Source: Isurus oxyrinchus (taxonomy: Eukaryota). From it: DNA of 64,000 nucleotides. Below, in pieces: positions 1 through 64,000 of the stretch. The stretch spans positions 28,396,001 through 28,460,000 of the forward strand of contig JANJGN010000016.1 of the NCBI GenBank assembly GCA_026770705.1. The letters run 5' to 3'. A program made the position numbers and the translations under genes. Below the pieces are notes generated by a model that worked only from the letters and a program-made list of their open reading frames with translations, searched no databases and had not been told where the DNA came from. How positions within the stretch are numbered: position 1 is the stretch's first letter; each line of letters starts with the position of its first letter.

Positions 1-629
1 TGGCATCAGATTCATCTGTCGAGTCTCGTGTAAATCACTTGTTTGCTTGCTGTCCTGTACAGGAGAGTAGTCAGTATAATGGTGTGACTGACTCCCATCA
101 CTAGGTGGCATCGGTGCCCTTTTTCAGGATTCAATTTCAGTTCAGTTGCCTGCTGTAGATTTGGTTATAAAGCAACTAGAATATTTGCACCAATGTGTCC
201 ATTGAATTTTTTGCGATTGACAAATAGAATGTATGCTGAACCCTGAGGAACTGTATTTCATTAAACTGGGAGAACCCATTCTCTTTTAGAGCTACGATGA
301 CCTCTTTTGTGAAAGATCCAGGCCTTGTGGATATTTAAGAATTTTCTGTGTTTTTGTGTGACAATTACACATGTATACTTCAGCTGAATTAGTGAACTGT
401 TCACCAAATGATACAGTTTTACTCATTATAAAGTGTCGAAGGAGCCTTTTATTACAGGTGAAAAATGATTTCCTGAATTTGTTGCTGATGTCTAAGTCGC
501 CTTGCAGTGATTTACAGCAAAGTAGCATGTAATTAATAATCATTTTAATTCAAGTCCATTAAATATCAATGACAAGTACGAAAAGAGGAGAATATATATC
601 CCTTAATTTCTACTCTTTCCAATTTCTAG

Positions 630-704
630 GGCTGTTACTTCTGTGTGAAACAGTATGCGCTTGAGTGTTCCCGAATTCCAATGGGACAGTCTGTCAATTC
701 TCAG
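630..704 (+). CDS. SZT2: SZT2 coding exon (8th from last); gene starts upstream of the window
   Basis: Pyrimidine tract and AG at 628-629, GT at 705. Encodes [25 protein letters not shown], matching recalled human SZT2 [25 protein letters not shown]. Phase 0/0. Confidence 0.93.
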
Positions 705-2025
705 GTAACTTTAAATCTGTTAGAGAAATAAGGGATCGTATTTCTATATCGACATGCTTAAAATTAAAGACAGATCATTCAGTTTAACTGACCTATGATA
801 AAACATTAAAAAAATCAAGGCTACACAGCACAACTCATAATGGTTAAAAAAAAACCTGTTTAAATTTTCTGTGAAAAGTGTAGATGCTGCAACCCCCTAT
901 TTGCTTCATTTTAAAACAACAATGTAACTAGCCATTGCTTAATTAAACAATGCTGCTGAACGAAAAGAATGGAAATGGGCAGTCTGATGGGGTGGGAATA
1001 CTATCATTAGAAATTGAACAGCCAGTTGTAACAACGCTGTTGGAGCAGAAAAAGACCATTCAACCCATTCAATTTGCTCATTATTTCTTCATCTCTGACA
1101 CCTTTGTTCAAATGCGCATTTGGCCTAGTTGAAAAAATAGGCTGATTGCTCTAAACAGTTGAGAAACATTAAGAACAGCTATGAAGTCATACTGTGTGTT
1201 GTTCCACTTAGCCGTAAGATGAGGCTACCCTTAGACCAAACATAAGGATGTTAGCCAAGGAACAAAAATAAATTGTGATTAATAAACTGGTTTAGCTCAG
1301 TTGTAATCAGTCTTGTTGTCCCTTCCTTCCCATATTAATGAGTCATTTCAAAATATAGCAGCTAATTGCTTTTGACATTTACTTGTGTCATAGAAGTCAA
1401 ACAGTTTTTATTGGACCATTGTGCCACAGCCCTTTGACACCTTTGCTTTAAAACTACCTAAGTTGTTGTCTTTGAATATTTGCCACCTGGTGTCAGTAGC
1501 CCCCTTTATAAAATGATGTATATGGTTCAGTTTCACCAGACTACTTAATTTATACTTCACCATATGTTGAGAATATGTTGTGTAGATTCAATTTTTCTGA
1601 TGATTCTGAATGATTCATTTTTAAGTTAGCATTGTAGTACAGAATCTGTTTCAAATGACATTTGCGGGTCTTCACTTGATTTTTAAAAATGGCTTGCATG
1701 ATCTTCCTATATATTTGTAAATAATTTGTAATCTCTTAGCCTTTATGTTCAGTTATTCACAACATTTGGTCAAGGCATTGCCACCTAATGAGTTAAATTA
1801 TACACAATACTGTCCTTTGTTAATCAGATTTGGGTTTTGCATTATCAGCAAGTTCTGAAAGAATAAAACTAAATGTGCAGAATTTCCTGTCGATCCCTAA
1901 ACTGTCAAAATGGAGATTCTGAGGAACTGTGGCAAACCTGACCCTTGACCTCTGTCAAGCAATCATGCCTGTAGGGGGAGTGTCACAATGGGTTCCTGTA
2001 TGGCGGTAATAGGTTTGAAAATCAA

Positions 2026-2160
2026 GGCCAGGATTTTTGGCCCTGCCACAGCATGTCCCCCCCCCATCCCCCAGCGGATGCGGGGAGCCATTTAAATCTC
2101 CATTCAGTTCGGCATGACTGTAATATCCCACTAGGTGGGAGGGGCTGTAAAATTCTGGCC
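2026..2160. mobile_element. ~135 bp MITE (PIF/Harbinger-like)
   Basis: Inverted termini GGCCAGGATTTT...AAAATTCTGGCC with further internal complementarity. Same size and ends as 16535-16670. Confidence 0.6.
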
Positions 2161-2886
2161 AAAGTTTGCTTTGACCAGTGGGAAGTTAGTAGGATCACCT
2201 AAGTTCCTTCACTGTATAAGTGTCCTGTGTGTGAGAAATAGTGGAAAGACACACACAATCTCAAAATTGAGTGGCTTGGCTCCCTTGTCAAAGCCTCAAC
2301 AATCTCTTGTTTTTCTGAAAGCTGCCTTAATATTCATTTCTGGGTTAGCCCACTCCTTAACATTTGAAGTGTTTGAAAACAAGAGGAACCTTTGTGCAAC
2401 TGAACCTTGTCCCTGCTCAAGATGCTCTTGGCATATTGCATACCATGTAAGCTATTAGCACAGAAAGTGAAGAATAAAGAATTCTGGTGACAATAATACC
2501 ATATGACATTCTAGCGCAAAACCAGGCTAAGCATGCCATTCTGTACCGATTGTAAAGATCATCTTTTGTTTGATGTATCTCAACATGGTTCACAAAACTT
2601 TTTGAAACTTTAAATTGTAAATTACAAATTGGCTTGTAGCTAGGGCTCCACATTATGGGGATAAACTTCCTGGAGAAGGCAACCCATCTTTACAAAGGAA
2701 GCATTAGTCATCAGGCAGAGGGATGATAATGTAGATTTAGTTGCAAATATTTCATGATCTCAACACCAGTGACAACAAAGATTAATCCATGAAACAATGT
2801 TTTGGGGGATTTAGTTCCAACCACTTTAAGAGTCTGCATTAGAAATCATAGAAAAGGACCTAGAACTAGCTTTGACTCTTAATAGT

Positions 2887-3438
2887 GGACAGAATTTAAG
2901 CCATCCCAGCCAGCCATGTGGCCACGGGAGTGACCTGGGATGGAGGGGATGCTGTTTAATCATGCAGGAAGGTGTGGGGTGGAGAGCCTGTCACCTTCTC
3001 GACACCCCTCCTAATTAAGTCAAGGGAGGGGATGGTCAAGGTCAGCCAATGCCCTGGCAGCCTGCCTGCGGGTTCAAGGTAGGGAACCTCCTAATCGGGC
3101 AGCTTGAGTCCCTTGGAGAGCTCTTTCAGTAGCAGAAGCTGCCCCCCCACTGAAAGCCCCATCCCTGTCCTCCACATCCCTGTCCTCCACATCTACCACC
3201 TCCAAGTTGGGGAAGGGCCCCCACCCTCGCTGGAGCCTGCCTGGTGACTGCACCAAAATGTCACCTAACTTTGAAGTATTTTTGAGTGGTTTGCACAATA
3301 CATCCAGACTAAGCTGGTACTGAGCAGTTTATGACGGCAGATTTTCAACTGCATTTCCTCATGGGTGTCAGATATGCTGCGTTGGCACTGATCAGGACAT
3401 TGGAGAAAGTGGAACCACTGTAGATTAAAATTGTCTCC
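2887..3438. mobile_element. Degenerate non-autonomous DNA element (MITE-like)
   Basis: GC-richer island with imperfect termini GGACAGAATTT...AAATTGTCTCC. Contains a 15 bp tandem duplication at 3160-3189. Confidence 0.35.
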
Positions 3439-4277
3439 AATATAAACATGGCATTTCACACACTGAAATAAATCAGGTGAGGAGTCTATTTTTGCAAAGA
3501 GATGCTACTTCTTAATTGTACTTTTTTTCAAAGTGGCTGCTATTGCTGCTAGGTATTGGAAACATGTGATTTGGAAAGGAACAGTGCTGTGTTCATTTAA
3601 AATCTGGGTGAATAACAAGTTTCGTGACCCTTCAATTATTAGGCTGCTGTCACAATGTTTTATGATTAATTTTGGCCTGTGGCAATGCCTCACTTTAATG
3701 TACTGTACATAGAATAGAAACTGCATGTGTGTCTGTTGAGTGCCATATCCATCTCCATTCCTGTCTCCCATTAGGGCTCCCTAGTGTCCAAACTCCAGGG
3801 GCCTTGCTCTCATACACTTTCTCTCCTTCCTCACCTCACACCGATTCTCTTTTTGCTAATCTTGCTCACTTTCTGTTTTTCTCCCCCTTACTCTGTGACT
3901 CTGAACATTAGTCGTTCTAAAGGAATGGTTTAGGTGTTGCTTAGATTATGTTCTTTTTCAATTCATAGACATTTATTGTGTGCACTGTTCAGAGATTACT
4001 TGCACCTGATATTTGACGAAGTACTGGAAGAATTGGAAGTGTCCATGCCCACTATTCCTTCCCCTTTCATCTGTATGTTCCTCATTCATTCAGCCTGCAA
4101 GCATTAAATTAAAATTGCTGTCCTTCCATGCAAGCAGAAAAATAATCACCCTTTGAAAAATGACACAGGCACTGCCTTTCAATTGGGTGATCTTTTCAAT
4201 CCCTTCTACTTTGTATTAAAGGCCATGTTATGGTGTTTTGACTATTTTACTGACCAAAATCCTCATGCACAAGGAGG

Positions 4278-5150
4278 AACAACAACAACTTGCATATCTA
4301 CATCACTTATAAAGTCCAAAAACATCATAACACTGCTTCACAGACTCATAAGTATTGGAGGGTGAAAAAGGTGGGTTTTAATGAGGTTACTAAAGGAGAA
4401 GGAGGAGTTAGAAGAATGTAGTGAGGGAATTCCAGAGTATAGGGCCTAGATGGCTGAAGGTATGGCCGCCAATGCTGGGAAAAATAGAAGGAGGGTGCAT
4501 AGGAGGCTAGAGTTGGAGGAAAGGAAAGACCTGGGGGTGCTATTGAAGGTTAGCGAATTAAGGAAGGGGAAGGCCATGATGAGATTTAAACACAAGGATG
4601 AAGATTTTAAGTTTCACATATTGGAAAACTGGGAATTAATATAAGTCGGAGGCGGGGAGAGGTCAAGGTTGATAGATGAGTTGGACTTTTTGTGGGATAG
4701 GATAGGGAAAGCAGTGTTTTTAAATGGCTGAAGTTTGTAGAGGGCTGAGGATAGGAGTTTGACAGGGAGATCATTGGAATTGTCAAGACTGGAGGTAATA
4801 AAGGCATAAATGAGCATTTCAGCAATAGATGGATTAGGTTAATGGTGATGGCAGGCGATCTTACAGGAGTGGGGGAGTGAACATATGTCTACAGTTCATA
4901 CCAAAGGGTCATATGGATGGGGAAATGGATAGGGACAAAGATAGATAAGGGGAGGATGGGAAGAGAGCCCATTGTTGATGCTCTAACTACAAAATGTTAC
5001 TTAAAAGTCAAGCTAGATGAGGATAGTTGGAGAATAGAAGAACAGCATTGGATAAAGATGGCCTATTTGACTGTGTCTTGGAAGTTGAGATGAGGGAGCA
5101 GAGATGGGGGTCACACTAAGAGGAACAACTGGAGTGGGAAAGAGTAAAGG
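4278..5150 (-). mobile_element. L2-like LINE 3' fragment
   Basis: Begins with an (AAC)n tail then ttgcat. The motif gggaattccagag..ggcctag..gctgaagg is shared with 13232-13560 and 14815-15680. Confidence 0.55.
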
Positions 5151-5268
5151 TTTTGTTAGGCTTATTCATAATTAAAAACAAAAAACTGCGGATGCTGGAA
5201 ATCCAAAACAATAACAGAATTACCTGGAAAAACTCAGCAGGTCTGGCAGCATCAACGGAGAAGAAAAG

Positions 5269-5307
5269 AGTTGACGTTTCGAGTCCTCATGACCCTTCAA
5301 CAGAACT
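5269..5307 (-). ncRNA. Minimal type I hammerhead ribozyme motif (A6U core variant) in PLE terminal repeat
   Basis: Reads AGUU-CUGUUGA-A-GGGUC-AUGAG-GACUC-GAA-ACGUC-AACU: stem I AGUU/AACU, stem II GGGUC/GACUC, palindromic ACGU stem III, GUC cleavage triplet. Confidence 0.65.
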
Positions 5308-7432
5308 AGGTGAATCCAAGGAGAGGGGTGAAATATAAGCTGGTTTATGGTGGGGAGGGGGTGGTTGGGCGGGGGGAGAGAAGTGGAGGGGGGGGTGGTG
5401 TGGTAGTAGGGATAAGCAAGCAGTGATAGCAGATAATCAAAAGATGTCACAGACAAAAGAACAAAAGAACACATAGGTGTTGAAGTTGGTGATATTATCT
5501 AAACGAATATGCTAATTAAGAATGGATGGTAGGGCACTCAAGGTACAGCTCCAGTGGGGTTGGGGTTGAAAGGCTAGCAGGGCATAAAAGATTTAAAAAT
5601 AATGGAAATAGGTGGGAAAAGAAAAATCTATATAAATTATTGGAAAAAAACAAAAGGAAGGGGGAAGAAACTGAAAGGGGGTGGGGATGGAGGAGGGAGT
5701 TCAAGATCTAAAGTTGTTGAATTCAAAATTCAGTCCGGAAGGCTGTAAAATGCCTAGTTGGAAGATGAGGTGCTGTTCCTCCAGTTTGTGCTGGACTTCA
5801 CTGGAACAATGCAGCAAGCCAAGGACAGACATGTGGGCAAGAAAGCAGGCTGGAGTGTTAAAATGGCAAGCGACAGGGAGGTTTGGGTCATTCTTGCGGA
5901 CAGACTGCAGGTGTTCTGCAAAGTGGTTGCCCAGATTACATTTGGTCTCTCCAATGTAGAGGAGACCACATTGGGAGCAATGAATGCAGTAGACTAAGTT
6001 GGGGGAAATGCAAGTGAAATGCTGCTTCACTTGAAAGGAGTGTTTGGCCCTTGGACGGTGAGGAGAGAGGAAGTGAAGGGGCAGGTGTTGCATCCTTTGC
6101 GTGGGCATGGGGAGATGCCATAGGTGGGGGTTGAGGAGTAGGATGTGATGGAAGAGTGGACCAGGGTGTCCCGGAGGGAACGATCCCTACGGAATGCCGC
6201 CGGGGGGGTGAAGGGAAGATGTGTTTGGTGGTGGCATCATGCTGGAGTTGGCGGAAATGGCGGAGGATGATCCTTTGAATGCGGAGGCTGGTGGGGTGAT
6301 AAGTGAGGACAAGGGGGACCCTATCATGTTTCTGGGAGGGAGGAGAAGGCATGAGGGCGGATGCGCGGGAGATGGGCCAGACACGTTTGAGGGCCCTGTC
6401 AACGACCGTGGGCGGAAAACCTCAGTTAAGGAAGAAGGAGGACACGTCAGAGGAACTGTTTTTGAAGTTAGCATCATCAGAACAGATGCGACGGAGGCGA
6501 AGGAACTGAGAGAATGGGATGGAGTCCTTACAAGAAGCGGGGTGTGAGGAGCTGTTGTCGAGGTAGCTGTGGGAGTCGGCAGGCTTGTAATGGATATTGG
6601 TGGACAGTCTATCATCAGAAATTGAGACAGAGAGGTCAATGAAGAGAAGGGAAGTGTCAGAGATGGACCACGTTGCCATTTCCGCCAACTCCTTTCAAGT
6701 GAAGCAGCATTTCACTTGCATTTGCCTCAACTTAGTCTACTGCATTCATTGCTCCCAATGCAGTCTCCTCTACATTGGAGAGACCAAACGTAAACTGGGC
6801 GACCGCTTTGCAGAACACCTGCGGTCTGTCCGCAAGAATGACCCAAACCTCCCTGTCGCTTGCCATTTTAACCATCCACCCTGCTTTCTTGCCCACATGT
6901 CTGTCCTTGGCTTGCTGCATTGTTCCAGTGAAGCCCAACGCAAGCTGGAGAAACAGCACCTCATCTTCCGACAAGGCACTTTACAGCCTTCTGGACTGAA
7001 TATTGAATTCAGCAACTTTAGATCTTGAACTGCCTCCTCCACCCCACTCCCTTTCTGTTTCTTCCCCCTTCCTTTTGTTTTTTCCAATAATTTATATAGA
7101 TTTTTCTTTTCCCACCTATTTCCATTATTTTTAAATCTTTTCTGCCCTGCTAGCCTTTCAACCCCACCCCCACTGGAGCTGTACCTTGAGTGCCCTACCA
7201 TCCATTCTTAATTAGCACATTCGTTTAGATAATATCACCAACTTCAACACCTCTGTGTTCTTTTGTTCTTTTGTCTGTGACATCTTTTGATTATCTGCTC
7301 CTATCACTGCTTGCTTGTCCCTACAATCACACCACCCTCCTCCACTTCTCTCCCCCCACCCAACCACCCCGCCCCCCCCCACCCCCACACCTTAAACCAG
7401 CTTATATTTCACCCCTCTCCTTCGATTCATCA

Positions 7433-7471
7433 AGTTCTGTTGAAGGGTCATGCGGACTCGAAACATCAACT
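7433..7471 (+). ncRNA. Second copy of the minimal hammerhead motif, sense to SZT2 pre-mRNA
   Basis: AGUU-CUGUUGA-A-GGGUC-AUGCG-GACUC-GAA-ACAUC-AACU. The stem III palindrome is broken by a CpG-type G>A change. Confidence 0.55.
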
Positions 7472-8752
7472 CTTTTCTTCTCCGCCGATGCTGCCAGACC
7501 TGCTGAGTTTTTCCAGGTAATTCTGTTTTTGTTTTTATTCCTAATTAATCCTATTCTAGTCTACATCTAAATATAACGTTAAATATAACTCCTCGGAGAG
7601 ATGGTAACTGCAAATTTTGTGGTACCTAATACAACGCTTATCATGAGACCTTTACAACCACATTGTTTTGCACAGTGGTCACTGCCACATTGTCTCTTAT
7701 TCAGAGAAGCCACTAATGGCCAAGCAACATTCATATCTCTAATAAGTGGTCTTGAGGGATGAGCATTTCTGCTGCATTGTAACCGCGGTTTCTTCCCTCA
7801 TCTGGGCCCTACTGACTGATGTCTTTATAGATGATTTGAACCACGATGTGATTCCTAGGACAAAAGCAATTTGTACTTCATAAAGTCAAGTTTGCTTTGT
7901 TATTTCAAATAGCTTGTCTGCAAAAGCTCAGAGAAGATAGTGACATGCAACAGTACAGTTGTTAGGTACATAAAGAAGCACGGAAGAATACTATTCCACT
8001 TGCTTTCCCTTTGTGTTATGAAAACCTGGCATTGTTACCGTTAAAATATATCAGGCTGCTCCACTAAACAGCTCTGTACATTGTACCAGACAGCCTGCAG
8101 AGGAATCAAAAATGCATTCATATCATAGGGTTACTCAATGATACATCTAATGCAACCTTCCAAACCAGAGATAGAGTGAATCTGTTGCCTGAAACAAAAC
8201 AGGATAACAGATGCCCTCGAGGCTTGTTGATTCTTGGGAAATCAATGTGGGGACAGCAATTTTCTTTGAATGTTGAGTTTTCATTGTTAACACCTTACCC
8301 AAGAAATAAATATCAGTAAACAATTTGGAGAAATGCTTGTTTTAGATACAGACAGTGCAACCAGATGGATATCAGAGGAAATGTTGGTAGGGTGTAATGG
8401 TGCTTTTATGAGAGTTACATCACTCTAAAGGAATGTTCCTGTGGACATTCAGGCACTATGGATGGTCAATTTTTGGGCTTTTGTGTTCAATATTATTGCT
8501 TTTATGAGCTTTAAGTCAGCTGACTTCCTATTGTGGTGAGTAGATTGTACAACTCATTCTATTTATAACTGACAAAATAGAGTGAGAGTACTACATATCT
8601 ATTCCAGTGTGATGTCTAAAATCAGGGCATTTCTTATACTAGGGAGTTATATTCTCAAATGTTGAATCCGGTGATAAGAAACGTGACTGCTGCAAAACAA
8701 TTCCAATCTTTAAAACATTGTTCTAAATTCCCCTAGAACAAAGATAAACCTG

Positions 8753-10983
8753 GGCCCAGATTCTTGCTCCTGGGTCAGGCGCTCAGAGATGGGAGAATTC
8801 TCAGCTCCATGAACATGGCCTTTAAAAATGGCTGCCTGGACATTGGACTTTTGGTCTGTGGGGGACAGGCTAGAGTAGGAGTCGGGGCAGGTGATCTGGG
8901 AAGAAGTGAGGAGGCTACCGGGTGTGGAGGTGAGCTGGGCAGAAAGCCTGCCTCAGAGCACTGACACTGTGTTCAAAAATAAAAAAATGAAGATTAAAAC
9001 ATCCTTCCTGTCCCCACCCACCCCCCCCCCCCCCCCCAAACACTCCCCACACTCCATCCATGCCAGCCCAAGCTACCTCATGCCCTGTATCCACCCCTGT
9101 GGTCCTTTTATAGTCCCTATGCCACTGACATGGCACCTCACGCCCTCCATGTCCAAGTATCCACCCTCTTTGCCCTTTATAGCCACTATACCAAATTAGT
9201 GTCAACTCATGCCAGCCCATGCCACCACACCCACTACCTTTTGCGCCTGCACTTACACCTGCCCTACCAATTCACCTAGTGTCCACCACGGGCAGACGTC
9301 AGGACCAATGCAGAGATGAGGTAAAATAAGTGCCTGTTGTTGACTTCACTGTGTTGAAAAAAATGCACATTCACAAAAGCTTATTTGCTACATTTACAGT
9401 CCTTTAACTAAATAAAGCATTATAACAACAAGCATTTCATTCAGGTGCACAATCTCTTATAACAACAAGCATTGGAATTCATAGCCCCACATCAAAGAGT
9501 CTATAATCACTTGTAGCTGTCAATCAAACTCTGAAATGCCTTTTTTCCATGCCCTCATTATCTCCTGATTTATTCTGCTCCCTTAGGGGAGGTAAGATGC
9601 CCTTTGGTGAAAGTCAGGTGCCCACTGAAAGCATTAAAAGTAGGCATTAATGTGCATAAAAAGTGTGTAAACTCATTACGTCAAGCTCATTGGAACTATC
9701 AATGCACCTGTCAAAATCAATTGTCAAAACAGTCAGAAGCACCTCTCAAAGGAAGCTGGCATGGCATTTGAAAGTCCAGCTCTTTAAATCTTTTTAAAAA
9801 TGGTCTGGAGTGTTAAAAAAAATTGCTTGCTATCTCACTCTGTCTGTTGACATAAGCCTGAGGGTTTCCATTACTGGATTGCTGTTGCGTGACTGATATC
9901 ACACACATCTATTATGCACTTTGGCAGTAAGAATAGAGGAGCTGAATATTATTTAAATGGAGAAAGCTGCAGAAGGCTGCAGCACAGAGGGATTTGAGAG
10001 TCCTTATGCATGAATTCCAAAAAGCTAACATACAAGTTCAACAGGTAATAGGGAAGGCAAATGGAATGTTGGTCTTTATTTCAAAGGGAAAGGAGTATAA
10101 AAATAGGGAAGTCTTTCTAAAATTGTACAAGGCACTAGTTAGACCACACCTAGAGTACCATGAATAGTTTTGGTCCCCTTATCTAAAGTTGATCCCGGGT
10201 ATGGGGAATTTTCTTATGAGGAGAGTTTGAGTAGGTTGGGCCTGTACTCATTGGAATTAAGAATGAGAGGCCACCTTATTGAAACATATAAGGTTCTTAG
10301 GGGGCTTGACAGGGTAGATACTGCAAGGTTGTTTCCCCTTGTGGGAGAGTGGAGGACCAGAGGGCACAATCTCAGAGTAAGGGGTCGCCCATTTAAAACA
10401 GAGATGAGGAGGAATTTCTTCTCAGAGGGTAGTCAACCTGTGGACTTCTTTATCACAGAGGGCTGTAGAGGCTGGGTCGTTAAGTATGTTCAAGGCTGAG
10501 ATAGACAGATTTTTAATCAGGGATTTTTAAGGGAATCAATGGTTATGGGGAAAAGGCAGGAAAGGGGAATTGAGGATTATCAGATCAGTCATGATCTCAT
10601 TGAATGGCAGAGTAGAGTCAATGGGCTGAATGGCCTACTTGTGCTCCTCTGCCTTATGGTCTTATGGCAGATCAAAAGGGGTACCTTACCTCTCCAAAGG
10701 GCTACCCTGGTTATCAAAAGGAGCTCACAAAGCTTAGAACTGCCTCATTTAATCTGCATACTTCAGGCTTCGCACACCTGGCCTACCGAAATCTCATTTC
10801 AATGGAAGCAGCTGACAATTTAAATGACCAACTGCCTCCATAGATTGTTCATGCACAAAATGTGCCCCCATTCCTGCCCCCACAAAAATTGGAAGTGCCC
10901 TGTTCGGGGGCGGGACTTCCAATTTTTGGGCAATTTTGTTATTTTCATCATGACAGCCCTCCGTTGTGACAGAAGTCTGGGCC
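8753..10983. mobile_element. Non-autonomous PIF/Harbinger-like DNA transposon with nested CR1 fragment
   Basis: TIRs GGCCCAGA...TCTGGGCC and a 3 bp TSD CTG at 8750-8752 and 10984-10986. Confidence 0.6.
9918..10667 (+). mobile_element. CR1-type LINE 3' fragment
   Basis: SYEESLSRLGLYSLE..MRGHLIETYK..RTRGH..EMRRNFFS ORF2 C-terminus, ending in a (CTTATGGT)-type tail. Confidence 0.9.
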
Positions 10984-12956
10984 CTGATGTCTATTTGATA
11001 TAACTGTATTGCTCAACAGCAATGTGAGGCAATGATTTTTGATTTAAGGGCTGACATTTTAAAACTTCAAATTTATTTTGCAAGTAAGGAAGTTCTTTCT
11101 AAGGACTAAAGTAATAAAAGTTTAATAAAGCTGCATTTTATTGGTGTGGGCTTGCAGACTGTTGAGAACTCATTATTCCATAGATCTGATTATTGTTGAA
11201 AGTACTCAGCTAGCAATGGTGAATGGATGTGACAGGATCCAAATAAATGCATAGTGTGCTGGTCTGATCTGGCTCAGCTGTTTTGTAGTATCTCATTTTC
11301 TTTTTCATCTTATAACTATCTCCAACATTATCCCAGAACATTCTGTCAAGCTTTTACTTGTCCACAATCAGCACTGCTCTGATCTGTTTTTTGCCTTTCA
11401 CAGCAGTGAAGAAAGGTTGAATCAGGCAAAGTTATTTTGCCTTCACTTCCATTTTCCATTCACCTGAGACAAGTAAATCTAAATGGGTATCCCTAAATTA
11501 GGCTCATAATCGCAGGTTATCCAAGCACTTCTGGCCATACTTTACTATTTTAAACTATTAGGGCATTCTAAGAAGTTTCTACTTCAACCTATCAGCTGTA
11601 GCTTAAAAGCATTAAGATCCAAAAGTCTTTAAATCAAATGGTAGGTTGTGGTTAATGGTGAGTTTAGACTGAACAAATGTATGTATATATTGCACAGAAT
11701 ATATTTGGGGAACCAAAACTGAGAAAAAAAATTCTCGGGTCGAGGGAGGAGGCGCTACCTAATATTTAAAATCACTATGAGGATTGGTGGAACCTAGAAG
11801 TTGTTTTTTTGCTTAGGTTCTGAAGCCAGAATTCTGGATTTGATTATTTGCAATTGGATTATTGCTACAGAGTGCCCTTTTCCTATTTAAAAGCTGTTAA
11901 CTTTTTGAATGGCTCCCATCTGGTACAGAAAGTCCCGGCTCAGTTTAAATGTTCAGGCCAGATGAGAAACACAAATGACCTTTAGTGATAGGACTTGAAT
12001 GGGCCGAATGGACTTTCTACTCTGACCTAGTTATCTTTTAATTAAGGCAGCCTTAGCATTTAAGGCTAGTTGAAAATGCAGTCATTTCTGTTTCTTGCAC
12101 AAACAGTTCAGTCTTGACTTGGGGGAAAAGAGAAATTTCTTCCAACTTCAGATGGTACCAATAAAACACTAAAAAATACAGCAGGTTTGGTGGGGAGGGG
12201 TGTGTGTTTAGTACAGATCTCAGCTTCACAGAGGAAGATAAGTTTTTTCAGCAGTTCTAAGATTATAAGTTGCCAGCTTTTCTCTTTCATCTTTTCCAAA
12301 TATTTCAGATTTGCTTTCAATTGTGTTTTCCCATTGCCTTATTTGAATAAGAGTAATGCTCAAAATGTGTCAGAAACACCTGAAACATTAGGAAATCAGA
12401 ATAATCATCGGGGTCAAAAGTATAGCAGCTTTGAATGTATCATCAATGGAGTCAGATGACCAATTATGACTCTAAAAACTACCTCTTGTCTTTGGTCATT
12501 GTCATTCTGAATGCTCTATTCATGATAACATTTATACAACCATAATAATTATAGTACTTCATATTTAGAATCTGACAGTTGGTGGGTTCCTCATTTAACC
12601 ATAGTTCTCAAATTCCTGAATTTTGTCATGTCTTTACTTTTAATACCAGAATAAGTATTATTCCATCTTTTCTTTAATGGGATGTTGCCATGAGTTGAGC
12701 AATTAATATCAAGCCCAAGATTCAATCCATGATGTTAGTTGAACAATAGAATTGAGAATAGCATGAGGCACTGCCATTTTTCAAAATTGCAATATTCAAT
12801 GTTTTGAACATTACAATTGTAATAAGGGATGCATTATAGTAAAAAAATTTATTTGTTGAACTTCAAGCAAAGGGAAATTTAATTGAACTTAGCAAGCTAT
12901 AACCCGAGAGTAGGGTGAATGTAATCCATAGTTACCTATTGTCTCTATCCTGGCAG

Positions 12957-13170
12957 CTGTCAATGTTGTTCACAGAGGAGTGTGACAAGGTGCGGGACCT
13001 GATGCACGTTCACTCCTTTAGTTACGATTTTCACCTGCGCGTCATTCATCAGTATCTGGTCGGCCGTCAGATGACTCTGAGGCAGGGCTACCACTTGACT
13101 AGCTTCCTAGAAGATTTTATCAGTCACCATCCAGATATTCCAAAATATGGAAGAAACCACATCTTTGAAG
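12957..13170 (+). CDS. SZT2: SZT2 coding exon
   Basis: cag|CTG TCA ATG ... GAA G|gtatga. Encodes [28 protein letters not shown]...GRNHIFE, contained in ORF 12915-13220. Phase 0/1. Confidence 0.96.
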
Positions 13171-13231
13171 GTATGAGAACTGTAACTTTGAAAAAGTTTA
13201 TGTTTATATTGTGCTTTTAACTTCATAAAAT

Positions 13232-13560
13232 GTACCAAAGCACCTCTCAGGAACATCATGAAGCAAAATTAGACTCCGAGCCAAATAAGCAACATTAGGA
13301 TAGATGTCCAAAAGCCTTAGTCAAAAAAGTAGGTTTTAAGGAATATCATAAAGGAGAAAAGAGAGGTGGAGAGGTTTAGGGAGGGAATTCCAGAGCTTTA
13401 AGGTTTAGGCTGCTGAAGGTACAGCCACCAGTGGTGGAGCTATTAAAATCTGGAAGGTCAAGACCACAATAAGATGAGGTGAGCAGGTATCTCAGAAGGT
13501 TGTGGAGTTGGATAAGATTACAGAGCTAGGGAGGGGTGAGGCCATGGAGATATTTGGAAA
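13232..13560 (-). mobile_element. L2-like LINE/SINE 3' fragment
   Basis: Similar to 4278-4600 and 14815-15200. Confidence 0.5.
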
Positions 13561-14473
13561 AGAATGGTTACATGATCAATATTTACTAATCCAAATCTCT
13601 CGATCATTTTCTATTGGTTAAATCTACAGCACTTTGTACTTCATTCCAATGTAACATCAATTTATTGCACTCAGAATATATGCCAGTTATAGGCCGTGTA
13701 GATTAATAGAGTGTGCAATTATTTTATGAGTGAGGAAGACGTCACAGTGCATGGGTAGACTTTACAAATGATTGTTAATATTTCATTCATGGGACGAGGG
13801 TGAGAAAATAAATTCATATTCACTGTAACTCCACTTTCTTTTGATTTATACTGTAAATACACCTATCGCCAGTAAATGTAATTTATGATTTTTCGGCATC
13901 TCGGGACTCCAGTCTGATGTACCACAGAGTGATAAGGTGTTATTCCATGGCTAGTCACCTTATAAGGTGCTGACTTTAGATCTGCTGTATTGAAAAAAAA
14001 GAAACGGGAGTTGATTCAAGCTATTTTCACATAGTATCTAGCTTTTTATTGCAATACAAAATGCATGGAATAGTTCAGCTGCCAAAATTGCAATATGCAA
14101 GGAGCCCAAAAGAGAAAAAAAGTGGAAGAAAATATTTTTTAATAAAAAGTTATGGTGCAATGCCACATTGTGGATAGTTCAGTTGGTATCCCTGATTTGG
14201 GGATGGGAAAGGTCAGCAGGGTTGCTATTACTATTTATTCATCAGTGACCTCCAATACAAAGTGCTGAGATTAGTTAAGGACAGATTTGGCCTCAGCAAT
14301 GACTTTGATTATTGTAAGGCCATTTGAACAATATTTCACCTTAAAAAAATGTGACTGATGCATTTCGAGTTGAAAAACATGCCAGTTGTGAAATACAAGC
14401 AAAGTATTAAGAAAAACATGCTGATTGATGCCCACAACTGTGATCAGTTTTTGAAATTCCATCTTTCTTTTAG

Positions 14474-14657
14474 GGACTATAGCCCTCTCCACAAACATGA
14501 CAACAGCTCACCAACTGTATAACTATATCACAGACCATGCCAGCACATACGGAATGAAACCGCTGCGCATGTCAAGAACAGCAATGAGTATGGATGGCAG
14601 AAAGGGGACCCAGAACACAGAAATGCATGAGTATGCATTAGTGGCTCTTTGGAATAG
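14474..14657 (+). CDS. SZT2: SZT2 coding exon
   Basis: tttag|GG ACT ... AAT AG|gtaagt. Encodes GTIALSTNMTTAHQLYNYITDHASTYGMKPLRM...HEYALVALWN (human [22 protein letters not shown]). Phase 1/2 fits both neighbours. Confidence 0.94.
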
Positions 14658-14814
14658 GTAAGTGCAAAGCCACATGTGTATATATAACATAGTGCTGCAA
14701 TGCATATCTACTTCTGTTTAGCTGCCTCCAATTCCATTGCCACTTGACATCTAACTCTTCTATGAAGAAGCTAACTGACACATAGTCAACTGTTTTGCTG
14801 GTTACTTGGTCTAA

Positions 14815-15680
14815 AAACGACAACAAGATGCATTTATACAGTGCCTTTCATATAGCAAAACACTCCAAGAAATCTCAAAGGAGCATTATCAAACAAAATT
14901 TGACACTGTACCACGTGTGAGATATAGGGCAGGTGCACAGCAGCTTGACTGAAGTGTTGGATTTAAGAAACATCTAAAGGAAGAGAGAGAGGCCGAGTGG
15001 CTTAGGAAGAGGTTTCTAGAACCTCAGGCCTAGGCAGCTGAAGGCACACTGTCGATGGTGTAGCAATGAAAATCATTGATACAGAAGAGATCAGAATTGG
15101 GAGGTGCGATCTTGGGAGCTTTGTAGGTCTGGAGGAGATTAGAGATAGGGAGAACAAGGTCATGGAGGAAAACAAGGATGAGAATTTTAAAATCGTGTCG
15201 TAGCTGGCCTGGGAGCCAACAAAGGCAACAAACAAATGATAGGTGAACGGGCTTGGTGTGAGTTATGGCATTGGCAGCAGAGTTTTGGATGAGATTGGAA
15301 GATGTGAAGCTGGCCAGAAGAGCATTGGAATAGCCAGGTATAGAGACAACAAAGGCATAGATGGATATTCACCTTGGGGTCAAATAGGACATTGAGATTA
15401 GAAATTATCTGGTTTAACTTCAGTGACCAAACAGAGGAATGGAACAAAGTTTACGGAGGGATTGAGACCAAAGATAATGGTTTAGGTCTTCCTAATATTT
15501 ATTTGGAGGAAATCTCTATTCATTTAGGACTGGAAGTCAAACAAGCAATATGACAAATCAGAGACAGTGGAGGGGTCAAGAGTGATGGTTGTGAGGTAGA
15601 GCTGGGTGTCATCAACATGTGAAATCCGGCATTATGTTTTCAGAAGAGGTTGCCGAGGGAAAGAATATGGGTGTGAAATA
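14815..15680 (-). mobile_element. L2-like LINE 3' fragment
   Basis: acaacaagatgcatttatacagtgcctt tail; body similar to 4278-5150. Confidence 0.55.
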
Positions 15681-16181
15681 GGATGGACCTCCCTCATGTC
15701 CCTCAACGATTTAAAGATCAGATCATGTCTCTCTCAGTATGCCTCCAGTGAAAGCAAGTTCAGCTGTGTAAATCACCCTGATAATTTTGTACCCTACATC
15801 CTAGAACCATCCTTGTTGCATTTGTCTGAACCCACTCCACATCATCAGTGTCCTTTTGACAATTCAGTGCCCCATATTGCACAAACTACTCCAAATCTGC
15901 CTTCTCTAACAAGCTGATCAAGATTTAAAAAACATTTCTTTTTAACTTATAAGGTGGATTTTAGATGTAATCAGAGCATAATTGCAAGAGCAAGTATGGG
16001 CAGAGATTAGTTATGTTTGTTCTCCACAACATGAATGATAATAAATATTGAATTGTCAGCTTGTTTTTGGAGTATTGCCTGGGATGTCATTATAATAGTT
16101 CAGAAAAATAATGTATTAGAATCATTTTTTGGTATTAATGAAAAGACTTGCAGGAATTTCTTCAATGTTTTTAACATCCAG

Positions 16182-16304
16182 ATCTGGATCATATAAAGAT
16201 TCTGAAGGAATCAGACACCATGATGAGTTTGACGTGTCCTTGTTGGTGTGTCACAGTGCAGGCCCTTTTGAAGAACAACCAGAAACAGAACGCAACATGC
16301 TACG
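16182..16304 (+). CDS. SZT2: SZT2 coding exon
   Basis: ccag|A TCT GGA ... CTA CG|gtagga. Encodes [40 protein letters not shown] (human [24 protein letters not shown]). Phase 2/2. Confidence 0.94.
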
Positions 16305-16534
16305 GTAGGATTTTCATAGGATTATCTCTTATTTTCTTTGACTTGTTTTAGTGGCCTTGTTTTGTCCACCTGGAGTTTTAAATATAGGAAACATGTAACC
16401 TCCAAGTCACCCTCTCGATTATTTGTATCTCTAGATTCAATGTTCTCTCCTTCACAGTGTAATAATCCCTACATCGTTCTATGCTACTGCGGTGAGAAAC
16501 GTTTACAAAAGCTGTGTACCTGTGCAAAGTTTAT

Positions 16535-16670
16535 AGTCGGGATTTTCCGGTCCTGCCCATCACGGGCCTGGAAGTTCTCGCATGAAGTCAAAGGACCTTT
16601 GGCTGGTCCATCAAATTTTCCGTCCTACCTGGAATGATTCCTGCTGCAGCAGGACCAGAAAATCCTGGCC
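16535..16670. mobile_element. ~135 bp MITE, same family as 2026-2160
   Basis: ~22 bp TIRs GTCGGGATTTTCCGGTCCTGC...GCAGGACCAGAAAATCCTGGCC. Confidence 0.65.
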
Positions 16671-18885
16671 CATGTGCCTGTGAAGCTTATGTCAAATCTC
16701 AAGGCTGGAATCTTGTGGATCCTTGATAAATATGGCATCTGGGCTTGTTACATTGGGAGGGGGTGAAGCCTGTAATTACATTGTGGCATACATTTCACCA
16801 CTAATCTTTCCTGCCCCAAATATATTTTGAGCCTTGGAGTTACGAATGATATTTCTAGAGTAAGTTGGACAGTTATTGTACTGAATAGTTGTTATACTGA
16901 CTAATGTCACATACCACATTCAGTCTAACACTCTATGATAAATCCTGTGCTTTTCCTGTAAACATATTTTCTTGACTTAATGCTGTGAATTCTAGTATAT
17001 ATTTCCAAAATACACTGCTTTGTAATGGTATGCTCTCAGCATAGTGGGCAATAATATGGCCCTGATATTTTCTGCTTTTGGTGTATTTTTGCCTTTGTTC
17101 CACCTAGATTTTGACACTCAGTTGATTTGATGTTACAGTTTACCTTCAGATATGATCTCAGTAATTATGTATAAATGAAGGATTTAAGTTTGTCTACATA
17201 AACTGTAGTGATTTCAAGAATTTTCAATTTGTAAAGTGAGAATCAATTAACAATATATAGTCAAAATTAATCTAGCCTTTCCAACATAAATCTTACCTTG
17301 ATCTGTTGTTTCTACACAAACCTAATTAGTAAGTATAGACCTGTTTGACACAAACCTCAAATACAAGTAGAACTACTTGTTAATTATCCTTTTGGTCGAT
17401 TTGTCTATAAATTGTAATTTGAAGTCATTTCTGAAGGCTTTCTGGTTCATCAAGCTATGGAGCTATGGCTGAATCTGATCACTATTATTACACTCCATTA
17501 ACTGCCTTGTACTACAATCAATATCAGAGCCATAGCAGAGGGATGTTTGAAGCATTGATGCACAGGGAGAACAGATTTCTTTTTAGCAAACCACACTACA
17601 GGTACAGGCATGGTTAAAAGGGTCTTATTACAATAGGTAGGGTTAAGAAAACTTAAGGAAGACTAATTTAGGTTTGTTGGCAAACCTCAACCCAGGATTA
17701 TATATTCTGCAATCCATAAACTATGTGCACCTTAAAAACCTTGTCTTCCTAATTTGTTTACTTTCTGGTTATAAGAAGATATAGCTAAAAATTTACAAAA
17801 TGATTTATGCTGATTTACAATGCTTCTGACAAATGAAAATTAACACTGATGAATACAAAGTACGACAGGTGGGTCTAAAATATGGATCAACAGTACGAGT
17901 AAGTAGCATTAAACAAATTTATGATTAATAGGTTGAACATTTGTTTCAGTATCCAGAATGTTTGGCAGAGAAATTAAGAAAATTAACAGAATATTGGGAT
18001 TATAAATGTAACTGAAACAATAAAATAGAAGTCTTCAGAAACTATATGATGGCTTTACAATACACTTCAAACTATTATGTTTACTATGAGGTAAACATAA
18101 GTGGAAAAGTTATAGAATGATAACAACACTGATACTAAGTATAAAGTGGATCAGTATGAGAAATGATTAGGGCACTTCAACAAAGTTGTTTAATTAAATA
18201 ATAAAGATATAGTAATCCCAGATTATCACTTGAAATGAGTCAGTAAAATAGGACTAGAGGATTTACCTGGTTCTTAGTTAAAAAAAACATGCAGTTAGTA
18301 CTGATTTGTGTAAGAACCTCTTTACTTGGTGTGAAATATGCGGAGGGATCTGCCAGTCAGCACAATAGAGCCAAAAACAGCTATTTTGATTTTGATCAAT
18401 GCTGCAATGCGAGAGGGTACCAGAGATCTGAGGTTCAGTGGATCAAAAAGCCATTTCTCATCTCTTAAGTGTTTATGGAGTTAAATAGTCCAGTATTCAG
18501 GAGGAACATCATAGCCCTTTTAAGCCTTTCAGTCTTGGAGTAACTGCTGACCATGTGATCTTCTCAAGCAATTCCTGCAGCTTTGATCATATTTTGATTT
18601 AATTGTCTATTTTTGAGGCACTGTACCTCACCTTCCACCCTTTCACATCCAAAGCTGATTTTTTCCATCCTCTGAATACAGTTCTGAGATAAAGATCCAA
18701 GATGAGGATTTCATTAGGTTTCTGGGTGATCGAGCAGCTGCTAACAAGATCATAGTGTCCAGTGATTATTTTGCTTTGAATGACTGCATTTGCATGTGGA
18801 TAATGATATTCAGACAATGCTGAATTTAACTACTGAATTTCAGTAGCTAAGCTGTGTGTCCCGCAGGCCTTTCTTTATGTGACTG

Positions 18886-21745
18886 TAGGAACATAGGAAC
18901 AGGAGGAGGCCATTCAGCCCATCGAGCCTGCTCTGCCATTCAATACAATCATGGCTGATCGAACACTTCAATGCCTTTTACCCACATTATCCCCATAATC
19001 CTTTACATTATTGTTAATCAGAAATCTATCAATCTCTACCTTAAACATATTCAATGACTGAGCTTCCACGACCCTTTGGGGTAGAGAATTCCAAAGATTC
19101 GCAACCCTCTGAGTAAAGAAATTTTTCCTCATCTCGATCCTAAGTTTCCCCCTTCTTTTGAAATTGTGTCCTCTTGTTCTAGACTCCTCAACCAGGAGAA
19201 ACACCCGACCTGCATCTACCCTGTCTATTCCTTTAAGTATTTTGTAGGTTTCAATGAGATCATCTCTCATTCTTCAAAACTCTAGAGAATACAGGCCCAG
19301 TTTCCCCAATCTCTCTTCATAAGACAGTCCCACCATCCCTGGAACAAGTCTGGTGAACTTTTGTTGCACTCCCTCTATGGCAATAATATCCTTTTTGAGG
19401 CAAGTGGACCACAGTACTCCACGTGCGGTCTAACCAAACTTCAATGCAATTGAAGCAAGACTTCACTACTCCTGTACTCAAATCCTTGTGTGATAAAGGC
19501 TAGCGTTCCATTAGCCTTCCTAATTACCTGCTGCACCTGCATATTAGCTTTCAGTGACCTATGGACAAGGACATGGAGGTCCCTTTGTACATCTACACTT
19601 TCCAATCTCTTACCATTTGGGAAATACTTTGCACATCTGTTCCTTCTACCAAAGTGGACAACCTCACATTTCTCCACATTGTATTCCATCTGCCTTGTTC
19701 TTGCCCCCTCACATGGTCTGTAGAAATCCTCCTGTAGCTGCTTTACATCTTCCTCACATGTTCCTGCCTAGCTTTGTATCATTAGTGAACTTGGAAATAT
19801 TACATTTGGTTCCCACATCCAAATCATTGATATATATTGTGAACAGCTGGGGCCCAAGTACTGATCCTTGCGGTACCCCACTAGTCACAGCCTGCCAATG
19901 CAAGAATGACCCGTTTAGTCCTTCTCTGTTTTCTACCTGTTAGCCAATCCTTAATCCATGCCAGTATATTGCCTCCTATCCCGTGTGCTTTTAATTTGCT
20001 AATCAATCTCCGGTGGGGGACTTTATCAAAAGCCTTCTGAAAATCCAAGTATATTTCGTCCATTGACTCTCCTTTATCAATTTGTTAGTAATATTCTCAA
20101 AAAACTCCAACAGGTTTGTCAAACATGATTCCCCATTCACCAATCCATGCTGACTATGCCCAGTCAGATCATGATTATCCAAGCGTCCATTTATCACAAC
20201 CTTTATAATAGATTCTAGCATTTTCCTTTCTACTAATGTAAGGCTAACAGGTCTATAGTTCCCTGTTTTCTTTCTCTCTCCCTTCTTAAATAGTGGGATG
20301 ACATTTGCTATCTTTCAATCTTCAGGAACCATTCCAGAATCTATAGGATTTTGGAAAATGATCACCAATGCATCCACTATCTCTACAACAACCGCTTTCA
20401 ACACTCTGGGATACAGAATATCAAGTCTTAGGACTTATCAGCTTTCAGTCCCATTAATTTCTCCAATACAACCTTCTTACTTAAACTAATTTCGTTCAAC
20501 TCCTCATTCTCCCTAGCCCTTGGATCTCTAAATTTGGGAGATTTCCTGTATCTTCCTCAGTGAAAATAGACACAAAGATATCATTTAGCTTCTCTGCCAT
20601 TTCTCTATTCCTCATTATGAATTCTCCTGACTCTGCCTGTAATGGACCCACACTTGACTTAGCCAAACGCTTCCTTTTTACATACCTATAGAAGCTTTAA
20701 CAGTCCGTTTTTATGTTTTTTACTAGATTGCATTCATATTCTATTCTCCCTTTTTTTTTTACCAGTTTCTTGGTCTTCCTTTGATATATTCTAAAAACCT
20801 CCCAGTCCTCAGGTTTATTACTACTTCTGGCAACTTTATAAGCCTTTTCTTTTAATCGTATACAATCTTTAATTTTCTTTGTCAGCCCACAGTTGACTGT
20901 CTTTTTTGGGTTTTTGCACCTTGAAGGAATGTATAGGTTCTGTAAGCTATGTCATAGTTCTTTGAAGACAACCCTTTGCCTATGTACAGTCATACCTTTT
21001 AATGTATTTTCCCAATCCACCTCAGCCAATTTGTCCCTCATACCTTCATAATTTCCTTTATTCAACTTTAACCACCCTTGCCTCAGAGTGAACGACCTCA
21101 CTTTCAAATATAATTTAAAATTCTATCATATTGTCGTCACTCATCCCTAAAGGGTCTTTTACAACAAGATTATTGCTTAGCCTTTTACGTAATACTAGTT
21201 CTAAAAAAGCCTATCATCTAGTCGGCTCCTCAACATACTGCCCTAGTAAACCATCCCTACCACACTCCAGAAACTCATCTTCCACAGCATTAGTGCTCAA
21301 TTGTTTTATCCTGTCTATATGCAGATTGAAGTCACCCATGATTACTGTATTGCCCATGCTACATGCTTCTCTCATCTCCTCATTAATACCATGCCCCACA
21401 TTACCACTACTGTTTGGTGGCCTATAAACATCTCCAACCAATGCCTGCTGCCCTTTGCTGTTTCTTAGCTCCACCCAAATAGATTCCACACATTGTTCTT
21501 CTGATCTGAGATCCTCCCTTACTAACGCCCTGATCCGTCCCTTATTATCAGCACAACTCCATCTCCTTTTCCTTTTTATCTGTCCTTTTTAAACATCGAA
21601 TATCCTTCAATATTCAGTTCCCAGCCTTGGTTACCATGCAGCCATGTTTCCGTAATGGCAATTATATCATACCCATCTAACTCTATTTGTGGCTTTAGAT
21701 CATCTACCTTATTGTGAATGCTAAGTGCATTCAGGTAGAGTGCCC
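18886..21745 (-). mobile_element. CR1-type LINE, most of ORF2 (endonuclease and RT), disrupted
   Basis: ESIWVELRN..VYRPPNS..MGDFN (APE), YLDFQKAFDKVPH (RT), MRDDLIETYK..TRGH C-terminus, TAGGAACA-type tail. Contains stops and frameshifts. Confidence 0.93.
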
Positions 21746-22939
21746 TTTTTGACATAATTCCACATTCAAAGCATACTCAATGCTTTGCTTTGTTCCTCCT
21801 GCCTTCTAGTCTCACTACTATTTCTGAACTGTGTATGTCTCAAACTGGAATTCTATCTTGACTGTATAGCTGGATACTTTACAGGGACTATAAGCAGCCT
21901 TCTCCTAGTTTATTATGTGATATTCCTGTGTGATAAAAGATTTCAAAATAAAGATTAAATCAAATTCAAAATTATATAGTACATTGGCCATGTTCGACAA
22001 TGGATTAGGCATGCACCGTTACACTGTATATGTCTGCAGTAAGATTTCAATGCCTGTAAACTTTCTACTCCCAGTTTGCCCCAAAATAATACAATACTAT
22101 ATAACCTTCCCTCAAATCATACTTAGTTATGGAATATTAGAAATTTTCTATGACTTTAAAAAAAATGAATTTTCCTTCCGCCGCCCCCCCCCCCCCAAAC
22201 GGCAACTCTCCCACACACAGGCAGTGGTTCCATCATTGCTACATGGATCTAGGGTGCTGGGTGTCCTTCTGGACCCTGATCAAGTAGATATTATTCATGC
22301 ATGAGACTTAATAGTAATGTCAGTAGTATATTTGACTTAGGAGGTATTAGACTTAAGAAATGACCTGTTTTCACCTGCCTGCCATACACCCATTTCCAGC
22401 AGGAGGTGCTGGATTTCAGTAGGAACCAGGAATCCTGGTAGATTTTTCTTTCTTAATAGGGACGTATGGAGCCAAATGTAACACTATGACCATGAGCCCA
22501 GCTGAGATTGCTTAACTTGGCACAGTTAAAATATGTTAAGCAATCTGATGCCTAAAAATAGGCTGCTGTTTCTCACCCAAGATTCCCAACAATGCAAGTT
22601 CTTGATCCCAGGTGTGGTTGAGACAAGCAGCCCCCACAGAATGGGGAACTTGATGCATCAACCTATACCAATGCGGTAAAGCTTAGCAATGGCTGATTCA
22701 AGAGTAGCCCTGGGGAAACTGAGAAAATAGGGATAACTTTATCTTTTGGGATGAGAAATGAGGTACAAAGATTGTGAAACTGAGATGGAAACATAAATAG
22801 TTCACATACTGGTGATGGGTGAAGAGATTAAAATAATGTACCTATCAAGCCCCTTTCCTTTGGATATTTTAATTGGCACAATTAGGGTAGACCATCTACA
22901 TGGAAAATTTACCATACAGAAGGTGGCCATTTGCTGGCC

Positions 22940-23200
22940 AAAAGAAGACCTATCCAGTTCAATCCCACTTTCCAGCTCTTGGCACATCATCCTGTAGGTT
23001 ACAACACTTCAATATCATGTCCAAGTACTTTTTCAGTGTGATGAGGGTTTCTGCCTCCACCACCATTTCAAACAGTGAGATCCAGACCCCTACCCCTCTC
23101 TGGGTGAAAGATTTCTCAACTTTCCTGTAATGCTTCTGTCAGTTACTTCAAATCTAAGACCCTTGGTTATTGACTTTTCCTAGGTTATCCCTTTTCTATA
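22940..23200 (-). mobile_element. CR1-type 3' fragment
   Basis: tctgcctccaccacc..gatccagacccctacccctctctgggtgaaag resembles the other CR1 tails in this window. Confidence 0.6.
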
Positions 23201-23906
23201 GGTTTTTGGTTCAGGACAGCTCATACTGATGATCTTCTCCATTGGTAAGATCCTAAGTGCAGTCAATTAGAGCATTTGCAGCATGAGGTTTTAATTTAGC
23301 ACAATAAGCAAAATTGACAATATCACTCAAAGCCAAAAAGGCCGGTGTGTGACATGGGAAAATACACATGCAATTTTTCGAGAATTAAGACACATTTGGA
23401 ATGTTGTGCAATGCTAATGCACTTCAAAATAAACATGTTAAGGCCTTTAAATGGTGGGGAAAAGGCATTTCATTACTAATTATGCAGTGCAACTTTCAGT
23501 CTACTGGGTAAGTTGAGCTTTACTCTGCACCTGCAAATTGTATATCTGAGCAGATAGCAGCACTGGATTCAAAAATGCCAATGTTCAATTCTTCATTTAG
23601 AAAATCAAATATATCAAAAGACACAGCTACCAGCGAATCTGCATCTACAGGAAATACTGGGTTTGAAAGCTCTCCCTGCGTAAGAAGTTAGTAATAAAAA
23701 AAAAATTCAAACACATATAAATTTTCTGCCTGATCACAAGATGAAACATTTTTATCTTTCTCCTTGCTGAATTCGTACCCCAGCGATTCCAGTTATATCT
23801 CTATTATATTCATTTTTTGCAACTTCAAGAATGACTCAAACCCATTCCTTGCTATAGGCACAAATACAAAATTCAATTTTTAAAGTTTATTCTCTTTTTT
23901 TTTAAG

Positions 23907-24393
23907 ATTGCGTTTCTATGTGATCATGACGAGCTGCAGGGAGCTCTTCCCAAGACTAACTGCTGATATGAGACGCTTTAAGAAATTACCGCAAACTCGT
24001 AGGGACTCTTTGGACTTTGCTAGAGATTCCTCATTGTCAGAAAAATATGAACCCGAAAGAAGAGAGACTGACCCAGACGGGTGGGATGAGACAAATGATT
24101 CCCGTGAGTTTTACTCACATAGGAAACCAGTGAAGATGGCGCCAGAGCTATTCTACTCCTCTCCACTCTTCCCTTTGCTGGCTTCAGAGGTAGCAACAGC
24201 CCAAGAACAAATTGCAATGATGGTTCAACAAGCAAAGTCCCACTGTCGTCGTGATGTTCTCTGGCAGCGCCTTTTCCTGGGAGAGCATCTGTCTTCAGAC
24301 AAACACAAAATGAGCAAGCTGTCATTTGCTGAGCTGGAAGAGTTACTTGGTGCTGTGCATAGCAAATCCATTTCTGAGATTGACCCACAACTG
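23907..24393 (+). CDS. SZT2: SZT2 coding exon
   Basis: T-tract and taag|A TTG ... CAA CTG|gtgaga. Encodes LRFYVIMTSCRELFPRLTADMRRF...HCRRDVLWQRLFL...AELEELLGAVHSKSISEIDPQL (ORF 23908-24483). Phase 2/0. Confidence 0.96.
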
Positions 24394-25495
24394 GTGAGAG
24401 ATAGAATATTCTGTAGTTATCAGTTGAATATTATTTTCAATCTAGCCTGTGTTGTGATGAGAGTTCCTTACAACTGGTGTTGACAGGTGACTCAGGTACT
24501 TTTCCCCAGATACCCTGCCTTATTTATTGATACACATTCGGTAGAAGCCTCTAGAATCAATTCCTGACATACCCAAAACTCATGTCAACGCACTTGTCTA
24601 ATGGGCATTGATTCCACAGAGAATCCACTGCACAGAGGTCCACGATTTACCTGTATATTAATAGGGAGGCAACAGAGTAACCAAAGGCAGATAGTGATTG
24701 TGTATTTTAAAACCTCTCCCAATATAGCCATAACCAACACTGATAGAGTGTTGGTTAAGGATATATTCTCTGGTTGAAGAGCCTTCATGGGGCTGAAAAT
24801 CGAAGAGTTATGAAGTTGTGCTTTCTGTGTTATAGGCTGGGGAATACTTTATGTTGAAGGTTCTCCTCAAAATCATTTACCTGTATCACTGCATATTATA
24901 CTTTGAACTGTGAGATGCATCACAGTTTATGCCATTACATTGATTTCCATATCCCTATATTGTATTGAGATTAAAACAGATAGAAGGCATGCATGATAGC
25001 TGTAACAAATACAATATAAAAGTATTTCAGGAGAAAGCTACAAGTGAAATACACAGATATAACTTTTTCAAAGTCTCATTTGAATCCTGAGAAGTGCAAT
25101 CAGAAGCTTAACTTCTTCTCCAATCATTGAGAATGATATCAGAAACTGCAAAGTATGTGTTCTTGTTATTATGAATCAGACTGTCATCAAAAATAGGGAA
25201 TGTTAGTGTAGAAGAATGAGCACTTCTCTTCAACAGGCAGTATAGCATAGTGCATCTGCAAAGTAAGGATTGACTAATCTGCTTCAGCAATAGGCCCTAT
25301 TTATATCTCTAACACAAGGAAGATTATGCATGAAGAAAACAAAACAATTGGTATCACTGTTTTGGCATTCGTTCCTCATGGACCTTTTTTGGATTTGTTT
25401 CTCCCAACCCTATTCACCTTCTTCGAATTTCATGAATATTCTTTCTAGCCTATTGCCTCCTCTATTTATTGTTGCTCTGCTCTCTCTTGTACCAG

Positions 25496-25612
25496 GATTG
25501 CTTCCTGTCAATGAGTACCAGCTGGTATCAGAGCCTGATCAAGGTTTTACTCAACCGATTCTGCCAGAGTTGCCGTCACTTTGTAGATGCAGATAGAGGA
25601 ATCCAATACCTG
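25496..25612 (+). CDS. SZT2: SZT2 coding exon
   Basis: accag|GAT ... TAC CTG|gtaagt. Encodes [39 protein letters not shown]. Phase 0/0. Confidence 0.95.
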
Positions 25613-26538
25613 GTAAGTTAAAACTCAGAATCTAACCCATTTATATCCATTGCCTGTTTTAAGTCACAGGTGGGTACATTACAGAAAATGAGTTTCCAGA
25701 CTTGCCAACAAACTTCTTCACTAAAACTTGCAGATGATCTATGGCTTATAGATAAGTTATTTCCTCCTTTCTAACATAACATCATTGGGGAAACTGATTT
25801 AAGATGATCGAATGATTTAAACTGCAATTTTATAGCACAGCACATATTGGTGGTATTTTCACTCCACAATTTTGTGTGTATTTGTGTGGAAGTCAAAATC
25901 ATTGGCCTTCCTGACGATAATTATACACCCACTTATTTGTATCTCTTACCGAGATACATAAGATTATATGGAAGATGTTTCGGGATGCTCGTAGTCAGGA
26001 AGCAGGTTGGAGCTAGGGCCTGGTTAGGTATTGTAGGAAGTGCAGCTTTGGTATGTGGGGGCAGCAAGAAGGAAATGAAGGACACTAACAGAAGCAGATG
26101 GGGTGCTGGGGAGTGGGAGTAGTTGGGGCCTGTTCTGATTGTTGGCTAGTGTGTATGGTTGTGGCAGTTGAATGTGGATGGATGGAGGTGTGGTTTTGGG
26201 CAATGGGTTATGGCAGCACTTAAGATTCAGATCAATTTGGAATCAGAAATAATTGAGTATGCTCTAGTAGAAGGAACGTTTCAAAATTGATCATGTTTCA
26301 ATTCACAAAAGTGTCCAAGGATCAATGTAAAAAAGCAGTAGTTGGTTAGTGTTTTGCCTTCATATCACCTTCCAACTATCAGTAACTTTCCCCAAGATTA
26401 TTACACTTGCATTTCTACTCCTAGTTAAGACAGCTGGGTCAGCTAAAAAACAAGGAGAGTTTCTCCATCTTTAATAAAGCTATAGGATCCATGTGTGTTA
26501 AATTAATAGCAATGAAAATCATAAAACCAAAAGGAGAC

Positions 26539-26640
26539 TACAGTAAATCTTGGTTTAACATTGCTCCATTTAACATTGTTTTGCTTTAACATCAGTAAGT
26601 TAATGGGGCCTATAATCTTGTTGAGTATCGCAAAATTCAT
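26539..26640. mobile_element. Possible pogo/Tigger-like DNA transposon end; partner end may lie near 29700-29790
   Basis: TA-CAGTAAATCTTGGTTTAACA with repeated tttaacatt subterminal units. Resemblance only; no clean partner TIR found. Confidence 0.3.
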
Positions 26641-27089
26641 TGTACATCGTTTTCCACGTGACCCAATTGGCACCATTTTGGAGTGACCACTTCTGCTGTC
26701 TAACTCTCCGACTTGTGCCCGACCCGCCCTTTTGCTGTACCTCCCACCCCCTGACTCAACCGCTCACCGCTTCCCTCTCCTGGAACAGCATACCTGTTCA
26801 AGATCCAGATTCAATCCAAAGCTCCAGGGTTGTGAAAGTGCAAGTTCCAATGGTGCCGAAGTGCTGGGATGGGGCTATTATAAGCCATGTTTTTTGTAAA
26901 TGACTCGAAGCTGCTCCTCCTGCCTCATTGCTCACCTCCAGAGCCCTCGCTCACAGCAAGGTTTCAGGAGAGGGAAGCAGTGAGCAGAAGCGTTTTTAAA
27001 AAATGTTGGATTAAAACAGCCCCAGCTCAGCACTTCTCTACTATTTGCACATCCTACCCCACTCCCCCTCAGGACATTGTCCCTTTTCT

Positions 27090-29297
27090 GGAGTCATAGG
27101 GAAAGATGCTGTGGTGGTTCGACTAATCTGCCGGATCATGTTCTTGTTTTCTGTGGGAGAGGGTGAGGAACACAATGTTCTTATGGATGGGCCTGTGACT
27201 CATCCAGTAAGTTGGCCGATTGTCTTCTGGGTTGCCAGGGTGGCCATTCCACTCATGTAGAGGCTGTCTACTGGTAGATACCAGAGCGGATCTGTTTTGC
27301 TGAAGGACTCCATGCTTAGCGTGCTTAGGTAAGAGCGTGGATGAATGGACTGACTCAAAACCTGGCCAGGCCAGTTCTGGTCTTGAACCCAGACAGACTG
27401 TCCTGGTGAGAGTGTTGGTAAATCCTGCACTTTGTGGCGACAGTTGTATGTTAGGTTTTGGTATGCCTGCTGGTGGTGCTCTTTTCCTTGTACTTTTTCA
27501 ATCTCTGTTGCTTTGAGGCATGGTCGAAGGGTATGTGGGAGACTTGGGGGCTGTGTATGTAATCTCCTACCCATTAAGAATCTCGGAGCCAGACCCTCCT
27601 GCAGTTGTGTAGACTGATAGCACAGGAAGGCTAGGCTGACGTTGTCATTTTTCTTCAAAGGTTTAACAATACGGACCCCTTTTTCGGTCTCACCATTTGC
27701 CTGTGGATACCTTGGCAAGCTGGTGATGTGGATTGTCCCTGTTTGTTTGTGGCCTGATAAGCTGGACTGAGGGTTGGCTTCTGCCCATGTTGGATTCTTT
27801 CCCCTTAAGATTGTCTTATGCTACTTGCGGAGTTCAAACAGTCTATCTGGATTGCCTTATGCAGGGTTATATCTTCTTTAGCTTGAAGGAGGTCAGAGAC
27901 TACCATCTGTTACATCCACCACTATCCTGTTTCTGATGAGTTCAGACCTTAAATTTCGTATTCACACCTCTCGGCCATCTGTAGAGATCATTTATGAAGA
28001 AATCGACACGTTCCCCGGCAGTTGGACTCTCTTATTGAATTTAGCTCTCTACAGTATTTTATTGGTTTGCAAGTTAAAATAAACATCAAAAGATTTTAAA
28101 ACCTCTTTAAATTTAATGGATGACTCATTAGTACCCTGTCTTACAATGATGTTATCCGTAATCGGGCCTATAGAGTAAAGCAGCGTGTTTACCTGCTCTT
28201 CTTCTGACTTTTCATTCAAACCAGAAGTGATGTTGTATCTTTAAAATCTTTTCCTCCAAATACCCCAATTTGGGACTGTTTGGGCCTTGGGTTAGTCCAC
28301 ATTGAGTAGCAAGTGTTGAATTGAGATCCATGTTTAAAAAACTTTAAATTGTGAGCAGCTTTAAGAACTTGCAGGCTTTAAAGATGCTGTTTACTGTTGA
28401 CTCAGAGACAAAGGGATTTCCTACACTTGCTGGTTTTGGCAGGTTCTGCTGAATGGCTATGGCATGCTTCTTGAAGAAGACTGTTAATAAGCGTTGCCTG
28501 GATTGGCTGTGTGCCAACTTCTTTCGTTCCACGATTTGCTAGGACAAGTAAAAATGCGTTTGAATTTAAAGTTATACTTGCTGTTTTCCGAGCTGGACAG
28601 TTATGACATTTGTGAGAGATTTAAATAATAAATTCTTTTTATGATTTTATGAGCTTGGAGGCCATGTGCTGGGACTCCGACTGGAGGGAATCGAGCTTTA
28701 GCAATGGGCTTTCCTTCAGTGGCATCTCAGATACTGAAGTAGGGAAAGGTTTCTCAGGGCTGGCTACAGCTCGGAACTTTAAAAGTTTTAGCTCAGCCTT
28801 GTAGGCTCTGTGGACTCTGTGCTCTGAAGCTGGACTTCCATGGGAGATTCTGTGGTGTCTTCTGCTGCAGTAAAGCTCTCTGCCTTCAGCTTCCAGGCCT
28901 TTTCTCTGGAGCATTTTTTGGCAAAGTTTCTCAGCATCTTCAACTTCTGTTGGGAACATCTCTCAGATCAGAATTTTCCTTGAGGTTTTTTCTTAGTCTT
29001 TCAGCATCTTGGCTTGTTTCAGCATTTTAGCGATGTTGAGAGTTTTTGATCCCCGGTTGGGAGGGTATTGGTTATAGAAGTCTTTGTAGTCTTCAGTCGG
29101 ATAACTGTAAGTCTTTATTAACAAGAAGAACTATTTACGCATACAGTAAAGGTACAGGCTAGGAGCTATCTCCATGTTTAGTTCCTAACCTTTCTCTGCT
29201 CAACACCACGCTGACCCTGGGTCTGGGTCATGTGCCTTCTTACATCACTCTGCTCAGTCCCACATTAACCTGGTATGTGCTAGCCCCTTATACTACA
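27090..29297 (-). mobile_element. Decayed Ty3/Gypsy LTR retrotransposon (integrase remnant plus LTR-like segment ~29072-29297)
   Basis: ORF 27200-27718 has PRYPQANGETEKGVRIVK..YQST..LMGRRLHT..LSPGQSVWV..PRSY, a Gypsy integrase C-terminus. LTR-like segment starts TGTAGTA on the minus strand at 29297 and contains AATAAA. Confidence 0.75.
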
Positions 29298-29853
29298 ATC
29301 ATGACCAAACTCCAGATGGTTTTGGTAGAAGGGAGCTGGAAACCAGGCTGTTGCAAACTAGTGAACATTTGTTGACTATTTACTCTATTTATAGAGACTT
29401 CAGCAGGACTCCATTAGAACCTCTTCTCTCAGATTCCAGTTACATGTGATCTGACATCATTGGTGATGCACTCTAGCTATTAGCATAACAGCTATTGATC
29501 CTTTATACTTGAAAGCGAGCAGGAGGTACTGTAAGTGGAAAGTTATATTTTTCTTTCAAATTTTTAAATTTATTTTAAAAGTTATTTCATGTACCAATGT
29601 AGGAATTTAGCAATGTAAAATAGTTCAACTTTCAAGGTATAACACTTTAATGTTTTTTTCCTTTTGGGAAATGTCCTACAGGACCTAACACCAATTTTAA
29701 CATTGATTCCTATGGAATTGATTTTCACTTAAAGTTGTTTCCCTTATAGCCATGATTTCCAGGAATGCAACCACAACTCTAAGTTCTTGTTGGAGTAATT
29801 CAAAACTGATTCAATTTCTGTGCTCTCTTTCCTAGTTGCCTTGTATCTGGCCT

Positions 29854-30003
29854 CAAAGTTTCTCAGCATCTTCAACTTCTGTTGGGAACATCTCTCAGAT
29901 CAGAATTTTCCTTGAGGTTTTTTCTTAGTCTTTCAGCATCTTGGCTTGTTTCAGCATTTTAGCGATGTTGAGAGTTTTTGATCCCCGGTTGGGAGGGTAT
30001 TGG
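29854..30003 (+). repeat. Exact 150 bp direct copy of 28922-29071
   Basis: Identical base for base. Flanked by the 10 bp repeat TGGCCTCAAA at 29848-29857 and 30001-30010. Confidence 0.95.
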
Positions 30004-30059
30004 CCTCAAATATTTATCTGCTTTTCCCTTGCATCAACCACATCCTGTGACAAAGCATT

Positions 30060-31865
30060 CCTAGTATGTAAAAAGAAAAAGATTAGTCTGAAATGGGAGA
30101 ATTTATAATAGAGAACAAGGAAATAGTGGAGCAATTAAACAACTACTTTAGCTCTGTCTTCACGGAGGAAGATACAAATAACTTCCCAGAAATACTAGGG
30201 AACCAAGGGCCTAGTGAGAAGGAGGAATTGAAGGAATTTAGTATTACTAAAACAATAGTGCTGGAGAAATTAATGGGCCTGAAAGCCAATAAATCCCCAG
30301 GGCCCGATAATCTACTTCCCAGCGTACTAAAGAAGATGGCCATGGAAATAATGGATGCATTGATTGTCATCTTCCAAAATTCTATAGATTCTGGAACAGT
30401 CCTGGCAGATTGGAGGGTGGCAAATGTAACCCCACTATTTAAAAAAAGGAGGGAGGGAGAAAACAGTGAATTACAGACCAATTAGCCTAATCTCAATAGT
30501 AGGGAAAATGCTAGACCCTATTATAAAGGATGTGATAACAGGACACTTAGAAAATATCAATGAGATTAGACAAAGTCAACATGGATTTATGAAAGGGAAA
30601 TCATGTTTGACAAACCTTACTGGAGTATTTTTGAGGACATAACTAGCAGAATAGATGAGGGAGAACCAGTGATGTGGTGTATTTGGATTTTCAGAAGGCT
30701 TTTGATAAAGTCCCACATAAGAGGTTAGTGTGTAAAATTAAAGCACATGGGATTGGGGGTAATATATTGGCAAGGATTGAGAATTGGTTAGCAGACAGGA
30801 AACAGAGAGCAGGAATAAATGCGTCTTTTTCAGAGTGGCAGGCAATGACTAGTGGGGTACTGCATGGATCAGTGCCTGGGCCCCAAGCTATTCACAATAT
30901 GTATCAATGATTTGAATGAGGAAACCAAATGTAATGTTTCCAAGTTTGCTGACAACACAAAACTTGGTGGGAATGTGAGCAATGAGGAGGGTGTTAAGAG
31001 GCTTCACGGTGATTTAGACAAGTTGAGTGAGTGGACAAATACTTGGCAAATGCAGTATAACATGGATAAGTGTGACGTTTATCCACTTTGGTAGGAAAAA
31101 CAGAATGGCAGTGTATTATTTAAATGGTGATAGATTGGGAAATGTTGATGTACAAAGGGACCTGGGTGGCCTTGTACACCAGTCACTGAAAGCAAGCATG
31201 CAGATACAAGAAGCAGTTAAGAAGGCAAATGGTATGATGGCCTTCATTGCGAGAAGACTTGCGTACAGGAGGAAGGATGTCTGACTGCAGCTATACAAGG
31301 GCCTTGGTGAGATCACACCTGGAGCATTGTATGCGGTTTTGGTCTCCTTACCTAAGAAAGAATATACTTGCTGTGGATGGAGCGCAGCGAAGCTTCACCA
31401 GTCTGATTTCTGGATGGCAGGATTGTCATACGAGGAGAGATTTGGTCAACTAGGCCTGTATTCACTGGAGTTTAGAAGAATGAGAGGAGATCTCATTGAA
31501 ACATATAAAATTTTGATAGGGATGGACGGACTGGATGCAGGGATGATATTTTCTCTGGCTGGGGAGTGGGGAGGGTCTAGAACAAGGGGTCACAGCCTCA
31601 GGATGCGGGATAGATCATTTAGGACTGAAATGAGGAGAAACTTCTTCACTCAGAAGGTGCTGAACCTGTGGAATTCTCTACCACAGAAGGCTGTGGAGGC
31701 CAAGTCACTGAATATATTTAAGAGGGAGATAGATTTCCGGACTCTAAATGCGTCAAGGGGTATGGGGAGAGCACAGGAGTACGGTGTTGAGTTGGATGAT
31801 CATATAGAGTGGTGGAGCAGGCTCGAAGGGCCAAATGACCTACTCCTCCTATTTTTTATGTTTCT
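30060..31865 (+). mobile_element. CR1-type LINE, 5'-truncated RT region
   Basis: KSPGPD..WRVANVTPLFKK, YLDFQKAFDKVPH, SKFADNTKL, LGLYSLEFRRMRGDLIETYK; frameshifted. Confidence 0.93.
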
Positions 31866-32189
31866 ACTCTAGAAATACTCTCCTCAGTCTCCTAGTGAAA
31901 ATTCTAAACTCATAATCCATCGTGAGTGACTCCCTAATCAGGGAAATAGTCTTTCCTAAGTCACTTAATCAGAAATCTTCAAAACTTAAAAAGGAAAATA
32001 AGTCTCCTCATGGCCCTCTCAGCTGTAGTGAAAATATTTCTGGAACCTCTAGTCTCCTCTCATAATGATAGTTCCCCTTTCCTGGTGAATCTACACTGAG
32101 TTCTCTCTGACTTTAATGCCTTTTTCCTATGATAGGAGGTGCCCAAAATGGCACACAGCACTCAGACTGTGGTCTAACCATTACTTTGA

Positions 32190-32420
32190 AAAGGGTGCGG
32201 AGAGTGGCGGGGACTTCAGTTTGCAAAGCGCGCAGAGAGCGGGAGAGACTTCAGTCCAAAAAGGGTGTGGAGAGCGGGAGAGACTTCAGTTTTAATAGGG
32301 TACAGAGAGCCAGAGAGACTTCAGACCGAAAAGGGCGCGGAGAGCGGGAGAGACTTGTCTGAAAAGGGCGCGGAGAGCGGGAGAGACTTGTCTGATAAGG
32401 GCGCGGAGAGCGGGAGTTTT
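32190..32420 (+). repeat. Tandem ~33-40 bp GC-rich units at the CR1 5' end
   Basis: About seven copies of AAAGGGCGCGGAGAGCGGGAGAGACTT, CpG-rich. Confidence 0.85.
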
Positions 32421-35400
32421 AAAAGGACACAGTCCGGGAAAGAGGAAAAAAGCAACTGTGATGTCACGGGCAGCTAGTAAGTGCTCAGCCTAGGGTACAG
32501 TGTATAAGAAACCAGTTTAGGACAGGCAAGTTAAGGTAGATCTATAAATAAAAAGATCTAAAGCTTTAAAATAAAAACACAAAATTTTAAAATTTTAAAA
32601 TTAAAATCAAACTATAAAGATAAAAATAACAGTAAAAATAAAGTAATTTAAACAAACATCTAAAACACATACCTTGCAGTTAAGAAGCATATAACCTTTG
32701 GTTGTCAGTGGTACTAGCATTCAATAAACACAGTAAATTCCAGCATACATAGGAAGAAAGTCATTAAATTAAATTAACTAAGTAACAAGTTAGAATGGCA
32801 GGACAGGTGTTATGTTGCAGCTGTGAGATGTGGGAGCTTTTGGATGTCAAGGCAATCCATGACAAACACGTTTGCAGGAAGTGTAAGCAGCTTGAGGAAT
32901 TCCAGGTGAGGATTATTGATCCGGAAGCCAAAATGCAGACACTGCACAGGAGGAAGGGGGAGAAGTACCTGGATACTTTGTTACAGATGATAGTCACACC
33001 TCTTAGAAGAGGCTCATCTGTTTTGGACAGCAGTGAGGGACAGGAGGATGTGACTATCAGTGAGGTAGGTAATGGGACTGAGCAGACAGTAGGGGAGGAA
33101 CTTCAGGCTTCGTGATTGTCAAACAGGTTTGAGGTGCTCACAGCCTATATGGATGAAAGCAAAGTCTGCAAGGTGGATAAGCTGACTGGCCATGGCACTG
33201 TGGTACAGGAAGCTATTCAAGCAGGGGGGAGCAAAAAGGACTGTAGTGGTAGTAGGGGATAGTATAGTGAGGGGGATTGACGCTGTTCTCTGCAGTAAAG
33301 AGCGAGACTCCAGGTGGCTATGTTGCCTGCCCGGTGCCAGGATTCAGGACATTTGCTCAGGGCTGGAGAGGAACTTGCAGTGGGAGGGGGAGGATCCAGT
33401 TGTCGTGGTCCATGTAGGTACCAATGATATAGGTAGAACTAGGAAAGAGGTTCTGCAAAGTCAGTATGAGGAGCTAGGTACCAAATTAAGAAGCAGAACC
33501 TCAAAGGTAATAATCTCTGAATTATTACCTGAGTCACGTGCAAATTGGCTTAGGACAAATAAGATTAGAGAGACAAATGTGTGGCTCAAAGACTGGTGTG
33601 GGAGAAGTGGTTTCCAGTTTGTTGGGCACTGGCATCAATACTGGGGAAAGTGGAGGCTGTACTGTTGGGATGGTTTACACCTGAATCATGTTGGGACAAG
33701 TGTCTTTGCAAATCGCATAACTAGGCAAGTAGAGAGGGCTTTAAACTAAACAGGAGGGGTGAGGGATCAAGCTTGGGTAGAGGTAGCAATTCAAGGCATA
33801 GATTGAAGACAGGAAAACAAAATAGTAGTTTGAGAATTGAGGGTCTGAGAATGGCAGGAAGGGGCAGAGAGAAAAAAAACCTAAGAATATATCAACAGTC
33901 AAGACTAGATGTTACAAAAGTAACAAAAAGACAAAACTAAAGGCTCTGAATCTGAATGCACGTAGCATTCGTAACAAAATAAATGAATTGATGACCCACA
34001 TCAAAGTGAATAAATATGATCTGATAGCAATTACGGAGACGTGGCTGCAGGCCGACAGTGATTGGGTCCATAATATTGAAGAGTACACAACATTCAAAAA
34101 GAATGGGAAGCTAGGTAAAGGTGGAGCAGTAACATTGTTAATCAAGGAGGGCATTGGTGCAACAGTTAGAGATGACCTTGGCTCAGGAGATTAGGATGTA
34201 GAATCGCTTTGGGTGGAGATGAGGAATAGTAGGGGGGAAAAGTCATTAGTGGGAGTGGTCTACAGTATAGGACAAAGTATTGAAGAGAAAATATTGTGTG
34301 CTTGTAATAAAGGGACGGCAATAATCATGAGTGATTTTAATTTATACATAAAATGGGAAAATCAGATTGGCAGTATTAACCTGGATGAGAAGTTATTGGA
34401 ATGCTTTTGAAATAGCCTCTTAGAGCAATATGTTCTAGAACCAACCAGAGAGCAGGTTATATTAGATTTGGTATTGTGTAACGTGACAGGATTAATTAAT
34501 GACCTCAGAGTAAAGGCACCCCTATGTAGCAGCGACCACAATATGATTGAATTTTACATCCAGTTTGAAAGGGAGAAGAGTGGGTCTAAGACTAGTATCT
34601 TAAACTTAAATAAGGGCAACTATGTGGGAATGAAAGCTGAGCTAGCTGAAGTGAACTGGGAAACTAGTCTAGAGGATAGATCAATAGAGAAGCAGTGGCA
34701 GACATTTAAGTGGATATTTCAGAGTATTCAGAATAAGTACATTCCTACTATAAAGAAAATTCTAAGGGGAATTCTAAAAATTCTAACCACCATTCGTGGT
34801 TAACTAGAGATGTTAAGGAAAGTGTCAGACTTGAGGAAAAAGCATGCATCTATTCAATGATGGGCAGCAAGACAGATGATTGGACATAACATAAAGAACA
34901 GCAGAGAATGACTAAAAGGTTAACCAGGAGAAAGAAATTAGCTTTTGAGAGGAAGCTAGCCAGAAGTGTAAAAATGGATAGCAAGAGTTTCTACTGGTAT
35001 TTAAAAAGGAAAAGAGTAAATAAAGTGAGTGTTGGTCCTCTAGAGAGTGACAGTGGGGAGCTAATAGCAGTTATTAAGGAAATGGCGGAAGAAATGAGCA
35101 AATATTTTGCTTCTGTGTTCACTATCGAGGACACAAATAACATTCCAGTAATAGCTGCAAATCAGGAGGTGAACAGGAGAAAGGAAACTGGTGAAATTGA
35201 AATCAATAGGGAAATAGTACCTATAGGCAAATTGATGGAGCTGCAGGCTGGCAAGTCTCTGGGTCCCAATGGACTACATCCTAGGGTCTTAAAAGAGGTG
35301 GCTAATGAGGGAGTCGATCGCTGGTGTTAATTTTCCAAAATTCGCTAGATCCTGGAAAGGTTCCATCAGATTGGAAAGTAGCAAATATAACCCCTCTATT

Positions 35401-36722
35401 CAAGAAGGGAGGGAGGCAGAAAACTGGAAACTATAGGATAGCTAGCCTGATGTCTGTCATGGGGAAGTTATTAGAATCGATCATTAAGGAGGTTAAAGCT
35501 AGGCACTTAGAAGAGCTCTAGGCAGCTGGGAAGAGTCAGCATGGTTTTGTGAAAGGAAAATCATGTTTAACCTATTCATTGGAGTTTATTGAGGGAGCAA
35601 CATGTGCAGTGGATAAAGGGGAACCTGTAGACGTACTGTACTTGGATTTCCAGAAGGCATTTGCTAAGGTGTCACATCAAAGATTATTATGGAAAATAAA
35701 ATAAAAACTCATAGTGTAGTGGGTAACATATTAGGTTAGAAGATTGGCTGGCTGGCAGAAAGCAGAGTGTATGCATAAATGGGTCTTTTTCTGATTGGCA
35801 GGATGTGACAAGTGGCGTCCCACAGGGGTCTGTACTGGGCCTCAACTTTTTACAATTTACATCAATGACTTAGATGAGGGGAGTGAAGACATGCTAGCTA
35901 AATTTACAGGTGACACAAAGATAGGTAGGAAAGTATGTTGTGAAGAGGACATGAGGAGGTTGCAGATGGATATAGATAGGTTGAGTGAATGGGCAAAGAT
36001 CTGGCAACTGGATTTTAATGTGGGAAAATGTGAAGTTCACTTTGGCAGGAAGAACAAAAAAGCAGAGTACTACTTAAATGGAGGAACGGCTGCATAATTC
36101 TGAGGCGCAGAGGGATCTAGGTGTTCTAGTATGAGTCACAAAAAGTTAGTATGTAGGTACAGCACGTAATTAAGAAGGCTAATGGACTGCTATAATTTAT
36201 TATGAGAGGGAATGAACATAAAAGTAAGGATGCTATGTTTCAGTTATACAGGGCATTAGTGAAACCGTACCTTGAATACTGTGTGTAGTTTTGGTCTCCT
36301 TATTTAAGGAAGGATGTAAATGCATTGAAGGCAGTTCAAAGGAGATTTACTAGATTGACACCTGGAACGAGTGGGTTGTCTTATGAGGAAAGGTTGGACA
36401 GACTGGAGGTTAGAAGAGTGAGGGGGTGATTTGATTGAAGAATACAAGATCCTGATCGGCCTTGACAAGGTGGACTTGGAAAGGCTGTTTTCTCTTGTGG
36501 GTCAGTCCAGAATTAAGGGGCACTGTTTTAAAATTTGGGGTTGCTGTTTTAGGACAGAAATGAGGAGAATTTTTTTCTGAGGGTTTTGGGACTTTGGAAT
36601 TTTCTACTTCAGAAGGTGATAGAAGCAAGGTCATTGAATATTTTTAAGGCAGAGGTAGGTAGATTCTAGCAGGTTCAAGGGGCCGATTGGTCTACTCCTG
36701 TTCCTATTTCTTAAGTTCTTAT
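32190..36722 (+). mobile_element. Near full-length CR1-type LINE: 5' tandem repeats, ORF1 (zinc finger, coiled coil, SGNH esterase), ORF2 (APE and RT); inactivated
   Basis: ORF1 CCSCEMW..CRKCKQL, LSNRFEVL, VVVGDSIVRG, HVGTND, DGLHLN. ORF2 [27 protein letters not shown]. In-frame TGA at 33113 plus many other lesions. Confidence 0.93.
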
Positions 36723-37418
36723 ACAAATTATGCTTCTATTTATAGAACTCAAAATACTATTGGTATTCTTTGTGGCTTTATCCATATAAATTTGTATTTC
36801 AGTGAATGAGTTATTTAAACCTTTAGATCTCTTCATCATACTCATCAACATTTTTTCAGAGTGTACACTTCCGTTCCTATTTCCTCCCAAAATTATTACC
36901 TCACGTACCTACACTAAGTCTGCCACCTGCCTGTCCACTCGTTTAATCTGCTGTTTAGTTTATGTTTTACAATCCTTCTCACTGTTTGCCAAACCCCCTT
37001 ACTTTTGTGTTATCAGCAAATTTCAAAATTGTATTCTTAAACTCATTTCAATTATCAAAGTACAGCGAACACCATCTTCTGTGGTATAGTACTTCCAACT
37101 TTTTTCTAATCTAAATAACACCCTTAGCTTTTGTTTCTTGAGCCAACTTTCTATCCGTGCTGCCACGTTTCCTCTTATACCGTAAGCCTGTGTCCTCTAG
37201 GAAGTGGTCTTTCCCTAACCCATTCTCTTTCAAAATACTAAGCCTGATGACTGAACCATTTTTATGGTTCTCAATGCACAGCCTTTCACCTGACCTTCTC
37301 AGCACTGGGTCTCCAGGTATTTTAACTTCATGAAAGGTGCTGGTTCACGTAACCTCCATTGCTGCACTGATTTAACAGTGCTTGGGTCAAAGCATTTTGC
37401 TGTCTTGACCTACACACT

Positions 37419-38155
37419 AACATAAGAACTAGGAGCAGGGTAGACCATTTGGCCCCTCGAGCCTCCTCTGCCATTTGATAAGATCATGGCCTTTACTTTC
37501 CTGCCTGTCCCCGATACCCTTAGATCAAGGGAGTCCATTTAACTCAGCCTTAAAAACATTCAATGATCCAGCCTCCACTGCTCTCTGTGGAAGAGAATTC
37601 CACATACTAATAACCCTCAGAGATAAAATGCCCCCTCAACCCCATAATAAATGGGGAAGAAGCCATATTTTTAAACTGTGTCCCCTAGTATCTCCCACAA
37701 GGGAAACATCCTTTCACCATCCACCCTGGCAAGTCCTCTCAGAATCTTATATGTTTCAATAAGATCACCTCTCATTTTTCTAAACTTCAATAGTTTAGAA
37801 CCTGTCCAACCTTTCCTCATAAAACAATCCCTTCAACCCAGGAATTAGTCGATGGAACCTTCTCTGCACTTCTAATGCATTTGTATCCTTTCTTAAATAA
37901 GGAGAGTAAAACTGTACACAGTACTCCAAATGTGGCCTTGCCAACGCCCTGTACAACTGTAGCAAAACATCCCTACTTTTATATTCCATTCCCCTTGCAA
38001 TAAAAATAACATTCCATTTTTCTTCCTAATCACTTGCTGTACCAGCATACTAACTTTCTGTGATTCATGTACAATGATACCCAGATCCCTCTGCACCTCA
38101 GAGTTCTGCAATCTCTCTCCATTTAAATAATATGCTTCATTTCAATTCTTCCTGA
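37419..38155 (-). mobile_element. CR1-type LINE 3' fragment
   Basis: EYKSRDVLLQLYRALARPHLEYCVQF; cataagaact tail. Confidence 0.9.
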
Positions 38156-38540
38156 CTTTTCTTAACCCCAAGCTGTTCTCAAGCATGAAATGCATATTTG
38201 TAGGATAAATACATTTGAAACATTGAGAGAGACCAAAAGATCACTCGTGAAGCACAAGCAGTATATTAACATTATTCATTATCAAAAAAAAAATTCTTAT
38301 TTACTGAATGGTCTTGTAATAAGCTAAGAATTTGGGGACAAATGTATCTTTTAAAAATTGTATTTAGAATCCTAATTTTTTCTGTGCATTATTGGATGAC
38401 CGCCATGATCATATTTTGATCTTGTGCATCACTATGTGCCTATCATGTAGTTAGGGTTGCATTCACTTATATTGGGTAACAGGAGGGGCTGTGGTGATCT
38501 TCAACTTGTCTATAATACTGTGATGTAACTTCCTTTACAG

Positions 38541-38609
38541 GCGGTGTTGAATCAGAAGTTTATCGACTGTTTTGTTCTCATCTTTCTTGATTCACAGTCT
38601 GCAAAGACG
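38541..38609 (+). CDS. SZT2: SZT2 penultimate coding exon
   Basis: tttacag|GCG ... AAG ACG|gtaaga. Encodes AVLNQKFIDCFVLIFLDSQSAKT (human [23 protein letters not shown]). Confidence 0.94.
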
Positions 38610-39148
38610 GTAAGATCTCAAAAGAGCTTCTGATGTAGAGAATCACAAAGTGTCTGAGTATGATACAGTGTATGATATAGATAAGATGATACATTGTTTG
38701 TATAAAACTGCAAGTCTCACAGCATGGGGCTCCACAAAGCACTTGTATGACTAAAGGCATAAGAGTATTTTCTTTCTCCACAGAGGGGAAGGTGAGTGAC
38801 ACCACTATATAAAGAAAATAAGAAATGAATGTGTGGCAGTGCACCAGTTACAAAATATTACAATGAACTATTTACTGTTGACATGCAACTTTGACCCAGT
38901 AAACACAGAGTGAGCCACTGATCTTAATGATGCAGTTCGGGTAGGGTGAGCAGTGAGAAGATTAGGAGGAAATAGTCAATATTACCCTGGGTTGCTCTTA
39001 CATTTCTATTAGTGACATTGCCAGTTGATGTAAGGAGGCACAGATGAACAATCTAGTGGCTGCTTATCGTAGTTGACTATATCAGATGATGAAGTCATTC
39101 TGAAGCCACACTTATCCTAGTGGCAGCTCAGAGCAATGGAAGTTTCTG

Positions 39149-39410
39149 AACGTACGACCATACGAATTAGGAGCAGGAGTAGGCCACTCAGCCCTTTGAG
39201 TCTGCTCTGCCATTCAATGATATCATGGTTAATCTGATTTTAACCTCAACCACACATTCCTGCCTACCCCCAATAACCATTCACCCCTTGTTTATCAAGA
39301 ATCCACCTGGATCTGCCTTAAAAATATTCAAAGGCTCTGCCTCTACTACCTTCTTAGGAAGAGAATTCCAAAGACACTCAACCCTCAGAGAAATAATTTT
39401 TCCTTATCTC
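39149..39410 (-). mobile_element. CR1-type 3' end fragment
   Basis: catacgaattaggagcaggagtaggcc tail, as at 48674. Confidence 0.85.
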
Positions 39411-39545
39411 TGAGAAGGATGCACTTTTGCCTCATTGTGCATTTATAGAGGCTGATGGAACAGCAATTTACCCTGTTTCTATATAATGTGGCTATGCATT
39501 TCCACCAACCTATTCCAATATTAGAAGCTGCTTTCTCTTTTTCAG

Positions 39546-39692
39546 AATCTAAAAGTTGTATTCCGAGAGCCACTTCCTGCACAGCCACAGAACAGTGACA
39601 GTCCACTACCTCAGCTTGTCTCCATGTACTATCATCTGGAGTCTGTCATCAACACCGCATGCTTCAACCTGTGGACTGGCATGCTACAGTAG
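39546..39692 (+). CDS. SZT2: SZT2 final coding exon to stop codon
   Basis: tttttcag|AAT CTA ... CAG TAG. Encodes [48 protein letters not shown]. The eight exons total 1416 nt = 472 codons with no internal stop. Confidence 0.95.
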
Positions 39693-40834
39693 CAGACATC
39701 AAGCCCACCTGCATTGACTTTTGGACTAATCTGCTTTATTGCATTGGCTTATGTATTCACATTTGTTACTTTTCAGTTGCTGAAGGCAAGAAACTGTGGT
39801 GTAGTATATTCCGCACAGAGAGAGAAGTATTGATTTTAATATGATTCAATCTTCTTATCCCTGTACGTTCACTTGTTTTGAATGCAGAAGCTGTTGGGCA
39901 TGCTTCAACAGATCTGTAGGCGCCTTGCAAAAGTCAGACAGTCCAACTTTATTAGATGTTTGCATTTATTAATTTATTTTTATTTACTGAATTTATAGCT
40001 TATTGTGCTACTTTAATATATGTCATCACATTTTTCTTCAAACCCTCTTCTTCCTTTTCCCTCGTCACCTGATTGTTTCACCCTGCAGTATGCCAATTCA
40101 GGAAGGTGGAACAACTGTCTACGGTTTGAACTGAAAATATTGCTTATCCTGTAGTAAGACAGACCTTTAGCTATAGGGCAAGGTACGTGAAAAGTCTTTC
40201 CTTCCCTTCTTTTCCTCTCTCCTTGATCAAAGTGATGAACTGACAAAACTCATCACAATGTTATGGATAGATTAAGCAACTAGGCCCAGTGGGAATGAGA
40301 ATCGGTGACTGTCTGGCTGAACAGCAAGTTCCGTGGGTTTTTGAATCCGAACCTTTTAAAGATTTTATTTCATTAGGGTGTCTACATTATCACAAACTTA
40401 CATGCACTGGAAAACAATTGAAAATAATTTTCTGTTAGATTTACAGGTATCATAGTCTTTTTAAAATGCAGGCATATTTTCAGCTTTTAAAAAAATATGG
40501 AACAAAATCCTCATTTCTGCATTACACTCATTTTGTGTGTTCCTGCACCAGTGGCACTATTTCCATACATGGCCTGGTAGATGTGTTGCTTTGAGCATGG
40601 CTTCCTGACCACTCCTACATTGAAATAAAGGTGACGCCGCACTTATGAATGCTTGGAGCGCATAAGAAGTACCTTTGGTTTTAAAGCACATTCCTTTGTA
40701 GAATTTCAACAGTCAACTATAGACTTAGTTGCAGCTGCACAATGTCTCCTTGCTTGGGGACAATTAATTATAAGTGAATATATTTGATGTACATTTTGTA
40801 TATAACAAAAATGGCGGAATTATTATTGTAAAAT

Positions 40835-40840
40835 AATAAA
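40835..40840 (+). terminator. Probable SZT2 polyadenylation signal (alternative AATAAA at 40624-40629)
   Basis: AATAAA with several upstream TGTA motifs and downstream GT/T-rich sequence, ~1.15 kb after the stop. Confidence 0.55.
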
Positions 40841-42055
40841 GTTCTATTAATCATTTCCTGTGTACACAAAGTGTTTCTCTGTACTATCTAAATGTTTTCT
40901 AGTATGTAGACCAGTGAGTTTTTATTCACTTTCAGTATTCTGTTTTGTTCCTCCATCAATATTTTCATCTCCTCTTCCTCATCTTCGTAGTTTGATATTT
41001 TTGGATGACTCAGGGAAAATGGGCACAATTTGGAATATAATTCTCAAAAAGTCCAGGAAAATCATGTAATTTCATATCTTAAAAACAAAATTTGACTTAT
41101 TCTGTCATCATATACCAAAAATTGTAAAAACATGAAATTGCAAAACACAAATAAAAATCATGGAATCTGATCTAGTAAAATTTGATTGCTCTAGCCATTG
41201 AACAACACCAGCCGTGGTGATGCTTGTAAATGTTGGTAGTTAATCTGGGAAAGTTGTCTGTAATATTTAACTTCTCATTCTATCAAAGCTAAAGCTGCAA
41301 AATAAGACACCAAATCTATCAGGTTTCTGCAGCTGTTTAATTCCCTTTCCTCTCATTCTCGTCATTGGAACATTACTTGTGTTATGACTAAAGAAACAGA
41401 ATGAAGCATTAATATAAAGTGAACAACACATCACAGCCTGCAAACTAATGCACTGAGTTAAAAGCAGTACTGGAACATAATGTGATTTTTTGAGTATCTT
41501 CTGTAATTCCTCACTTGGTGAGGCAATTACTGCAGGGGGATAGGTGAGGTACACCAACTCCTACATCTCCTTACATCTGGTTCAAGAACAGGATTGCAGA
41601 GGAGTGATACTAGTTTATCTACCCCTCTTTGATACTGGTGCATATTTGCAGGGTTACCTTCAATGAAGATAAAAGACAACTTGTAAAAGACATTGTGAAA
41701 AATTTGCCTGCATTTGTAACCATTCTTGATGAGTTTTTTTTTGTAGTGTTGTGTTGAGGGATTTGTCTGCAGAAATTAACAACGGTTTTTGTCTATAGAT
41801 GCAGGAAACCAGTTTCCTCCCAGGAGAACGTTTACGCAGGATGCATACCCTATTCATTTTAATGCAAAGCTTACCTCAGTTAAGAAAGAGAACTGCTCCA
41901 AATATCTTTCTGCCTAAGCATCAGGAAGAAGCTTTTAATAACTCAACATCAAAACAATTTCTGCAGAGGTATGCTTCGACACTGGTCAATGGTATGATAG
42001 GATTGATGGCTATTTTCCATTTCTTTTTTGTTTTAATTAAGTCAACATTCTAGTC

Positions 42056-42293
42056 TAAAATAAAACAAAATATTGTGGATGCTGGAAATCTGAAGTAAAA
42101 ACAAAATGCTGGAAAAACTCAGCAGGTCTGGCAGCACATGTGGAGAGAGAAACAGAGTTCACGTTTCCAGTCCAATTTGACTCTGCTTCATTCTGAAGAA
42201 CAGTCATATTGGACTTGGAAAAGTTAACTCTGTCTCTCTCTTGACAGATGCTGCCAGATCTGCTGAATTTTTCCAGCAGTTTGTTTTTATTTC
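42056..42293. mobile_element. ORF-less palindromic mini-element made of two Penelope-like termini
   Basis: ctggaaaaactcagcaggtctggcagca...tgctgccagatctgctgaatttttccag arms match the PLE ends at 5176-5310 and 7430-7534. CTGAAGA hammerhead core at 42193-42199. Candidate TSD ATTCTAGT at 42047-42054 and 42297-42304. Confidence 0.8.
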
Positions 42294-42609
42294 TATATTC
42301 TAGTTGTCTGGCTGGAACTCTACAAACCCATTTGGTTACGTAATCAGTGAGATTGAATGTTATCAACTAATGATGAATTGCAATCCAGCGCCATTAAATG
42401 AAGCAGTCAAATGAAATATATCTCGAGCTCAGTAGCTAATCCAACCATGTAATACAATGCTTATTGTGTAGTCATTCCAAAAAAAACCCTTTACAAGTAT
42501 TAAGGTCAATATGCAAAGAGTACACAGAGAGCATTTAATGTTATAATCTATAGAAATCAATAACTTTTAGAAGCAAATTCAAACTTCCAGTGAATGGCCA
42601 AAAGGATCA

Positions 42610-43565
42610 TGCAACAAGATCCCAAGTTTTAGACCTTTTTAATGTAACACACAAACTAAAAGCAAGATTGACTAATCACGATTTCAGCAGGCAACTTATT
42701 AAACCGCAGAAAAGATTCCCCATTTCACATTTAAAGTGACTGTAAATCTCTCTCAAGAGAGATTATTCTGTCCCTTAAGTAGACATTTCACTCTCCAGGA
42801 AGCAGTCCAAAGTGATTTTAACCTGCTTTTCTCTTTTCCAGCTGGATAATTTCCAATCCCCAAACTGACTTTCACTGTGTGGGTTACCCTGGAGATCCCT
42901 CCCTCTAGCCAAAGCTAGGCAAATATTACAACTTTGTTTAAACTCTCACGACCTTGGTCTTTTCAATCCTAGCATGAGCTCCCACCCGCATTTTGCATGG
43001 TGAACAATTGAGATTTGCTGCCTCTATCTCTCTGCTCCGTTTCTCTCTTACTCTCAGATTCTTGCAGACTGACCTTGTCTGTGAGCTTCAGTGATAATTT
43101 TAGGAAAACCTGTAACTCAGTCTTACAATGGCTTCCTAAGGACCCTTCCCCTCAAAGTCCATCTCAATGGCAATGTGTATCACATGGTTCTTGTATCCAG
43201 GTAGAAATGCTAATTAGCTATCCTCTAGAACCTCCAACTCTATTCTATCTTGGAAGTAAATAGATTAAAGCATAACCGTTTACAGAACCTGACATTCCTA
43301 ATACCTCCCTGGGGGCTTGGAGACTAACAGTTTCTCCACCATCAGCAAAGCCATTCTGGCCATTGTTTACAGGTGTGAATATGTTTCACTTTCTTCCCAG
43401 TAAACAACCTGGGTCTTCCCATAACCTTTAACAACCAAGCCACCCAGACTTACTGTCAGCAGAATTCAGGCAGGTCACATGAACCCCTTTATTTTTCCAT
43501 TTTAGCCTAAATTAAAGACACAGACCCAAAACATAACAATCTTATAAAACCTCACATCTGTAACA
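42610..43565 (-). mobile_element. Possible solo LTR
   Basis: Ends in TAACA with LTR-like composition. Left boundary and TSD not resolved. Confidence 0.3.
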
Positions 43566-43929
43566 ACTGTTGCAAAACTGAAATGAAATGTAAATAGCCA
43601 ATAGTCATGTTAATAGTCAGGAGAACAAGAATGTGCACCCAATTATACTGTACACAGTACAATCATCATATCACTAAGTGAATCTATGAAACAAAGTTCC
43701 ATTGTGCTAATTAATCTTAATATAAAAATCTTTTATCAACCTTTCTGTTTCTTCCTCACTGAGGCCAAATGTACTGATCCATACTGGCTGACGTAACTGC
43801 CTCAACGATGACCAAGGGACAAATCTGAGACCTTCCTTGTCTAGATAATGATGGGTCTGGTACAAGTCTTTTCCAGAGCATCTATACACAGTTCAAGCTT
43901 TGAGAAGAACAGGCTCTTAATTTTTTAAA

Positions 43930-46650
43930 TATTATTTCATGGGATTTGAATTGCTGCCAAGGCCAGCATTTGCTGCCCATCCCCAGTTGTCCTTGAAATG
44001 TGATAGACTGCAGAAGCTTGCTTGCTATCTGGTGCAGATATACTATAGTGCTGTTAGGGAGGGAGTGCCTGGATCTGAACCCAGCGACTATGAAGGAATG
44101 GTGACATATTTTCAATTCAGGATGCTCTGTAGCTTGTAGGGGAACTTCTAATTGATGGTGTTCTCATATGTCTGCTGCCCTTGCCCTAGGTGGTAGAAGT
44201 TGTGTGTTTGGGATGTGCTGTTGAAGAAAACTTGGCAAATTTTATGAGTGCATCTTGTATGGGGTACACATTGCTGTCACTGATCAGTGGTGGAGAGAGT
44301 GAATGTTTAAGATGGTGGATGGGGTGCCGATTAAGTGGGCATCTTTGTCCTGGATGTTGTCGAGCTTCTTGAGTGTAATTGGAATTGCTCTCATCCAGGC
44401 AAGTGGAAAGTATTCCATCGCACTCTTAACTTGTGCCTTGAAGATGGTGAACAGGGATAGGCTTTGGGAGTCAGGAGGTGAGTTACTCCCACTAGAATTC
44501 CCAGCCTCTGACCTGTTCTTGTTGCCGCAGTATTTATATGGCTGGCCCAGTTAAGTATTAGTTAATGGTAACCCCCAGGTTGTTGACTAGGAGATATTCA
44601 GCAATGGTAATGCCATCGAATGTCAAGGGAAACTGGTCATTGTCTGGCACTGGTGTGGTGCAAATGTTACTTGCTACCTATGAACCCAAGCCTGAATGTT
44701 GTACAGCTCATGTATATGGACACAGACTGCATCAGTGTCTGAGGAGTTACAAATGGCCCTGAACACTATGCAATCATCAGCAAACATCCCACTTCTGACC
44801 TTATGAAAGAGGGAAGCTCATTGATGAAGCAAATGATAAAGATGGGTTGGACCTTGGACACTACCCTGAGAAACTCCTGCAGAGATGCCCTGGGACTGAG
44901 ATGATTGACCTGCAACAACCACAACTATCTCCTTTTGTGTTAGGTATGATCCCAACCAGTAGAGAGTCTTCTCCCTGATTCCCATTGTCAGGAAGTTATT
45001 GGAATTTATTGTAGAGTAATAATGAGGTCTGGGTCTGTGTGTGTGAGAGGCTGAATTGAATTAAAGGCAGCTAGTCTGAAGGTATTGATGTAACAGGAGA
45101 TAAATTAGGTTTGAAATGTAAACATAGGTATAAAGGAAATATTTGCATTTTTAAATAGACCAAACTAGATTGATTTCAAAGGCGGGGTGAAATGTTTCAC
45201 CTAGCCAGGGGAAGTTAAGAAAATGTGAATTTGTTTTTTTTACCAGACTACTGGTAAAATTGGTACTAAGAGAAATTTTTATTATTAGAAAGGTAAAGTC
45301 TGAAGACATAGTGAAACAATAGGAATTTGCATTCAAAGGGGAAAAATATGGAAAAAGGAGAGAAGGCTGAGTGCAAGGGAAGGAATTCTAAGATCTAAAA
45401 CAAGTGTGAAAAAGCCTCCAGCATCTACACCTCAAGCTACAAAGAACTGAAGTTAAGAAAACTCAATTTGAATTAGATTGTTCAGGGTACCATGTTTCTT
45501 TTCCTGGGTCTTTTAAAATCTGTGTGTCTTACTGTTGCCTTAACGAAAGCATAACTGGGAGTTAGATTAACTAGGGGATTTAGAAGTTATCATAGTAGTA
45601 ATTTGTAGATCTATGTGTGCTTAAAATCATTTCTTCTATTAATAAAGGTTTAATTTAGTTTTGTAAGAAACCTATAAGCCTCGATGGTCGTATTACTATT
45701 GAATTCAAGGCATGCATCTCAAAATTTATACAAGTTGCAAAACTGTTGTGGCAGTTGTTTCAAATTTCCCTTTGGGATTTGAGTAGCTCAGCATTTACCA
45801 TCAGCTGTGCCATAACACCATCAACTTCAATGTTTCTAGGGCTCCTTGATGCCACACTTGGTCAAATGCTGCTTTGATGTCAAGGGCAGTCAATCTCATC
45901 TCACCTCCTGGGTTCAGCTTCTTTGTCCATGTTTGGACTAAGACTATAATGAGCTCTGGAGCCAGGTGGAAGCCAAAATGAGCATCAGTGAACAAGTTAT
46001 TGAAGTTTAAGCATCACTTCATAGGACTATTTATAACATCTTCCATTGCTTTCCTAATAATTGAGATCAGACTGATGAGGCAGTAATTGGCTGGGTTGGA
46101 TTTGTCCTGCTTTTTGTGGGCAGGACATGATTGGGCAATTTTAAACTTTGTCCGTTAGATACCCATGTTGCAGCTGTACTGGAGGCACAGCTGGTTCTGC
46201 AGTACTGCAGGAGCTCATCAAGGCTCCTTAGACAGCACCTTCCAAACCAACAACAGCTACCATCTAGGAGGACAAGCACAGCAGACACATGGGAACGCCA
46301 CCACCAGGAAGCTCTCCTCCAAGCCACTCACCATCCTGACATGGAAATATATTGTCGTTCCTTTACTGTTGCTGGGTCAAAATCCTGGAACTCCCTCCCT
46401 AATAGCACTGTGGGTGTACTTACACCACATAGCCTGCATTGGTTCAAGAAGGCAACTCACCACCACCTTCTCAAGGGCAATAAATGCTGGCCTAGCCAGC
46501 AATGCACACATCCCATGAATGAAAATAAATACTGCTGGGACCCATAGCCTTTGCTGTATCCAGTGCCTTCAGCTATTTCTTGATGTCATGTGGAGTGAAT
46601 CAATTTGGCTGTAGAATCTGCGATGTCGGGGAACCCAGGAGTAGGCCAGG
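43930..46650 (-). mobile_element. LINE RT/3' fragment of the same family as 55236-58442, interrupted by a solo LTR and an oppositely oriented 3' fragment
   Basis: Collinear with 55250-56840; includes ALDIKAAFDQVWH (RT). A + strand 3' end of the same family lies at ~46210-46530. Confidence 0.88.
44986..45817 (+). mobile_element. Solo LTR (832 bp)
   Basis: TGTCA...TAACA termini, 4 bp TSD CCAT (44982-44985 and 45818-45821), AATAAA at 45641. The host LINE resumes exactly after it. Confidence 0.88.
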
Positions 46651-47104
46651 ATGAGTCTTAAGAGAAGGCATTGAACACATTGTTTAGCATTCAGAAGATA
46701 ATTCACAACTGAGGCTTCTAATACTAAGGAGAAAAAGGTTTATTTCATGGCTTTGTGATTATTGTTACCATAATTTTCTGTTATCTGATGCAAAGTACAT
46801 ACTTTGTACAGTACAGCTGGGCGCACATTTTTGTTCCTTTGTTTTATTTGCATTGCATGCTTGATCAAAGTCTCAAAGCAAATTAGTTTCTTTAGCAGGC
46901 ATTGTATCATTCTGTCCATTGTAAATGGAAAAATTGACAGCAAAATAGATAGTGTTAAGGTTCATTAAAAAGTGTGGAATGTTAGGCATCTCATTCAATA
47001 TTGTGGGATTTTAATCTTATTCTCTGATCTTAACCTGGTTCTCCTTCTAAACTTATTTTATGATCTTTAGTTTCTAGTGCTTTAAAAAATCACATTTAAA
47101 CCAA

Positions 47105-48082
47105 TGAGTTTCAGGCTTTTGTAGTATTTGGCATTTACCCAACCTAAGGGGGAAATACAGGCAAGCTGGGTGAGAATTAAACTGGTGGGACCAGAATAAA
47201 AATTTCACTTAGGGGCACGGCACAATGATCTCAGCAGAGCGCGTTTTGCATATTTATCAGAAGGCACCGCCATATCCAGTGTCTGGGCAAAAGACATTTT
47301 TGGTTTTTTTCCCTTCCAGGAATACACAAGAAAAGGGTTAAAATGCCAGCTGCAAACCTGATCAGTGTTTTCTAGTTCTGAGGTCTGAGTGTGTGTGGTG
47401 AAGATCACAACAGAGGAACAGCAACTAGACATCCCTGAAGCTTGCAACTTGTAAAAGTCTTCTCTCTCAGGCTGGAGGCAAGTCCACAAAGTCACAGTCA
47501 AAAAGGAAACAGGACAACAACTTCAGCTAACTTGCAGAACCAAGTGTCTCCAAACCAACTGCTCAATTAACAAAGTCAGCTCTACCGGGGAATCACTCAA
47601 CAGCCGAAACATTTCGCCATCTATACCTCACGAACAAGCCAAAGACTGATTCATATATCTTTTTTAACTTTTATTTTTGGACTCAGCTTCTCATTTTTGA
47701 TCTGTGTACGTGTGTTGTGTTTTTATTATTTATTCTCAGATTTTTAGTAACTAATAAACTTACTATTTCTTTGACTCAAGAAAACCTGATTAAATTGGCT
47801 CCTTGTAAAACATAAATACATTTGGACTGGGATAAGGTATCCAGAAGGGAAGGGATCCTTTTTAAAATTAATCTTGTTGTGACCAACCATGGGGGTTGAA
47901 TAAAGAAGGGGGAAGCCAGATCATTCCTCCTCACCCGGGAGCATAACAAAATTGCGGTCCTGTTTGGGAAGTTAACAATTTGGAGTATCTTGTCTGGGAC
48001 CATAGCAAATTGGGGAGGGCGGGGGGGGGGGGGGGGGGGGGGGGCGGTGGGGGGGGGGCTCGCCTAAGGACCGGTTGTGACA
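47105..48082 (+). mobile_element. Solo LTR with tandem PBS-like units at its 3' end
   Basis: TG...TGACA termini, 4 bp TSD CCAA (47101-47104 and 48083-48086), AATAAA at 47753, three TAACA-AATTGG...GGGA units at 47942-48070. Confidence 0.7.
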
Positions 48083-48673
48083 CCAAGCAGGTGTCTTTAC
48101 TGTTGTCTTAGAGGAGTAGATTAAAAGAGATGACATCAGGCAAGTCACCCAATGGATTTTAGCTGCCTACCTGCCCATTTTGCACTGGGAGGATAGATTT
48201 CAAATTGCCCTTAAAGTTCAACTGAATATTCTTGAAAATAGATATTGCAAGACAATTGTTAAGAAATGTGAACAGCAGGAGTGCCATTAAAGACCATCAG
48301 GAACTCTACCAGTCACAGCTACCCAATTATCTAGCTGAAAGTCTTACCATCAATACTGACGCTGTTTCCCATTATCTAACCAATTAATTTAATTTGCAAC
48401 TTCCTCCTGGACCCCCATATGCCTTTTTATCTATGAATCCCTAGTGAGAGACCTGAATAAATAAATAAATCAATGTATTGTACATCTGCATTCTCATTTA
48501 CTTAGCCAGTTGCAACACCAGTGAAATCTGTGAGCTGTAACCCAGTGTTGATAACCATCTTTTATTTCATGCTAGATGTTCAGCATTTTAAAAAAAAAAC
48601 ATAAGATACCACTCACATCTATGTTTTTAAGTTATATCTTGTGTGTTTCCTTGCTCAAAGGTGAGGGTGTTGT

Positions 48674-49125
48674 TACATACGAACATACGAATTAGAAGCA
48701 GGAGTCAGCCATGTGCCCCCTCGAGCCTGCTCCACCATTCAATAAGATCATGGCTGATCTGATTGTAACCTCTCTTCTACCCCCAATAACCTTTCACCCC
48801 GTTGCTTATCAAGAATCTATCTACCTCTGCCTTTAAAATATTCAAAGTCTCTGCTTCCACCACCTTTTGAGGAAGAATGTTGTAAATACTCACTGCTCTC
48901 AGAATAAAACTTTCTCCTCATCACTGTCTTAAATGGGTGACCCCCCTTTTTATAGAGCAGTGGCCCCTAGTAATAGATTCTCCCAAAAGAGGAAACATCC
49001 TCTCCACATCCACCCTGTCAAGACCCCTCAGGATCTTAAAGGTGCCAATCAAATCACCTCTTACTCTTCTAAACTCCACTGGATACAATTACGCCAAGCC
49101 TGTCCAACTTTTCCTCATAAGAGAA
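48674..49125 (-). mobile_element. CR1-type 3' fragment
   Basis: acatacgaacatacgaattag tail; body collinear with 37419-37820. Confidence 0.88.
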
Positions 49126-52100
49126 CATTGTTGATGAGGAATGGTACAACTATCACTCATCATGAGCAGCAGTAAGAACTTCTAAGATCAGGAGTGTGGC
49201 TTTCAGTGGGTTCCCCACTTCCTGATGCTGGCTCCCCCAATCATGCACTTTGAACAAGGGTCCCCTCCAGGACATGCCAGGATTTGCTTGTTGTTCTCCA
49301 TTCATGACGAGACCTCCACCTGCTGCTGGGTTAATACCAGCAGCAATGTAATGAGGCCCTTAAGTGGATAGTAACTGGTCACGTAAAGGGCCTCAATTGG
49401 TGGCAGGGCAGGAGGGCCATCCACGCACCTTGCACCCACGGACTTAATTGGGGGCAGAGGCAGGAAGACGACAGGATTCCCTCCCACCCAATTAAATGCC
49501 CTGCAGTCAAACTTACAATAGGGGTGGGGGGAGGGGGACAAGATTCCATCCTTTAAGATCTCAGTGTTTGTTAGCAATTTTACTGGTGACCACTATTCTT
49601 ATCTCCCTTATCCTTGAGGGAATCATCTTTTATTTGTTACTTCAAATCAAACTTTGCCCTAAATTCAATTGTGATTTCCATGTGTTATTTTCATTATGTG
49701 TGGATTACAATTCGAGCGTCTTTTTTGCATGTTTTCTAATTTTCCTTGTCACCTCCAATGATTTTGACATTTTTCATATTCTTACCTCTATGTACCTGCT
49801 TAGCATTATATTTCACTGATATCCTAATCCTGTTTTATCCTTTTCCTGCCTATCTATCCACCAAAATATTTATTTTTTTTCCTGGCCAACAAGCCCTGGA
49901 GATTTTTATTTCCAAGTATTGCTGCCCAAGTTCTCTTCTGATTGCCTTAAAACCAAAAAAACAGGTATTTGTATTTTATATCCCCTTGCTTCAAACTCAA
50001 CTGTAAAGTTAATATAACTGTCAGTGGTACTCAACTGTTACCAAAAATTCACTCTCTCAGATTCTTTAATAAATGTTAGAGAACAGCCTTATACTCCCCA
50101 AAGTTTTATGTTGAGCGATCCTGACCAGTTTCCTGAATTTATTCTCCCTGTTCAAAAAAAACTTCTCATTCTTGTACTGCTTAATTATTAGATGAGTCAA
50201 ATCTCCCACAATCAGCACTCTTCCTTTCTCTAATGCTTTTTAAAAATTTGAATAATTCCATTGCAATTTCTCATCCTTGCCCTATGATTCCAAAGTATTA
50301 ACTTATTTCCCTTGATATTACATGTTTCCACCCAACTGACAGTCTGCTTCCCCTTATCTGCAGCTGATATGTCCCTCTTGAATAGTGTCAGGTCCTTTTA
50401 GCAACATTACTCTTTCCTAATGTTTTTACCTTCTCATGAATCCCACTGTATAGAGCTCATGTTTGTCTTAAGGCTTTAACTATATTTTTGGTATGCCAAT
50501 TATCTTTGCTTCCTTTCATCTGCAACCTTAAATTATATCTTGTTCATTATTGTAGCATGATCTTGTACAAGGGTTGAAAGGTAAACAGCTGGTTCAAGGA
50601 GGCAGATGGTAGAAAGCAGTGGGATTGGGCATCTAATTTCACCAAACTGTTTCATTAGAAGTATCAATTTTTTACCTGATTCTTCATTTGGATGCATAGC
50701 TACTTGCACATTTTAACGAAGATCCAGTTTTGCAGTACATGGCGCAATGATGATAGGCTTCAGCCCACTACTGTTCTCCTATGCTGGCAGAACAGATGCA
50801 GGCCAGCGGAAGCCATGAAAATGAAGTAGCAAGGCCATTAGGGTGCTTCTAGCTAACATGGCTATAAGAACATTGGGGCAGGCACCTAAAAACAAAGGCA
50901 CCAAAAGAAATTGGCAGTAAACCAATTGTGCCTGGGCTCCCTCTTGCCTTTCCCCTTGGATTGGCAGAATCTGAAAGGGGCCGGTAACCAGGTCAAGAAG
51001 GCTCAGAAAGGTAAATTGTACTTTTTTTCACTCCCAGTGTTGGCTACAGCCACTTGTCAATGTGTGGTCCTTCAACGGGGGAATAGACCAGTCTACTGGG
51101 GGGGCTTGCCCCACTCTTGGGGTTATTGAGTTAATGAGGATGACTTTGAAGTTGAGCTCACAGCAGGCAGACCACACCAGCTAAGCCCTGCTTAATCTGG
51201 GCACAAGCAGGTGGGTGGGGGAAGTTTGGGGTTCTCCTATATATTAGTACTCTCCCACACAGGCACTTTAATATAAATGTACTGATGAGGGTAAATGCAT
51301 AGTACTCTTAGAGTCAGCAGCATTTTTCACAAAGGACTGAATGTTATCAACTCCTGACAGCATTGGAGACCCACAGAGTTATGTGTCTTGTGAACTGTTG
51401 TTGAATTAGACACTTCCTGTGCTCAGCTGCCAGTGGTGCAGATTTAGTTTTGTGTATCTGTGTGCCTGACAGTTCCCTGTCGATTCCTATACTTCCTCTT
51501 TGTGAGTTTCACTGATTTTTTTTCACACTGAACCATTGTGAAATTGACTTAATAAGGATGTTTCTCTTTTGTTTTTCCTGTTATCTCCACTGACATTCCT
51601 GCATCAGAGTGTAGCACTGTGTTAAATATAAAACCACAATGATGTGTAGTTCCAGCAGCAATGTCATGATCAGATCAAACAGATCAGCAACAAGGTAAAA
51701 GTCAGATTGAGGTTGGATCCACCTGAGATTTATTTTTTCAAAATTGTCCTTGCTTGGTTAGTTAATCTGCTCTATATGGGTTTGCACAGCATTGCTGTGT
51801 TTTTTTATGAACTGTCACTTACTGAACAATTGTGGGCTGGCACAGCAGCGTTTAGTACTTAGATTGTACCATCTCCCCAGCTGAAAAGGGATTTGTGACA
51901 ATGGGGTATCTGGAGATCTAGATTATCAGAATGAGTTTTGTTAAACTTATTCAGTTTCCTTTCATCAAAAGATGGGATATTATTTTTAGAACATTTTTTT
52001 TTCTGTTTTTGAGGCCCTGTCGCCATTCAGCACCCCCTCAAGCAACAAGTATTTGCAGAGTAAGCTCCATGCACACGGCCTCACCAACATGTTTTAACCC

Positions 52101-52749
52101 TAACGTAAAAGGAGTAACTTACGCTATATCAGGGTAGCATTTCCATTTCTCGTAGCAGCCAGCTTGGCTGGGTAAAGTTAATGATTGTTAGACAATGGCC
52201 AAATGTGCTTCAATCTTTTCAACTGGCAAACAACAACTTGATTTAAGTTCTGCTCCACAGAGTTAAAACAATGGTTTGATGACCCACTAAACCAACAACA
52301 TACGTAGTCATCAAAACACCCTCTACCATAAACTTAATGCTCCCCTCAATATTGGTGCCACCTTAGGTATGATGAGCACCCACTGCTATCAACAATTAGA
52401 ACACCAACTTATATTTTTTATATACAATATTCCAACATGCACAAAAAAGGGATGCTAAACCAAAGAATTAGGTATTGTGAGAGGTGATCAAGTCCTCTCA
52501 TTGTTTATTTTTAAATGTGACAATCCCTCGATTCATTGGATAATAAGTTATCAGGAGCAGTGTTATGGTCCCTAAATTGAGATAGGAAATCATCCTGGTT
52601 ATAACTTGATATGTAGGTAGGGCAGGCAAAGATGGTGCAAAACAAAGAGAAAATACTTTAAGTAATTCCATTCACTTAACAGGAATATTGCCTCATCAGA
52701 CAAATGACTAAAACTTGGACTAGCCTGTCATTGTGTTTATTTTATAATG

Positions 52750-53830
52750 AGACTCGTGGAACGAGTGACAATTAAGCCAGCTGGATTGAAAAGTGACTTG
52801 GCAACGTGAAGGCAAAGGCAGTGATAAAACGGAAAAATCACTGCCTGGATGACAGTGAGCAACAGCATGGCACACGGATCTGTGTCAGCTCCCTACTGTT
52901 CACATGATTCATAAATAACCCGGAGGAATGTACTTACGTCAAATGTGATGATGATTTCAAGCTAAGTGGCTAGGTAATAAACCTAAGGTAGATAAACAAC
53001 ATTCAAAGCCCCAGACCAATTAAGTCTACTGGCTAAGGAGCTATACATAGATTTTAACTCAGGGAATGCATAATTGTGAAAGAGACAGCAAATGTGTAGA
53101 TAATGAAGAAATACTATATTGTATAATTAAAAACTAACCAGAAACAGCAAGGATCAAGCTGCTTCTGAGATATCCAAGGGAAACAGCTTTATTTTTGTCC
53201 TGCAATAAAGCTGGGGAAGGAAATTAATCTGGGTGTGCTTACTGATCATTCAAAAAGTTTGTAATCACTATGAAGTTTTTTAAATTTGTTTTTGGGATGT
53301 GTGTTGCTGGTAAGGCCAGCACTTATTGCCCATCCCTACCTGCCCTTGAGACAAATCTAATTAAATCCTGGGATTCGGCTTGATGACATTTAACACAAGT
53401 TATTCTAAACGTGTACCAGTGACTATAGTTGCTGAGATCAGATTTGGAACAGTTGCATGTTTTGGTACTTTCCAAAAAGTCATTGCTATATCAGAGAACA
53501 GTGGCAGGAATTATTCTGGGATTTAGAGGATCTAAGTTATGAAGAGAGATGTGCAGAACTGCGCTTGCTTCTGTTAAAATGTAGGGAGAGCGAGGAAGAG
53601 AAATGATTCAAGGTTTTTAAAATGTTGGGGCATGTCAATTATGCAGAAAGAAGCAGGTTATTTGAATTTAACTGGAAGATACAAGGCTTTAAAAATTAAT
53701 TAGCCTCAAGTGAGACTCGGGATTAGAAAAAAATGTCATGATGTTCATTCAGTAGTGGTAATGTGGAACAGACTACCAGCATATAAAATATAAATTATTT
53801 TAAAAAAGAAGAATTGGTAAGCAGCTGATT
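52750..53830 (+). mobile_element. Very old CR1-like RT/3' remnant, with a short LINE/SINE tail at ~53285-53350
   Basis: Degenerate gatgatgatttcaagctaagtgg and agttatgaagagag..aatgattcaaggtttttaaaatg motifs. Confidence 0.5.
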
Positions 53831-53968
53831 GGGAATGTTGTTATGATGGTTAACCAAGGTACTGTCTTGCTATGCTGTTGAGATGGGGTGAAATGGTATT
53901 TTTCAACAATGGTAAACAACACTTCATCATTGAATGTGGATGATGAGGGTGATTAAATAGAATTCTGT

Positions 53969-53974
53969 TTTATT
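53969..53974 (-). terminator. Candidate HYI polyadenylation signal
   Basis: AATAAA on the minus strand ~260 nt after the HYI stop and before the decayed LINE that ends near 53800. Confidence 0.4.
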
Positions 53975-54232
53975 ATGCTTAGGGATCAAGAAATCTTTCT
54001 GTAGAACTTTTGCTGAGGAGATTAAGTGAATAAACTGGATTGTGATTGAGTCAAACATTTTTAATTTCACACTTTTTTATATTCTAACTGGTTTTCAACC
54101 TCTGAAGGGTGCTTTATGAATGGTTGCGCAAATGACCATCCCATAAATTCAGTCTGAATTAGAATCTGATTTCATAGAAATGCAACTGTTGTTACTCAAG
54201 TAGGAGATTCGGCAAATTACTCCTCATCTCCA

Positions 54233-54321
54233 TTACTGACATTCAGTTAGATCAGCCAGCTTATTGGTGCCTTGTTTGGTCCAGTAGCTCCTCAACCAGC
54301 CAAGACCATCCACAGTGTTGC
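54233..54321 (-). CDS. HYI: HYI final coding exon to stop codon
   Basis: Long pyrimidine tract, aacag|GC AAC ACT ... CAG TAA. Encodes GNTVDGLGWLRSYWTKQGTNKLADLTECQ* (human GDTVEGLSWLRSYW). Confidence 0.93.
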
Positions 54322-55235
54322 CTGTTTAAATAAAAAAAAGAGAAAAAAATTAAATGCACATTTTAACAATTAATGGTTGCCATGCCCTATACGCTGGAGC
54401 TCCCTGTATGACCTTATTGTTTTAGGGTGTTCACCTTATGCCTTAAAAGAAATTGTATTGATCTTATTGTGGACAAAAGTAAACAGGAAACCCCCCAAAA
54501 AGTGAGCTTTTTTTAAAAAATAGAATGTTAAATTGTTCCAGAACCCGCTTACTGAATATTTCTGTTTATGGACAGACTACAATAGATTGTAAACTTGTCA
54601 TACAGCTGAAAAACACTGATTTATTGTAAAAGGTAGAATCAACAGATTATTTCTTACTTGCCCAGTAAATGTATGAGCCACCAGGTAAAAATTCAGATTC
54701 CCCTGTAAGCAAACTGTTGCATCCTTTTCTCATTGTATATGCTGGGCTTGAATATACAAAGCCACACAGTTGCTTTGATTTTAATTTCTTTTTATTGTTC
54801 ACGGTCAGTTTCATAAACCCAATGACAATAGTTAAGACTTAAAAACTTAATGGACAGTGCACTTTTTAAAACTTAACTGGATGTGGATGAAGCTAGCTTG
54901 ATTTGTTGAGTCACTACTTTTTGTGATATCCAACTCTCACACAAATATATAAATAATAAAAGGCTATTCAAAGGAAGGTTGGGCCCAATTGGGTACCAAA
55001 AAGGAGACCTTGTGGAGGCAGAGGGCATGGCTGAAGTAGTAAATTAGTTTTCACTCAAGAAGAGCATGCTGCCTATATCACAGTAAAGGAGGAAATAGTA
55101 GAGAAATTGGAAAGGATAAAAACAGATAAAGAGGTGTTAAAGGATGGCAGTGCTCAATGTAGAAAGATCACCCAGTCTGGGATGGGATGCACCCTAGATT
55201 ACTGAGGGAAGTGAGGGTGGATATTGTGGATGTTC

Positions 55236-58200
55236 TTTTTTAAAAAATTCTTTCACAGATGTGGGCATTGCTGACCAGGCCAGCATTTATTGCCCATCCC
55301 TAGTTGCCCTTGAGAAGGTGGTGGTGAGCAGCCTTCTTGAACCGCTGCAGTCCAAGTGGTGTAGGTACACCCACAGTACTGTTTGGGAGGGAGTTCCAGG
55401 ATTTTGACCCAGCGACAGTGAAGGAACGGCGATATATTTCCAAGTCAGGATGGTGAGTGGCTTGGAGGGGAACATCCAGGGTGGTAGTGTTCCCATGTGT
55501 CTCCTGCCCTTGTCCTTCTAGATGGTAGCAGTCATGGATTTGGAAGGTGCTGTCTAAGGACCCTTGGCGAGTTTCTGCAGTGCATCTTGTAGATGGTACA
55601 CAATGCTGCTACTGTGCATCAATGGTGGAGGGAGTGAATGTTTGTGGATGGGATGCCAATCCAGGGGGCTGCTTTGTCCTGGTTGGTGTGAAGCTTCTTG
55701 AGTGTTGTTGGAGCTGCACTCATCCAGGCAAGTGGAGAGTATTCCGTAAAACTCCTGACTTTGCCTTGTAGATGGTGGGCAGGTTTTGGGGAGTCAGGAG
55801 AATCCACAGTCTCTGACCTGTTCTTGCAGCCACAGTAATTATATAGCTGGCTCTGTTCAGTTTCTGGTCAATGGTAACTCCCCCAGGATGTTGATAGTGG
55901 AGGATTCAGTGATGGTAATACTATTGAACAGCAAGGGGCAATGGTTAGCTTTTCTCTTGTTGGAGATGGTCATTGCCTGACACTTGTGTGGCGTGAATGT
56001 TACTTGCCGCATTCAGCCCAAGCCTGAATGTTGTCTAGGTCTTGCTGCATATAGGCATGGACTGCTTCAGTATCTGAGGAGTCGTAAGTGGTGCTGAACA
56101 TTGTGCAATCATCAGCGAACATCCCCACTTCTGACCTTATTATGGAAGGAAGATCATTGATAAAGCAGCTGAAGATAATTGGGCCTAGGACACTACCCTG
56201 AGGAACTCCTGCAGTGATGTCCTGGGACTGAAATGACTGACCTCCAACAACCACAACCATCTTCCTTTGTGCTAGGTATGACTCCAACCAGTGGAGAGTT
56301 TCCCCCCCCCCCCGCCCCCGATTCCCATTGACTCCAGTTTTACATGGGCTCCTTGATGCCACACTCGCTCAAATGCTGCCTTGATGTCAAGGGCAGTCAC
56401 TCTTAACTCTCCTCTGGAGTTCATCTCTTTCGTCCATGCTTGAATCAAAACTGTAATGAAGTCAGAAACTGAGTGGTCCTGGCAGAACCTAAACTAAACA
56501 TCAGTGAGGAGGTTATTGCTGAGTAAGTGCTGCTTGATAGCACTGTTGATGACCCCTTGCATCACTTTACTGATGATTGAGAGCAGACTCATGGGGCAGT
56601 AGTTTACCGGGTTGGATTTATCCTGCTTTTTGTGTACAGGATGTACCTGGGCTATTTTCCACATTGCCACGTAGATGCCAGTGTTGTAGCTGTACTGGAA
56701 CCACTTGGCTAGGGGTGTGGCAAGATCTGGAGCACAAGTCTTCAGAACTACTGCCAGAACATTGTCAGGGCCCATAGCCTTTGTAGAATCCATTGTCCTC
56801 AGCCATGTCTTGATATCATGTGGAGTGAATCAAATTGGCAGAAAACTGGCACCTACGATCATCCACTTGGCACTCCTGTCTGAAGATGGTTGCAAATGCT
56901 TCAGCCTTATCTTTTGCACTGATATGCTGGGCTCCTCCATCATTGAGGAAGGGGATATTTGTTGAGCCTCTTCCTCCAGCGAGTTGTTTAATTGTCCATC
57001 ACCATTCACGACTGGATGTGGCAGAACTGCAGAGTTTAAATTTGTTCCATTGGTTGTGGGATCGCTCAGCTCTGTCTATCACATGCTGTTTACACTGTTT
57101 TGTATGCAATAGTCCTCTGTTGTAGCTTCATCAGATTGAGACTTCATTTTTAGGTAATCCTGGTGCTGCTCCTGATATGCCCTCTTCATTGAACCAGGGT
57201 TGATCCCCCAACATGATAGTAATGGTAGAGTGGGGGATATGCCGAGCCATGATGTTATAGATTGAGGTTGTATACAATTCTGCTGCTGCTGAGGTTCCAC
57301 AGTGCCTCATGAATATTCAGTTTTGAGTTGCTGGATCTGTTCAAAATCTATCCCATTTAGCAAGGCGATAGTGCCACACAATACGATGGAGGGTATCCTC
57401 AATGTGAAGACAGGAATTTGTCTCCACAAGCACTCCTACCAATACTGTCACGGACAGATGCATCTGTGACAGATAGGTTGGTGAGGATGAGGTCAGAAAT
57501 GTTTTCCGTTTTGCTGGTTCCCTCACCACTTGCCGCAGACCCAGTCTTGCAGCTATGTCCTTTAGGTCTCGACTGGCTCAGTCAGTAGTGGTGTTACTGA
57601 GCCAGTCTTGGTGAAAGATATTGAAGTACCCCACCCAGAGTACATTCTGTGCCCTTGCCAGCCTCAGTGCTTCGTCCAAATGGTGTTCAACATGGAGGAA
57701 TATTGATACATCAGCTGAGGAGGCAGGGTAAGTAGTTACCAGCAAGGGGTTTCCCGTCCATGTTTGGCCTGATGTCATGAGACTTCATGGGGTCCAGAGT
57801 CAATGCTGAGGACTCCCAGGGCAACTCCCTCCTGACTGTATACCACTGTACCGCCACCTCTGCTGGGTCTGTCCTGCCGGTGGGCCAAGACCTACCCACG
57901 GATGGTGATGGTGGTGTCTGGGGCATTGTCTATAAGGTATAATTCTGTCAGTATGACTATGTCAGGCTGTTGCTTGACTAGTCTGGGACAGCTCTCCCAA
58001 ATTGGGCACAAGCCTCCAGATGTTAGTAAGGAGGAATTTGTAGGGTTGACAGGGCTGGCTGTGCCGTTGTCATTTCTAGTGCCCAGATCGACACCGGGCT
58101 GCCCGAGTTTCATTCCTTTTAGGCTTCATAGCAGTTTGATACAACTGGGTAGCTTACTAGGCCGTTTTGGAGGGCATTTAAGAGTAAACCACATTGCTGT

Positions 58201-58442
58201 GAGTCTAGAGTCACATGTAGGCCAGACCAGGTAAGGACATTAGTAAACCAGGTGGGTTTTTACGACAATCGACAATGGTTTCATGGTCACTATTACCAAA
58301 ACTAGCTTTTAATTCCAGATTTATTAACTGGATTCAAATTCCACCAGCTGCTGTGCTGGGATTTGAACTGTATCCCAACAACATTGACCTGGCCCTCTGG
58401 ATTACTAATCTAGTGACATTACCACTATGACACCCGCTCCCC
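55236..58442 (-). mobile_element. Apparently full-length single-ORF LINE (APE and RT, decayed) with tRNA-like 5' head; resembles the elasmobranch HER1 LINE / HE1 SINE family
   Basis: PDIVILTE (APE), [38 protein letters not shown] (RT). 3' end ...AGGGATGGGCAATAAATGCTGG. Family name is from recall. Confidence 0.88.
58359..58432 (-). promoter_or_regulatory. tRNA-type (type 2) Pol III internal promoter at the LINE 5' end
   Basis: A-box-like TGTCATAGTGG (58432-58422) ~10 nt from the element start; B-box-like AGTTCAAATCC (58369-58359). Confidence 0.7.
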
Positions 58443-60366
58443 AACTGACCACAATCTTCCAATTTTCCTTAGAAATTGGAGTGGTGCCAGAGGACTGGAG
58501 GATGAAAAAAGTTACACCCCTGTTCAAAAGAAGGGAAGGGGGCTAAACTTGGCAATTCCGAACAATCGGCCTATCATCTGTGGTGAGGAAACTTTTAGAG
58601 ATATGAATCAGTGACAAAATGAACTGACGCTTGGAAAAGTATGGGTTAATAAGTGCAAGGCAGCATGGATTTGTTAAAAGCAAATCATGCTTGGCTCATT
58701 TGATTGAGTTCTCTAGTGAAGTAACGGAACGAGTTGATGAGGTAGTGCAGTTGGTGTTATGTATACGGGTTTTCAGAAATGTTTGATAACCACTGGAGTG
58801 AGCGGTGGCTTGATTGAAGTATATAAGATCCTAAATTGTATTGACAAGGTGGACATGGAAAGGATGTTTCCTCTTGTGGCTGAGTCCAGAGCTAGGGGAC
58901 ATTATTTTAAAGTTAGGGATTACCCTTTTAGGACAGAGACGAGGAGAATTTTCTTCCCTCAGGGGGCTGTGCGACTTTGGAACTCTCTGCCTCAGAAGAT
59001 GGTGGAGACGGGGTCATTGAATATTTTTAAGGCAGAGGTAGATAGATTCTTGTTAGTCGAGGGAATCAAAGGTTATCAGGGGTAGATGGGAATGTGGACC
59101 TTGAAATACAAATAGATCAGCCATGATCTTAATGAATGGCAGAGCAGGCTCAAGGTGCTGAATGGCCTACTTTGGCTCCTATTTCGTATGTTCATATGTA
59201 ATAAAATTGTTAGCAAAATTGAAGCCCCTGGAATTAAAGGGACAATGGCTGCATGGATACAAATTGGTTCAGGGAAAGAAAGAATTGCGTAGTGGTGAAC
59301 AGTTGTTTTTCAGATAGGAGTGATATGTGCGGTGTTGTCCCTCCAAGAGATGGTGCTCTTTTTTATAAATAAAAATAACCAGGGCTTGGGTGTACTGGTA
59401 ACGCTTTCAAAGCTTGCAGATGACATGAAAGCTGGAAATGTAGTGATTAGTGAGGAGGATTGTAACAGACTTCAGGAGGACATGGACTGGTAAAATGGGA
59501 AGGTACATGGCAGTTAGAATCTAATGCAGAAAAATGCAATGTGATTCATTTTGGCAGGAAGAATGAAAAGAGGCAAAAAAACAGAATTATATAATTTTAG
59601 AGTTTTAGTGTAACCTAGGGGTACACATACACAAGTCTTTGATGGTGGCAGGACTAATTGAGAAAGTTATTTAAAAGGCATATGAGTTCTTTGGCTTTAC
59701 AAATAGATGCATAGGTACACTGGTTAGGCCTCAGCTGGAGTATTGTGCTGAATTCTGGGCAGCACACTTCAGGAATAATGTCAAGGCCTTGGAGAGGCTG
59801 CTGAGGAGATTTACAAGAATGGTAATAGGGATGAGAAACTTCAGTTACATGGACAGACTAGAGAAAGTGGGATTGTTCTCCTTAGAGCAGAGATGACTAA
59901 CGGGAAGTTTGACAGAGGGGTTCAAAATCTTGAAATATTTTAATAGAGTAAACAAGGAAAAATTGTTTCCAGTAGCAAAAAGACACCAGAGGACACAGGT
60001 TTAAGACGGTTGACAAAAGAACCAGAGGCGACATGAGGAAACATCTTTTTTATGCAGCAAGTTGTTCTCTTCTGGAATGTATTGCCTGTTGGAGATAGAT
60101 TAAATAATAACTTTCAGTGGGGAGCTGGATAAATACTTGAAAAGGAAGAAGCATGTTGAGCCATGGGTCAAAAGCAGAACATTAAAAGAGCTTTCCAAAT
60201 AATCCCAATGTCCAGCTTTTGAGCTGGCACAGGCATGTGGGCCAAATGGCCTCCTCCTGTCTGTGTGACTCTGCGATCACAAACGTACACTCCCAAATTT
60301 CAGTACTGTGTCTGTAGTATCTAAAGAAAGAAGAGTGTGAAGGAAATGCAATTCTGGGTAACCCAC

Positions 60367-60501
60367 CTTTTGGAGTATATTCGCAGCCTATAAAACCTTG
60401 ATATCCCAATTTCTCCAGCAGGCCGTATATGTAGCTGTAGTTGATCTCTCCGGGACTATCTGGTTCATTCCGGTTAGGAGCTTGTGCGATTTGGACATGA
60501 C
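60367..60501 (-). CDS. HYI: HYI penultimate coding exon
   Basis: atcag|GT CAT GTC ... AAA G|gtgggt. Encodes [45 protein letters not shown], with the HxQ and GCEY motifs of the Hyi/xylose-isomerase-like family. Confidence 0.96.
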
Positions 60502-61384
60502 CTGATGGTAGAAGACACAACACATCAGAGCAGCAATGCAGTACATCCTTCAGGGATCTTAACCAAACAACATGTAAAGTAGGACTCGGGATTAAAAGCG
60601 CAATTATCTCTGACAGGAGATCTCTGCACGGAATTCACTGACAGCCATGTATGCCATTGAGCTTGGTGAACTGAATATTTTTTAATGAAAAACACCATTC
60701 TTAATTATGTTTCTGGGAATGACAGCTTTAGCAGTGTATTGATGGTGGCTGGTTGATTCAATGTAATATCTCATCAGCCTAGGCAAAACTTCAGTGTCCT
60801 CTGCAAATTAACAGACTTTAATGATGTGCCAGTCTCAAATTTGATTGCAATATAATACCCTTTCTGCTGATCAGCACTACACAACTCCAGGTGCTGCTTA
60901 GTGTGATTGAATCATCGGGGAATTAAACTACCCAATACAATCATCAGTTGAACTTCAAGCAGGAACAGGTCATTCAGTACTGGACAAATGAGCGCAGAAC
61001 AATTCTACTTCTACATTCCATGCACAATCCTGCTGTATATGCCCGAGGACTCTTCCACTCGGTACCTTGATTATGAGACATAAGCCGTGAAATGATGGAG
61101 CTTGCAGCTTTAGTAATTCTTGGAGTGTTTTTAACTGCAAGGAAAATGCAATTCTTAAAATTTAATTTTAATTCTAATTTCAGAAATGGGGCTGCTGAAC
61201 CACTCCAATTAACTTCATATAATTTAACATTCTTTCCCACAGCAGCAACGTTTTTGTATGCACTTTTATCCCTAGTTCCTGAAGGCTAGGGTACCCAAAT
61301 AACACCCAGTGAAGATTATCTTGGCATTTTCATTACAGCCATTGTCAGCTGGTAGCACTCTCACCTCCAGAGTCAAATAATTAT

Positions 61385-61720
61385 GCAGAATATACTGTAC
61401 CAAAACAGGCCATTCAGCCCAACCTATTCATGCAGATGTTTATGTGCTGCTTGAGCCTCCTCCCATCCTTCTGTGTCTAACTCTTAACAACGTAAGCATC
61501 TATTCACTTCTCCATCATATGCATCCCCTTAAATGCATCCATACCATGCTCCCTGTGCTGGCGAGTTCCACATTTTAAGCAATGTTCTTCTGAATTTCGT
61601 GTTCAATACCTTTGTGACTATCTTATATTCATGGCCTCTAGTTTTGTTCCACCCCATGAATAGGAACAATCTGTCTGTGGCAACTCTATCAAAACCTTTG
61701 ATAATTTTAACCATCTGAAT
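61385..61720 (-). mobile_element. CR1-like 3' fragment
   Basis: VKIIKGFDRV..LF..KTRGHEYKI. Confidence 0.75.
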
Positions 61721-61721
61721 T

Positions 61722-62810
61722 AGGAGAAAGGAATAAGGTTAACATTTCAGATCGATGACTTTTCAAACTACCCCACCTTCCATGCTAATGCTTCCAATAT
61801 GTTTTCCTTTCCCCTTAGCCGAGGATATCCCTCCATTGTGGTCCACAGGGACCTCAATTGTGTCCATCCCACTTCCCGCACATCTGCTCTAACCCCTTCC
61901 CCTCCCAGAACCAAAATAGGGTTCCCCTGGTCCTTGCTCTGCACCCCACCAGCTTCCACATTCAATGGATTATCCTTTGCTATTTCTGCCACCTCTAGCA
62001 CAATGTCACCACCAAACACACCTTCCCCTCCCAACATTCTGAAGGGACAATTCCCTCCATGAAACCCTGGCCCACTTCCAATAGCACCCCCTTCCCATGA
62101 CAACTTCCGATGGAAACAGAAAATATGCTTTTTACCTCCCCACTTCTCACCCTTCAGGGCCCCAAAACACACCTTCCAGGTGATGCAGCAATTATTTGTA
62201 CCTCTTTCAATTTAGTCCTGCTCATGCTGTGGTCTCCCCTACACTGGGGAGACTAAATGCAGGCTGGATGATTGCTTTGGAGAACACCTCAGTTTAGTCC
62301 ATAATCGTAACCTTGATTACTGGTCAAAAGTCACTACCACTCTGATCTCTCTCTCCTTGGCTTCCTACACTGATACAATGAAACTCAATAGAAGCTGGAG
62401 CAACAGCATCTCATTTTTTGATTAGGCCCTTTACAAGCTTCTGGACTCAACATTGGGTTTAACGGTTTTAGATCTTAACTACTGTTTCCATTTTTCAAAC
62501 AGCAGCTGTTGGTAATTATTCCCATTTACACATCCCCAAGACCCACCTTCTGTTTCTTTACTACTGTTACCATCCCCTTTTGCCTTGCACCATCATCCCT
62601 TTTGTCATTTAATCTCTCTTGCCTACCTCCCTATCACAGACCTTCCCTTTGTTCTTTCCTCCCCTCCCCTTTTCCCTGCCTCTGTAACTTGCTTAAAACC
62701 TATTACATATCCTATGTGCTCCAATTTTGATGAAATGTGAATTTTGCTTCATGCTGCAGATGCTGCCTTACTTGCTGAGTATTTCCAACATTTTGTGTTT
62801 CAATTTATTT
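61722..62810 (+). mobile_element. Decayed Penelope-like element with a short inverted terminal piece at its 5' side
   Basis: ctacactggggagactaaatgcaggctgg (YIGETK region); 3' end gatgctgcc..cttgctgagtatttcc. 61735-61767 is a reverse-complement remnant of the hammerhead region. Confidence 0.8.
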
Positions 62811-63044
62811 ATAATAGGTTTAGATTCTGCGAATGTCATCTCTACAGATGACAAGCAGCACCCACTGTCCAAGCAGCACATCACACAGACACATTGTTAT
62901 CCACGTCCACACATACATGTCGATCCTCCAAACCCGCCGGAAAATTAGCTAGCACCATGTACAATGACTTTCCTAGTACATTGGGAGAACAATGGATACA
63001 AACCCTCTAAAACGCATACATGTAGACTGAAAAGAAGTACTTGC

Positions 63045-63114
63045 CTATCAGAGGGAAGTAGTTGGCAATGTTCTGAGTGAGATTCCCATCCATTATCTGG
63101 CAGTGAAACAAGTC
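63045..63114 (-). CDS. HYI: HYI (hydroxypyruvate isomerase) coding exon, 3rd from last; gene starts beyond the window end
   Basis: Minus strand ttgcag|GAC TTG TTT CAC ... ATA G|gcaagt. Encodes DLFHCQIMDGNLTQNIANYFPLI (human DIFHWQIMDGNLTGNIREFLPI). Donor is GC. Confidence 0.93.
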
Positions 63115-63294
63115 CTGCAAACACAATTCAGTTAATGCAGAAACAGCAAAACAGTCTCTGCACAGAAAACCTCTATGCATTACCTCAGTATGAGGTATCA
63201 AATACACACAGAACAATCTTGTGCAAATACAATGTCTGATCATGTAACAAAAATAGAATGAGATCGAGAATCACATCCCACATTCAGTCAGAGG

Positions 63295-63560
63295 ATAGGT
63301 TTATAGAATTGTACAACAGAGAAAGAGGCCCAACAGTTCTATCCAGGGTATTTAGTTCCACACAAGCTTCCTCCCACCTTACATCATCTCGGCACAGCCT
63401 TCTATTCCTTGCTCCCTCAATTATTTACCTAGCTTCCTCTTAAATGCATCTATGCTAATTGCTTCAACTATTCCATATGGTAGCAAGTTCCACATTCTAA
63501 CCACTCTTGAGTAAAGAAGTTTCTCCCGAACTCTTTATTGGATTTATTAGTGACCATCTT
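63295..63560 (-). mobile_element. CR1-like 3' fragment
   Basis: Similar to 61385-61630 (ttaaatgcatc..gttccacatt). Confidence 0.65.
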
Positions 63561-64000
63561 GACCTTGCCCAGTGAGGCAATGTTATCACTCAAACAATTC
63601 AATTTCACTGAGAAAGGTCCATTAGTAAATATTAAGAGAGGAATTTTTCAAAGTGTCACGACACCAGCGATGCCTCACACGCAACAGAAGACAAGAAAAT
63701 CATTGGCATACTGCCCACAATGTTTTCTTTTTGTCCTTGCATGCAACATTGCAGGCAGTGAACTAATGATTTTCTGATAAGCTGCTTGCTGCTTGTGAGG
63801 CTCACTTGTGGCAAGAGGTTTCACAAATGCTGCCCTATTGTTATAGAAATTACTGCTGGTGGTAACAGCACATGGATGCTTAATGTGTTGGCATGACAAT
63901 CCTCTGTACACTATAACAGGGCATTAACTCCATCATTGCAAACAGAAATTTCTAACCTACAGTTTTCAAACTAAATCTCTAAGTGCATTTTACAGAGAAT

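Follow-up and report, generated by a model that had tools for sequence, protein, structure and literature searches.

Textbooks separate LINEs from SINEs by both content and polymerase, with coding transcripts of Pol II in the first class and non-coding transcripts of Pol III in the second. The retrotransposon described here resembles elements on either side of this divide. With R2, L1Tc and other single-ORF non-LTR elements it shares the lack of ORF1 and a seemingly non-standard translation; R2 is co-transcribed by Pol I, uncapped and with no conserved AUG, and we know of no report of a tRNA-type Pol III promoter in any of these elements. Recoding by 2A sequences has been described in single-ORF non-LTR elements (PMC3894237, passages on recoding). 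With tRNA-derived SINEs (SINE2; for instance HE1/HER1 and SacSINE1/L2-2_CM) it shares an A/B-box head, a body and a LINE-type tail; such SINEs carry no ORF, according to passages of PMC5786205, whereas the present LINE does. Persaeus is a deletion derivative (SIDE) of lepidopteran Zenon, and passages of PMC6740152 give it neither tRNA homology nor a Pol III promoter. Like Persaeus and the RTE/Vingi derivatives, the short elements discussed below are built from the two ends, 5' and 3', of a LINE with one ORF and appear to have arisen repeatedly. However, the RTE/Vingi model has the tRNA head joining only once the deletion has occurred (PMC5786205, in part), whereas here the autonomous LINE already has it.

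Elasmobranch Zenon elements were catalogued by Stuart and others, whose Supplementary Table 2 includes CarCar_Zenon-1, ScyCan_Zenon-1, RhiTyp_Zenon-1, HypSab_Zenon-1 and SquAca_Zenon-1 to -3 (Stuart et al., 2026; PMC13343379, main text and table excerpts). Zenon is defined there by the lack of ORF1 and a poly-A tail, so the absence of ORF1 is already known. The word "tRNA" does not occur in the main text and "SINE" occurs once, in a reference; the head, the T-run depletion, the missing start codon and the partner SINEs presented here are not described in it. An earlier note on this DNA had suspected that the element may already be catalogued, which holds for its sequence, published as Zenon, but not for the tRNA head, unremarked in that main text.

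Anatomy of the element and its surroundings

Within the window, that is, the whole 64,000-nucleotide stretch analysed, the minus strand from 58442 to 55236 is, on a by-eye naming, a full-length but dead copy of the Zenon LINE of elasmobranchs. Its anatomy is almost beyond doubt: a tRNA-like head, a leader, a single endonuclease–reverse transcriptase (RT) ORF and a tail, without ORF1. The features are as follows.

55236..58442, minus strand: whole element, by its naming a decayed full-length Zenon LINE, with a head of the older B-type subfamily
58422..58432, minus strand: A box of the tRNA-like head, mapped from consensus 12-22
58397..58413, minus strand: anticodon-like arm with AGT in the loop, tRNA-Thr-like, mapped from the consensus
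58359..58369, minus strand: B box, AGTTCAAATCC; the family form is GGTTCRAATCC
58143..58358, minus strand: 5' body, common to the partner SINEs up to consensus 316 (consensus mapping and SINE joins)
58037..58142, minus strand: LINE-only leader, an A-rich indel-prone tract and then an out-of-frame AUG at 58113-58111
57365..58036, minus strand: part of the single ORF that encodes the APE endonuclease, end approximate (on sister copy L079, Pfam PF03372 and PF14529)
55870..56661, minus strand: reverse transcriptase region, ends approximate (Pfam PF00078 on sister copy L045)
55236..55313, minus strand: 3' tail, common to the partner SINEs, with AATAAA at 55291-55286 and a decayed poly-A
54948..55235, plus strand: left part of the host CR1, split by the Zenon insertion (alignment to other CR1 copies)
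58443..59204, plus strand: right part of the host CR1, RT start and 3' part (alignment to other CR1 copies)
43921..46653, minus strand: second family copy, 5'-truncated, consensus 1636-3291 (consensus alignment)
53276..53351, minus strand: isolated 3' tail fragment of the Zenon family or of its SINE

The start at 58442 with A- and B-box motifs, as claimed beforehand, agrees with the mapped boxes (58432-58422 and 58369-58359); the A box reads TGTCATAGTGG, and the family majority is TGGCATAGTGG. It had also been claimed that the head has no SINE tail of its own and leaves no room for an ORF1, and only 406 nt indeed separate the head start from the first endonuclease strand, which begins at 58036. 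PDIVILTE follows at 57966-57943, the FADD motif of the RT lies at 56119-56108 and the ORF stop codon at 55302-55300, all on the minus strand. The copy is 85% identical to the family consensus, with numerous stops and frameshifts, and has a 24-nt deletion at 58232, flanked by two GTCCTT repeats. This same deletion is seen in many LINE and SINE matches, partly as an effect of the query, and suggests recurrent slippage. A single insertion into a CR1, proposed on first inspection, accords with the alignment of the host to three other CR1 copies: the plus-strand halves rejoin with about 3 extra nt between them, and the comparison revealed no clear target-site duplication.

By using default thresholds, ARAGORN and Rfam made no call in the whole window, the head included, and the label "tRNA-derived" therefore rests on the boxes and the arm. 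Relaxed ARAGORN reports a tRNA-Thr(AGT) at consensus 8-96, together with 18 spurious tRNAs; Rfam applied to the head gives nothing at the gathering threshold, the best match being a weak T-arm-like one to tmRNA (E 0.066). Compared with the SINE2 class, the head has both boxes, but the element is neither short nor non-coding, at 3.3 kb and with an ORF under selection.

The five T4 runs counted earlier on the sense strand are present (58301, 57346, 56845, 56450 and 55751), but the accompanying statement that there is no T5 or longer run does not hold, as a T6 lies inside the decayed A-tail at 55247-55242. None of these T4 and T6 runs is present in the family consensus. Three of the T4 runs are missing from the second copy, as had been stated, and that copy has two T4 runs of its own in the aligned parts; it also contains an 830-nt insertion (44988-45817) and an inverted 3' family piece (46204-46529). 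The T5-T6 runs reported for the CR1 at 18886-21745 were found among its 9 runs of T4 or longer.

Other repeats are visible in the window. A 200-nt palindromic MITE-like element with arms 84% identical lies at 42092-42293, with pieces related to it at 5175-5286 and 7454-7530; an inverted pair of 850-nt repeats, 92% identical (5205-6041 / 6688-7535, 650-nt spacer), possibly represents DNA transposon ends; and 28922-29071 is an exact 150-nt direct duplication of 29854-30003, 932 nt apart.

The head as the 5' end of the family

A 693-nt query of head plus endonuclease yielded 14149 first-look candidates in the same genome, and the 40 that were scored all align over at least 475 nt of it, across the head–ORF join. 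From the window copy and 39 fetched loci, with refinement on 68 younger alignment segments, a family consensus of 3292 nt was built. It has one stop-free frame of 975 codons encoding APE and RT, no ORF1 and a poly-A tail, as Zenon does; from its start to the APE are 428 nt, and the leader takes about 340 nt. The RT tree places the family, assigned to Zenon of the CR1 group, far from shark CR1. Among the copies listed, 14 full-length ones end in an A-run after GAATGAAT-like sequence. The ORF of the source elements is under purifying selection: 62 of 113 shared non-CpG variants are synonymous in its frame, versus 24 and 19 in the other frames. No intact copy occurred among the loci fetched, a non-exhaustive set in which the longest family frames have 424-465 codons.

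Constancy of the head–ORF join had been set as a test by the earlier note, and three samples chosen without the head bear on it: 29 non-self loci of 40 matches to an endonuclease DNA query, 20 of 40 matches to a young endonuclease-linker query, and 20 of 145 matches, spread down the list, to an endonuclease protein query. Consensus 316 or further upstream is reached by 22/29, 14/20 and 16/20 copies, respectively, and 15, 9 and 7 begin within 35 nt of the consensus start. With 52 of 69 copies entering the head region, the join is fixed across the family. In the other 17 the 5' end is truncated at 320-551, and their flanks are unrelated except for two duplicated pairs; the 69 copies have no alternative 5' end and no common sequence upstream of position 1. 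An ORF1-bearing parent was considered and rejected: the 69 copies include none, and young copies starting at 476-551 have unrelated flanks bar one duplicated pair. A junction unique to this locus or variable between copies, normal T-run content, and an ORF1 or Pol II 5' UTR, all named beforehand as contrary outcomes, did not turn up.

Two further features of the copies were observed. Truncations cluster at consensus 341-347, the A-rich tract immediately before the AUG at 349, in 5 independent copies of the 69 sampled (L076, L096, L286, L287, L288), which could reflect microhomology with A-rich targets or the end of a processed RNA. Copies with the least divergence are found mainly towards chromosome ends or on small contigs (for example C6 190-193 Mb and C18 115-116 Mb), and this bias may be due to slower decay or recent duplication rather than age.

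The head extends to other species. Over its first 400 nt, CarCar_Zenon-1 (3288 nt) agrees by eye almost letter for letter with the 3292-nt consensus, and the tRNA-like head opens all seven shark and ray Zenon rows, by eye within the same length (PMC13343379, sequence excerpts). To judge by this likeness, the window element and published elasmobranch Zenon are the same family. Two hagfish rows and a coelacanth row, by eye, have no head in their visible 400 nt and carry T4 or longer runs there (same excerpts). In contigs of three of four other organisms the head–ORF join is bridged by at least 31 nt on each side; for the fourth, the longest contig listed extends only 27 nt into the head side and was not counted as bridging. 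The whole element is covered by contigs from presumed RNA runs; start, strand and level are not readable from them, and they were not counted as evidence. With the same join in dozens of loci, three other organisms and seven published consensus rows, it is practically impossible that a SINE came to lie beside a truncated LINE by chance, or that a chimera arose once, at this locus only.

The family is ancient and widely distributed: annotated protein fragments of 65-84% identity are found in Heptranchias, Mobula, Heterodontus, Scyliorhinus and Pristiophorus, and the best unrelated full-length relatives show about 40% identity. Pieces of the ORF also appear inside annotated shark host proteins (aldo-keto reductase, cystathionine beta-synthase, GPR139, CWC25 and CSL4), likely as gene-model errors and possibly by exonisation. 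The head motif had 0 matches in prokaryote and viral contigs, and neither the head nor upstream A and B boxes were found in 80 metagenome LINE loci, of which many contigs start near the ORF. A literature search, with Repbase, Dfam, SINEBase and subscription journals outside its scope, found no tRNA-headed coding LINE described, nor one transcribed by Pol III; the family-wide architecture is real and apparently undescribed.

Partner SINEs and their origin

A search with the head alone found 29 loci, 9 of them LINE, 18 SINE-like and 2 unclassified. Two SINE joins dominate, 293/3218 and 316/3217 in consensus positions. The two partner SINE families measure about 370 and 390 nt, of which 76 nt are the Zenon tail, and single copies with joins at 318-392 retain LINE-only sequence. 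The 316 join is also present in contigs of other organisms. There are two LINE head types, and the A head was found in 32/32 SINE293 rows and the B head in 15/15 SINE316 rows, with A/B labels set from sites within the aligned region and SINE sets retrieved by queries of their own type. In a tree of 101 of the 108 heads (7 left out), LINE_A plus SINE293 separates from LINE_B plus SINE316 at 99/98, and 31 SINE293 rows nest inside LINE_A (94/90) with changes of their own; its bootstrap had not settled, and 3 LINE rows labelled B are placed on the A side. Because the labels come from the same region and the sampling was query-led, the tree shows the pairing of join type with head type and favours, without proving, deletion. 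By this comparison the two SINE families are the Zenon LINE's two ends, each with the head of a different LINE subfamily. The proposal that the partner SINE is an internal-deletion derivative gains support, and the evidence favours an origin of both SINE293 and SINE316 by deletion from the LINE.

It could be argued instead that the SINEs are older and independent and that repeated SINE–LINE exchange produced the matching heads, a proposal that concerns SINE origin only and suits either polymerase. The head must once have come from a SINE or a tRNA, the SINE tails, which match the Zenon tail, give little signal, and module exchange between SINEs is documented (PMC5499810, in part). Such exchange is nevertheless rather improbable as the source of these families, considering that their joins differ and are each tied to one LINE head type, that SINE293 is nested in LINE_A, and that the single-copy joins keep LINE-only sequence.

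Two names for these SINEs were tried and dropped. HE1, a lead taken from the earlier note, was set aside: it is a V-SINE paired with HER1 (PMC3747384, in part), and the partner SINEs are probably a different family. A Deu-domain/SacSINE1 label was withdrawn as the published length and LINE partner do not fit: SacSINE1 has 463 bp and a tail matched to an L2 LINE (PMC5499810, in part), against some 370-390 nt and a Zenon tail here. Both distinctions are drawn from the descriptions of HE1 and SacSINE1, not from sequence comparison. Three SINE-body motifs were absent from the bivalve SINE supplements (PMC11481361 and one PMC4824008 file), which perhaps do not hold full consensuses.

Translation and the choice of polymerase

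The first in-frame methionine lies 290 codons into the ORF, beyond the endonuclease, and no in-frame AUG precedes it. Upstream of the ORF the consensus has at least 10 AUGs, none of which opens it in frame, and a common subfamily has an in-frame stop at 318-320 (23/79 copies). The AUG at consensus 349 follows the A-rich indel-prone tract and is out of the ORF frame, requiring a -1 shift before 429; it is present, by eye, in 6 of the 7 published shark and ray rows (PMC13343379, sequence excerpts). Neither a conserved slippery site between 349 and 429 nor a 2A motif in the leader peptide is visible in the consensus. Of the shared changes at 352-428 other than C>T/G>A, 5/7 are synonymous in the ORF frame and 0/7 in the AUG frame, two of the variant sites lying in a predicted loop; across the published species, by eye, both frames change about equally in this interval (same excerpts). 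Leader positions 346-445 are predicted to form a three-way junction closing at the APE start, with stability like that of shuffles (z about -1), the 5' 361 nt fold with z -1.9, and no IRES-like fold stands out against shuffles. Beyond the leader, several 90-nt ORF windows (921-1010, 1641-1730 and 461-550) fold far better than shuffles, with z from -3.8 to -5.9, and exceed the leader in this respect. Since the first in-frame methionine falls past the endonuclease and the AUG at 349 is out of frame, methionine-independent initiation or recoding is needed for translation.

The other unusual property of the ORF is its run composition. The sense strand of the whole consensus has 6 runs of T3 or longer and 0 of T4 or longer, versus 47, 51 and 41 runs of at least three A, C and G. 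T3 runs are not themselves Pol III terminators. The 4 T3 runs of the ORF are its 4 TTT codons, against 12.5 expected from synonymous-codon shuffles (as low in 0/1000) and 16.7 under a second null; A-runs match the shuffle expectation. The ORF has 0 T4 runs with about 2.1 expected, which alone is not significant (P 0.08-0.12 given the codons, P 0.24 under a first-order Markov model), and the signal thus rests on T3 together with low T (20%) and low Phe (1.9%). In the same genome, 15 of the 20 CR1 loci fetched gave a consensus whose ORF2 contains 37 T3 runs versus 40 expected, and 10 T4 runs. From 80 metagenome LINE loci, taken as single contigs and not consensuses, 55 gave an ORF of at least 550 codons: none is T4-free (lowest 1.5 T4 per kb), and their observed-to-expected T3 ratio is 0.72-1.12, compared with 0.32 in the Zenon ORF. 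Nine of these LINEs that group with the family in the RT tree also have at least 1.5 T4 per kb; the control LINEs are T-richer, and their RT is at best 40-47% identical to that of the Zenon family. Among genomic copies, T4 density climbs with divergence from 0.25 to 0.97 per kb, as expected if T-runs arise after insertion. The T-run depletion first seen on one copy is therefore borne out on the consensus, where it exceeds that of CR1 and the 55 LINE ORFs, and this excess is the main, if indirect, support for Pol III.

Pol III RNAs have no m7G cap. On the present evidence the Zenon source elements are probably transcribed by Pol III from the tRNA-like head. An ancestral Zenon lacking ORF1, a general Zenon trait and not a result of the head, would have gained the head through a template switch to a tRNA-derived SINE, before the shark/ray split. 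TFIIIC would bind the boxes, Pol III would start about 11 nt before the A box and stop at the first T-run in the flanking DNA, and it could read through 3.3 kb because selection removed internal T-runs. The uncapped RNA would be translated by methionine-independent initiation, or from the conserved out-of-frame AUG with a frameshift, and this translation is the weak link of the scheme. The protein would bind the 3' tail, and the RNA would be inserted by target-primed reverse transcription. An internal deletion retaining promoter and tail would then be a ready-made SINE, which may have happened at least twice.

Transcription by Pol II can also be envisaged, either from an internal promoter in the 300-nt body or by host read-through, with the head as an inherited 5' UTR, the boxes of use to the SINE derivatives only, and the T-run depletion due to another cause, for example the stability of the RNA or slippage of the RT. 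Pol II is the usual polymerase of LINEs, and a capped RNA would solve the translation problem (PMC5786205, in part); lepidopteran Zenon and its deletion derivative have no Pol III promoter (PMC6740152, in part); the T4 absence alone has P about 0.08; and the AATAAA hexamers of the 3' end are also compatible with Pol II processing. A cap-scanning ribosome, however, would have to pass the upstream AUGs without finding one in frame, the depletion is specific to T and to the sense strand and absent from both sets of controls, and the boxes are kept in five species while the sequence between them varies (by eye in published excerpts). Both Pol II transcription and this account of the depletion are considered unlikely.

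A division of labour has been weighed as well, in which a Pol II RNA, driven by a host or internal promoter, is translated and the protein copies full-length Pol III RNAs of the family in trans, the 3.3 kb unit thereby moving like a giant SINE. The boxes and the depletion would be explained with no uncapped translation, and mobilisation in trans of RNAs with a shared tail is documented for CR1-group enzymes (PMC5499810, in part). The synonymous bias among head-bearing subfamilies, which means that selection acted in each copied lineage on that lineage's own ORF, fits cis action better, and no second 5' end exists in the 69 copies, making this scheme quite improbable. Taken as a whole, a coding LINE transcribed by Pol III through a tRNA promoter captured by the shark-ray ancestor, translated from an uncapped RNA lacking a start AUG, and giving rise to SINE families by single deletions, is the account that we narrowly prefer.

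For repeat annotation, a tRNA-headed Zenon means that copies are wrongly split into a SINE plus a LINE. If Pol III transcription is true, Pol III would be producing a nuclear mRNA in nature, with a 2.8 kb ORF kept by selection downstream of a tRNA promoter, and the 430-nt leader should hold a means of translating uncapped RNA with no in-frame AUG; such a leader would be directly testable and useful for compact expression cassettes. The family would, if so, also offer a one-step route to the birth of SINEs and an origin for one SINE "body".
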